Shown here one piece after another: positions 1 through 64,000 of a stretch of 64,000 bases of DNA (position 1 is the stretch's first letter; each line of letters begins with the position of its first letter). A program made the position numbers and the translations under genes. The stretch lies in the NCBI GenBank assembly GCA_965603825.1, contig CBFDEM010000004.1, positions 930,001-994,000 of the forward strand, in the 5' to 3' direction. Source of the stretch: Blepharisma stoltei ATCC 30299 (lineage: Eukaryota > Protista > Ciliophora). The notes under the pieces were generated by a model. It was given only the letters and a program-made list of their open reading frames with translations. It was not told the origin of the DNA and did no database searches.

Positions 1-327
1 ACGAGCTTCTTGTCTCTTCTAATATTTCCATCGACTGAAAAAACGCTGTCCAAAAAAAGCTCTCCACAGTCAAAATCCTAAAAAAAGAAAAAAAACACAT
101 GAAATTGCCTCGAAAATCGTTAAAATTTATCAAATGTGAAAACAAAGAGCCTTTATATTCCCCTACAATGTCCCAGGTTTTTTTAAAAAGAAGTTTAAAC
201 TCCAAGTCAAATACCTCGTCTCCTCACATTTTTGATGTCAGTGATATGTTTAACATTTCAAGTGGCAAAATTAAGCTGAAAAGATAGTAAAATCTCTATA
301 ATTTCCTTTATTTACCTTATTTAATAA

Positions 328-2850
<2,523 letters not shown>

Positions 2851-2879
2851 TTATTTAAGTTAAATCTCTATTAAACCAA

Positions 2880-4235
2880 TTAACTTCTTCTATTCCTCGG
2901 GCTATCTGACATTGCGAAATATTGGTTTACCGTCGAGTTTACCTGGACCCTCATTTCTTCTTTCATTTCTCTGTTCATCCACATCCTATAGAATACAGCA
3001 ATTGCGCCTATAAGCGCAAAGGACAAAATTAGTATAAAAATTATGGTAGAGTTAGAAGATTCTGCTTTTTCTGGGGACTGGTCTTGGCTACAGAGATCAG
3101 GCTCTTGGTAAGCCCCGTAGCCTGCACATAAAGCTTTTAGTATAGCAGAGGATTCCCAGTCGCCTCGGTAGGTAAAATTATTTACTATAAGGGCTGGGTA
3201 AAAGGACAGACCAAGCTTACCCCATGTGTTGAATTCGTCACGGAGTAGGGTGTTGTCGTCTAAAATTGGCCTTTTATTGCCAATAAAGCTGTCGTCCATG
3301 CATTTTTTGATTTTTTTGTGGTCAATTCCGGCGTCTTTTAGGAATTTTTCTGTGCAGGCTTCCATGTCTTCGCAGGTTGTATTGTAGGATTTCATGTATT
3401 TAAACCAGAGAGAGTAGTCTTGATCGTTTTCTGTTTGCTTGTAGATACAAATCTGCCTTAAATTTTCAATCACGACGTCTCTGCCTGTCCTAGGGCCATT
3501 TCCATCAGGATCTGGGGCACAGTATCTTCCTCCGCTTACACAGTTTGAATTGTCACTAGTAAAGCCATGGTTAGCACAATCGTCACAGTACCAAAGTACA
3601 TAATGCGGCACAAATGTGGCTTGTTTTTTGGTCAATTTCGCTCCAACATTATAAAACTGATGCAAAAAATTCTGAATTTTTACGTTTTCTGAGGACATCC
3701 AAATATCATAATTTATATGTCCATCACGATAAGGAACCTCAAAAGAAAGCATCAAGGACACAGCTTCTTTCTTTTCCTCCAAATACAATTTTAATAAATT
3801 TCCATCAGACTCAGATATAAGTAAAGTAGGTATATAAATATTCCCACCAGTTCCTGAATCAATCATAATCACATTTTCAGGGTTTTCTTCTCTGTTATCG
3901 ATCACTATCAACGCTTTAGCTCCAATATCTTGGGCATGTCTAGCTTTAACTACAAATGGGCAATCTCCTCGTTCTACAAGCAAAATTGGCGAATTTATAG
4001 ACTCTTCATCATTCCAATTGAAAGGGGTGATGGCATCACATGCAAGCTTTTCAGCTTCTCGGTAAAAAACACGTCCTACAATAGAAGATCCATAGGGAGG
4101 ATTTCCAAAATTAGCCAATGAGCTTTTAAGTCCACTGTGAGAATAACGATTTCTGACAGCTTCTTTTAGTTCAGCAGGGGCATATACGAGAATTTTGCAG
4201 AAAGCTACACTTATAAGGAGAAATAAAAAATACAT
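2880..4235 (-). CDS. Vacuolar sorting receptor-like type I membrane protein (PA domain), 451 aa
   Basis: Signal peptide; ANFGNPPYG; LVERGDCPFVVKARHAQ (PA domain); GGRYCAPDPD; DVVIENLRQICI; one TM; cytosolic YFAM (YxxPhi) motif; no EGF repeats. Confidence 0.88.
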   Translation of the reverse strand: MYFLFLLISVAFCKILVYAPAELKEAVRNRYSHSGLKSSLANFGNPPYGSSIVGRVFYREAEKLACDAITPFNWNDEESINSPILLVERGDCPFVVKARHAQDIGAKALIVIDNREENPENVIMIDSGTGGNIYIPTLLISESDGNLLKLYLEEKKEAVSLMLSFEVPYRDGHINYDIWMSSENVKIQNFLHQFYNVGAKLTKKQATFVPHYVLWYCDDCANHGFTSDNSNCVSGGRYCAPDPDGNGPRTGRDVVIENLRQICIYKQTENDQDYSLWFKYMKSYNTTCEDMEACTEKFLKDAGIDHKKIKKCMDDSFIGNKRPILDDNTLLRDEFNTWGKLGLSFYPALIVNNFTYRGDWESSAILKALCAGYGAYQEPDLCSQDQSPEKAESSNSTIIFILILSFALIGAIAVFYRMWMNREMKEEMRVQVNSTVNQYFAMSDSPRNRRS

Positions 4236-4247
4236 TTTATTATAAAA

Positions 4248-4670
4248 ATGAGCTCAGATGATGTGGGAGTAAGACTATCACAAAAATTATTACAAGGATG
4301 GTGCATGCTTAATAAAAATTGTGAAGAATGCTATACTCCAATAATGAAAAAAGACAATAAAGAATACTGCTGTGGCTGTCAGAGGTTTCTTGAAGAAGAA
4401 AAAAAGTCTGAGCCTACACAAGTCATAGAAAAGCCAGAAATCAGTCACAAAAATGATACACATAACCAAGAGGACAATAAAACCCCAGAAATCACCGATT
4501 CTACAAGTATATATCACGATTTTCCAGACATAAAAACAGTCAGAGAAAATATCTTTAATAAAATGCTAGAACTTTCTAACCATTTGCCAAGAATAAAAGA
4601 CTATTCAGAAATCTCAAAACTCTTAAAAATGATCAGTGACTGTGACTCCCTCTTACGGCAGCTTAAATAA
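4248..4670 (+). CDS. ZNRD2: SSSCA1/ZNRD2-like zinc-ribbon protein, 140 aa
   Basis: LSQKLLQGWCMLNKNCEECYTPIM...YCCGC matches the Auto_anti-p27 domain pattern. Confidence 0.8.
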   Translation: MSSDDVGVRLSQKLLQGWCMLNKNCEECYTPIMKKDNKEYCCGCQRFLEEEKKSEPTQVIEKPEISHKNDTHNQEDNKTPEITDSTSIYHDFPDIKTVRENIFNKMLELSNHLPRIKDYSEISKLLKMISDCDSLLRQLK

Positions 4671-4695
4671 CCCTTCTAATTATCCTTAATTAATC

Positions 4696-5331
4696 CTAAT
4701 AAAACACAAACTGCTCATCCCAGCCTTTTTCCATAGCCTTATTTTTCCTTATCCTCCCTGACCTCCTCACTTTTTCCATCTCAATTTTTACCTCCACATT
4801 TTTACCTGAAATTCTTTTTTTGACAATAATTTCTTCAATTTTTTCATTTTTTGAAGCTTTTTTCATTTCTTCAGCCTGTAGCATTTGTTTTGTTTTGGAT
4901 TTTTTTTTAATGCACTTTTTGCAGAACCATTCTTCAAGGATAGGAATATGGCTTAAATTTATGCAGGAAATATGGAAACCTTTATTGCAGGAGTCACAGA
5001 GGAGTAAGTTTTCTTCGTCATTAGAAAGGTGGCAGATCTGGCAGGCAAGGTCACGGTAGGGATCGTCAATGGCGCCATCTGATTGGTCTTTGTCTTCTAC
5101 AAAAAATAATTTAAAGGAGGAAAGATTGATATAGGAATGGTATCTTTCGTTGCAAAGAGGGCATTTATTTGTGATCTCTGATCATCGAGTTATACAGATA
5201 ATGCAAAATTGATTGTGACCACAGGTATCGAGGGAGACTTTTATTAAATTTTCTAATGGTTCTAAACATATGAGGCATCTGTCTTTTTGAGCATTGATAG
5301 CTATTTTTCTGGAATTCCGGGTTTTACGCAT
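4696..5331 (-). CDS. RING plus PHD finger protein (PHRF1/Asr1-like), 211 aa; mostly missed by the ORF track
   Basis: With TGA=Trp (5182-5184): CLICLE..TCGHNQFCIICITRWSEITNKCPLC (RING), then CQIC..LLLCDSCNKGFHISC..EEWFCKKC (PHD), in frame with the 4696..4884 ORF. Confidence 0.88.
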
Positions 5332-5514
5332 AATTGATTATTTATAAGCCCCCGATGATTAAAATCCTATATAAATATTATTTAAATAAATCATAATTTT
5401 CTATAAGAATTGCACTTTTTCTATTATTTTTAATCAAAATTCTTGAAAATTAAGCCAGAAATGATTTTCACATAGGATTTTCGTTAGTTTTCTCTGTATC
5501 AATGTGGATAAAAA

Positions 5515-6771
5515 ATGCTCACAGGTTTAGGTCGCAGATTTTTTCGAAGGTCTTTGATTCTAAACAGACTAGAAACCTTCATGATTCCTCAGCCTGGCGA
5601 AGGCATTGCTGAGGTTGAAATCCAGCACTGGCTTATAAAACCTGGAGAGGCAGTCAAAGAATTCCAAGTTTTGTGTGAAGCAAGAAGTGACAAAGGATTT
5701 ATTGAATATAAAAGCCCTTTTGATGGGACAATTAAGGAGTATTTTTTCAATGCAAACCAAATGGCACCGATTGGGTCACCTTTATTTAAAATAGAAATTG
5801 ATGATGGGAAATATCCAATTAAAGGACAAGCAAAAAAAGTGGAAGAAAGTAGTGGGGAAGCTGCTAACGAAAACGTGGCAAAAGAATCGGGCAGCAAAGC
5901 TTCGAAAATACTAGCAACTCCATCTGTGAGGCATCTTGCGAAGCAAAAAGGAATTGATATATCAACTATACCGTCAACTGGAAGAGATGGGAGAGTTCTC
6001 AAAGAAGATTTATTAAGATATTTAGAAGAACCTTCCCATGTAAGCCCACCAGTAAGACCTCAAATTGCAGTCGAAGCCCAAGATAAAGTATCAAAACTCT
6101 CTGGTCTCCAAAAAGGCATGTGCAAAACAATGACAGAAGCTTTACTATTTCCTCATTTAACTTATTGTGAGGACGTTTATATGGACACACTAATAGAGCT
6201 CAGAAAAATGATAAAAACGACCCTGACTGATGTGAAGCTCACATTTATGCCATTCTTCATAAAAGCTTTATCTCTTGCAATCTACGATTTTCCAATAGTA
6301 AACGCCAGCTTTATTAATAATAACACTGAGTTTGTTATGAAAGCTTCTCATAATGTAAGCGTCGCAATGGACAGCAGAGCAGGACTGCTTGTCCCGAATA
6401 TTAAAAATTGCCAGAATTTGTCAATCTATGAAATTGCAGTAGAAATGGCAAGACTGCAGGACTTAGGGACAAAAGGAAAAATTGGGCAAAGCGATTTGGA
6501 AGGAGGGACTATTTGTTTATCAAATATTGGGTCAATTGGTGGGACTTATACAGCTCCAGTAATTTTGCCTCCTCAAGTATTAATTGGAGGCTTAGGAGCT
6601 ATTAGACCTCGACTTGAGAAAAAGAAAGGAGAAATCGTTGAAAGACAAGTTTTAGGCTCTTCCTGGTCAGCTGATCATAGACTGCTAGATGGCGCAACTG
6701 TAGCAAAGTTTGTCGCAAGATGGAAAGAACTTTTAGAAAATCCTTCATTGATGCTCTTGCATCTTAAATAA
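5515..6771 (+). CDS. DBT: Branched-chain alpha-keto acid dehydrogenase E2 (dihydrolipoamide acyltransferase), mitochondrial, 418 aa
   Basis: Transit peptide; lipoyl domain (EARSDK); E3-binding domain (ATPSVRHLA..GRDGRVLKED); catalytic WSADHR. Confidence 0.9.
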   Translation: MLTGLGRRFFRRSLILNRLETFMIPQPGEGIAEVEIQHWLIKPGEAVKEFQVLCEARSDKGFIEYKSPFDGTIKEYFFNANQMAPIGSPLFKIEIDDGKYPIKGQAKKVEESSGEAANENVAKESGSKASKILATPSVRHLAKQKGIDISTIPSTGRDGRVLKEDLLRYLEEPSHVSPPVRPQIAVEAQDKVSKLSGLQKGMCKTMTEALLFPHLTYCEDVYMDTLIELRKMIKTTLTDVKLTFMPFFIKALSLAIYDFPIVNASFINNNTEFVMKASHNVSVAMDSRAGLLVPNIKNCQNLSIYEIAVEMARLQDLGTKGKIGQSDLEGGTICLSNIGSIGGTYTAPVILPPQVLIGGLGAIRPRLEKKKGEIVERQVLGSSWSADHRLLDGATVAKFVARWKELLENPSLMLLHLK

Positions 6772-7576
6772 AATATGAGAATAATTATTATTCTAATAAA
6801 TCTCCATTTCTTCACCTGCTTTATTTTTCAACAATATCAAACATATCCAAAAATCCAATAATGATAGGAATCTACAGAAAAATAAGCAGAGATAGCTAAA
6901 TCTATTTTTATTAGATTTTTAGATTATTTTTTAAGAATACAAGTATTAATGCTGATCTTTCAGGCTATAAATAGGAAATTATAGAAATGAAATTAACTTT
7001 TAAGTTTTTGATACCATTAATTTGAAATACAATTATGATTGAGAAATTATTGAAACTCATTTGACCCAAAAATTGGATTTGCAAATTATCAATTATTACT
7101 AATAAAACTTCCAGAATCAAATTCTCGAAAAAAAAATTAAAACACAGCAAATATCTTTTGAAATAAAATCAGCTGCCTTAAAATAACCCGCCAATCTAAT
7201 TCAATCACACTTTTGAGCGTAATAGCCCACTAATCCACATATTTTTTTCAATCTGACCAATAAAGAAAACATCAAAATTCTCTTGATTTTCCTAACTTTA
7301 TATAATAATTTATTACCTTCAGCCGATCCTTTCCTAAGCCAACTCTTTTGGCTTGCTACGCATATGAGCTTTTTTAAATTTAAAATTGCCCCTTTTAAGT
7401 AATATATTTTTCTATTTTTACCCCGAAACCATGCTGCCAAAACCCCTCCACAAAACTTCTTAAAATTCTTGGTTGATTATAAATACCCAAACAAATTATA
7501 ATGAAAACACCAAATAGGTTAGAATTAGATTATGACATACTTGATCAGCTTTATAAATCTGAACTAAAAACCTAAA

Positions 7577-9359
7577 ATGCAATCATCAAATATTCTTTCT
7601 CATATTCTATCCTATCTAACCTATCAAGAATTGCTGGCATGTAGCTGTCTTAACAAACATTTTCAAGCCCTTTGCAATAACACATTTTTATGGCGTCGAG
7701 AAGCACTAAGAATCGGCATAGGAAATCTTGAGCTATTTGGCGAACCTTTGTTAGGCATTCAAAATTCACAAAAGTCTTCGTCGTCATCAAAATGGAAAGA
7801 GCTGCTGAGAGGACTCATTGAATCTAAAAAATATTGGCCAACAGATCATTCTGTTCTGGAGCCTTCAGACACCAATAATTTGGTTAAAGAATTTTTAAGT
7901 ATATTGAGAGAGCCTCAGATGCCTCCTCCGACGTTAAGAAGAGAATCCAAATGTCTGCCAACAATCTTCCAAGAATTGCTAACATATTACCTTATTGATG
8001 AATCGCCAGCAGCCTTGCCAAGTTTTGATGACTTTATGACTGAAGACATACTTGCAAAGCTTTTTGACTGGTCAGAAAGGCTAGAAAATGAGGTATGGGA
8101 TATTTAGTTCAAAGGCTCTGTAGAAAAAAACCAATTTACTATAGCAAGGTGGGCATTGAAAGATCCAAAATTTGATTCATGGACTTTAAGCCCTTTCAGG
8201 CTGTCTATAGAGTCTACAACTGATACTTATGATCAAGAAGACGACCTTTGCCAGCTTAGTCAAAAATTTCCTTTAAAAAATTCATCCCCATTCCTAATCA
8301 AACTTTATTACGCTATTAAGAAAACTTCATCAGTTCACAGTAAACTTATCCTTGCCTCAATTCTTGAAAATGAAGATGACCTAAGCCTTTGTAATGATTA
8401 TATCACAAAAGTAACCTTTAATTCAGTGAAACTCCTATTGCGCTTCCATCAAAGAACTCAACCAAAAATACCAAGCCTTCTGTACCCTTTTCAACGAAAT
8501 CTTCAACAAAACCCACGAAAAGACTCCAAATTTCCCTCCCTTTTCTCTGCTGAGGCCTATGGTTTTTCAATGGAAACGAAAAGTCTTTGAAACGGTAAAG
8601 GATAAATTAATTAATACAGCTTTGGACTTGTTAAATAAGTGAAGAAGTGACCAAATTGATGAAGAGTTGAGTTATCTTCTAATAAAAATCGTTCAAGCAT
8701 TAATTGACCATAGCGTTAATGAGTTGAATGTGCGTTTTCTTGATCATTCTCAGTTCTATACTGATGGAATCTATGAAATTTTACATCAAAAAACGGTTGT
8801 TGCAACTTTAGAATACTATAAAACCCTTAAAAATTTGCCGGCTGATAAGCTTTCAGAAGCTTTGGAGAAGGACATGAATATTATTCAAAGGGTTTTTCTT
8901 AAAAGGACACAAATTGAAATAGAGAAAATAAGAAATGAAATAGAAATTTCTGCTTGGAAAAGCTGTTTTTGTGAGAGCTATAAAGAGTTTAAAGCAGGAA
9001 TTTGTTGTGTAAATTCAAATGTGACCGAAAATTTACTTGATAGTGAGTTTGGGAGGATTCTTTTCAATGTGGATTTTAATAAAAACAGGATAAGGCAGTT
9101 TATTGAAACTCTTCAGTGGAGAAATGATAAAATGGTTGAAAATATTCAGCATTTTTTGAAGTTGGTAATAATAACATAGTTTGAACGTAAAGTTGAGCTT
9201 CAAGAAAAACTGATTGATGATTTAATTATTGAAGAGGAAAACGAACAGTGCGGCTTTATGCTTGAACAAAGTCCTGAAGAAAGGATTCTTTTTTCACTAA
9301 CCAATGATATTAGTCCCCAGCAGTTCATGGGAATTGTGATCAATACGGATTTATTGTAA
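7577..9359 (+). CDS. F-box protein with cullin-repeat-like domain, ~578 aa, three tiny introns
   Basis: N-terminal F-box (ILSHILSYL..QELLACSCLNKHF..LW). Introns 8093-8107, 8411-8426 and 9165-9179 plus two TGA=Trp join three ORF fragments into one frame ending TAA at 9359. Confidence 0.8.
8093..8107 (+). other. 15-nt spliceosomal intron
   Basis: GTATGGGATATTTAG; removal restores the frame. Confidence 0.85.
8411..8426 (+). other. 16-nt spliceosomal intron
   Basis: GTAACCTTTAATTCAG; removal shifts into the cullin-like frame. Confidence 0.85.
9165..9179 (+). other. 15-nt spliceosomal intron
   Basis: GTAATAATAACATAG; an open frame follows to TAA at 9359. Confidence 0.75.
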
Positions 9360-9531
9360 GGTTAATTAAATTGGATATTCATTTATTAAATGAATAAAGG
9401 ATAACTAAGGTCGTTAGAGCAGTTTAAGTAGTGATCGAGGTGATAAACCATCAAGTTTAAGATCGTCTGACATTAGATTTGTGAGAAATTAGTCAAAAAA
9501 AGGTTGCTTAGCAAATATTTATTACATTAAA

Positions 9532-10263
9532 TTAATAATAAGCTACATTAGAAGCAAGTCTGCTCATAACTTGTTTTGTCCTATCATTTTGTTTAATACT
9601 TGAAAAAAGCTTATCTGGGCTTAAACTTCTCCTAGGAGATATTGAGGTATCACACACTCCTAAAAATTTATGTCCTTTTCCTTTTAATTCAGAACGAGAA
9701 CGAGGTATCGGCGAACTACTAAAAATGGTCATTTTTGACCTAGGGCTTATTTCTACTGTGTAGGGTTTAAAAATATTTGCCTTTGAGATGCTTGAATTTC
9801 CTTTGTTTTTTTCTTTAAATTTCAGCCCATTCCCATGCAGATTTTTATAGCTTTCATAATAAAGTTTTGGCAGTTTCGGAGTTTTACATTCTAATGCTGG
9901 ATTTTTCGCTATTTCTTGTTTTAACCTTGGTAAAGATTTTGGTCTACAAGCCAATTGGTTAAAAGGTTTAGAGCTGATTTTTCGCAAAACTGGCTGCTGC
10001 TGATCTAAAAAGTCATAGACAAAGGAAGGAATTGAGCTTCTTTTTCTCTTTTTAAGGGTTTTTTTAATTGAGTGTTTAGGCTTTTTATTTGTTAAGAATG
10101 AACGGAAAATTTCTTTATCTTTGTCATCAATATTTGTAACATAATCATCATAGCTCGTTTGGCCTTTAAGGTATTTAAGAGAAGCATTTAAAGTCTTCTG
10201 TGATAAGCTGAGGCCGCGATAATTTTGAAAAACTGATTTGTCAATTTTAGAAGAGAAATTCAT
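9532..10263 (-). CDS. Hypothetical basic, Ser-rich protein, 243 aa
   Basis: Long ORF with AAAATC-ATG start context and TAA stop; no recognised domain. Confidence 0.65.
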   Translation of the reverse strand: MNFSSKIDKSVFQNYRGLSLSQKTLNASLKYLKGQTSYDDYVTNIDDKDKEIFRSFLTNKKPKHSIKKTLKKRKRSSIPSFVYDFLDQQQPVLRKISSKPFNQLACRPKSLPRLKQEIAKNPALECKTPKLPKLYYESYKNLHGNGLKFKEKNKGNSSISKANIFKPYTVEISPRSKMTIFSSSPIPRSRSELKGKGHKFLGVCDTSISPRRSLSPDKLFSSIKQNDRTKQVMSRLASNVAYY

Positions 10264-10714
10264 GATTTTAATTTTTAATTTATTTCTTTTAGTTTATTTT
10301 TTATTTAATCTACCTTTGGAGATAATTACGCAATTTGCTGGTATCATAGGTATATTAAACAAATTCAGTTTAATCTAAAACGCATTTAATTTGAAAATTA
10401 TAATTATTTCAGTTATCTCAAAATTAAAATATAATAATTAGTAAAGATCGATTATTTGTAATTTAATAAAGTTTATAAGAGCAAGTCATTATTTTGTATT
10501 TAAACTAATACCAAGACATTAATACATTAAATCTGATTGAATAGAAAAAATAAATATCTCGAAAATTCGCGATTTTCTTAAATGTTTTCTTAAAGTGTAA
10601 AAGCATCAATAATAAATACAGTAGTAAAGAAATTGCTTAAATTATTTATTTCACCTTAAGAATTATTTGAATTAATCTTAATTTTTCACATATTTTCATT
10701 TCTACGTAGTTAGC

Positions 10715-11014
10715 TTAATAAAGGAGATTTCCCTGAGGCTTAGCAACCATCTTCACGTAGTCTTTTCCTTTGGTAACTTCAATAGCATTAGGATCATTAT
10801 ATTTTTGGTCCTTCTTCTCCCAAGGATGCTTATAATGTCCGCTGTAGCGATAATAAGCTATATGATCTTCCTCAGCTTTTTGCTTTTGAGCACTTGTAAT
10901 CTTATACCAAGCAAAAAATCCTACTCCAGTGTAGATCCAAGAAAGAAAGAAAAGTTTGTGGGTAGCCCATGACAAGCCAGGAATCGCTCTAGGTAATGGA
11001 AGCTTGAAATTCAT
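10715..11014 (-). CDS. Small single-TM protein, 99 aa, possibly mitochondrial
   Basis: GC-richer ORF within AT-rich flanks; one hydrophobic helix (LFFLSWIYTGVGFFAWY). Confidence 0.65.
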   Translation of the reverse strand: MNFKLPLPRAIPGLSWATHKLFFLSWIYTGVGFFAWYKITSAQKQKAEEDHIAYYRYSGHYKHPWEKKDQKYNDPNAIEVTKGKDYVKMVAKPQGNLLY

Positions 11015-11278
11015 TTATTATTGATAAATGGTGAAGGGTAGTCATTATTATGATTTGCTATTCAAATATACGTGATTTAAGTGAAGATTAGATTTTTATA
11101 AAAAATTAATTAAAATTCGAATTAAAATAGATTAAACTTAGGCATAAATATAACGCAAACAATAAACTTAAGGTAAATGTCTTAAAAATTCTTACTGATT
11201 GAAATTAATAAGAAGTAAATTAATATCATATCAAAATATGCTGTAACTAAGTGAAAAATATTAAAATTAATCAAAAAA

Positions 11279-11659
11279 TTATAATTTAAAAATATTTGCA
11301 TCACGGTCTTTCAAAATTTTAGTTTTTGAAAAATTCTTGTTTATATCTAGAGCACTAATATTTGTCATTTTTTTCAATTGTCCCATCAAATTCGGATTCA
11401 AAAACTTTGTGTGCAGGATTGGGACATTTTCTTTATTTTCTGCACAATTTAAGACAGAGGCTGAACCTTTTGCTATTGTATTATTTCTTTTATGTGCAGG
11501 CCATTCAGGTGTTTTTTGTGTATCCATTTCAGAAATATTTCTAAAGTGCGACAAGGGTCGCTTGATGAATTTTTTCTTAATTACTGCTCTATCAAAAAAA
11601 TCTGGTGGAAAATGATCGCAGATAAGAGGCTCAGTTTTTCTTTTGAATGATATCGACAT
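11279..11659 (-). CDS. Hypothetical protein, 126 aa, contains a KEN motif
   Basis: ORF with AAAATG start context; NKENVP. Confidence 0.55.
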   Translation of the reverse strand: MSISFKRKTEPLICDHFPPDFFDRAVIKKKFIKRPLSHFRNISEMDTQKTPEWPAHKRNNTIAKGSASVLNCAENKENVPILHTKFLNPNLMGQLKKMTNISALDINKNFSKTKILKDRDANIFKL

Positions 11660-11737
11660 TTTATTTTAAATTAACGATAAGCGCTATATATGGAAATTCT
11701 GTCATTTATATGATTTATGCATTCATAACATTATCTA

Positions 11738-12724
11738 TTAAAAAGTGGCTCTGTAAAACAAAATATATCCACATGGAACTGACCCAATTTCTTTAGATGA
11801 CCCAAAAATGTGTTGGATTAAGGCTTCATCAACTTTTTCTACGTAATCGTCGTCAAATCTTATCCAATGCCCATGACTCTTAACAATTGCCATATAATGC
11901 CCATATTGAAATCCTGGGCCTAAATGCACAATGCATGCAAATAGCTCATAAAGTTTTTCTGGGCAATTATCAACTGTATTATTTAGCCTTAATTGGCTTG
12001 GAAACGCTACTCTATATGATAATTTTGTATATCTTCTAAGTTCATCTGAATATTTAAACCTTTTTAAATGACAAATCAAAATATTCGGTGGGTCTTTTAT
12101 CAGAGTCCTCGTCTGTGCTTCCTGTTTGCACGCACAAGTTTCACAGTAAAATTTATCAGCTCCACTTAAAGTTTCTATTTCAGAATACCGCTTCAGAGAA
12201 GAAAGAATTGAGCAATTTTGTTTGACGTCAAGACTCAGATCCATAAAAACTTCATCTCTATGTGTGACATTTTGACAGCAAAGGCATTTCGTCTGCGTTG
12301 TGAATTTCCCTTCAAAGAGCTGCTGAACCCAAGATTGGGAGCCTTGAGCTTTCAGTTCTTCGTCTAGTCTATTGATAAGTCATATTAAAAATTCATGAGA
12401 ATCATGATGATCATCGTTATCGAATAATTCGTTGAGAACTTTGCATTTTGACATGACGTTTTTGGTACTCATAACCCCTGTTTTCCGCTTAGAAGTAATC
12501 ATAGTGATATACAGTTCTTGAAGTTGTGACATCACGGTATCACGGGATGCGATTTTTTGATTGATCAAATATTTGCGAAAATCTTGGCAAAAGTATAAGG
12601 CTTGGAGCACAGAGTTGGCATAGCAGATATTGTCTTTGTTTTCAAAGCCTAAATAGCGCTCTGGAAGCTCTTCGCCGCATTGTTCGAAATCTTTTTCAAT
12701 TTTGCTTGGTCCGGTCCCTCCCAT
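11738..12724 (-). CDS. USP12: Ubiquitin-specific protease, USP12/USP46 family, 328 aa
   Basis: Cys box NICYANSVLQAL; DSHEFLIW(TGA 12380-12382)LIN; HLKRFKY; His box GHYM..W..FDD. The TGA joins the two ORF fragments in frame. Confidence 0.9.
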
Positions 12725-13091
12725 ACTCAGATTCCAATAGCAGATTATATATGGAATTTATTGAGGTTTTTCTGGGTAGGGCAGGGAAATTTATTAGTGG
12801 AATTTTAGATTATTGTAAAATATTGAGATGTGTCTAGGAGTATTTATTAGTAATTAATATGAAACTCTGCCAATTGAAACATGCTATTTTTAAGAAATAA
12901 ATATATATTTTTTTGAATTTAGCGTGAAAAATATTATAAAAATATTTCTTAATATAACCTAGTATGAAATTCTTTAAATTATTAACCGCGTCTTTATCAA
13001 ATTTATAATTTAAATCTAATATTTTAATTTTTCCTTACAATTGTAATTAAACCGCTCATTATATCATATTTTCTCACAATTTTTCAATAAT

Positions 13092-13808
13092 ATGTTTTCT
13101 TTCTCAATTTCTAAATTTTTGAAGCCTGACAGGGTCGTCCCTCATGACGAGGAAACATATTATATGACTGAAGCTGAGGCCAAAGAGCTAAGTGTCGGCT
13201 TTAACCAACAACTAAAACAATGCTCGGTCCAAATAGAAGAATTCAATAATAGAAATCAAAGTCTAAAGGAAAAGCTCCTACAAACTTCAAAGAGAAACAA
13301 AAAAATGCAGGAAAACACTGCACAGAAAGAAGAAGAGCTGAAGCATATGGAAAATGATTTAATAAACAGAAAACAATACCTAGAGCAACTGGAAGCACGC
13401 CTAAATCAGTCCAGCCAAGACATTACAAACGAAAACTGGAAAGAAGACATTGAACAAGCCAAAATTTCTATAGAAAATTCCTCATACGACCGCCTACGAA
13501 CTAATATTTTTTCCCTCCTCAACCATCTTAAAGATCTTGAAGCCCAAAAACTTTCCTTGCAAACTGAAAATGAAATAATCAACAAGAAAATCACGGAAAC
13601 CAAAGAAAAAGAATACAGGCCTCTGGAGTGTAAAAACTGCAAAAGTATTTTCATTCCAATCCAAAACCATGATATGGCCTGCAGCTATCATCCTGGGAAG
13701 CTAAAATATTATTCTTGCAGAGGCTGTGGAGAAGACGCCTATATGAACTGCTGCCTAAAATGCAAAAAATGCTCTGAAGGCTGTAAAATCAGCCACCACG
13801 TTGCATAA
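13092..13808 (+). CDS. Coiled-coil protein with C-terminal CHORD-like Cys/His domain, 238 aa
   Basis: Heptad-rich body; CKNC..N...C.YHPG...CC...GC..SHH. Confidence 0.7.
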   Translation: MFSFSISKFLKPDRVVPHDEETYYMTEAEAKELSVGFNQQLKQCSVQIEEFNNRNQSLKEKLLQTSKRNKKMQENTAQKEEELKHMENDLINRKQYLEQLEARLNQSSQDITNENWKEDIEQAKISIENSSYDRLRTNIFSLLNHLKDLEAQKLSLQTENEIINKKITETKEKEYRPLECKNCKSIFIPIQNHDMACSYHPGKLKYYSCRGCGEDAYMNCCLKCKKCSEGCKISHHVA

Positions 13809-14065
13809 GCAATAACGTTCTTTATTGCATTATGCGAAAATTAATAGGTAAATAATCAAAAAAAAGAAAAATTGTCCCGAATAAGTCAAAAAAAATAATT
13901 AAATTAATTCTGATGCCCTTTTTAAAAACCTTTCTAATAAACAGCTGAAAAATTTGAATATTTAAGCTCTTATAGATTTCTTTGAAAATTAAATTCACCA
14001 TATTTCTGTCTGAATTCAAAAAATATTGTAGTTCTACTGATATAATTGATAAATATTATTATAAT

Positions 14066-14491
14066 ATGAGCAAAACCACAGTTGAGGCTAATAATTCAGT
14101 TATTGACCTTTCCCAGCCAAAAAAGCATTTCCGACTCTCAGACGAGAAATGCATGAACTCATATACAACCATTAGCTGCCAGCCTATTGATGAAAATTGT
14201 GAGTCTCGGAAATTGAATAATTTATATAAATCGCATTATGCAGAATTAATGATAATGAAGCCCCAGGAAGCGGCTAAGCTGTTTAAAAAGATCACGGATG
14301 ACAAAATAATCAGCTATAAAGAACTCTATAAAAGGGTAAACTCCTTGTTAAAAAATTTTGATAATTCTTTAGATGCAGTCAGCGTAAGAGATGACTGCTC
14401 AATACAGCCAAGTACAATAAAAATAAACAAGCCAGCACTTTCGCTTCTATTTAGAAGAAGGACAAGTGGTGGGAATACTGTTATTAACTAA
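14066..14491 (+). CDS. Hypothetical protein, 141 aa
   Basis: First ATG (MSKTT) follows an AT-rich leader; the track's upstream TTG start is unlikely in a eukaryote. Confidence 0.55.
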   Translation: MSKTTVEANNSVIDLSQPKKHFRLSDEKCMNSYTTISCQPIDENCESRKLNNLYKSHYAELMIMKPQEAAKLFKKITDDKIISYKELYKRVNSLLKNFDNSLDAVSVRDDCSIQPSTIKINKPALSLLFRRRTSGGNTVIN

Positions 14492-14532
14492 ATTTAAATC
14501 AATTAGTATAATAAAAAAAATCTACATGAGAG

Positions 14533-15849
14533 CTAAGTTTCAGATTCTTGGGTTTTGTCTCTAATTTTTCTTAGAGTATTGCAGATACTGAATAGATATG
14601 CTTTTATTTCTATATGTTCTTTTAAGATTTGATTCATTTTTTTATCCAAGCGATCTCTTGGAGAATCTATGCCATACATAGCTCTTTGTTTAAATCTTAA
14701 CCTTTGGAATTTATATATCTCTTTTTTTACTTTTCCCAACTGCAAATCTCTGACTTCTTTTTCAATTTCCCTCTTTTTTACATACAATTTGTATCTAAAT
14801 GCATTTGCAATTACACTTGCAGCCTGCTCTTGCAATTTCTTTTTAAAATTCAATCTAGACAGTAAAATTCACGCTTTTTCTTGGCCAGATTCGAATTCTA
14901 GCGCTTGTGTCAATGTTACGATCATCATTGACACCGAAAGGATTCCTCAAATGCACGAAAGAGACCCTACAATTCTTCCAGGAAGCGTTGTAGGGTAGAT
15001 GTCCCCATACCCTACCGTCGTCATTGTAATAGCGACATACCAAAAGCAATTTCCATAGTCAGAAAATTCAAACTTGCTTTCACTTTGTATAGGCCTTTCT
15101 AGTATCCTTATCCAAAACCCTGATACTAGTATCCCAATCATAAGCATCGACACAAATCCATAAGTCGGAGACTGGTTCATTAATGATTTTACTGTAAAAG
15201 AAATCCCTGGATATGAGCCGTTCAGATGATTTACTCTTTGAGATCTGCCTGACCTATATTTCGAAAACACTGAAAAAAGCCTAATTAAATGATAAATCCT
15301 AAGTGCACATATAATTGTGAATATAGAATTATAAGAATACGCAATCATCACGTTGTATTTGGCATTATAATAGCTAAATGTTTCATCTCCAAGAAATCAT
15401 ATTGGGTGTATACAATTTAGCATAATTTCGAAAATAAGCCAATATATCCGGCCAGACGTGACAATTGTGTCAGATGCCGTAAAAATCCCTTTCGCTTGCT
15501 CTCATCTGTGTTCTTTAATTGTCCTTCATATGATCTCAAAGAGAAGGAGCAGCGTGCTGATAGAGCATATGAAATATAAACAGTCAATTACAAATGATTT
15601 TTCATTAGCAGTATAATCATCATAAGAAAGGTCATAAAGAATTGCAGAGCTGCCAAATCCTATCATTGAGAGCAATGAGCAGGAAATCTCTGATATTTTA
15701 AGCTGCTCGAAACAGGTATCGGTTTTCCGAAAGTCTTCATGCCAAAGCTCAAATAGAGATTGCTTCAGCATTGCTTTTGAAACGCTTCTCAAGAGGCGTC
15801 TTTGTTGGAAACTCATACTTGAGTTCGGACTTTCTTCCCTCTCATACAT
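14533..15849 (-). CDS. Small-conductance Ca2+-activated K+ channel-like protein (6TM plus calmodulin-binding region), 438 aa
   Basis: One frame with five TGA=Trp (15526, 15502, 15397, 14947, 14869); EIMLNCIHPIW; RILERP; pore TMTTVGYGD; CIWG; C-terminal AASVIANAFR helix. Confidence 0.88.
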
Positions 15850-16130
15850 ATTTCCGGTATGAAATTAAAGTTATTGCTTAATACTTATTTAGATGTGGGA
15901 AAATCAATCTATGACCAACAATTTTCAACATTGGACCATTTAAATAGAAAAGAAATCACACAAAGCAAAGGATTTTATCTTTAATTTACGTGTAATCAAT
16001 GACATTTTATTAATAATTTTGAATGAAATTTATAAGCTCATGGATTTTTGCTGAATAATATAAATAAGATTTTATAGAGATTTGCAAGAAAAAGACATAA
16101 ATTATGAATATTATGTTTTTAAGCTAAATT

Positions 16131-17657
16131 TTAATATTTTTTATTATTTGATGGAACCTCTGCTTGAAGTACAAACGATGGGTTTTTGTCAAAAGAAAGA
16201 TCTTTAGAGTCAACTATCATGGTTTTATTTTGCTTAGAAGATGCCCTAGATCTAACTTTTGGTGAAGGTGCTTGCTGTCCACCTTGCTCGGTCAAAAAGA
16301 AGTAGTTTTCAAGGAGCCTTTTTTGAGAATCTATTACAATTTTAGTATCATTTTTGTGTTTAATTTCTTTTTTATAGAGTTCCCGATTGCTATCTCTTTC
16401 TTTTATTACTTGGTTTAATACTTCTCCAAGCTTTTCTAATGTTTTAAGGTCCTGCTCCTGATTTGAATAAATCTTTTTGATTTCTTTTTGCTTTTTTATT
16501 ATCGCCTCTTGTAAGCTTTTTCCTATACCTGCAATTGGAGATAATAAGGCATTTTCTTTTATACAGCTTTTATTTACAGGAGAAGCGGCATTGTTCATGC
16601 TATCATTTTTACATTTGGCAACTGATGAGCTTCTGATTGGGGCAGTCCTATTAAGTCTATCAGCTGTTGTGCTTCTCTTTTTTGCTAAGGTATTTTCTAT
16701 ATACTTTTTTGTAAACAAATTATTTGTTAACTGTATATAATTATTATCCCTCTTCGCAGTCAAAAGTTTATTGCTTGCCAGAGCTTTGAACAATCTATAT
16801 AAGGCATACAGTGGAAATTTTTCCCTTTGTGGGTATTTTGGTATTTCATTTTCTAACAAAAAAATTGGCTTAATTCCTCCATTAAAATTTCCATTTTCAA
16901 CATCTCTGATGAGCTTATCTTGGTTTTGAAAATTAAGAAACAGCTCAGTGCTTTCTTTTTCCATTTTTTTGATAAGTTCACTGATTATATTTTACTCTTT
17001 TGACCTGAAATATCTTTTAGACTCAATAATAAAATCATTAATGTCTTTTGATAATAATTCAATTTTTTCTTCATACTCACATTTAACATTTTCTAAGAAA
17101 AATCTGTTATTATTTTCAATTTCTAAAAACCTTGTGTTGAATTCTGAATAAACTTCAGACTTAGCATCTCTTTTTGTCTCTAATAAATAATATATATCAC
17201 TGGATTGATTTTGCATAGTAGTTTTTAAGTTGAAAATGTCCCTTGCTCTACCGATTACATCATTATGTGATTTTACTAGCATCTCTTGAATGCATTCAGC
17301 TTCTTTTAATTTATCAGACACAAGCCTTTCAGTTTCTAATAAATTCGAGTCGTTAAATCCGCTTTCCATACTCTTCATATTCCTGCTCAAATTCTGAATC
17401 CTTTCCTTATATTTCTCCTCATTTTCTGCTTTTCTCATCTCCAAAGCCTTAATCTCCTTTTCAATTTTTTCTAACTTTTCAGTCAATTTTTTATTTCTCT
17501 TTTCAATTTCATTGCATTTCTCGATAGCTTCCACATAATTTTCAAGTCCTTTTCTTTCTTTAGAATCATTAGCACTTTTATTTGCAAGTAATACTTTTTC
17601 AGGTAGGGCTAGGAGCTTTGAGAGCTTTTTTATTTTCATCTCATAATTGAAGTCCAT
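16131..17657 (-). CDS. Coiled-coil protein, ~503 aa, one intron
   Basis: Intron 16981-16995 joins ORFs 16992..17657 and 16131..16964 in frame. Confidence 0.75.
16981..16995 (-). other. 15-nt spliceosomal intron
   Basis: GTAAAATATAATCAG on the minus strand. Confidence 0.8.
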
Positions 17658-17764
17658 TTTAATATATCAAAAATCTCTATTAAGTATCACCTGGCAGTCC
17701 TAATTTTTTTAATTAGTGAGTCTACACATTTATTTAGGCAGTTTCTAAAAGATTTAAAAATATT

Positions 17765-19318
17765 ATGGGAATTAGAGAGGACTATAAAAAGTGGCCTATT
17801 AGAAGGCAGCTTCAAACTACTTTTATTACAACAGCTTTGATTATTGTTGGGGTACTGATCACTATAACCCAATTCCAATTAGATTGATTACGAGACAAAA
17901 TGACGGACAAATCTGACTCAGTCACACAAGACGCTTTGAATAATCATATAAGCATTTTAGGACAAGAAATGGCTTCTTATGTGCAAACGGAGTTTGCAGG
18001 CTACATTAAATTTATATCAATTTTTAAAGATTTAGAGTTACTTATATTGGGCCACAATCAATACTCATCTCCACCTATTGTCCCAAGCTCTCCTGTATGG
18101 CATGATAATATTCCTTCATCAATAGAAGTATTAGAGGACGGGATATATGTAACTTACAATACAGGCGTTTTTTATTCCAGATATGCCTCTTCATTAAGCA
18201 CAGATGGCGAAACTTTAGTAGCTATGGATGCGGCAATGGACAAGCTTTACCCTAAAATGTTTATGGAAATGTTTGATTCTATATATGCTGGATTTGAGAC
18301 TGACGAAATTCTTCATTTTTACCCTGGGTATAAATTCAATGTAACAGATTATTCACCTTTGACGCGAGAATGGTATTATAAAGCCCATGATAATTCAAGC
18401 TGAGCAGCCATTACCCAGCCTTATCAAGATGCAGGTTCTCTTAAATGGATGTTCACGATTTCTCAAGCAATTGTCATTGATAATGCAGTTTATGGTGTCG
18501 TGGCTGCTGATATTTTATTAACTACAATTACTGAAAAAATAAATAGTGTAGTGATCCTTGACAGCGGATTTTTGCTATTAGTTTCTAATGAAGGACTTGT
18601 AATTAGCAAGCCTGCCTCTTGGAAAAATATGGGAGACCCTTTAAGAATTTATGAGGAATCCAAAACAGGGATTTCAGAAACTCAATGAAATTCTTTTATA
18701 GAAGGAAGTTCAACAGATATCCAAAAATTCACAGACATTAATGGCACTGAGTACCATATGACGGTATCCAAAGTCACTCCATATGAAAATCTATCAAATA
18801 TCACCCACTATCTCTGTACTTGTGTAAAGCAAAAAGAAGCTTATAAACCTATATCAGACATGAAAGACAACTTTAGAGATACTTATGATGCTATTTTTTG
18901 GGTCATAGTTGCTATTGCGATTGTTACATTTGTGATCACGCTCGTTTTGATTTATTTTGCTACTAAAAACCTTAGTAGAGATCTTAAAGAATTTGAGCTA
19001 CTTTTTTTGAAAATCGTAAATAGAGGACTTTTCCCAGATATGACCAAAAAAATCAGCTTGGAAAGAATTCAAAAAGCAAGGGATTTTATGCCAACTCTGG
19101 TGGATGGGTGTGAAAAATATATAGATAATTTAAAAAATAAGGAAGAAGAATTTTCGTTTTTTGAGTGGGGAGATACAAGGCCATGTGATAGATTTTTATA
19201 TGAAAATTGATGTAACAAGATTTATCCTTTTAATCTTTATAATAGCAAAGAAATGAGCTGGAGATTTATTATCCCGAAATTGGAAATTATATCAAATTCG
19301 TTTAATTTATTCAAGTAA
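17765..19318 (+). CDS. TM-dCache_1-TM membrane sensor-like protein, paralog 1, 517 aa
   Basis: Single frame with TGA=Trp at 17885, 18401, 18686 and 19208; YSPLTREWYY..PYQD..GVVAAD Cache motif; two TM helices; collinear with paralog 2. Confidence 0.88.
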
Positions 19319-19369
19319 AAAAATTAAAAATAAGACAAATAACACCTTATAAAACTGTCATTATAAAAC

Positions 19370-20932
19370 ATGGGATTCATGGACAGGTTCAACAAATGGA
19401 CTATGCGGCAGCAGCTGCAAGTCGCATTCGTGGTCACCTCCTTTCTGCTAGTTGGCATTCTTATTTTAATTACAAGGCTGCAGCTCGATTGGCTTAAAAA
19501 TCAGATGATCGATAGATCTGATACAGTCGTCATAGACTCTTTACGAGACCAAATGCGTGACCTCGGCAGAGAAAAAGCAGCTTTTATAGAGCGAGAATTA
19601 GAAAATACAATGAATTACGTCAAAGTTCTAAGAGATATCGATATGATTCTTCTAGGCTTCAATAGTTATACAAAGGCTCCAATTGCTTTGACTGCGACCG
19701 AAACAGGAGTATGAAATTATGATATTCCTGCATCTCAGATTGTAGATGTCAATGGGACGTCCTATACCTATGCTACTGGTGTTTTTCTATCAAAATACTC
19801 TGATGATATGAGCACTGAAGGAACAGCTCTAATGAAAGCCCAACATGCCATGGACAAAATTTTCCCTCACATATGAAGAACAGAGTACTCAGGAATTTAC
19901 TTTGGATTTGAAATTGAAGAGCTCTTCCATTACTACCCAGGCTATAAAAACTCTGACCAAAGCTACACCCCACTGGTAAGAGAATGGTACTATAAAGCAG
20001 CCAATAAAACGGACGGGTCCGTTATTATAACAGAGCCATATACAGACGCTGATTCTGGTGTATGGATGATTACGTCATCTTGTGCACTTATAGTAAATAG
20101 CTCAGTCTATGGGGTAGCAGGCGCAGATTTAAGCTTGGCTTATTTGTCGACTGAAATAAATAATGTAGTTATATTAGACAGCGGCTTTATGATGCTGGTT
20201 TCTTCTGAAGGGATGATTATTTGTATGCCAGACTCTTGGTCATATTTAGGGACATCTATAAGAATTTATGACGAAACTAAGACTGGGATCAGTCTGAATA
20301 CTTGGAATTCACTGATTTCAGGGTCTGATGATGAACTTCAGACTTTTTATGATATTAATGGGACTGAGTATTATACAATTGTAACTCCTGTTATACCTGA
20401 AGGGTTTACGAAAGCGTCGCATTATTTATTAACTTGTGCATATCGTACGGAGGCGAGAGAGCCAATTTCCCATATGAAAGATAAATATGATACTACGTAT
20501 TGGACTATTTTTTGGATTGTTATTGCTATCGCTATTATCACATTTTTAATTATCGTCGTTTTAATTTATTTCGTAACCCGAAAAGTCAGCTCCCAGCTCA
20601 AAGAAATTGAACGAGTTTTTACTAAACTGACTCATAGAGGACTTTTCCCTGACATAACTAAAGGAATTAATCTTGAAAAAATAGAAAAAGCCGAAAGCTC
20701 TATGCCGGGGCTGGTCCAAGCCTGCATACAAAAAATTGACTCAATTCAGAAAAAAGAAGAATCGTTTTATTTCTTCGAGTGGGGGTCAACCAGACCATCT
20801 GATGAGCTGATTTTTGAAGACTGGTGCAGCAAGATTTATCCGTTTAACTTGTATCATGATAAGGATATGTCGTGGAGAGCTACAATTCCGAACCTCACAA
20901 AGGTGGTGGCGAATAAACCAACTAATAAGTAA
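19370..20932 (+). CDS. TM-dCache_1-TM membrane sensor-like protein, paralog 2, 520 aa
   Basis: Single frame with TGA=Trp at 19712 and 19874; YTPLVREWYY..EPYTD..GVAGAD; two TM helices. Confidence 0.88.
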
Positions 20933-20988
20933 GAATATAATGATTTAATATCATGCTGGTAAAATCTGGATAAAAGTATTTATCATAA

Positions 20989-21447
20989 TTAGTTATTTTG
21001 GTTAGCTTTTTTCGATAGGGTTAGATTTATAAACTCACGAAATTGATGTAAAAGCAAGTCTCTAATCGATCCTAAGACTTTTCTAAATGACGTAGATCCT
21101 AGGTCAAATATAAACGCTATCCCTTTGTCTATGCTTTCTTGATAAGTTTCCAAGAATGGGCCTAAGCAAGAATCATATATTAGCCCAGCTCCTCCAAAAA
21201 CACTCAAAAATACAAAAAGTGCAAATCTTCCGATATAAAATGCAGGGATTTTTAAAAGCAGCGATTCGAACAAGTACTCAAACAATAAAAGCAAAGACCG
21301 AACTATCCAAAACTTATGCCAGAAATCAAGTGAGCCTGTAGCTTCTGTTTCTTTATAAGCTTTCAGTGATGAGTATGCTGGATAAAAGTCAGCTGCAATA
21401 AAACTATTTGGGATTTACTATAAAAATATCATCAAGGTGTCCAACAT
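20989..21447 (-). CDS. TB2/DP1/HVA22 (REEP)-family protein, 147 aa, one intron
   Basis: FYPAYSSLKA..WHKFWIV..GGAGLIYD..LGPFL; intron 21404-21418. Confidence 0.8.
21404..21418 (-). other. 15-nt spliceosomal intron
   Basis: GTAAATCCCAAATAG on the minus strand. Confidence 0.8.
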
Positions 21448-21520
21448 TTTCTTAATTTTATTTACTTTAAAAATGTTAACAATCTCTAATGAAAAGCCTC
21501 TAATTTTAGGTATATAAAAT

Positions 21521-22339
21521 ATGGCTGAAAAGGTCCTTAATAAGCTAGGCACATTAGGAGGTTTATTACTTTTGTCAAGTTTTGGAATAAACAAGTTCTG
21601 CTACTTTGTTGATGGTGGCGAACGAGCTTTGGTGTTTGACAGATTCAAAGGTATTAAGCCTGACGTGTTCGGAGAAGGAATTCACTTTATGGTCCCGTTT
21701 ATCCAATGGCCTATCTTTTTTGAGATCCGTACAACAGCTAAAACCATCAACTCCAAGACAGGTACAAAGGATCTGCAAATGGTTAACATTGACCTCAGAT
21801 TTTTGTATAGACCTGACCCAGCATATCTCCCATCAATTTACCTTAATTTGGGAAAAGATTACGATGAGCGTGTCTTACCATCTATTGGAAATGAAGTTTT
21901 AAAGTCCATTGTGGCCCAATACAACGCAGAACAGCTTCTTACCCAAAGAGAACAAGTTTCACACGAAATCAGAGAAAGACTTACACAAAGAGCTAACGAG
22001 TTCCATATAGTCCTTGATGATGTCGCTATCACACACTTGAACTTTGGGCCTGAATTTACAGCTGCTTGCGAGCAAAAACAAGTCGCTCAACAAGACGCTG
22101 AAAGAGCCAAATTCTTGGTCATGAAAAGAGAACAGGAAAGAAAAGCTGCAATTATAAGGGCTGAAGGAGAAGCTGACGCTGCGAGACTTGTGTCAGAAGC
22201 CATTAAGACTCACGGAAGTGGACTTTTAGAAATCAGAAGAATTGAAGCAGCGAAAAATATTGCAGGAAGCTTGTCGAAGGCACCAAATATTACATATTTG
22301 CCAGGTGGGAATGCAAATCTTCTTAATATTCCAGTTTAA
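21521..22339 (+). CDS. PHB1: Prohibitin 1, 272 aa
   Basis: VDGGERA..FDRF; TKDLQMVNI; DYDERVLPSIGNEVLK; EQKQVAQQDAERA. Confidence 0.95.
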   Translation: MAEKVLNKLGTLGGLLLLSSFGINKFCYFVDGGERALVFDRFKGIKPDVFGEGIHFMVPFIQWPIFFEIRTTAKTINSKTGTKDLQMVNIDLRFLYRPDPAYLPSIYLNLGKDYDERVLPSIGNEVLKSIVAQYNAEQLLTQREQVSHEIRERLTQRANEFHIVLDDVAITHLNFGPEFTAACEQKQVAQQDAERAKFLVMKREQERKAAIIRAEGEADAARLVSEAIKTHGSGLLEIRRIEAAKNIAGSLSKAPNITYLPGGNANLLNIPV

Positions 22340-22616
22340 GGATAATTTTAATAGGATATTTGAAATAATTACAGTTGCTATATAATGAGGGATTACAAAT
22401 TTAAGAGGATTTAATTAAATTTAAAGGTATTGGTTACTATAAAAGTTTTATGGCTAACAATTTAATATCAATAAGTAGTCAATTGAAACCAGTAATAATG
22501 CCTTTTTGAGTTTCTAGCAAAATCCTATTTACTAATAAAGCAAACCTATTCTAAAAAAGTCAAAAAGACACTTATTATCTGTAAAATTTATACTCAAAAA
22601 CATCAAGCTTGATAAT

Positions 22617-23024
22617 TTATTTTTTATCAGATTCTGAGCTATAAGATGAAGATCCTGATTCTGAGCCTGAATCACTTCCAGACTCTGAAGAGCCACTACT
22701 TGAAGGCCCTGATGACCCTGATGAGCTTGAAGAGCTGCTTGACTCCTTAGCTCGCTTTATCGGCAGCTTAATTTTTTCTTCTTCGCTGCTGCTACTGTCT
22801 TCAGGAACTCCTCTCCTTTTGTCTCCATCAGTAACTTTCGGTATCTTTGGAGGCTTTTCAGCAGCAATTTCAGGCTTGAGATCAGGGTTATGGAACTGCA
22901 TAGACGCGCTTGGTCTAAACACATAGGTCCTTTGATTTTTGCATTCATAGCTTCAATGCCCATATTCAAGGCATCTTTGGCATTGTACAACCCCTGGAAG
23001 TGCTTGCTTCAGCTTTTTACCCAT
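22617..23024 (-). CDS. ZCCHC10: Zinc-knuckle protein, ZCCHC10-like, 135 aa
   Basis: CQRCLEYGHW(TGA 22953-22955)SYEC..RTYVFRPS followed by a Ser-rich tail. Confidence 0.85.
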
Positions 23025-23046
23025 TTATTGATTTTATTTATTTTTA

Positions 23047-23862
23047 TTAATTCTTGAATAGCTCAAATGATTTAGCGTCTAAATAAAGGTTACAGTCTCT
23101 TACGTCTAGCTTTTTTTTGCCTTTATAAAATGATCCTTTTTCAGTTAAAATTTTCCTTCCTGTTTCATAATCTCCTGGACCTGGTAATTTTGGTAATTCT
23201 AACTATAGTTTACTTTCTCCAGCGTCTCTGCCGACTTTTGAAAATATTCCGCCTTTTATTAAATTGCTGAAACTTTGCAAGTTATAGCACCCTGGACCTG
23301 GACTTAATTTTCCTTTTAGGTATCTTTCGTAGTTTTTTGCGTAGATTTTGTCAGTTTTTTGGGCGGATTTAATAGTGACCATAGAACTTGAGGAAGAGAG
23401 TTTTGGGTTATAAGAGGTTGGTGATGGCGAGTCATATCTTTCAAACATTTTATATCTTTGCGCCTTGGAAAAATTTACTGATGGAGCTATAGGTTTAGGC
23501 GAATTATAAATAGGTCCTGGAGATCGGTCAAGCTGAGATTTTATAAAGGTGGATTCACGCTTGGATTTTGGAAACGTAAATTTTGTTTCGGATCGATATG
23601 TAAGTGAGGCGTTGGGAGAGTAAATATTGAAGCCTGGAGATTGAGTGCCTTGAAGTAAATGAGATAAAGGCTTGTTTATATATTGATTTGTGGGGATTTT
23701 CGAATTTGAAATGGTAACTTGTGGGGAGTTTTTATAAAGCATGGAGGTCGTTCCGATTTTGCTTGATATCTCATAGCTGCCAGGACCTATTTCTAAATTG
23801 ATAAATCCTTCAGAATTGCGACGAGAGTGAGAAAGGCTTGATTTCTGAGTTGTTTCTTGCAT
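23047..23862 (-). CDS. Sperm-tail PG-rich repeat (STPG/SHIPPO-like) ciliary protein, 266 aa, one intron
   Basis: Repeated PGPxxY motifs (GPGSY, SPGPIY, SPGPGCY, PGPGDY after intron 23199-23213). Confidence 0.8.
23199..23213 (-). other. 15-nt spliceosomal intron
   Basis: GTAAACTATAGTTAG; splicing adds another PGPGDY repeat. Confidence 0.85.
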
Positions 23863-24200
23863 ATTTATTATTAAAAATAAACTTATTTGGAAAAAAATTT
23901 AGAATTTAATTAATTCTAAATTAAATTAAATTCAAAGATTTTTATTTCATTAGAAAGAGAAAATTATTATTAAAAATTGAAATATTTTTATAACTTTATA
24001 CCGATTTTTCTTTTCAGAGAAAATACTAGCGTTTTATTGTAAAATTGAATAATATTCTAATCATTTCAAATTCAAAAAATTAAGCTTTTTTTCCTATATA
24101 ATTGATTATTATTTTATTATGATATTAAAAGAAATGCAATAAAATATTTGCATGACATTTTCTCATTAAATTATTAACAATTTGGATATTTTAAACTTAA

Positions 24201-25781
24201 ATGGGTGTTATCACAAGTGCTCCAGACCCAGTTATCATTGAATTAAAGGAAATAAAATCTTCTAAGGAGAGATATACACTTGATTCACAAGATTTCAACA
24301 GAGACTTAAAATGGATCACTAAAGCAGGCGAAGCTCTTGCAAGAAATAAAAAAATCAAATCAATTGTGTTTAAGCTATTTTTGGTAGATGCAAAAAATGA
24401 AAAACTCAGCAATGCTATTGCTAGAAGCTTAATGAGAATGGAAAATGTCACGTTTTATGGTGCTGGTCTAGATTTTTTTGAGTTGCCTAAGTGAGCGTTA
24501 TATTGGAAAATTGCTAAAGTTGAAAGTCTGTCAATAAAGTTTTGCTTTTCAGATAAAGCATTTGAATTATTTTGTAAAGGAATTGAAGCTAATATGTATA
24601 TAAAAGAGCTGAGTTTTAAATATTATGACGTAGCCCAGCTAAATCGTCTTGAAAAAGCCTTGACTATAAACAAAGCATTAAAAACCCTAAATATCTGCTT
24701 TGACCCGCGCCCCACAACTCCAGAAGAAGCCGAAAACAGTAATGAAGGAACTTCATATGCTCCTTCAACCGCACAATCAGCAATATCCCACAACTATCTT
24801 CTTTACCAAAACGAATCCATCACAACTTATTCTTTATCTGGATACCTTGAAAGTTACACCTCAGCACTTATTGTAGGACTCTCAAAAAATAACTGTATAA
24901 ATAAACTGATTTTAGACAGTCTTGATCTGGACCGTGAAGCAGGACAATACTGAAATCAAATGTTTATGACAAATACCTCTATATCAGAAATCGAAATAAA
25001 GCGAGGATTCAATACCATAACTGCAATGATTATTTTCCAAACTTTAAGACGCAATAAAGGGGTTAAAGTTTTAAAGCTTCATGAGTGTTCATTTTTAGAA
25101 GCAGGGTATGCAATTTTTAAAAATTTATTACAGGAAAACAGCACCTTACAAAGTATTGAAATTAAAGAAATGCTGCATATTAGAACAGACCCAGTCACTC
25201 AGACAAAAAATCTTGTTCATGTAATAGAAGGATTAGCCTCTAATAGCTCTATTAAAGAAGCATGTATTGCAATACATAAAAGCGCTTTAAATTTAGACCC
25301 AGAAGTAACACAATATAAAGGCGAAGAATTACGGCAATCCTTATATCGTTTATTTTCTCAAAATTCCTCTATTAATATACTAAAAATTGAGAATATCAGG
25401 CTTGGGAAAGAGGAATATAAAGCCATTGCAGAAGGCTTAGCAGAAAACAGAACAATAAGTATTCTTTCGCTGTCAGGGAATTTAATTGAATGGAAAGACT
25501 TAGAAATGATATTAATTAGTATCAGAAATAATGAGAATTTGGCATCACTTGATATAAGCTCTAATAAAATTTATCCTTGGAATGATTTGTGTAACCAGAG
25601 AGGGGTGGAGTTTGCGAATGAGTCGCTAAATTATATGGGAAACGTATTTAGCTTGTTAGCAAGCTCAAAGTTGAAGAATATTAAGGTTATTGCTTGGTTT
25701 TGGGAGTCAAGAAAGTATCCGGAAATAATTGCAGATGTGTTGTTCTCTGCAAAGCAAGTGATAAATTCTAATAATAGGTAA
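24201..25781 (+). CDS. RNI-like leucine-rich repeat protein, 526 aa
   Basis: Three ORFs joined by TGA=Trp (24492, 24951); repeated L..N..I..L.L units; MGxxxS possible myristoylation signal. Confidence 0.8.
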
Positions 25782-26238
25782 TTTTCAGGAAATATATCAA
25801 ATTTTTAATTATTGGTTGTAATTTAATTAATTGCCATTATTAAGTAGCTTCAACTGTATAATAAGTTTAATATCTTTTATAATGGCTTAAATTTTATTTT
25901 AGAAAGTAGAATAAGTTTTATAAATGATAAGCGGGAAAATTCTTTACTTTTTCCAATAATTCTTAAAGCTATTTTTCAGTCCGAGTAAAAACTTTTCGGT
26001 ACGGTTAAAATACTGATTCATTTGCAAACAAATCCAGCAATTTCTATAATAATTTTTTTTCTCGAACCATAATAAATATGAAATTCTCTATTATAGCATT
26101 AATTCGACGTCTATTTGATTAATTTAATAGAATAATAAGCCTTAAACCTGGGAGGCTATATTGATTTTCCTTATTAATGCCATTTAGAAATTAATTTATC
26201 AAATTTACACCTAGGCATAATAATTTTTTAATCATATC

Positions 26239-26868
26239 TTAATCAATATTTTCTTCTTTCATATTATCCTCTTTACTTAAACTTGGCTTCGGAGACCCTG
26301 TTTGCTGATTTTTCACAGACTCAAAAACTTCTTCTTTACTCATGTTATGCACATTTTCAGGAATAATTTTTTCAGGCTCTCTTGCGTTTTTCTTCGGCCT
26401 AATCAAAATATAAAGAAAATACCCTGTTTTTGCCAAAAGCAATAAAAACGTAAGAGCAATGAGCACAGCTGATAATGAATAATAAACAGTATCTTCCTAA
26501 ATAAATAATACACAGCTAGATCTTGAAATTGCATAAATCCCATAGATATTCCAAGCGATCATAAATAAAATTGTGCATATCATCAATAAAAGAGTAACTG
26601 AAATTCTTTTAAGAATAGGAAAAACTGATAGGAGTACATTGGCATAGATGATTATATATGTGTAATATGCTATCATTTCCCCAAGCAAAAACTCTCAAAG
26701 CTCATTGTTGGCGGACGAGCAATCATAAAATTCCGAATAATTCGTAAAAATAATAACTGCTGTAAACATACTTGCCACAAACAGGACAAATGACGGCAAA
26801 GCAGGAAACAAGTAAAATATCTCACTTTTGCTTTCAAGTTTTCGCTCAAAGTTCAATAAAAAGTTCAT
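26239..26868 (-). CDS. Hypothetical four-TM membrane protein, 204 aa, one intron
   Basis: One TGA=Trp and intron 26497-26511 join the fragments; four hydrophobic segments. Confidence 0.7.
26497..26511 (-). other. 15-nt spliceosomal intron
   Basis: GTATTATTTATTTAG on the minus strand. Confidence 0.8.
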
Positions 26869-26902
26869 CCAATTAATTTATTATTTAAGAATTAACATTA
26901 AT

Positions 26903-27499
26903 TTAAAGCTTATCAGCTTTTTCTTTAATTTCTGATTTTGCTTTACTTCGGCTTATCAAAATGCACAGCTCAAAAGCACAGACCAGCATAACACAGGCAA
27001 AAATCATGAAAAGCAGACTTTTGATATCTGTAAAAGTAAGTGTCGGGTAAATTGGCTCATCAATCATTGTCACTATAAAATTGAGCAGCCCATAAAGCAT
27101 CATTAGGACAATAGGGAAAATCATATTTTTCCTGTGGAATTGGATTTTGTTATAGGAAAAATCAAACATGAGGAAAAGGAATTGCAGGATATGGACTGAA
27201 ATATTATAGATCAGAGGAGGCCTTTGTTCAAGAGTGTAGCTTGGGAATACGAAACTCCAGTATGTGAAAGTGAGTGTCGCTTCTATTGGGAGGACTATTT
27301 GGTATACTAAATCTGCTTGACGGTGCTTGTTGGCGAGTTTTAGGAAGAAAAAGCTAAGGGTTAATGTTACACCCCAGTGGGTTAGCCATTGCAAATATCT
27401 GTAAGAAACTGCATGAATTCCTATTAGGAAAAAGGCAAAGGTATATAATCCCATGAAAAGTCTGAATTGACGGTGGTGATTTGAATTGAGAGATTTCAT
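26903..27499 (-). CDS. FAR-17a/AIG1-like (rolling stone-like) multipass membrane protein; start uncertain (27499 or 27517)
   Basis: YLQWLTHWG, NISVH and PIYPTL motifs with about six TMs. Confidence 0.7.
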   Translation of the reverse strand: MKSLNSNHHRQFRLFMGLYTFAFFLIGIHAVSYRYLQWLTHWGVTLTLSFFFLKLANKHRQADLVYQIVLPIEATLTFTYWSFVFPSYTLEQRPPLIYNISVHILQFLFLMFDFSYNKIQFHRKNMIFPIVLMMLYGLLNFIVTMIDEPIYPTLTFTDIKSLLFMIFACVMLVCAFELCILISRSKAKSEIKEKADKL

Positions 27500-27676
27500 T
27501 AGGAAATTTATTACCATTTTTATCTTCACCCATTTTATGTTGAGTGTATAAAATAGCATTTGAATCATTATTAGAGAAATTATTTTATTGAAATTTTTTG
27601 ATATCAACCAGATAACTATTTTTGAAAAAATTATAAAGAAATTAATTAGACTATAATAGAAAAAATATATTATATG

Positions 27677-28489
27677 CTAAATTACATGTGAAAAATCTTC
27701 AGCATGTCGTTCTTGTTCAAAAAAAGGCAACAAACACTTTTTTAAAAAAATTATTCCAGCTATGACTCTTCCTCTGCTACTTTGTGATAATTTTAAATAT
27801 TTATTCGATTTAATTTCAAATTCTTTTTTTCTTTGGTCAATGCTCCAATATGTGTAATACCCAAAAAGAATGCTTACAGAAAAAAGCAAAGCAAAACAAA
27901 AGACAAAAGTAAACACAATAATTTTTTTCTGGTCTTTAATTAAATTAAGAAAAGCTTCGTCCTTTAAAAAAATCCTTAAAAATGATTGCCCTAATAGCGC
28001 ACATACAAAAAGTGACCCTATTAATACTCATATCATAAACAGGTAAAAATATTTGAAATTTTGCTTTCCAATACAATTATTTGTAAAATAGCAGTGTTGA
28101 GTCATAGAAAGTATACAAGTTTCACATGTTGAGCAGTGAAAAGTGCCTTCTGGCATGTAATATTCGCAAAAATAGCAATATGATTTATTAGCTTTTGCCA
28201 GGACTTTGTCGAAGGTAGGATATAGACGGCGAGGATGGCCTGGGCTTGTAAAAGCAGCTTTAAATAGGTTAAAAGTGATGTTAAATACGATAAAAGTGCC
28301 CACGAGGGTCGAAAGAGTTCCAAGCTTGGCGTTGTTGATGAAAATCAGAGGGTGGAATGAAGAAAAATAGAAATATATGAACTGAGTAGAAAATACCGTG
28401 ACTAGTATCAGGTTTATGGAAGCAAAGCAAAGTCATCCTATAGTTTTCCCTGCAAAAGATCACGCAGTCTATTTCTGAAATACCTTCAT
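27677..28489 (-). CDS. DHHC-family palmitoyltransferase-like protein with TQHC active-site variant, 265 aa, one intron
   Basis: CxxC..P....HCSTCETCILSMTQHCYFTNNCIGKQNFKYF; intron 28469-28483; three TGA=Trp. Confidence 0.82.
28469..28483 (-). other. 15-nt spliceosomal intron after codon 2
   Basis: GTATTTCAGAAATAG on the minus strand. Confidence 0.75.
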
Positions 28490-29535
28490 TGATTTTAAAA
28501 AATTAAAATATTATGGTTTGATTATTAAAAGAAAAAATTACTTGGTGAAAATTTTAACTTAAAATATTGCTGCATACCAACTATATAAAAAATGAGTTTT
28601 ATCAACAACTTGTCACGCTTTAAAGCAATTTTTTATAATAAATTAGGTAAGGCTATAAATGAATACTTTTTACTTTAAAAATAGCATATCATTTGTGTGA
28701 TAATATAATCAATTCCAGAAAAAAACAATTTCAGATTACAAAAATATCTAATTTTGGAGTAGAATAATTTAATTTTCAATATTTTAGTTATCAAAACTAT
28801 ATTTTCAATTAAAGTTGAATAGTGGTCTATGCAACTTTAATTATTTTTCGAATCCACTTTTATCAGTAATTTGTAGCAATGAGCGGGACCTATGGAATAA
28901 ATAATTAGAAAATTTATTATCTCTGCCAGATAATTTAATATTAATAAAATACATAATTAATAAAATTATATGATCCACTCAATTTTAGGCAAAGCAATTT
29001 TTTAAATATATATTGAAGTTCACGATGAGTCCAATTATTTAATCCGTCTCATTCTCTAATAGTTTTTCACTACTTATGCAATTAAATCTCATTGCTTCAA
29101 GAAGCAAATATTGATATAATTCCAAGATTTTATCAAATAATACGTTTGAACTTATATAAAATTATATAGCTAACATGAGGATAAAGTTAAGCTACAGCTT
29201 GTTCAAGCCCAACATTTTTATATAATTTTCTTCTCTACCATGATAAAAAATTATACTAAGCTGTATTCTAAAACTAAAATTATTTCAATCATCCAGATTA
29301 TAATACATTAAACAAGGCATAAAAACTTTCAAAATCTTTTCTTAAAAAAATATTTCAATTAATTTATTTAATGATATTACATAATATTTACTTTAATGCT
29401 TTGGACGCTGCTCAATCACAAAATGAGCGTATGCAGGATAAAAATTACCATTTTAGGGACAAAATGTTTAGGCTGAAAATATGTTTTAATTTTAATGGAA
29501 CTTTATGCCTTGTAAATAAAGTAATCATTTTAAAT

Positions 29536-30261
29536 TTATTTATTTAATTTTCTGTGCTTTAGCGCCTTCCTTGCCCTTACATTGAGGTTCTTTTTAATAA
29601 ACGGCTTTATATTTAAATTGTTAAGGCACAGAGCTATGAAAATAAAACAGTTGTTGGTGTAGTGAGAGGAAACCTCGTTGATGACTACATTGTTAAATTG
29701 AATATTTCCATTCTCGTTTTCAGTAGCCTCATAAGTCCCTCTTAGGATTGGTTTTCCGCTGAGGGTTTTATTAAGGACTATTGGTGGCTCGTTATGAGTG
29801 ACTATAAATATTTGAAATTTTGCTTGAGATTGCAAGGCTATTATTTCTTTATCTCTATTCTCTAAGTGAAAGCTAAGCTTAAATCCTCTTTCCTTGCAAA
29901 TTCTTGCTGGAAAAGTTTTATCAAGCTCGAGTCTTATTGGAAAGTCACAGTTTTCTTTGGTCATCGAAAGAGCTTGAAGCACAATTTCTTCTGGATCTGG
30001 TGGCTTGACCTCTTCTGGTTTTGAAGTTGACCCACCCATTTCAGTAAAAGTCTGATAAAGGAAGCTAACTTCATTTGCCATCCTTCAGTGGCTATTAGCC
30101 AAGTTTGACAAAATCATGCTATTTCTGTTCATCGCCTCAAGAATCATTAAATTCATGCTAGCATATGGATTCTCATGCCACAGTTGCTGCCAATGGCATT
30201 CATAATGATCGCAACCTTCGTTATTTCTATAGAGGATACACATAATATTTAAATCACCCAT
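29536..30261 (-). CDS. Hypothetical protein with a C-terminal beta-rich domain (possible Ig-fold DNA-binding), ~241 aa; start uncertain
   Basis: The frame extends upstream of 30081 through one TGA=Trp to ATG 30261; GKPILRG..F..V.INEVSSH..F.F...IKP...VRARK. Confidence 0.65.
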
Positions 30262-30655
30262 ATTTTAAAAATTCAGTATTGTCAAAATGGACGAGCACTG
30301 AATGTAAAATTAATAATTAATAACTTATGTTATTTTACACTTAGTTTAAATTAAAACAAAAATTATTTTTACGGTTATGATAAGCCTATGTTTCTGAAAT
30401 TATTCTAGATTTGTGCTATGCATTTCTAATAAAAATTTTAGCAAAAATAATGTTTTTAATAATTCCTCTTATAAAAAAATATTGGAGTTCATAAATAAAT
30501 TTTAAGCAAAATTCATATTTAAAAGAGAGTCTTATTAAATTATAAAAAGATCCTAAAATTTAGCCTTAGAGATCCTATTATTTCATACTCTTTGCTTAAT
30601 AATTTGTTAATTAACATTCTGAATAATCACTGACTCAAAAGCTGGCTCTAGATTC

Positions 30656-31340
30656 TTAAGCAGGGATATTAATCTTAGCTAATTTATATATAACAATATT
30701 TGGAAACTCTTCATTTTTTATAATCTCAATCTCAAAGCTCTTTTTCAGCTCATTCAAAAATATTTCTTCTGAATCTGGATACCTAATTTGTTGGGCAACA
30801 TAAATTTTGGTTTCTGATCTCGATAAAGAAATTAAAGTATTTATAAAAGCAATCATACTTGCATATTCTCCATAAAGTACATCAGCCCCTACTATTAAAT
30901 CTCATTCTTCTAATGATTTCTCACGGATATGTTCATTTTCTCCCCAAATTAAATGCTCGATGCTCCATCTATCAGAATCGTTTAAATTTGCCTCAAAATT
31001 TCTTCTGGTTCAATTTAATAAAGCATAATTTCCATCAGTAGCTGTAACCTGGAATCCCATTATTGACAGCACAATTGATATCAAGCCAAGCCCACATCCA
31101 AGCTCTATACTTTTACCAGTTTTTATCTGTATTTCTTTACTTAAATATCTAGCTAGAACTAATCCTGCATTTCATTGAGCTCCTCCTACTCCTGAGCCTG
31201 GCTATATTATTTTTTACCTCTAAGCATTGTGAAATTTTGATTAAAGGACGCGAGAGATTCTCAAAGTGATACTCCATCGTCGAAATAAGCATTTCTTGAT
31301 GGATTGGAGGTGTATAAAGCGCAAGCTGAGTACAGTCCAT
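30656..31340 (-). CDS. METTL21-like (Methyltransf_16) protein-lysine methyltransferase, 222 aa, one intron
   Basis: GVGGAQW(TGA)NAGLVLARYL; IELGCGLG; ATD; LIWG; DLIVGADVLY; 16-nt intron 31202-31217. Confidence 0.88.
31202..31217 (-). other. 16-nt spliceosomal intron
   Basis: GTAAAAAATAATATAG on the minus strand; restores the methyltransferase frame. Confidence 0.85.
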
Positions 31341-31409
31341 TTCTATTTTAATAAATTAATTAATAAAATTTGTCATACGAATTTACAAATGACGATTTTG
31401 TAATAATAA

Positions 31410-32294
31410 ATGGGTTTAAAGTTTCTCAATAAAAAAAGTTGGCATACAGGCAGCTTCCAAAATATTGAAAAGGTATGGATAGCCGAGCAAGAAAACAAGG
31501 AACAACAGCGCAAGATGAGGGAACTTCAGCGAAGGCTTAAAGAAGAAAGACACTATGAAGATCTCAAAAAAATACAAGCAGAAATAGGCTTGATCCCAAA
31601 GTCTCATCTGCAAAGGCTAGATTGGATGTATGAAGGCGGGTCTATAAAAAATACAAGCAGTGAAGAATATTTATTAGGGAAAAAATTTGAAGAGCCTGAC
31701 CCAGAAGCAGAAAAGCCGGAATGGAGGCCAATTCTTTGTAAAGAAAGCACAGCAAATTCGAATAATGAAGCGTTTACGAAAGTCCATGAAGATCCTATGT
31801 TTGCAATTTTACATGAAGAAAAACGTAGACGAGAAGATATATTAAGTAACCCAATAAAAATGATGCAAATCAAAAAAGAAATCGAAGACATGAAAAAAGG
31901 AAAAAAAGAAAAGCACAAAAAACATAAAAAACATAAAAAACACCACCATAAAGATTATAAACACAGCAGTGATAGATCTGAATCTACAGAAAGCTCAAGG
32001 GCGCACAAGAAATATGGTCTCCAAGGCAAAGAAGTAGATATCGGGAAAAATCTATGCCCAGATTGGGAAATGAGAGAAAAGAAAAAGGAGCACTCAAGAC
32101 ATAAAGAAGAAATTATTCCGATGAGTGAAGAAGAAAGAGAAAGGAAAATTGAAGAAATGAAAAACTGTGGAGAAATGCTGAAAAAGAAAAAAGAAAAAGA
32201 ATATGAAAAACTTGATGAAGGAAAAAGAAACCATAGACCGAAATTTATTGAGAAAACTGGAAGAGATGCAGTTGAAACCCTGAAGAGGAGATAA
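31410..32294 (+). CDS. CWC25: Pre-mRNA splicing factor CWC25, 294 aa
   Basis: LNKKSWH..N.EKVW.AE (Cir_N); RLDWMY; EEYLLGK; EDPM..I. Confidence 0.9.
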   Translation: MGLKFLNKKSWHTGSFQNIEKVWIAEQENKEQQRKMRELQRRLKEERHYEDLKKIQAEIGLIPKSHLQRLDWMYEGGSIKNTSSEEYLLGKKFEEPDPEAEKPEWRPILCKESTANSNNEAFTKVHEDPMFAILHEEKRRREDILSNPIKMMQIKKEIEDMKKGKKEKHKKHKKHKKHHHKDYKHSSDRSESTESSRAHKKYGLQGKEVDIGKNLCPDWEMREKKKEHSRHKEEIIPMSEEERERKIEEMKNCGEMLKKKKEKEYEKLDEGKRNHRPKFIEKTGRDAVETLKRR

Positions 32295-32347
32295 AATAAT
32301 AAAACTAATATGTTTTGCTGGATTTTTGGATTAAAAGATAATAAAAA

Positions 32348-32992
32348 ATGAAAATTCCAACTATGAAATATTTACAGTGGCACTTTGAAATTGAAAAATA
32401 TATGCCTTATGTTTGTGGAACGATTTTGTTTGTCAGCGTTATAGGTGTGATATCTAAAAGAGTAAAAATAACCAAGCTAGGTTTCTGAATTTTAGTTTTA
32501 GCGAACATTCTTAACTTGATCCCTATTTATTTAGTCTGCGATTTAAATGAGAACAAAATGTGCAAGAATTCAATACAGTCTATTTTAATATTATGTCTAC
32601 TTTTACACGAATACAAAAATATAAATGACTTTTTCAATTTGTAAAAATAAATTAGGTCTATTTTTATATGTTATTGCTTGATGAAGTCTTCATTTTATAT
32701 TTCCTTATATTTTTCATATCTTTTTTGCTGGGTAGAATTTTTGCTTTTATTGATTTCTGCTTTAAGGAGTTTTATAGTATTTTTGAAATTTAATGAGGAT
32801 TCAGCTCAAAATTTCTTTAAATTTTTATTGATAATTTTGATAGGCTCCAATTGATATTTTTCGGCGAATTTGAAAGGATCTTGCTATTGAAATGGCCAGA
32901 GAGATTTAGTAACAGAGCTTTCATTTGTTGGCTTAATTTTTGTGGTTGTTTTATATTGATTCTTTTCCAGAAAAAAAATTAAATTAAATTAA
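32348..32992 (+). CDS. Hypothetical multipass membrane protein, 209 aa, one intron; absent from the ORF track
   Basis: Open with four TGA=Trp (32486, 32852, 32888, 32957) and intron 32641-32655; several hydrophobic helices; ends KKIKLN. Confidence 0.6.
32641..32655 (+). other. 15-nt spliceosomal intron
   Basis: GTAAAAATAAATTAG. Confidence 0.7.
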
Positions 32993-33063
32993 TTTATCAT
33001 ATGCATAATGTCATTAGATATATTAAATAAATTAAAATTGATTGCCAAATTATTTATTTGCTT

Positions 33064-33846
33064 TTAAGATTTCCCCTCTTTATTTGTTTCTGACACTTTA
33101 GAAGCATTAGAAGAAGGAATATTGAAATATCTGAAATCAGTCATTATATGGAAAGTAGTGCCCAAATCAAGCATTATATCTCTATATTTAGCTGAAATTA
33201 TATCTCTAATTGTACCCTGCTTCAACATTGGGAAATTTTTTAAGCTGCAGGCCTTCTTCATTTGCATTTTCTCAACTTCCATTTTTTCCCTTCTCCTTGT
33301 CTCACTTATATGGTTTGCATATTCACTATAAATCTGGTTAAATTCTTTTTCATACGCCCTATAATCTTCTTCCCTTTCAAAATCCCTTTTTTTCTTTATG
33401 CTAAATCCTTTATTTCTTGCATAAACATAAAAATAATTAATAAATTCATTCCATTGGCCGAGCTTTTCATCAGTTTTTGCGATTTTGTCTTTAGAGATAT
33501 TTTTCAATGCAGCTTTGGGTTTTGGGAAAAATTTTGGAATCATGGAAAGCCTGTTAAATGAGAGGTCAAAATTAACGTCAGTTTGATACTGTTTTTGTTC
33601 TTCTGTAGGCCTCTTCCTTAATTCGTCTATTATTGCGTTGCTTTCTGACATTGTGAACCTTAAAAGTCGGACTTCGAGAACTGGGTTTGATTTTATAGTC
33701 TCTCTCCACGCGAAACAAACGCATTGACAGCTATAAAGGTCTTCTCCTTCAAGATATGCAAGAATTAGCATGAAAATGTCTTTATTACCGAAAATTGGAT
33801 GATCAAGCTGCATTCTTGCGAGGTATTTGTTGAATAGGCTGAGCAT
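33064..33846 (-). CDS. F-box protein, 260 aa
   Basis: DIFMLILAYLEGEDLYSCQCVCFAWRETI F-box pattern. Confidence 0.75.
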   Translation of the reverse strand: MLSLFNKYLARMQLDHPIFGNKDIFMLILAYLEGEDLYSCQCVCFAWRETIKSNPVLEVRLLRFTMSESNAIIDELRKRPTEEQKQYQTDVNFDLSFNRLSMIPKFFPKPKAALKNISKDKIAKTDEKLGQWNEFINYFYVYARNKGFSIKKKRDFEREEDYRAYEKEFNQIYSEYANHISETRRREKMEVEKMQMKKACSLKNFPMLKQGTIRDIISAKYRDIMLDLGTTFHIMTDFRYFNIPSSNASKVSETNKEGKS

Positions 33847-34170
33847 TTTTATATATTAAGAAAATATGATGGAATCGAGAAAACCGGATTTATATAGAAA
33901 AGATAAGTAATGAGAAAATAATTATTAAAACAGTAAGGAAAGGATTAATTGATTTTATTAAGTTTAAGAAATGATATTAACTAGCAGTCTTGGTTGAAAA
34001 TTTCCCCCTGATATGATTTCCTCAGCATTTTTAAAATGAGTCTTTTTCTATTAATATTTTATTCGGAATATAATAATCTTTTTTAGTATTAAGCTTATAT
34101 TATAATAAACCAAATATAGTAGCTATTTCACAAGATAAAAATTTTTTGACTTAAAATTTAATTATGTTAT

Positions 34171-34644
34171 TTAATTAATAGAAATGGCTTTTCTTTCAAT
34201 TTTACATATAAACCTTCCTTTAACTCTTGGCCTGTTTTCTGCTACATATTTTCTGCAGGCGTAGTTTATCTTTTTACCCCAATTCCTCAGCTGCTTTTTC
34301 GCTTTGTATTTAGCTATTTTCTGTTGTCGTAGCTCAAGTGGTATTTTTGGCATTCTTCATTGGTTTTCTCGCTTTTTAAGGCTTCTCTCTATGATTTTGC
34401 ATTCTCCATCGCCAGGCTCTATGTTTTGCAAATTATTTTTGCAGTTAATCGGACTTTTTAAGTCTTGAAAAAATTCAGTTTCAAAAATTGATAAATCTGA
34501 TAACTCCATTGGTAGAAAATCTACCCCGAGTCTTAAATAAGATACTACTACTGTGCCCCTATAAGAGTTTTCTTCTTTCATGATTGCACTGTCCAAAATT
34601 TGGCATAAAGCTTGGTTCTCGTAATCGAAATTCTCAAAAATCAT
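34171..34644 (-). CDS. CCT-motif protein, 157 aa
   Basis: RQQKIAKYKAKKQLRNWGKKINYACRKYVAENRPRVKGRF; TGA=Trp at 34357 joins two ORFs. Confidence 0.85.
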
Positions 34645-35458
34645 TTATAAAGAAAGCTTCATTTTTACAGAAAAATCATTAGGTTAAGATGGGAAATAAA
34701 GAATTAATGAAATCGAAATCAGCTTGCCGCTAGCATTTTCTTGAAGAATGCATAATGAATAGAGAAAGAACTTATTCATTAAATCTTGCTAATTCCAGAG
34801 GTTTATATAATTTTATGTCACTTTACTTTAAAAAATGATTTTTTAGCCCTTAGACAAACATGAGGAGGGGTCAATTTAAAGCGATAAAACATGGAATGAG
34901 GTTTTGTGGCAAGACTGGCCGAAATTTACTTAGTATGATTCTTTGACCTAGTTCTTTGCTAACTTAAAATACCCTTTTGCTTAAAAAACTTTCATTTTTT
35001 TCGCTTTTCAAAGTCTTTGGCACCAAAAACTATAATAAATATTTATTAATAGCTCAATTTACAAGGCAAAAATATAAGGGTATGAAATTCTTAGGAATAG
35101 AGAAATGAATCAAAGTTAAATTCAAGAACTTATAAAATCGGATATGTTGAAAATTGATTTAAAGATATTGCATAGGGATTTCAGAACGGCTTCGATAAAT
35201 CTCTTTATGTTACTAAGATTCAATGCTATAGCTCCGCTTAGGTCAAATTATGATTCGCAAACAAAGATTATTAAAAATGATCATAATTCGTTTTTGGGAT
35301 TTATTAGACTTTAATCAAGTTATCTAGTCTTATAGCTTAGCAAGCAAGACCTACTAATTTTAATACTTAAAATCTTTAAAAAATAGCCAAAATATCAAAA
35401 TAAATTATTTTAAGCTTGTTAATTTTTTTCAATAGACTTGAAATTAAATTTTAACTTA

Positions 35459-36235
35459 TTAAGCTTCTTCTTTCTGCTCTAAAGTTGCCTCAGTTATTTG
35501 AGTAGACCCGTCACTCATTTCCCAGTACTTTTTCACTTTTTTCACTGTTTTCCCTCCTTCAGTTTCAGTTCTAATCTCACAAGTCAGCTTAACAGCTCCA
35601 TCAAGCCATTCTTCAACTTCTGCGACAGGCTTAAGATCTCCTTCAGGGACTTCGACATGCTCTAATTCGTCTTTATCTTTAAATCCTCCAGCTAAGACCA
35701 AGCTAATCACAGTCTTATATTCAGTATGAGGAGCAGCGCCAATACCTACCTTATTGAATCTTGGATTAAGAAGCGCATTTCTGTGAGGACGAGTTGACAG
35801 CCCATCGTCAATTAAGAAAGTGCAGACTGTTTCAAAAGCATCGACTGAGCCATAATCAAGAGCTTCAGCTATGCATTCACTCCAGCGACCAAAATATTCT
35901 AAGCGATCTTGAAGAGTATTCTCTTTTGAACCAATATGGCCTACAATTCCTAATGAGCCAGTGTCATTACAGTGAGCTTGAGCTGCTCTGCCAAGACCTT
36001 CTGACCAGGTTAAAGCTTGGATTGGCTCAGCTGCCCGCAAAGCTTGAATTGCCTCAAGAGCAGCATTAATACCTTCACGTGTTACAATAGGAACCGCGCC
36101 TGGGCGATGTTTGGCGTTGTTGGATTTATATTGATTTAGCGTGCTTTCTAGGCTATCTGCAAACCCATGAGGGTTTGTGCGAGCTTGGTTGACTTCGTGA
36201 AAAATTTCCTGGATAAGTTCTGCGTAGGTTGGCAT
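35459..36235 (-). CDS. CAP/SCP domain protein, 258 aa
   Basis: VNQARTNP; L.WSEGL..AAQAH; GHIG; IDDGLSTRPHRNALLNP.F..VGIG. Confidence 0.85.
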   Translation of the reverse strand: MPTYAELIQEIFHEVNQARTNPHGFADSLESTLNQYKSNNAKHRPGAVPIVTREGINAALEAIQALRAAEPIQALTWSEGLGRAAQAHCNDTGSLGIVGHIGSKENTLQDRLEYFGRWSECIAEALDYGSVDAFETVCTFLIDDGLSTRPHRNALLNPRFNKVGIGAAPHTEYKTVISLVLAGGFKDKDELEHVEVPEGDLKPVAEVEEWLDGAVKLTCEIRTETEGGKTVKKVKKYWEMSDGSTQITEATLEQKEEA

Positions 36236-36494
36236 GCCAAAATAATTCTAATTAATGGTGAATTTTGATGTTTGGAATTTGAATTATTAAATATAAAGTC
36301 AAGACACTTATAAAGCAAATAATCTAAATTTTGATTGATAAGGTTCAGAATATTTAAATTATTTTCACCCTTTATTAGGAATATGGCCGTTTATTTTGAA
36401 AATATTTTAAACATGCTAATTGGCGAAAATCATGAATTTTGGATATGCTAAAGGATATTTGGTTTTGGTAAATTTAGTTATTATATATTTATGG

Positions 36495-37298
36495 TTAACA
36501 AAAATTACTAGAAGATCCTGAGCTTCGTCTTGAGTGGTCTTTTCTCTCCCCAAAACGAATTTGTCCTCTTTGTGCTAGGATTGCAATCGACCTTTGGCTT
36601 TCCTCAATCGCCCTCAGCATCATATTTTGCTTTTCTCCCATTTCTCTAACCAAAGAAGCTAATGATTCATAATTCATAGACTGAGTCGAATCTATTGTAC
36701 TTTCATAACTCATCCTTGACGGTGGCCTATTTTTCCCCTCATTTTGCTTAGTAATCTGTGAAATAAAAATATCGACTTCATCTTTTAACTGAAGCCTTTG
36801 AGGTGTTGGAGGTCTTCCACTGTTAATTTTTGCCTGTGTACAGTCTGTATCATTTTTTAATGCATTTAAAATTCGATTCCTTGGGCCAATTGGTATATTA
36901 AGGTCTATTAGATCTTCTTTGGACAGCAATGGTAAATTTTCTATCGTAATTTCATTGTCATTGAATACAGAAATATATTCTTCTAAACCCAAGTTTTTTA
37001 AAAAATTATCAACGGATTTGTAGCCTTCATTAATTTCGTGAGTTTTAATGGGATTTTCAAAATAATTGTCTGAAATGTTTTCTTTTGAGCTGCTTGGCCT
37101 ATTTCTTGTGCATTTACTTGAGGTTGGCTTATTTTTGGACAATACAGAATTTGCTAAGAAAAGGTTTGTGTTAGAAATGCGAGAAACGATGCTTTCAGCT
37201 CTTTCTTTCATTTGTATAAGTTTTGCTTCATGAGGGGAAGTTGACAGCTGCCTATTTTCTAGTGGTCTCGATCTTGACCTGAGTCCGTTAAAAGACAT
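36495..37298 (-). CDS. SAM-domain protein, 267 aa
   Basis: VDNFLKNLGLEEYISVF..NEI..L..EDLIDLNIPIGPRNRILNAL. Confidence 0.85.
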   Translation of the reverse strand: MSFNGLRSRSRPLENRQLSTSPHEAKLIQMKERAESIVSRISNTNLFLANSVLSKNKPTSSKCTRNRPSSSKENISDNYFENPIKTHEINEGYKSVDNFLKNLGLEEYISVFNDNEITIENLPLLSKEDLIDLNIPIGPRNRILNALKNDTDCTQAKINSGRPPTPQRLQLKDEVDIFISQITKQNEGKNRPPSRMSYESTIDSTQSMNYESLASLVREMGEKQNMMLRAIEESQRSIAILAQRGQIRFGERKDHSRRSSGSSSNFC

Positions 37299-37793
37299 AT
37301 AAATAATGTTATGATAAAATCAAATAAAACAGAAAAAGATTTTTAAATAAGATTATTTAGCCAGCATAAAATAAAAATATATTAATTCAAAGTTCTAATA
37401 TATTAAATTGCAAAAACAGATATAATCTTTTCAAGCAATTGCTAGATATCTCTAAATTTTATATTTAGATTAAAAATTTAGTAATCTTAAGGAAATTCTT
37501 TATGAAAAAATTATAGCTAAATAGCAAGAGATTTTATATTTTATTCTCAAACTTTATTAGGCTTTGCTTTAATATGAAATATAATAAAATAAATATCACA
37601 GTTTTCAAGTATCTATTAAAATCACTCAAAGACTATAAAATTGCTATTAGTTTCTTAAAAAATCAAAAGCTGAAAAATCACTGGTCGACTAAAATTAATA
37701 TCACAGAGCTCAAACGCCTTCATTATTTATATTCTTTTTATATCAAAGCTAATTTTTAAGGCATCTCTATTTGTATTTATTAAGAATTAAAAT

Positions 37794-38423
37794 ATGTTGG
37801 GACGATTTTCAATGCCAATTCTCAAGAGGTTCTATGTAAAGCCTCGTGAAGTCGCACGATTAACTCAAATGAAAATGATTTGGGAAATTCCTTCCCTCAT
37901 AAACTTAAAACAGCATAAAGAATTCCTTCTCGCCAACGAGCATCAGCTGCCTCCTCATATCATTGCTTTCGATCTTGGCACAATCGCCTATCTAGACTGC
38001 CCAAGGGACGAGCATTGGCCTGAAATTGTGCAGCTGCTTAAGCGACACATAAAAACATTTGATAGAAACGTCGCCAACATGCTTGGACTTATAGGGAAAT
38101 CTATGGGAGACCTTGAAGAGGCTAATGAAGAATTCTGGGAAATAATGGAAACCAAGCTTGTAAAAGAAAATTTAAGCAGATATTTGACTGAAGCAGACGC
38201 TGCTAATTTAATGCTTAGTTTGTATAAGGTTGGAAGAGGAAGTGATGAGCTGTGGCAAAGATTGGAAAATGAAGTTTCCATGCATTATTTAGCTTTGAAG
38301 CCTGAACTGCTTAAAACTGCGATTTTTGCACTGGAAGTATCGAGCAAGGGAAAGAAAGAGACCATTGAGAAACTTAAAGGATACTTGGACGAGTGTGAGC
38401 AGCAACTTCAAATAACAGCTTAA
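37794..38423 (+). CDS. Hypothetical helical-repeat protein, probably mitochondrial, 209 aa
   Basis: Arg-rich amphipathic N-terminus; repeated ...E.W..(L/M)E helices reminiscent of FASTK/RAP-type proteins. Confidence 0.6.
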   Translation: MLGRFSMPILKRFYVKPREVARLTQMKMIWEIPSLINLKQHKEFLLANEHQLPPHIIAFDLGTIAYLDCPRDEHWPEIVQLLKRHIKTFDRNVANMLGLIGKSMGDLEEANEEFWEIMETKLVKENLSRYLTEADAANLMLSLYKVGRGSDELWQRLENEVSMHYLALKPELLKTAIFALEVSSKGKKETIEKLKGYLDECEQQLQITA

Positions 38424-38595
38424 TATACCTAGATTTGGTATTAATTTTAGTCTGAATTGTTATAAATTTTATATCTATATCCTATAAAAATTAGAATGGC
38501 ATATTTTTGATATTTTAATTAATTTATTTTTATATAAAATTTATTGATATTTTGTTCTGATGATCTTATTAAAGTTCTGATAAATAGTTTTATAC

Positions 38596-38600
38596 AAAAA
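38596..38600 (-). terminator. Putative Pol III terminator (T5) of the tRNA-like gene
   Basis: TTTTT immediately 3' of the cloverleaf; such runs are also common by chance in AT-rich DNA. Confidence 0.45.
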
Positions 38601-38602
38601 TT

Positions 38603-38671
38603 TGCCCACAGAAGGACTTGAACCATCATACCCTACCAAATGCAGGTGCTCTACCATTGAGCTATATGGGC
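38603..38671 (-). tRNA. Atypical tRNA-like gene or pseudo-tRNA (69 nt, 5-nt anticodon loop; identity undetermined)
   Basis: GCCCATA/TGTGGGC acceptor stem; GCTC/GAGC D-stem with AATGGTA loop; CCTGC/GTAGG stem with ATTTG loop; GATGG-TTCAAGT-CCTTC T-arm; T5 run 2 nt downstream. Confidence 0.75.
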
Positions 38672-38809
38672 TATAAACCATTTTTTTTCCAAATATAAAA
38701 ACACTGCATATTTCTCAAAAAATTACCAAAATTATTTTGTGCAGTTTTCTATGGCTATAACTCTTTAATTACATATAAAATCATAAAAAAGTCTTTAAAC
38801 CAATTTTAT

Positions 38810-39103
38810 CTAAACATATTTAGTCTGAAAATTATCAGGATTTGCTATTTTATTCTTGAGTAGTGATATTTCTTCTTCCAGGATTTTTTTGTTTGCTAGC
38901 TCTCTTTCAAGTTCAATTTTATAGTAATTTTCGTCTTTTGACTCAACTGTCAAAGGCTCATGATCTTCTTCTCCCTGCTTTAACCTTTGATAATGAAGTT
39001 CTGTCAGTTTGTGCTTTTTATATTCCACGTATCGCCCATAAGCAAACCCACCAAGGGCTGAGAAAATCCAAATAAGAACCCATAAAAGGACTGCAAATTC
39101 CAT
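38810..39103 (-). CDS. Small N-terminally anchored membrane protein with short coiled coil, 97 aa
   Basis: Hydrophobic N-terminus followed by basic residues; GC-richer than its flanks. Confidence 0.6.
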   Translation of the reverse strand: MEFAVLLWVLIWIFSALGGFAYGRYVEYKKHKLTELHYQRLKQGEEDHEPLTVESKDENYYKIELERELANKKILEEEISLLKNKIANPDNFQTKYV

Positions 39104-40041
39104 TATCTGTAATTATATAATTTACTTATCAGCCATTAATAAGTCCATTTTTTTTGAATTTCGGCGACAGTATTAATATATTCAAAAACAATAAGATAAT
39201 TTAAATTGCTAGGATTTAAGCAGAAGTTTTGATATAATTGTGAGGCTTATAATATCTCTTTGTATAAATAAAATAAATTATTATTGGAATTGTGAATGTA
39301 AGTGATTATTTGAATGTAAAAAGTAAAAGATAGTTAAGGCTACAGAAATAGATTGAATTTAGAATTTTATGCGAAATATTGGAATCAGTTATTTAAACAT
39401 AAACGCCATTTTTACTTTTAAATCATTCTGATATAACATCAAATCTTTATTAATTATAGAGGATCAAAATTATATAATATTCATATAAGAATTTTTAAAA
39501 TTTAAGATAAAAGGCATAATACCAAATAATTAATTAAATATTAAAAAATTATTCTATATTCGTTTTAAATAAATTTTTTAGAAAAACAAATTTAATTTGT
39601 CTTAACTGCAAAATTTGTATTCTTTAATCTTATAAAAATCACCTATAATATTTTCCAATATCCACTATTGAATTAATAAAATTCCATATTATTTTTTACT
39701 GCTTTTTTTATTTTAATAAAACACGTTTAACTTACCCAGGCTCCATGCCAATCCTCTATACTCTTTGATTCTCAGCGATAACTTACCAAATTTTTTAAGT
39801 CACTGTTACTCAAAAATCTTAAATTTTCTAAAAAAGCCCAACCATATTTCCCATTGATATCAAAAAATAATCAAAAATCATAACTAAATTACTCACATAT
39901 ATTATCAAAAATCCATAAATCTTATATTTTTTCTCTCACAACCCCCTTCATTAATCTTTAAACCCCACTATCTTTCTCCCAACCTTGATTTTTCCAGATT
40001 TCTTCTAACGAATTCTGAACTGATTTCAAAGTAATAAATAA

Positions 40042-42471
40042 ATGGAAGCTTCATATTCAAGTCAACGAAAGCAAAAATCAATTATATCTTTAACCCAAAG
40101 TGAAGAGCATACAGGGAGCACCCAGGCTTCTCACCCTTCCCTCCTAATTCAAAAAAGCTCAAACTATGTCGGACTTTCTGCAACTCCTGGCAGGATTTCT
40201 AAATTTCAGTCCTTCAATACCGATCCACTGTACAGGTTCCCAACGTCTTCAGCCTCAAAAGACGACGCCACCGTCATTTTAGACAGAAATGAATTTATTT
40301 CAGCAGACCTCGTCAACCTAAAGGCTACTTTAATTTTCCTTCATGAAAAAAGCCCATTTAGGCGAGGAAACGCCAAAGACGTCGTCAATCCTTTGGACAC
40401 CTCCCAAAGCTCAGTACACGGCGTCCCTAAAAACTCTATTAACCTAGGCAGCACCTATTCACAAGCCCTTATGAGTCGAGCTTCGTTACAAAGTGACGTT
40501 GAGCCTTTTAATTTGGCTGAAGAAATGGCTAAAGACCAAGACACATTTTCGATGGAATCTTCTTTTCGGTCCTCAGTCGCTATGAGTGACATCCCAGACA
40601 AGCCTGATATTTCTATAAATTCTAAAAATCTTATACTACAAATACAAAGAGATTTTCAATGCAAGCAAGAAGACGAACTACACTTGCACTCGATCACACC
40701 TGCAAGCTCACTCGCAAATTCTGATGAAAGCGGGGAACTAACCCCGATCAGCTTAAGAAGCAGTAGGCCTATTTTTGATACAAAAAGCAGCATTTCGTCT
40801 AATAATCAAGATGAATTTTTATTTAATTCCACAAACTTAGAATTAAGCATGATTGAATGGGAAGAGAAAAGAAAAAGCCGAAATAAAACAATTAATGAAG
40901 AAGAAGAAATTGCCAGCTCAGATGAAGCTTATATTACAGATTTTAAAACTGAAGCTAGCTGCATTGCTGAGCTGGTCCCTGAGCAGGAAGATGAAAACAG
41001 CATGTTTCTATTTAAAAGTATTGAAGCTTTAAAAAAAGCAAAACTCGCAAGATTTTCAGTCGCCGAAAGCGAAATAAGCTCACCGCCTGAAGATGAAGGG
41101 TCGATCAGAATAAGTGCTGCTAATCGGCTATTTTTAAACGGCCAAACTGCAAGTAAAGCCAAAATGGGGACAGTTTATGATTCTCCACTACAATTCAGAC
41201 AGCTGCAGCCTAAAATTTTGACTGACTCTATGTCATTTGCTATGAGCACTTTTCCGGAATCTCAACGAACAGTTATTAATGCCCCTGATATGAATTCGCC
41301 ACTTATAAGAAAGCTAGTTATATGTGAAGAAAACCCTAATACCACCACAGAAATAAAAAATAATAAAGAAATAATTCCTGTCACAATCCAATTTTCTTTT
41401 GCTGCTTGTGGATATAATACAGTCCCTATATTAGAATTTTCGAAATCTGAAGGAAAAAGCAAAGGTGTTATTTTATATGACGATAATAAGCAGCTTTTAA
41501 ACAGTATTTTTCCGACAAAAATATTAAGAGAGCTAAGCCATAACCCTGTAAAATTGGTGTCCTGTGGCTTTGAACATTGTGCAGCTGTCACAAGTGATGG
41601 AAAAGTTCTAACTTGGGGCTATGGCTCTTCAGGATGCCTAGGGCATGGAGATACAAATACTTATGTGACGCCTACACTGATTAATTCATTATTCCAAGAA
41701 ATCATTGTCTATCTTGAATGTGGTGGCTATCACAATGCAGCTATCACAGAAGATGGCGATGTTTGGGTATGGGGAAGAAATGATGTCCATCAGCTAGGCA
41801 TAAATTTCTCAAAAACACCCAAAGATGAGATCGGGCATGTCGCTTTGCGGCCTATTAAGTTAAAATCCCTCAACGAATTCTGTATAAAAGGAATCGCTTG
41901 TGGAGAAGCCCACACCCTTGCATTAGACTCTGACGGAGTCATCCACATTTTCGGCTGGGCTGAAGACGGACAATTAGGAATTTCCCCTTCAGAGCTTAAA
42001 GATGGCATGATGACTACAGAAATTAAAGAAATCCAATCAATTAAACAAAAAATCACAAAAGTCTCAGCCGGGTCTATTTTTTCTGCTTGTTTAACTGAGT
42101 CTGGAGAAGTTTATGTATGGGGAAATGGAGAACAAGGACAGCTGGGGCTTGGGAATAATATAAAAAGAGCTGATTTCCCTAGTGTCGTTGCTTCTTTGAA
42201 AAATGAAAATGCTATTGATTTAGTCTGTGGGGAAAGTCATGTTATATGTGCCACACAAAGTGGAAAAATTTATGGATGGGGACAAGGCATTGTTGGAGAT
42301 TTTGGGAATGATAAATCGTTTCCAAGAGGGTCTGATATTATTTGCTCAGTTCCAAGGCTGCTGAGTGGAGTGGATATTGCGCATAGGTATATAATGAAGA
42401 AAAAGGTAAACACAATAGATGATTTGGCTGCGCAATTGACTGCAAAACTTTTGAAACTCCAACAGTCTTAG
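40042..42471 (+). CDS. RCC1-repeat protein with long Ser-rich disordered N-terminus, 809 aa
   Basis: Repeated CG..H....T.DG.V..WG....GQLG units in the C-terminal half. Confidence 0.9.
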   Translation: MEASYSSQRKQKSIISLTQSEEHTGSTQASHPSLLIQKSSNYVGLSATPGRISKFQSFNTDPLYRFPTSSASKDDATVILDRNEFISADLVNLKATLIFLHEKSPFRRGNAKDVVNPLDTSQSSVHGVPKNSINLGSTYSQALMSRASLQSDVEPFNLAEEMAKDQDTFSMESSFRSSVAMSDIPDKPDISINSKNLILQIQRDFQCKQEDELHLHSITPASSLANSDESGELTPISLRSSRPIFDTKSSISSNNQDEFLFNSTNLELSMIEWEEKRKSRNKTINEEEEIASSDEAYITDFKTEASCIAELVPEQEDENSMFLFKSIEALKKAKLARFSVAESEISSPPEDEGSIRISAANRLFLNGQTASKAKMGTVYDSPLQFRQLQPKILTDSMSFAMSTFPESQRTVINAPDMNSPLIRKLVICEENPNTTTEIKNNKEIIPVTIQFSFAACGYNTVPILEFSKSEGKSKGVILYDDNKQLLNSIFPTKILRELSHNPVKLVSCGFEHCAAVTSDGKVLTWGYGSSGCLGHGDTNTYVTPTLINSLFQEIIVYLECGGYHNAAITEDGDVWVWGRNDVHQLGINFSKTPKDEIGHVALRPIKLKSLNEFCIKGIACGEAHTLALDSDGVIHIFGWAEDGQLGISPSELKDGMMTTEIKEIQSIKQKITKVSAGSIFSACLTESGEVYVWGNGEQGQLGLGNNIKRADFPSVVASLKNENAIDLVCGESHVICATQSGKIYGWGQGIVGDFGNDKSFPRGSDIICSVPRLLSGVDIAHRYIMKKKVNTIDDLAAQLTAKLLKLQQS

Positions 42472-42938
42472 TGTAAGTAATATTTTTTAAATTATCAATT
42501 TTTTATTTCTGAAATATAAAAGAGACTATATAGAAATGCAATGCTACAAAATTGCTTATAAAAAGTAAAAATAAATAAAAAAAGTGATATGAGGATTCAA
42601 AAATAAATTATTTGCACCTATTTTATGATAAATGCAATAAAAATTACAATTCTGATGATTTTTTAAAATATATGATAGAAGAAGCTACAGAGTAATAAAA
42701 TAAATATTGCTTTCTCTAGTAATAAAATATTTAAGTCCTAAATTACGCATCTTTATGCTGATTGGAAATTAATAGTGATGACATATTAAATTTTGCTCTT
42801 GTTTATTTAATACAAAAGTCCTAATCTATTTGATAAAAGAATTACTTTATTTTACATTCCCTTTATTTCTTTATAATTTTAATCTCTATGCCACAATTTC
42901 TGTTTTATGATCTATTTAATGCTTGCAATTCATAATAA

Positions 42939-45900
42939 ATGTTTGAAGGCTTAATTGAAAAGATCCTCCTAGCTAAGCTTGGCAAATTCATTGCAGATCT
43001 CGACAAAGACAGTCTAAAAGTTGCCTTATGAAGTGGCGATATAACCTTAGAAAATGTTTACCTTAAACCTGATGCACTTTTAATGCTGCAGCTCCCTATT
43101 ATCTTAAAATACGGACGTATTACCAGACTTATTGTCAAAGTCCCTTGAGCCCACTTATCAAGTTCTCCTGTCGAAATACTCCTTGAAGGTTTATACGCAG
43201 TTGCTTTACCTCAAGAAAGAGAAGAATGGGACTACAGCGAAGAAGGAGAAATTATCAAGCGCAAAGAAAACATTGAAATGTATGAGCAGAAACGTAAACA
43301 GCTTCAAGAACAAAAACTTTTGTCAGCTGCTGAGGAGCTTAAACAGAAATCTTTTATTGAGAAATTAACCGCAAAAATCGTAGATAATCTGAAATTTACT
43401 ATAAAAGACATCCATTTAAGATTTGAGTATTCAATGGAAGGCAGAACTTTTTCAGCTGGAGTTACTCTAGAAAAAATTGAATGCTATACCACAAACCAAA
43501 ACTGGACATCAGAATTCACCGACCGCCACCAGACCAACAACGCTGGAGCTGCTATATTTAAGCTGTTTAAAATTGTAAGCTTAGCGGTATATTGAAAAAG
43601 TGAAGATGAAGAAGTTTTAAGCAAAATTACAGAAGAAAGCGCAATTATTTCAGCTTTAAATAGGCAGATTTATACTTTTAGCGAAGAGCAGCATTTAATT
43701 GCACCAAGTAAGGGATTATGTAGTCAATGCTGAAGCGAAGATTATTCATAATAACGATCTGACCAATTTTCAGAGGCCTAGATATAGCATCAATTTAATT
43801 ATGCCAGAAATTACAACACATTATCATCAGAGACAATTCCATGATAGCGTGAAACTTTTTGAGTTCTTTACTGAGCATAATAAATTTCTGCTGAAAATGT
43901 AAATTATATTTAGAGAAAACAAAAAGAAATTTCGATCACTTTCACCTATAGAAAGAAACCCAAGAAATTTATGGAAATTTGCAATAAGCTGTATTATAAA
44001 AACAATAAAGCAAAGGAAAAATAGGGCTATTGACTATTTTAAGACCCCAATAAGCATAAAAAGCTTTTATGAAGAGCAGTTTAAAATGCTACATAGAAAG
44101 CTTAAGAAAAAAGGGTCATTGCCTATAGAAAAGCAAGAGCTATATAACAAGATTATATACGTCAACAAATTTGAAGACATTTTGGAATGGACTTTGCATG
44201 TTTTATCAGTTATTGAGCGAGAATCTAAAATTCAAGAGGAAAAACCTAAAAAGAAAGGCGGCTGATTTGGATTTTTAGGCAAAGGTAAAGACGCATCCCC
44301 AAAAGAAGACGAAGAAGAAACCTACGCCGAAATCTTTGCAAACCTCGGAGAAGTTGACGAAGCAGCCCCAGAGCTCGCCCCTAAAGACTACATCTGGCTC
44401 TTCATTGATTTCCAGCTGCTTAAAGGCACTTTTGAGCTCAGCAAAACCCGCAACACTCTTCTAGGCGAAATTAAAGAAACCCTAGAATTCACCTATGACA
44501 ATTTCCACTTTAACAGCGCAATGAGAATGAATGGAGGGACCATTTCTTCAGAAATCAGCAATCTTTCCTTAATTTCTTATGATGGAGACGCCCACTTCAT
44601 GATTTGTCAAAAATTGCAGCCTAATGACTTACCATTTTTACAGATCCAGACTGAGATTAAGCCACTTGATGAGGACGTTTCTGCAAGAGTGAATTTTTTG
44701 TCACAGCCACTGGAGGTAAATTATAATCCTCAAGCAGTTTCTAAAATTATTTCTTTTTTTGTGGTCCCAGATGTCCAGCAGTCTGCCAAAACGGCAGCCT
44801 GGGATACATTGCAAGGCTTACAGGACTCAACTCAAGAGACACTGACTGACCTTTTGTATGGGGAGGCAAAATATAGGGTAAATATTCAAGCGTCAGGGCC
44901 GAGGGTTAGAATTCCGTCACCTACAGGCCAAGGGTCGTTTTTGGTGAGTTTAGGAGATGTGTGTTTAACAAATGACCCGAAAATTCAAAATGATAACTAT
45001 GAAGAGTTTAATTTGTCGGTGTCTTCTATAGAGCTGCAGTTTAAAACGCCAGATCAGACGTCAATTGATGTCATTTCAAAGTGCGAAATTTATACGTCGC
45101 TAAGCTTACTTAAAACGAAATACAAAAAACGAAAAGAATATGGCTTATTCCAAGAAGACATGCCAGACGTAAAGCTTTCAGGGGAACTGCCCAATTTGCG
45201 GGTGTTTTTGTCGCCTTCTATATATCATCAGCTATTAAGAATAGGAGACAGCTTTAAGCTTGAAGGAAGCCAAGCCTCTTCAATTACCCTGGAAAAAGAA
45301 CAAATCATGAACTCCGCTGTTTATTCCTCTTTTTTGCAAAAGCAAGGCAGAAATGTCCAAAGCTGGCACAAGTTTTTTGGGATTTTGTCAGGAGGGTATA
45401 TTTATTTTTTTAGAAATGAAAATGATTTAATTGCAGACTCCTATTTCTATATAAAAGATAGTAATATTCTTATGATGAAAGATCCGCCAAACTCGCTTAA
45501 GCTGCAAAACAGATATGGAGAATGTTTTATTTCTTTTAATTCCTTAGAAGTTCTTACTAAGTGGAGAGAAGCCTTGAATCAGCAGATTTTAGAAATCATG
45601 TCATATAGAAGTGCTTCAATTATGACTGATAATAGAAAATCGAACTATGTGTATGCGAATTTTCAATTAGCGATACCTACAATTTCTTTGAAACTTACTA
45701 ATGAAGAATATGTAGTACTATCTGAGCTGAAACTACAAGAAATTGTGTTAGGTACTTCTTTAAGACCATATGATTTAAGTTTGAATATGAAGCTGCAGTC
45801 GATGGAAATTGTAGACTTGCAAAGGCATAAAGGTTCAAGCCACATGACAATTCTGTGTAGAAGCCTAGATGATGAAAATGGGCTCATTGATATGAATTTG

Positions 45901-48900
45901 CTAGTCTTAGGGAATAATTCGCCTTTATTTCGAGACCAAGACATTGAAATTATATTAAAATTAGGCAGTGTAGAGCTGAACTGGAATCCTGATATTTTAG
46001 GCAGCATGATCAACTTCTTTGAGTTCGCTGAATATTCAGACCCATCAGCAGTTCTAGAAGATACCCAAGAAATCCTAAAGCCAGACCATGTGCTTGCAAA
46101 TCTACGTATTGAAGTAAAAAGCATTGACTTGTATCTTAACGTAGTCGAAAGATCATTAAGTATCGCTTTGGCGTCAGCTGTAGATTTTCATACAAATGTC
46201 CTTATTCGAAATGGAGGCTATGAATGGAACGGTGTCCTTGGCAACCTCGAAATTAGTGACCTAACTAACTACCCACAAACCGCCGTATACCAACAAATAA
46301 AGCCATTCCGGCTATTTTCTGTCAGAGAGCACTCAGAAAGTTTGGTAAGGTTCGACATTTTTATCTTCAAAGATAACCACCCACTAAAGCCTAAAAACAT
46401 CGGAAGCAGGGTCAACGTCGAGCTGAGCTCAATAAGTATGATTTATCTGCATCAGCCCGTCATGAGAATTGTAGACTATTTTAATATGAAAATACTAGGA
46501 CTTTTTGACGTCGGCGCTCGTGTAGAAGACGCAAATGACTGGTCGCCAATATACAAGCTCTCCACATTATTAAAATCCCCTACGATAGAAAAACTAAAAG
46601 GCCTTATAAGCGGGGTTGTCAGCTTTTCCCAAATTACTGTAAAAATAAAAAACCCTATGATAACCCTTACACCTAGGCCTAATTATCCAGAATTTTTTGT
46701 AGCTGATTTAGGGACTATCACAATTTCTAACAGACAAAAAGAGACGACAAGCAGAGGAGGCAAAATTTGGCTTGATATTTATGATATAAAAATGAAGGAT
46801 ATTAATATTCATTCTCCTACACAAATTGTAGCTGAAAATTTTGACTTAAAATTTGAGGTTGAAAGGCCTGTATTGACGCTAGAACAGATGGCGGGGACTG
46901 ATATAGACCAAAGTTATATAATGAATGGGGACTGTAGAAGAATTAAGCTGACTTTGGCACAAAGTGACTATTGCCTTATATTAAAACTATTTGATTTGAA
47001 TTTAGCTTATGATGATCAGCTAGATGAGTATATAAACCCAGATAATACCTGCCTTATAGCAGCTAATGAAGTTGACCATGGAGGAGTTTTTATTTTTCTA
47101 AATTTAAATATTGAAGTCATTTCGGTGCTTTTTAACAGCCAAGATGATGAAGAATTCGTGGAACTTTTTTCTGCTAAACAAGTATTAAAACTATGGAAAT
47201 TCAATGATTATGCAATGGACGTGAAATTTGATAGCCAATATTTGCTAGGGCTTATAAGTGAGCTTAAAGTTAGGCCTGAGGAAGCCACAGATTGGGAAAG
47301 CGCCCAAGCTATTTTTAGTATCCCTATTGAAGGGATTTTGCAAGTTCTTGAATATGAAGATGACGACACCAGGCTTTCTCATGTGCTATTTGGACCTTTA
47401 GGAAGCCCTGAAGAGTATGGGGAATCCTCAATATTTAGCTTTGACTTAAAATGCAACTTTGATGGCTGCAAAGATATGATTATTAATATAAACCAAGTCA
47501 GGATTAATTTTCATTTAGCTGCTTTTGAGCAGATTCAGCATTTTGTGTACTATGGCTTACCTGATTATTCAAAAGAAGAAGACACCCCATTTGACTATAT
47601 CAATAAATATAGACCCTCAAAACATATGATTGGGAAAGAACTAAGCACTGAATATTTTGGGCCAAGAATAAACGTGAATATCCTCATAAAAGAGCCTATT
47701 ATGCTCCTCCCATCATTTTTATCTAGCCGAGTCTTGGTAGCTCAGTCTGATATTTCTTTTCAATATATAAGGGAAAAAGAAGAAATCGCCAAAACAGGGA
47801 CTGACCCTTCAAGAACCAAAATTTTTATTATCCATGAGCTTGAAATTTATAGCTGTGTGCTTGATGATCTCGCCTCACAAGCTTCTTTTAAGCGTGTCCA
47901 GAAGCGAAGAGTCCTAGAGCCAGTCCAAGTTTGCTATGAAAGTAAAGAATTCATGGTATCCGAGCATGTCCAAAACTATGAAATTTCTTATTTAATCGGA
48001 AGTTTCCAAATGACAGTGTCTCACAAAGACTTACTGCTTATGAACCAGGCCTTGAAATTCCAAAAAGAGATGCTAAATCGCGAAAAAAAGGCTACAGAAG
48101 AGCTACAGAGAAAAAAAAGTGAAGAATTTGACATAGAAATGGAAGAAGTCCCTGACGTAAATGACACAGTTTTAACTTTTTCTAACAACCGGCAGTCAAT
48201 ATTTAGGTCTGCCGCAACTAAAAGGAAAAGAACGTGGATTGTAGACAATGAAGACGAAGACGGAATTTCAGAAAATTCAGGGGTCAATAGCATCCTTAAG
48301 TATTCTACAATGTCAAGCCCATTCCTCGAGGAATCCAAAAATGAAGAAACGTCTTCAATAACCAGCACAAAATTTTCTATTGCAGGAATCAATATAATTA
48401 TCATTAATGACGCTTCAGGCGTATACAGCCCTATTATTGACTTTAATGCCCTGGATTTCCATATCAAAATGAGCGAAAACAACACAAATTGGAATTTAGG
48501 CACCTGAATTGGCCTGAGGTCGAATTTTTATAATCCACTTTTAGACACCTGGGAGCCGTTTGTGGAGCTTTTTTATATTAGTTTAGAAGTAGTAGACTGC
48601 CCTGAAAACAACCCAAGGCAACAAGTCAGCATAACGATCGACTCAGAAAAGCCATTAGATATCAATATTTCCGAAATCATGGTAAAACACCTTACGAAAG
48701 TATTTGAGACTTGGAATAAAAGCGACCCATCTAAAGAGACCAAAGAAGTAGTGTCTCCTCTTGCCATTGCAAACTTAACGGGGTATCCTATAATGATCGA
48801 AAAAACGAGGAAAAATAAAAAAAATGAAGCCTTTGCGATGGTGATTGAGCCCTGTGCGATGCTTGATTATGAGCTTGACCCTAATGAGGTCAGAAATTTA

Positions 48901-51900
48901 GACCTTTCCCGGGAGCTGCTTAATGCTACTATATATAGAAATGAAGCACCTTTTGAGCCAATCACAAATATCCCTATTAACAGAGTCCAAAGCATCGACG
49001 TAAATGTCACTGACGGTGGAAATTTGATCCCTGTCATATTAGATATTGATCTTATGGGCACCCGAAAAGTCTTAAAAATAAGGTCTTCTATTGTAATAAA
49101 AAATGAGACAATATACGATATGAGGATTTTATTTAGCAGGGCTCACGATATGGACGAAAGACTATGCAAAGCAGGCGAAGAATGCCCAGTCCCTATTGAT
49201 TTTACAAACCACCTAATGGGAATTATCCCTCTCCACATTAACGACCACGAATGGAAAATGAAAAAACTCGACAATATCTGTTCACAAAAAAACGGATTTT
49301 CTATAGCTATCAGGTCTTTAGATTTTAATGCAGTTTTGCACCTACAAAAAGATAAATCTAACCCCAAAAAAGTGACTATTTGTATAAAGCCGCCTTTTGT
49401 GTTTAGAAATTATATGCCGACAAACATAGGGCTTTGGCTGTTTTATGATTCTTTTAAGAGGCAAGCTTGTGAAGAGTATGTGATAGAGACCACGAAGAGT
49501 CTGCAGATTTATTCGACAGAGGCAAGCATTGAAATGCAGTGTGGGCTGGGGGTCCCAGGATTTAGGAAATCGCCGAAGACTGTTTTGTTGTCGAGACATG
49601 AAAAGCCACCTAAAAGTATTCAGCTGCTGGATGAGAGAAAAGAAGTTTTGATAGTAAATGTAGACTATAAATTCCAAGGCAGCCATATTTTTACTTTTTA
49701 CCCTGCAACTGTACTTATTAATAGCACTCTATTACCATTGACTTTTTACTATAGAAAATCAGGAACCAGCAAAATTGTAGCTGGCCAAAAGCACCAAAGC
49801 AACATCGTCCCTCATCACGAAGTCCGAAAAATCGCTATCAGCATTGGCGCAAGCGAAAAAAAATCAAAATTCTTCAAAATCGCCACAGTCGGAGCTCAAA
49901 ATATCATCGAATTTAATGGCGAAAAAAGCAGGGCAGGGATAAAGTCCAAGTATCAGTTTACCTATGAGGTCCAGCTCACTCAAGTCCTTAAAGAAGAGCT
50001 TTTATTTACCAAAACCGTCGTGATTTCTCCTCGATTTCTGCTTATAAACTCTATGGAAGAAGACTTAATTATCATGCAGTTTGGAAGCGAAAATAATGAA
50101 ATGATTTTGGCAAGGCAGTCTAGAGAGCCTTACCATTGGCCAGACTCAAAATTAAATGAACTGATGTGCATTAAAATTGTTGGGCAAGCCTGGTCATCTT
50201 CAGGGGCATTTTCTGTGACGAGTATAGGCACTTTTACAGTCCAATGCAAAAGTACAAGAAATCCAGGGATTTTTAAAATGATTAGGGTCGAAATAAAACT
50301 AGTAAGCAGCACTGCATATGTAATATTTGACGAAGAAAACGAGAAATTTTCTTCATATAGGATAGAAAACTTATCAAATCAATTTTCTCTTAAAATTTAC
50401 CAGAAAAAATGCAAAGACGAGTACCGCTGGATTGACATCAATACTTACTCTCCCTTTTCCTGGTCACAGCCACTTATGGCTCACGAAATTGTGGTACATT
50501 TCTACGTCGGGTCTTTATATGAATACCCTGTGCAAACAGGCTGTAAAAAGGTTTTTGCCTTTAACAAGATGCGAGACTCCTATGTAATTGACATTAAATT
50601 GACCCCAGAACTAGGCAGCATTTTATACGCATCTACCACTAATGAAGGATCCACCAAGGTATTACGAATTTCTGACAGTCCGCTGAGAAAAGAATCCACT
50701 GAGGACGAAATGGTCTTTGTGCAGTACAACATTGGGGTTTCCCGGTTCGGGATTTCTTTAATTGAGCATTACCAAGAACAGGTGCGAGAACTCCTATATT
50801 TTTCTGCCAGAGATATCGCAATATATTGCCAAAAAACCAAGCAGCAGTGGAAAAGTGAATTTATGATAAAAACGATGCAGATTGATAACCAGTACAATTT
50901 TAATGCAATTTATCCAGTTTTGTTAAACCCGTCACTGATGACTCAGGACCGAAATGTTCTAGAACTGACTGCGACACTTTATATAGACTCTCATCCGAAT
51001 TGCTATAATTTTGAAGATTGTGAGCTTTTAATCCAAACTTTAAATATAAATTTAGAAAGCCCTATCCTTAGAAAACTTATGGAGCTTGCAGGCAGAATTT
51101 ATTTCCAGCAAGGCACTGTAAATGACTCAGTTAAGCTGTATAAGGACCATTCTCATCCTAAATGGTCTATTGAAGAAAAACTTGAACAAGAAACTGGGTT
51201 TTACTTTGCAAAATTGAGGCTGTTTCCTATAAAAATATTATTGACTTTTGTACCGATAAAAGAAGAAGTTGAAGAAAACAGCGAAGACACCTTTGCCACT
51301 GTCGCAAAAGCCCTTGGGATGGGGATTACTGCAATAGAGTCAGCCCCAGTAAAACTTTATACTGTAGAAATGATCGACGTTTTTGGCACCCAATGGCAAA
51401 TTTTGTCAGCTTTAGAAATTCACTATAAAACTCAGCTTGTCAGCGAACTTTTTACATTAATTGGGCATTCTGAAATACTAGGAAACCCTATTGGGCTGCT
51501 AAATAATCTTGGGACTGGCGTTTTTGACTTTTTCTATGAGCCTGCACTTGGGATTGTACAAGGGCCTATCAGTGCTGGCAAAGGGCTACTTAAAGGGACC
51601 CATTCACTAGTAAAAAATACAGTCCAAGGGACGTTTGGGACTGTTTCTCTGCTAGCCAATTCCTTGGCAAAAGGAATAACGACCGTTACTATGGATAAAG
51701 AATACCAATTGGAGCGGCAAAGAGACAAGGCCAAAAATAAGCCAAAAAATGTGGTGGATGGGATAGGCATGGGAGTTACCAGCTTTTTAATGAATATTGG
51801 AAAAGGGATCACTGGGGTAGTGGCTGAGCCTGTAAAAGGGTATAAGAAAAATAAAATCAAAGGGATGTTTATGGGAGGCTATAGAGGGGTGACTGGACTA

Positions 51901-52077
51901 GTCATGAAACCTGTGGCAGGAGCGCTTGATGTAGTTAGTAAAGCTGCAGAAGGGATTAAAAATACTGCACAAACTGTAGAAACACCAGCAAGTTTGAAAA
52001 GAATGAGGCATCCAAGACAGCTGAATGGGAAGAATTGCATATTGAAGCCTTATATTTACACTGAAGAAGAATTATAA
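42939..52077 (+). CDS. VPS13: VPS13 bridge-like lipid transfer protein, ~3035 aa, two introns
   Basis: Chorein-N MFEGL..LKVALW(TGA)SGD..KVPW(TGA); AVYW(TGA); PRNLWKFA; GGW(TGA)FG; FYNP..WEPFVE; VAB repeats; ATG2_C-like LGNPIGL..KPVAG; introns 43708-43723 and 43899-43913. Confidence 0.93.
43708..43723 (+). other. 16-nt spliceosomal intron
   Basis: GTAAGGGATTATGTAG; required for the VPS13 frame. Confidence 0.85.
43899..43913 (+). other. 15-nt spliceosomal intron
   Basis: GTAAATTATATTTAG; removes an in-frame TAA. Confidence 0.88.
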
Positions 52078-52169
52078 GTTTTGAATAAATTTAGACTTTT
52101 AAATTATTTTTAAAATAAATAGCAGGTGCCTTTTTACTTTTATCACCTAAAAATTAATTATTCAACATA

Positions 52170-53189
52170 TTAAGCAAAATAAGCACTCACCCCAAGTACC
52201 TGTGTGCTCATAAAAGTTCCTCTCAACGCCACAATTTCAAGTCTATTTTCATTTGGTATTACAAATGCTTCCCCCTTTGCTTTCCCATACCTTCATCTTT
52301 TTTCATTTGCTGTACAAAATTCTACCATGCTTAGTCCTTTTCCATCCACATAGCCACTTATCCCTACCAAATAGTCATTTTCTTCAATCTGCAAAGAATA
52401 GCACGTCGTTTTTTCTGACCTCGAGCTATTAGAATAATTATAGCTTGAGCTTTCGAATTTTTCATTTTTATTATATAAAATTTCCAGCCCATAAATCCTT
52501 CTCCCAGCTGACGTATTAATTCCGATGATTTTCGAAGTTTTTCTTTTAATGTGAGGATGCAGCTGCAGAGCATAAAAGTCGTCTACAGTCAAAGAGAACT
52601 GTTTTTCTATTCCGTAGTATTTTGATTTTACAATTGTCGAAGGCTGGTAGTTATTTGTTGGGGCCATTTCGGATGCTGGAGATAATTCCAAAGGAATATT
52701 TTTGATTTGGATAGGCTGAACTGCTATATAGCTAAGAGTGTCTCGGATGCCTACAAGTAGCGAAAATATTGAATACCCTCTAGGTATTTTGTATTTAAAA
52801 GCCCCTAGTGCTAAAGCATTCCCGAACTCTGCGTATCTGCCTTTATTAGTATGGAAATGCAAAAAATCAATTGTTGTTTTGGCGCAGCCGTTTAGCTCAG
52901 TTAAATATTCGTCATATCCAAGAATTAGCTCAGCAGAAGTCACCCTTTCGTCATAAGCGTAGCCTATATGTGGGCCTGGACATAATAAATCGCCTGTTCT
53001 TGGGTTGATGAAATTTAGCTCAATTCCAATTATTGTGCATCCAGGAATGTGCCAGCATTTGATTTTGTTAAGCTTGTAGTCATTGTAAAACTGGTCTCTA
53101 GTAGTAGAAAGGATTTCTATATCATTATGCATTTCAAGCTCTGAAGGATTTGTGCCGATCCCTTTCTTTATGTCAATTTCTATTTTCAT
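52170..53189 (-). CDS. Tandem jacalin-like lectin domain protein, 339 aa
   Basis: Two units with ..DEYL..I.G.....L.F.TN.GR...(F/Y)G; TGA=Trp at 52293 extends the ORF to TAA at 52170. Confidence 0.75.
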
Positions 53190-53438
53190 ATTTAATTAAT
53201 GTAACTTAGGTATTTCTTTTACTAAATTATGAGAAAAAATAAAATTACAGTTAATTTTTTGATTGAAAAAGACTTTTAATAATAAATTATTCTTTTGAAT
53301 AGTATAAAATCCATTAAAAATGCACATAATGGGATATCACGAATCAAGAAAGTTTTAATTAAATTTTTAATTTATTTGCTCATATCAATTTCTTTAAGAT
53401 CATAAATTTGCAAATATTAGATTAGCTGTGATGGTTTA

Positions 53439-53687
53439 CTAAAAATCTGTAAGTTCATTTACTAGCATTTCGCTCGCTCTTCGTTTCTTAAGCCATGATC
53501 GCTTCTTTATATGCCTATACAAATAAAACCCGATCACACTCATAATAATCATTCCTAGAATTCCTATCAGCAGCCAGAGTCACCATAAATTTGTATCTGT
53601 TGAGTTATCTGACGTCGAATTGTGAGGTTGTTCGTCCCATAATATTGTTTCCGTGTAATTAAAGTAATTTTCTTCTATCGCGACCAT
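53439..53687 (-). CDS. Small single-pass membrane protein, 82 aa; absent from the ORF track
   Basis: MVAIEENYFNYTETILWDEQPHNSTSDNSTDTNLWW(TGA)LWLLIGILGMIIMSVIGFYLYRHIKKRSWLKKRRASEMLVNELTDF. Confidence 0.65.
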
Positions 53688-53899
53688 TTATATATGATAG
53701 AAAGAATCAGTCTGTGAATAACAAAATTAGCCAGCCCTCAGGCTCAGCCCAATAATCCGACCCAAACAGTTTTATTATCAACTATTATTTCAAATAATTT
53801 ATCTTTTACTTAACGTTATTGTAGAATCATGAGTATTATCTATCCCAATTAATTATTTCTCGCGAATTTCTTATTCTGTAGCTAAGTTCTCTATAAATT

Positions 53900-55993
53900 A
53901 TGGCTTCACTTGTGAAGATGAAAAATTTTAAACTTTGGAGTCAGCCTTTTTCAGATGACGAAGATGAGAAACGTCCAGACTCACCTACAGTCCTTATAAC
54001 GAACGCAAATATAGCCCCAGCTATCTTAAAGCTGACTACTATATCTCTGCTAAAAATATACCGAATTTGCAATCCCAACTATTCATATGATCCTTCTGAA
54101 AATCCGACGAGGCCACTTACCAAGCCGAATGAGCCAAAATTCAATAATGGCTATGACAATGAGCATTACAACTATATTCTCTACGTCAACCAAATTCTCA
54201 CAAGTCCTGAGAACGAACAATATATCATTTTGGATTCCCTCGGTGAAGGAACTTTTGGCCAAGTCGTCAAAGTCCGCAAGCGGAACGGTGAACTTTTTGC
54301 TGCCAAAGTTATCAAAAACAAACCCGCCTATTTCATACAAGGACTTATCGAGGTCAAAATTCTGAGCAAGTTAAACAGAAACCTCGACCCTCACGACCAA
54401 AACCACATAGTCAGGATGATTGATTATTTTGTGTTTAGGAACCATTTGGTTATCATTTTTGAGCTATTATCCTTGAATATTTATGAATTAATTAAAAAAA
54501 ATGATATGAGAGGGTTCAGCCTGTCCTTAATCCGGTCCTTTACCAAACAGATTTTAGAAGCTTTTTGTGTATTAGAAAAAGGTAATATTATTCACTGTGA
54601 TTTAAAGCCAGAAAATGTCCTGCTAGTTAACGACAGCGTCAATGTAAAAGTGATAGATTTCGGCAGCGCCTGTTTTGAGGACGCCACAATATACACTTAT
54701 ATACAGTCAAGATATTATAGGTCGCCTGAAGTATTAGTAGGAGTCCCTTATGGCTCTGAAATTGATACCTGGAGCTTGGGGTGTATCTGTGCAGAACTCT
54801 TTATAGGGATTCCACTGTTCCCAGGCGCCAATGAATATGAGCAGCTATATAGGATTATTCAGCTTTTAGGGCCACTTGAGCAGTCATTTATTAATGAAGG
54901 CAAATTTCGAGATAAGCTATTTATTTTGGAAAATGGCGAATATAGGTTAAAGGCAAGGGAAGAATTCATGAAGGTACTTGGTAAATAGACTCAAGGGGTT
55001 CAGCTTCAGCCTTATCGGGTTTTCACAAACCTCTCAAGCCTGGACGACTTGTTGTATTTAGATAGAAGGATCCCGAATGAAGAAAATGATATAGAAAATA
55101 GGAAGCCTTTTGTGCATTTTTTGAAAGGGTTATTGATTTTGGATCCTACAAAAAGATGGAGCGCACACCAGGCGATCATGCATCCGTTTATAAGGGGTGG
55201 GAACTGTGAGAGCTTTATGCCGCCGTCAAGTAAATTTTATATAGAGATTCATAGAGAGTATCGAGCGCCTGTAGGTGCACTGAGAGGGTCATGCCCATCA
55301 TTACTTGAAAGAATCAGAAATAGCCAAGACATGACTGAAAAGTCTGAAAACGCTTGCTATCGGCCATGTGTCGAAGAGCTCCAAGACAACTTCTTCACTG
55401 GCTTTGCCCACGGCAAGCTTGTCCAAGTTTCGTCGCCTCCTCAAAACCCTCCTATAATCGAAGCCTCCAAAATGCAGTTTCAGCCAGTCCAAAACCCCTT
55501 CGCCAATATGCCTATGAATTTTAACCCAAACCAATTTTCCCAACCTTTTAATGCTCCTCCAGGTTTTTTGCCTCTTCCTGATATAAGAGGTCCTAGGTAC
55601 ATGAGACCTCATAGCTACGGGCCAGGCGGGGCGTACCAAACAATACCACGGCCTTACAGTCCTAAGCTTGAGGACGGAAAAGCCAAAAATAAGAAAAAAA
55701 AATATTCAAATAAAATGAAATATGACAGTCAAAGAAGTTCGTCGTATACTGCCAAAGACCATCATAAGCCGAAAGTCAGAAAACAAGAGCCAAGACCAAG
55801 CTCTATTGAGGATGGAAAAATGAACTCTCCAAAGCATGATAAGTTCCCAACATTAACAAAGTTTGACGAAAGACAAATTCCTCCAATAAACAGCGTTTTC
55901 ACTCCAAAGAACGTTGGGTTACCTGTAATCCCTGAAATTGGATACTTAGAAAAAATCAAAAAAGAAGCAAAAGATATAGGTAAAGCCAATTAA
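53900..55993 (+). CDS. YAK1: YAK1-type DYRK family protein kinase, 692 aa, one intron
   Basis: P.R.LTKP..N.GYDN; GEGTFGQV; HCDLKPEN; DFGSA; YTYIQSRYYRSPE; intron 54974-54988. Confidence 0.92.
54974..54988 (+). other. 15-nt spliceosomal intron
   Basis: GTACTTGGTAAATAG; removal links to kinase subdomain XI. Confidence 0.88.
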
Positions 55994-56039
55994 AGTAATA
56001 AAAAATAATTGAAAAATTAAAGAAAATAGGGTAGATATT

Positions 56040-57134
56040 ATGAGGAGACAAGGGATGTATCAGCTGATTTCTAAAAGAAAAGCAAAGATATGCTTGGATT
56101 TTTTGGTAGAAGATCGGCTTATTAAAGAAACTGGAGAGATGTGGGAGAAGTTTAGGGTGTTTAAAATTGAAAAAAATAATCATGTGTTGTTTGAGTTTTT
56201 AGGGGAGTCTGAAGAGGATTGCAAAGTTTGGAATTTTAGAAAAGGAGTCATATATTTAACAGAAAATTTATTTGGGTATGCTGATGAAAGAGTTCAATGC
56301 AAATTGAAAAGAGAAAAAATCATCAATGTTTTTGTCAGCCAAAATAATGCTTATTTTTTAGAAAATAACGAAATTCACAAATTTAATTACTCCCATATAA
56401 AAAGAAAGCATAAAGGAGTCTTCAAGATGCCGAGGACACTAGTGCTAAAAATCGAAAATTTCAATGAATATTTTTCCCCAAATGAGCTCAAAAAAGTTTT
56501 TTTCTTTTTAGAAAGCTCCAATATGTATTCTATTGCGTCAGAGTTTAAAATTGGGATTATTAAGCATGGGAATATAATTCAATCATTCAGAATTTCTGAA
56601 TCAATTAGAGGGATAAAAGAAATCTCAAAAGAAATTACTATAGAAGGCAGCTATAATGATTTTAAAATAGAGAAAAAACAGGCGGTTCTGCCTAAACAGG
56701 TACAAAATCCTGCACAGAAGTTTAAACCTTCGATAAAGGCAATGCAAGCGTTAGAAAACTCGGAAGCAATAACAGAAACAATTGATTTATTTTGGCACCA
56801 AGAGCTAAAAGGGAGCTTAGAAAACAAGCTGATATCAGATTGACATCTTCAGCCTTTAGATAGAGTATTTTTGTCTTCTCAAGAATTTTACCAAGACTAT
56901 CTCTACGATTATATCAAAAATTATTTATCACTAACAGTTCAAGGCTTTTACCACACAAACCCTGATGCTTTACTGTTACTGCAAGAAGCCTTGAGAGAGC
57001 AAGAGCAGAACTTATATGGAGACGGGCTGGTAAAACCAAACCAGCCGCTGTCTACTTTAATAAAAGACTCTTTACCATTTGCAACTCAGTTCGATAATCC
57101 TTCACAGACCCATATCCATACTTTATTTTCATAG
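56040..57134 (+). CDS. Hypothetical protein, 364 aa
   Basis: Two ORFs joined by TGA=Trp at 56841; ends TAG. Confidence 0.65.
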
Positions 57135-57165
57135 ACGATATTTTTAACATAAAATCTTTTATAAA

Positions 57166-58575
57166 ATGGAATTTACCTCAGAAGAAACCAAATCTTATGC
57201 CACACGAAGCTTGCAACATAAGCTGCTTTTAAAAGCCCAGCTAAATCTACAAGGCATAAACACTTGGAGTATGAATATAATCGCCGCAAGTGAAAAACTA
57301 ATGAAAGTTTACATAGCATGTGGAGCTACCATCAATATCATAAATCTCACTTATAACTATAAGAATGGAGCTACTTCCTCATTTCGAATAAACAGCCGAG
57401 AAGCTTCTATCCAGCCTACCATTATTACAAGCTTAAAAATCCTGAAATTCAATGAAGAAGAAGTTTTGTGTATTTTGACTATGGACGCTCAAGCAATTTT
57501 ATATTTTATTGAAAATCCTGACAGGACACCTCTCTATTATAGCAATTTTGACCCAGCTTATGAGGACAACTCCACATGAAGCTGCACCTCATCTGGCCAT
57601 ATGCTGCTTTTAGGCTCAAACTCCCACACAATAAATGCAATGGACTTAGAAACAGGTGACAGTAAAAGACTAAAAATACATGACCACAATATCCCTTGTA
57701 TAGATTTTTCCCCCTCAGGTAAATATTTTGCTTGTGCAAGTATTGATTCTACAGTCAGCATATCTATGCTTAATAAAAAATTAAAATGATGCAGACCATG
57801 TGGGGAATGGGGCTGGGGTGTTAAATGAGTCCCTAAAAATTCTATAGCAAATTTTAATGCTTTGCCAAGAAATAATGTACAGAGTTTACGTGGCCGATAT
57901 CAGTCTCAATTGTATCCTACATCTTATATAAATCATATAAACAATATAACTGGGCATTTTAATATGTTTAATGCTGACGAATATTTCCAAGAACTCAGGA
58001 GAAGACTGTTTGGAGAGCCAGTCGATTTGTTGACTGATAGTGAAGAAGAATCAGAAGAGATGGAAGTAGAGTGCTGAGAAGAGTCACAAAATGAAGGGGA
58101 AGAACATCATGAAGAAATTGATGACTGTTTTTTGCTTTATACAACAGGAGACACAGTCCATTTAATAGACCCTTCTATAAATCCTAAACAAAATGACTCC
58201 AATATGCACGTCGCAGCTGTCTACATCCCTGACCTCGACATCCACAATGGAAACACTCGCCTTTCTTTATTAGAATACATTCCTGAATTCTCCCTCTGTA
58301 TAATCGCTAACCAAAGAGGCAGAGAACTAATGTTCCTTAAGCTTGCAAAAGACACCAAATCCCAAAACCCCGAGTCAAATTCTCAGCCTTATGTCTCATT
58401 TATCCCAGAAGCCTCCATTATGCTAGACCAGCCAATCCTCGGAATGGCAGTAGTATCAGACATAAAATCCGAAAATTCCCAAGCAAGAATTTACTGTATC
58501 ACGGACCGCTCTCTGCTTTACACCATCCAAATAAACCTAAAAAATGACTCTGGGCTTGAAAAGATCATTATTTAA
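57166..58575 (+). CDS. CRT10-like WD40 protein, 469 aa
   Basis: Four TGA=Trp (57577, 57787, 57826, 58075); DNSTWSC; LLGSNSHTI; HDHNIPCIDFS; EWGWGVKW. Confidence 0.78.
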
Positions 58576-58608
58576 ATGGTATAAAATTAATTAATAAATT
58601 GCTAAAAA

Positions 58609-59067
58609 ATGGAATCACGACGACGCAGATCTATAGGGAATAAGTCACTTTTAAGCTATTTGGAAAAAGAAAAAAAGCTAGATAATGTGATAAGCAGGCT
58701 GGGAAGGGTTTCTCCAGATTCTTATGGAAATTTTAAGGTGGAACCTCCCTTTAGGAGAACGAGGACCTTGTCTAATGGTAGTAAAACACTGTTTGGAAAT
58801 TTGGACACAAAAGAGCATCATTTTTATAGGCCAAGACAAGGGACTGGAAAGCTGAGGGATAAGTTTAAGCGTTTTTTTAGCAGTGAAGAAGCCCCTATTG
58901 ATTTAGAAATTAAGAAAGCTCTGAAAGAGTATGGACTGGATAATGTGAGTTATGATAAAAAAACATTTGAAACGAAAAAGTTTAATGTATTCGATAAATA
59001 TTTCGGGGAGAATGGGGAGAGGGAGCAAGCGTTTTTTATTGAAAATGTTAAAAAGTTGTATATTTAA
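58609..59067 (+). CDS. Hypothetical basic protein, 152 aa
   Basis: ORF with AAAAATG start context and TAA stop. Confidence 0.6.
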   Translation: MESRRRRSIGNKSLLSYLEKEKKLDNVISRLGRVSPDSYGNFKVEPPFRRTRTLSNGSKTLFGNLDTKEHHFYRPRQGTGKLRDKFKRFFSSEEAPIDLEIKKALKEYGLDNVSYDKKTFETKKFNVFDKYFGENGEREQAFFIENVKKLYI

Positions 59068-59686
59068 AGGACGGAAAAATGAAAGAAACTCTGCATTATT
59101 ATCATAAAGTATAATGCGAGCGCTAGAAAGAAAATTTAATTTTAATTAAAACGATATAAAATTTTGATTAAAACAATATAAAATTTACAATAAAAATGAA
59201 ATTAGACATTTTAAGCAGAACCAATTTGATTATTATTTGACTGAGGATTTAAGGTAAATAACTATTATTACCAATCAGCACTTACTTATTTTTTAAAATA
59301 TTTTTTTAAATGCAGAAAATCAATTATGGCAATTTATAATTTGGAGAATATCCTAAAATTCTGAGACATAGAATTATTTTCTGTTATTGATTTAATATCC
59401 TTCATAATAATTCTCTAAGCTACAAAATAAACCTCAAATAGCAAAAGCTAGCCCTATATAAAATTCCCTTTAACTTCCCAAAATTTCCAACCGATATCCC
59501 ATCCTTCTTGTCTTTATTTCCTCTTCCCACTCTCTTTTCATCAGAAAATCCCATTAATCCAATTTAAACATTAAATTCAAAAACCCAACCAAAATGAAAT
59601 GGCCTATAATTTTTTAATTTGAACATGAGCAAGCTGCTTCTCCCGCGAGTTAATTGTTACGTAATTTGTCGAATAATTGATATACA

Positions 59687-60757
59687 ATGAATATGGCTTT
59701 GTGTGAAAGGCGTTCATGAACGCAAGAGGTGACTTCTATATAGGAAGACCAAGCAATAATTGCGCTAGTCCACGAGCATGGGATCAGGAAATGGACTCTC
59801 ATTTCACAGCTGCTGCAAGACAAATACCACCAAAATCGGACAGGCAAACAATGCCGCGAGCGTTGGCACAACCATCTTGATCCAGAAATCAATAAAAAGG
59901 CATGGTCAGAAGAAGAAGATAAAGTCCTTTTTGAGGCTCACAAGCAGCATGGAAACCGATGGGCGGATATAGCTGCCCTCTTGCCTGGCCGTACTGATAA
60001 TTCAATCAAGAACCATTTTTATAGTGCTTTAAGGAGAAACCTGAAAAAATATAATAAAACAAAGCCCCATGCAGAAAGACTCACAGGATCCGTTAGAACA
60101 ATTCTTAGGAATCCTAATATAGCGGAGCTTCTTTTGCAGCAAGAAGCCCCAGCAAGGCCTCCCAAAGATAAATCAAATCTCCCTGCCAAAGAAAAGAAAG
60201 TTAAAATAATCCCGAACGATTTTGTTGCGTAAATTCTATGCAGGAGAAGATCTGGCAGAATTAAAACCAAGCAAGAAGAAATGCAGTCAAATGAAACTGA
60301 TGAGTCCAGTGATGAATCTGATGAAGAAACTGTGGAGAAAAAAATCGAAATTAATGTAATTCCACCTTCTTCAGAAGAAGACCCAGCAGTCAGTGAAGAA
60401 AAAGAGACTGCAAAATCTGACGGAGAGCTTTCAGATGAAGCGCCTTTTTTGCTCTATAACTTATCCAAACCATCAGAAGAACCAAAAGTCGAAAATGATC
60501 TTCAAATTCCTGCTTCTGTGATGGAACACAAACTGCCTCCTTATTTCAAAGCTTTCCTAGCATGCCCGCCTGCCAGCTCTCAGAGTGCCCCTTTTATGAA
60601 CTCTACAATCTCAAATTTCATGCAGTCTCTCAGACCATCAGGACATTTCGTTCAAGGTTTTCATGGACTACTCCACAATTCAGCACAGCCGAGCCCTCAG
60701 AGGAGAGGTTTCACTCTGAATTATGGCCACTATGGGGATCTTGGAAGATATTCCTAA
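59687..60757 (+). CDS. Two-repeat (R2R3-type) Myb transcription factor, 346 aa, two introns
   Basis: RRSW(TGA)[26 protein letters not shown]...[27 protein letters not shown]; introns 59729-59743 and 60229-60243. Confidence 0.92.
59729..59743 (+). other. 15-nt spliceosomal intron
   Basis: GTGACTTCTATATAG; splicing recreates the Myb WTxEED motif. Confidence 0.9.
60229..60243 (+). other. 15-nt spliceosomal intron
   Basis: GTAAATTCTATGCAG. Confidence 0.85.
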
Positions 60758-60820
60758 ATAAGCAGAAATTTAAAGAATAGGATTAGATATGGAGTAATAT
60801 TAAGAATAATTATTCCCAGT

Positions 60821-61273
60821 ATGAAACTTTCAGACACAGCTATAGGAATAATCAAGCTAATTATTATCATTTCAGCCTTGCTCGGATTCATATCAGGATT
60901 CTCAAATATCACCACTATTGAAGGATACACATCAATCCTCGTATGTATTTATCTCATGTAAATTTTATTTAGAATGTTTTCAGTAATAATTGTTTTGACA
61001 GAAATTAGTCCTTTTATATATGAAAATTTCATAGTCAGGATGTTTCCGTTTATGGGCCACCAACTCGGGAAAGCAATTTTTTTAGCAATTCTGTCAAGTT
61101 TTTGTTTTGGGCAAGAAATGGGGACGCTTGGAAAAACCACTGGGACTTTATTGCTGATTTCTTCTTTAGGGGCAATTGCATTGTATACAGCTGATTATGG
61201 GAGAACTCCTCAGGTAGAAATAAAGATGAATTCGCCTTATTATGGAGATGATCCTTATAATAATGAAATATAG
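60821..61273 (+). CDS. COPI-associated (TVP15-like) Golgi membrane protein, 145 aa, one intron
   Basis: IYL..FS.II...E...FPFM....GKAIF pattern with four TMs; intron 60958-60972. Confidence 0.7.
60958..60972 (+). other. 15-nt spliceosomal intron
   Basis: GTAAATTTTATTTAG. Confidence 0.8.
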
Positions 61274-61430
61274 TTTTATTATAAAATAAGAATTGATAAT
61301 AGAAATCGTAAGCATAATAAATTATCATTGAAATAAATAGATATTTATTTGAATGTCTATCAAAACATAGAAATTTTTACTATAACTTTTATTATCATTT
61401 TCACTTATAATAGTTTTAATATTAAGAAAG

Positions 61431-62012
61431 CTACTCAGAAGTCCGAGATAATAACGCACTGAAATTCTCATAAAGGTCTCTGTTTTCCCTTCCAAATATT
61501 GTGCTAACTTCACTCAGCAGTTGTTCTCTCCCTACAAATTTATCATTAAATTGTTTTACATATGACAATAATTTTGAAAAATTTTCATATGAAAGCCTTG
61601 ATTTTGATTCTGCAAAAAATCGTTTTCCATCAATAAGTCTATCACGTGGGGTTAATGAACTGAAATTTAGCAGTGGGCTTTGTGGAACGCTTGGAGTAAA
61701 ATCAAGTGATGGCCTATCTTCTTGATCTTGAATTGAATTCAACAGATTTGCTTTGAATTGCTCAAGTTTTTTGTTTTCTGATGCGGCTGAGTTATATCTG
61801 GATTTTAGTTGAGCGTTTTCTATTACAAGCTCGTTAATATTTTTGTTGATATTTTCTAGCTCTTTGGTTAATTTGCTGATTTCTAGATTTAGCGTAAATG
61901 CTTCTTGCTCTTTGAGGGAGTGTTGCTCTTCTTCTCGTTCTTTTCAGGCTTCAAGAAATAAATGAAGAGCGGCATCTTTTTTGGCTGATTGTTTTTTACC
62001 TTCTGTGCTCAT
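61431..62012 (-). CDS. At4g15545-like coiled-coil protein with PAH-like C-terminal domain, 193 aa
   Basis: DGKRFF...KSRLSYENFSKLL..VK.FN....IFG.EN.DLY.NF..LL; extended to ATG 62012 through one TGA=Trp. Confidence 0.8.
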
Positions 62013-62396
62013 AATAATTTAAATTAGCTTGAGATGGAATTTTATGATTAAGTAAATGGCATCTGGAAAGTTTTAGATTTAGCATCGAAGAATTGGCTTG
62101 ATTGGAATGATTATAACTGTATTAGTGAAGTTTTTTGGGATTAATTATTTATTTCTACTAAAATGCGATCTAGATTTGAAATAAAAGTTATATGCCCTTA
62201 TATAAATATGCATATTATGAATATCTTAAGTAGCAGAATTAGGCTTCCGTTCATTTGGCAGGATTTAAGTCCTAGGTTTACCATTAAAATCTAATAGCAA
62301 TCTAAAGCTTAAATTATTTAAAAATCTTATTAATACTACTATATTTAAAAGATGATTATCTTATCCATATTTAAATTCATTTAAATTTCATATAAA

Positions 62397-64000
62397 ATGG
62401 ACACACCAAACAGAATCTTCAAATGAACCGTAATTTCTAGTCAGACAATATTACTTGACGGAGAAGTCGAAGATTTTCCATTACTTTGCAGGCTTGATTT
62501 GCCTAATCAAGACGTCATAAAAGTCGATTCCGAAAGGACAAGAATGCGGCTTATTAATAAACAAGAAAAAGATCTTATTGAACTTCTGTTGACATATTTT
62601 TGTAAAGAAACAAATATTAACTACAAGCAAGGCATGAATGAAGTCTTAGCCCCGTTTTTATTATTTTTCAGAGACGGACTAAGCCTAAGTAAGGTGTATC
62701 GGCTTTATCATAATTTTGTCGCAAAATTTTTGGAAAATATGTTTTCCGACGACGAATTTGTCATATTGGAGTCTTATTTTGTGTTATTTAAGCTGCTATT
62801 GAGATATTATGACCCAGAGCTTGGACTATTTTTAGATGATAATAAAATAGGGCCTGAACTTTATGCAACTCCTTGGTTTATTACTCTTTTTGCAAGTAAA
62901 ATTGCAGATGTAGAAGTACTATATGAACTATGGGAGAAGTATATGAATGAGAATGATAAGCTATTTTTCCTTTTTGTCGCCCTTGCTTTGATGATAAAAT
63001 CTCGAAATTCAATATTAAGATCTGACCCCTCACTTGTGTGCCAACACTTAACAGAGCTTACATTTAAAAACCTAGAAGTAATAGAATATGTGCTTGAGCT
63101 GTCGAAAAACCTTAAGAAAAATTTACCTTATTCTTTATATATTTCTTTATATAAACCAAGCAACCTTAGCATAGACGCATTTATAGCCCAGCAATATTCA
63201 AAATTTTGTTTAAAACTTAGCCCTAGGGAACTTATATTAAAATGCTACCCATTATCCTCAGCTTGCCTTTGTTCAGGTAAATGCCTTTGGTGCTCAAAAT
63301 CTAAAAGTGAAAACCGTTTGTTGATTTTTGACTGTAGAAAAGCAGATGAACAAAGGTACGGAGTCATTCCAAACACGATATCTTTGAATACGCAATTCTT
63401 TTATGATATGGAAAGCTTGAGGGATTTTCCTGATAGATATTTGCCGTTTAAAGGAAAAGTCCACATTGTTCTATTAGGAAACGAAGATTTGAAATTTAAA
63501 GAATATAGAAATAAGGGTAGCCTAAAAGGAGAGGTATATGATCTAAAAAATATCGAGGAAAATACCGAAGATAAATTTATATTGAGCTTGTATATAGCAT
63601 TTTCTGAAAAGAAATTCCCATATGTCAGTGTAGTTGACGGTGGATTTTATGCTTGTCATAATTTAATTGTAAAACAAGGCTTGAAACTTATAAATCATGG
63701 ACCTGACACATGTATATATTGCAACCCAAAGCTCCAAGATCTCCCTAAAGAGCCTCCAAACATAATAAGCGGCCTAAAAAACGTTTTTTCCAGCGTCAAA
63801 AAATATTTTAAAAAGCTCGGTTCCGATAAGAACCCTAAAACTACTCCTGGCCCATCAACAGTTATTGTAAAAAAAAATCTAGAAAAGTGAAAAAGTGACG
63901 ACAGTGTCTGCTTTTTTATATGTAAACAATACGAAAATCCTAAAAATCTTGAAAACGCTGAAAACTGCATCATAATTATCACGAGATCCAAATTTTTGGT
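62397..64000 (+). CDS. TBC (Rab-GAP) plus rhodanese-like protein, TBC1D23-like; runs off the window end
   Basis: VIKVDSERTR; YKQGMNEVLAPF; YATPWFITLF; FDCR..G.IP; FPYVSVVDGGF. TGA=Trp at 62424 and 63888; frame open to 64000. Confidence 0.85.

Follow-up and report, generated by a model that had tools for sequence, protein, structure and literature searches.

An uninterrupted bacterial-type dCache_1 domain on a family-exclusive cytoplasmic tail in a tandem gene pair of the ciliate Blepharisma stoltei

Two adjacent genes of Blepharisma stoltei ATCC 30299 encode two-pass membrane proteins that combine an uninterrupted, bacterial-type dCache_1 domain and a complete amino-acid-binding motif with a cytoplasmic tail found exclusively in their own family. 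The genes lie in a stretch of 64,000 nucleotides (contig CBFDEM010000004.1, positions 930,001 to 994,000), hereafter called the window, and all coordinates refer to it. They are best explained as separately transcribed tandem paralogs belonging to a heterotrich receptor family. We propose, with a probability of about 0.68, that both proteins are sensors of amino-acid-type ligands that signal through the new tail to some partner.

Locus and transcription

Translation with UGA read as Trp confirmed the coordinates and frames of the two collinear paralogs contained in the original prediction: both ORFs are whole, lie on the + strand and are 51 bp apart (Table 1). At four of the six TGA positions the other copy has the Trp codon TGG, so the frame is genuine. 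The same code was reported for the published MAC assembly of this strain (41 Mbp; PMC9942806); the host genome used here comprises 41.46 Mb in 64 contigs and contains an SSU_rRNA_eukarya match of 1692 bits. Bacterial contamination, or a bacterium using code 4, was ruled out by the eukaryotic SSU rRNA, the eukaryotic neighbours, and a 15-nt intron in a neighbouring gene.

Hydropathy and coordinates gave the anticipated layout for both proteins: a basic N-terminus of about 17 residues, TM1, an ectodomain of about 340 residues, TM2, and a tail of about 119 residues. All the sequence strings quoted in the prediction were located, namely the motif strings listed in Table 1 and the helix VTRKVSSQLKEIERVF, which directly follows TM2 of gene 2. 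Overall identity between the two proteins is 47%, and the tail (52%) is better conserved than the ectodomain (44%); the identity of TM2 is 64%.

Table 1 Features of the gene pair (window coordinates; residue numbers are those of the respective protein).
Feature	Position	Strand	Remarks
Gene 1	17765..19318	+	517-aa two-pass receptor, family-A dCache_1; stop TAA
Gene 1 TGA (= Trp) codons	codons 41, 213, 308, 482		n = 4; translation
Gene 1 TM1, aa 18-35	17816..17869	+	hydropathy scan; basic cytosolic N-terminus before TM1
Gene 1 motif, N-terminal half, Y196-x4-R201-x-W203-Y204 (YSPLTREWY, aa 196-204)	18350..18376	+	aligns to R/W/Y of solved amino-acid sensors
Gene 1 motif, C-terminal half, Y220, D222 ... 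D249 (PYQD, aa 219-222; VAAD, aa 246-249)	18416..18511	+	
Gene 1 TM2, aa 377-398	18893..18958	+	hydropathy scan
Gene 1 tail, 119 aa	18959..19315	+	helical hairpin and Trp-rich C-terminal module (FFEWG-TRP ... YPFNLY ... W, aa 465-499); tail profile match 112 bits
Intergenic spacer, 51 bp	19319..19369	.	between gene 1 and gene 2
Gene 2	19370..20932	+	520-aa two-pass receptor, family-A dCache_1; stop TAA
Gene 2 TGA (= Trp) codons	codons 115, 169		n = 2; translation
Gene 2 TM1, aa 18-35	19421..19474	+	hydropathy scan
Gene 2 motif, N-terminal half, Y199-x4-R204-x-W206-Y207 (YTPLVREWY, aa 199-207)	19964..19990	+	
Gene 2 motif, C-terminal half, Y224, D226 ... D253 (PYTD, aa 223-226; AGAD, aa 250-253)	20033..20128	+	
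Gene 2 TM2, aa 380-401	20507..20572	+	hydropathy scan
Gene 2 tail, aa 403-520	20576..20929	+	alignment, profile search, AF2 model

Gene 1 is covered by transcript-like contigs at 17785-19335 in four runs and has no intron; gene 2 is covered by such contigs at 19363-20948. In all four runs the contigs break at the spacer, the k-mer depth differs between its flanks, and in the neighbouring gene the 15-nt intron is spliced out of the contigs. Contig ends at the gene borders, the change in depth and the removal of the intron are all transcript-like; the run record itself does not state RNA.

Sensor domain and amino-acid motif

In a six-frame search, gene 1 and gene 2 each scored 56.4 bits against Pfam dCache_1 (PF02743), the gathering cut-off being 45 bits. 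Residues 170-520 of gene 2 matched dCache_1 (52 bits) and MCP-like_PDC_1 (42 bits) in Pfam, and a 94-aa piece of gene 1 alone reached 39 bits to dCache_1, which is under the cut-off. Searched as a single sequence, gene 2 had its best PDB matches in Mlp24, Mlp37 and PctA-C (E about 1e-11), and the family profile gave 57-70 bits for the McpC-like 7w0w, the proline-binding cyclase 7k5n, CtaA, PctA-C and Mlp24/37. Among animal proteins, the same profile yielded 45.6 bits for CACHD1 and about 15 bits for alpha2delta-1. The full-length fold was taken from an AF2 model of a proxy, P0004, which is 47-48% identical to gene 2 and carries the same motif; the evidence for the fold comes from this proxy and a partial piece, not from the full-length window proteins. 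The model (pLDDT 81 overall, >90 across the ectodomain) displays a double PDC fold built on a long helix at the N-terminus, with a TM helix after it, and the best crystal structures retrieved by Foldseek were the ligand-bound CtaA, PctA/B/C and Mlp24/37, with a TM-score by target of 0.7-0.82. The proposed assignment to dCache_1 is thus upheld by the scores of both genes, by solved relatives that are bacterial amino-acid chemoreceptors, and by the Cache fold predicted for the proxy.

The bacterial TM1-sensor-TM2 topology without a VWA insert, which had also been proposed, was found as well: the motif halves are contiguous and neither protein matches VWA; VWA_N had no match in the genome, but the control search for it was empty everywhere too. 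According to Gumerov et al. (2022), every eukaryotic dCache_1 protein has a VWA insert that goes back to about the time of LECA (PMC8915833). This universal statement is contradicted, because the family described here has no VWA and its bacterial architecture is intact, and the heterotrich family is a clear exception to the rule.

The dCache_1AA motif of Gumerov et al. (2022) consists of Y121, R126, W128, Y144 and D173 (PctA numbering), and in its prokaryotic form the two halves are 13-17 residues apart (PMC8915833). All five positions are present in gene 1 (Y196, R201, W203, Y220, D249) and in gene 2 (Y199, R204, W206, Y224, D253), with 15 (Y204 to Y220) and 16 (Y207 to Y224) residues between the halves, respectively, so the predicted motif is complete in both genes and at prokaryotic spacing. 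HMMER alignments to solved sensors matched the R, the W, the next Tyr (PctA Y129), the TEPY Tyr and the last D; where the first motif Tyr stands, Mlp24 has Trp and 7k5n has Phe. The Arg and Trp are kept in 52 of the 55 family members. The presence of the motif is a good predictor of amino-acid binding in prokaryotes, a validation that is prokaryotic and not ciliate, and in PctA mutating the motif R or the final D abolishes binding (PMC8915833). Judged by its residues, the intact motif is predicted to specify an alpha-amino and an alpha-carboxyl group on the ligand.

Alternatively, the pocket may have come to accept amines, purines, organic acids or some other small molecule, which is what happened in offshoots of the bacterial dCache_1AA sensors. 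Bacterial dCache_1 families that derive from an amino-acid sensor are reported to bind amines or purines (10.1101/2023.04.06.535858, 10.1101/2023.10.26.564149), and in three dispersed paralogs of the host genome (C13, C30 and C11) the motif Arg is replaced by Q, N or E. The window genes, however, retain every motif position, R and final D included, and for these two proteins we regard such a drift as unlikely.

A more specific proposal, that one or both proteins detect the tryptophan-derived pheromone gamone 2 (blepharismone) in mating-type I cells, is a long shot and the most improbable reading considered here. By its reported structure, blepharismone derives from lactate and lacks the alpha-amino group that the intact motif calls for alongside an alpha-carboxyl group; in addition, Stentor and several other organisms show the same degree of family expansion. 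The proposal draws on PctA, a close structural match that binds L-Trp (5t7m), on the fact that the receptors for gamones are still to be identified (PMC10892320), and on the sequenced strain being mating type 1, the gamone-2 responder (PMC9942806). An amino-acid-type ligand is the reading that we prefer for both window proteins.

Cytoplasmic tail

In gene 2 numbering, E463, R475, P476, P491 and W502 of the tail are invariant in the family and W471 and W485 nearly so; the conserved Trp-rich module spans about 50 residues with the pattern WG-TRP-D ... W ... YP-N ... W. A profile search of 1.84 billion protein representatives found the tail in 69 clusters, always at the C-terminus of family members of about 500 aa or in fragments, and within the host genome the tail is confined to the five genes of family A; other protein contexts were absent from both sets. 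No Pfam family matched the tail. The AF2 model of the gene 2 tail has five helices (pLDDT 72), and in the full-length P0004 model the C-terminal 45 residues have pLDDT <50. Foldseek returned no PDB match to the tail fold at E 0.001 or better, and VIA-align wide found generic helical hairpins only (residues 1-68, Z 8 or less).

The helix following TM2 had been called HAMP-like, which may hold for shape and position, a HAMP being a helix-connector-helix of some 50 aa: the AF2 model has tail helices spanning residues 2-21 and 44-65, joined by a connector, right after TM2, and Atlas structure rows with HAMP align up to about residue 449 of the proxy. In sequence the likeness fails every test. Pfam searches with E values as permissive as 10 found no HAMP (PF00672) in the window tail, in P0002 or in 14 family tails, and hhalign assigned a probability of 0.3% to the comparison with a 7-sequence HAMP alignment; HAMP membership is rejected at the sequence level. 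As a side observation, a language-model feature search of the tail retrieved HAMP clusters (0.90; 124 features in common), which is no more than a lead.

In agreement with the prediction, no canonical output domain was found by Pfam. MCPsignal (PF00015) occurs in neither protein nor anywhere in the host genome; as a control, it was detected in 9 of 14 genomes.

One could also envisage channel auxiliary subunits, as in the case of alpha2delta/CACHD1, that is, proteins under ligand control that partner a voltage-gated channel or another ion channel, which they would contact through the ectodomain or TM helices, the tail serving trafficking and not signalling. Ciliate chemoresponses are electrical, which would suit this role. 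So would the lack of an enzymatic output domain, the profile match to CACHD1, and the fact that the only characterised eukaryotic dCache_1AA proteins act in this way (PMC8915833). Two TM helices, a single dCache and no VWA nevertheless set the window proteins apart from alpha2delta/CACHD1, bacterial sensors are nearer in sequence, and the strongly conserved tail points to a cytoplasmic partner; we consider a channel subunit improbable.

Family distribution

Family A has five genes in the host genome, two of which are the window pair, and at least seven members in Stentor; in another organism, four family genes lie in tandem and range from near-identical to divergent. Named family members come from Blepharisma and Stentor only, and members sit amid eukaryotic genes on gene-dense contigs in several organisms with differing genetic codes. 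The notion that the two window genes form a special pair was not sustained by these counts of close paralogs and the tandem arrays elsewhere, and on the same grounds their adjacency is attributed to tandem duplication.

We find it very unlikely that the adjacent genes encode two halves of one obligate heterodimer. Bacterial dCache receptors are homodimers, tandem arrays elsewhere comprise four copies, and the k-mer depths of the two genes, a poor measure, are about 5-10-fold apart in all four runs. What favours a heterodimer is the 51-bp adjacency, the apparent transcription of both genes, and the full motif in both, when the Arg is missing from all three dispersed paralogs.

Proposed function

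The window proteins each cross the membrane twice with both ends in the cytoplasm, and the uninterrupted dCache_1 would be exposed outside, its membrane-distal pocket carrying the complete bacterial amino-acid-binding motif. From the motif residues, the most likely ligand would be a free amino acid, or a compound closely derived from one, outside the cell. By analogy with bacterial dCache receptors, a change in ligand may be relayed to the cytoplasm via the stalk helix and TM2, presumably within a dimer. The tail hairpin would occupy the place of the bacterial HAMP. Kinase, cyclase and MCP signalling domains are absent from the family, and the Trp-rich module most likely docks or regulates an effector, e.g. 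a channel, cyclase or kinase.

A wider reading, to which we give some but clearly minor credence, is that heterotrichs acquired a bacterial amino-acid sensor separately, after LECA, and rewired it to eukaryotic signalling via a newly invented Trp-rich module. Family members would then be the long-sought amino-acid chemoreceptors of these cells, and other ligands, blepharismone included, would be within reach of paralogs whose pockets have changed. Chytrid clusters and an Asgard Cache-TPR-VWA cluster from the ESM Atlas are further points of comparison for the origin of the dCache_1 domain.

In the literature covered, which did not extend to Dataset S3 of Gumerov et al., we found no amino-acid receptor for heterotrichs and no paper tying Cache domains to Stentor or ciliate receptors; the B. 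stoltei genome paper and its supplement make no mention of Cache (PMC9942806). The family is a concrete, testable candidate for amino-acid sensing by large ciliates, and it presents a new, strongly conserved cytoplasmic module, the partner of which would reveal how a bacterial sensor joined eukaryotic signalling. Its function is open to testing in Stentor, where RNAi works and several members are available.

Comparison with known systems

The window proteins resemble the bacterial dCache_1AA sensors (PctA/B/C, CtaA, Mlp24/Mlp37, McpC) in the order TM1-dCache_1-TM2, in the uninterrupted double-PDC fold predicted from the proxy model, in the identical motif at prokaryotic spacing, and in a predicted helix-loop-helix right after TM2. 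They differ in being encoded in a eukaryote, amid eukaryotic genes, and in having the Trp-rich family tail instead of the MCP signalling, kinase, GGDEF, SpoIIE or HD outputs and the sequence-detectable HAMP of bacterial sensors. In the profile search, family members scored at least 230 bits, compared with 61 bits for the best bacterial MCP.

With alpha2delta/CACHD1 they share a eukaryotic host, a distal module bearing the amino-acid motif and the lack of an enzymatic output, and the 45.6-bit match to CACHD1 is significant. The animal proteins, however, have a VWA inside dCache_1 and a nested double dCache_1, and they are single-pass or GPI-anchored; the window proteins show none of these traits.

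The closest comparison within the same genome is with the dCache proteins of family B (C24, C11, C45 and C18; about 505 aa), which are alike in length and topology, also match dCache_1 (35-43 bits) and have a YP-x-N motif some 25 residues before the C-terminal end. They are only 23-24% identical to the window proteins, their motif Arg is replaced by Q (C24, C45), E (C11) or V (C18), and they are without the Trp-rich module; their post-TM2 segment matches HAMP (57.6% probability, E 1e-4), whereas the window tail does not. Homology between the tails of the two families was not established, the weak local YP-x-N match having a probability of 0.9% (E 0.058). While the dCache_1AA sensor domain itself is already known, what is new here is the presence, in a eukaryote, of an uninterrupted bacterial-type dCache_1 on a family-exclusive tail.

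Gene pair and genetic code

Translation with UGA read as tryptophan confirmed the original prediction of two tandem collinear open reading frames 51 bp apart, hereafter gene 1 and gene 2, and all the motif strings named in it were found in place in both products. Since four of the six in-frame TGA codons align with a TGG tryptophan codon in the partner copy, both the code and the reading frames are confirmed. The published macronuclear genome of B. stoltei ATCC 30299 (41 Mbp, 66% AT) likewise uses UGA=Trp and has introns of 15-16 nt (PMC9942806). The assembly analysed here comprises 41.46 Mb in 64 contigs, and its eukaryotic SSU rRNA genes score 1692 bits; the nearest database protein to gene 2 is a Blepharisma MMETSP transcript (94% identity), and one paralog carries the name Blepharisma stoltei at NCBI.

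In both proteins, hydropathy places TM1 at residues 18-35, after a basic N-terminus, and TM2 at residues 377-398 (gene 1) or 380-401 (gene 2), followed by a cytoplasmic tail of 119 aa; the majority of N-glycosylation sequons lie between the two helices. Overall identity between the two proteins is 47% (44% in the ectodomain, 64% in TM2 and 52% in the tail).

Read assemblies from four runs of one study gave contigs ending at the gene borders (17785-19335 for gene 1, 19363-20948 for gene 2), with no contig joint inside either gene, both being without introns. The k-mer depth varied among neighbouring genes: gene 1 had ~10-19, gene 2 82-110 and the following gene ~2000. Because these contigs are transcript-like but the record does not state whether RNA was sequenced, transcription of the pair is regarded as likely only. 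The 272-aa ORF downstream is probably very highly expressed. In one contig, 15 nt are missing at window position 21404, in the neighbouring minus-strand gene, a gap as long as the very short introns reported for Blepharisma (PMC9942806).

Coordinates of the genes described (L0xx, other DNA stretches examined; G000, B. stoltei assembly)
Feature	Location	Strand	Remarks
Gene 1	window 17765-19318	+	ORF, 517 aa, 4 in-frame TGA (UGA=Trp)
Gene 2	window 19370-20932	+	ORF, 520 aa, 2 in-frame TGA (UGA=Trp)
Neighbouring gene	window ~20967-21433	-	
Downstream ORF	window 21521-22339	+	272 aa; contig k-mer depth ~1700-2500 vs 10-110 for receptor genes
Family-A paralog	L011 1003-2544		contig 13
Family-A paralog	L012 997-2547		contig 30
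Family-A paralog	L013		contig 11
Family-A tandem array	L021 2659-9198		metagenomic
Family-A member	L020 5719-7389		metagenomic
Family B	L014 955-2478	+	
Family B	L015		
Family B	L017 1687-3207	-	
Family B	L018 1720-3324	-	
dCache-TPR-VWA-like gene	L016 (G000:C50:108000-114000), 1079-3805	-	
dCache-TPR-VWA-like gene	G000:C4:695126-697864		C-terminal part, L023:119-1366

Sensor domain and amino-acid motif

In Pfam and PDB sequence searches, for which pieces between TGA codons were used, gene 2 (aa 170-520) matched dCache_1 at 52 bits and MCP-like_PDC_1 at 42 bits, and a 94-aa piece of gene 1 matched them at 39 and 30 bits (dCache_1 cut-off, 45 bits); in a six-frame genome search dCache_1 scored 56.4 bits for each gene. 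The top solved structures were Mlp24 (3c8c), Mlp37, PctA, PctB, PctC and CtaA (E ~1e-11), with CACHD1 reaching only E 7e-4.

In PctA numbering, Y121, R126 and W128 of the motif serve the carboxyl group and Y144 and D173 the amino group, the prokaryotic motif halves are separated by 13-17 residues, and R126A lowers affinity 61-fold while D173A abolishes binding (PMC8915833). The corresponding residues are Y196, R201, W203, Y220 and D249 in gene 1 (halves 15 residues apart) and Y199, R204, W206, Y224 and D253 in gene 2 (16 residues apart). In alignments, the Arg, the Trp, the next Tyr (PctA Y129), the TEPY Tyr and the final Asp match equivalent residues of solved sensors; the first motif Tyr is aligned with Trp in Mlp24 and with Phe in 7k5n. 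The predicted dCache_1 sensor with a complete amino-acid motif was thus borne out by a Pfam score above the cut-off and by all five motif residues.

A profile from 37 family members matched bacterial amino-acid sensors at 57-70 bits, CACHD1 at 45.6 and alpha2delta-1 at ~15. An auxiliary channel subunit acting in the alpha2delta/CACHD1 manner, towards which the CACHD1 match would point and the higher-scoring bacterial sensors would not, seems improbable.

Predicted fold

In place of the window proteins, P0004 was modelled with the family alignment; it is a full-length family member of 502 aa that shares the motif and has 47-48% identity to gene 2. The model (mean pLDDT 81, >90 over most of the ectodomain) contains two PDC modules, preceded by a long helix out of TM1 and followed by TM2, whose helix extends into the cytoplasm. 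Its first two Foldseek rows against the PDB were full-length integrative models of B. subtilis McpB/McpC/YvaQ, and the best crystal structures were ligand-bound CtaA, PctA/B/C and Mlp24/37 (TM-score by target, 0.7-0.82). An ESM Atlas shape search returned bacterial dCache_1-HAMP proteins with diverse outputs. The Atlas feature search with a family proxy, which involves no alignment, listed eukaryotic clusters of 535 and 566 aa, most commonly from Chytridiomycota, some members carrying MCP-like_PDC_1, HAMP and dCache_1; as a lead only, VWA-less dCache-HAMP proteins may also occur in chytrid fungi.

Distribution and paralogs

In a large protein database, 56 members of the receptor family of the pair (family A) scored at least 230 bits, and the next proteins were bacterial MCPs at 61 bits. 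Named members belong only to Blepharisma and Stentor coeruleus (at least seven genes), under the automatic UniProt name "Cache domain-containing protein". Three located metagenomic members lie on gene-dense contigs with eukaryotic neighbours (Arf/Ras, CLN3, cyclin, EF-hand, PIP5K, mitochondrial carrier); on one such contig (26% GC, UGA=Trp), four members stand in tandem, two of them near-identical, and another contig uses the standard code. Tandem amplification recurs in the family. On a metagenomic contig of 49% GC, the N-terminal TM1 part of a member lies upstream in the same frame, past a single TAA, which points to either a short intron or another genetic code in which TAA is a sense codon.

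There are five close paralogs in B. stoltei, namely the pair and one each on contigs 13, 30 and 11. Only the pair keeps the motif Arg, replaced in the other three by Q, N and E; judging from these substitutions, the ligand has probably changed in their pockets. Arg and Trp are kept in 52 of 55 members, and all seven examined positions in 33. A non-amino-acid ligand for the pair, a possibility that overlaps with the main reading and to which the altered pockets lend some colour, is unlikely given the intact motif.

A quick maximum-likelihood tree with bacterial MCPs as its root clusters gene 1, gene 2 and the contig-30 copy (SH-aLRT 94) and spreads the Stentor copies over several other lineages. 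The pair thus goes back to an old duplication within the lineage of Blepharisma and does not represent a conserved unit of two genes. An obligate heterodimer, suggestive as the tandem arrangement may be, is very unlikely.

Other dCache proteins of B. stoltei

A second family (family B; contigs 24, 11, 45 and 18) comprises dCache proteins of ~505-534 aa, 23-24% identical to gene 2, with the motif Arg replaced. Their post-TM2 segment matches HAMP with 57.6% probability (hhalign, E 1e-4), and near the C-terminus they carry YP-x-N-E-[LF]-[YF], resembling the YP-x-N of family A, which does not establish common ancestry for the tails.

Two further proteins of ~910 aa contain TM1, dCache_1, TM2, TPR repeats (TPR_12, 30 bits) and, at the C-terminus and presumably in the cytoplasm, a VWA-like domain (16-18 bits, under the cut-off). 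The second row of the ESM Atlas shape search was a Thorarchaeota (Asgard) cluster of 953 aa that likewise combines Cache, TPR and VWA; such proteins may bear on the origin of the dCache/VWA association in eukaryotes.

Cytoplasmic tail

A profile built from 14 tails, searched against 1.84 billion representative proteins, found 69 clusters, all of ~500 aa with the C-terminal tail, or fragments; in the B. stoltei genome it matched exactly the five family-A genes. Pfam gave nothing meaningful. Modelled alone, the tail forms five helices (pLDDT 72). Foldseek returned no match to it at E <=0.001, and the hits of an exhaustive aligner were all generic hairpins within residues 1-68 (Z <=8); in the full-length P0004 model, pLDDT stays under 50 for the final 45 residues. 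E463, R475, P476, P491 and W502 (gene 2 numbering) are invariant, W471 and W485 nearly so.

The start of the tail had been called HAMP-like. The shape and position of its first half are compatible with HAMP, and a language-model feature search returned HAMP clusters at a borderline score, but the sequence tests spoke against it, with no Pfam HAMP match at E up to 10 and 0.3% probability against the HAMP regions of seven bacterial MCPs (hhalign). The odds that this helical hairpin is a diverged HAMP are about even.

Discussion

The pair encodes a bacterial-type dCache_1 domain with the full amino-acid motif, between two transmembrane helices and joined to a conserved family-specific tail. What had been observed in the sequence thus stood, and its interpretation did in part, the VWA-less architecture included and HAMP, by sequence, excepted. 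An amino-acid-type ligand sensor signalling through its tail appears the best reading, with a probability of roughly two in three. By analogy with bacterial dCache receptors, such a receptor would dimerise, bind its ligand in the distal module and displace the stalk and TM2. Because there is no catalytic domain and the tail is more conserved than the ectodomain, the Trp-rich module most likely offers an effector a surface for docking or regulation.

Gamone receptors were still termed putative in 2024 (PMC10892320); that the pair, with its amino-acid motif, serves as the receptor of gamone 2 (blepharismone) is a long shot. We found no description of ciliate Cache-domain receptors in the literature searched, where Dataset S3 of Gumerov et al. 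may list Stentor proteins uncommented and the B. stoltei genome paper (PMC9942806) does not mention Cache receptors.

The pair belongs neither to the MCPs nor to the alpha2delta/CACHD1 family nor, judged by sequence, to HAMP. No MCPsignal domain was detected in the B. stoltei genome, nor was VWA_N, in a search whose control matched nothing anywhere. According to Gumerov et al. (2022, PMC8915833), dCache_1AA proteins occur in most eukaryotic groups, SAR included, and all eukaryotic dCache_1 proteins contain a VWA insert, dated around LECA. In contrast to these proteins, family A lacks the insert, and the pair represents a dCache_1AA receptor of eukaryotes that has no VWA domain and carries a new output module.
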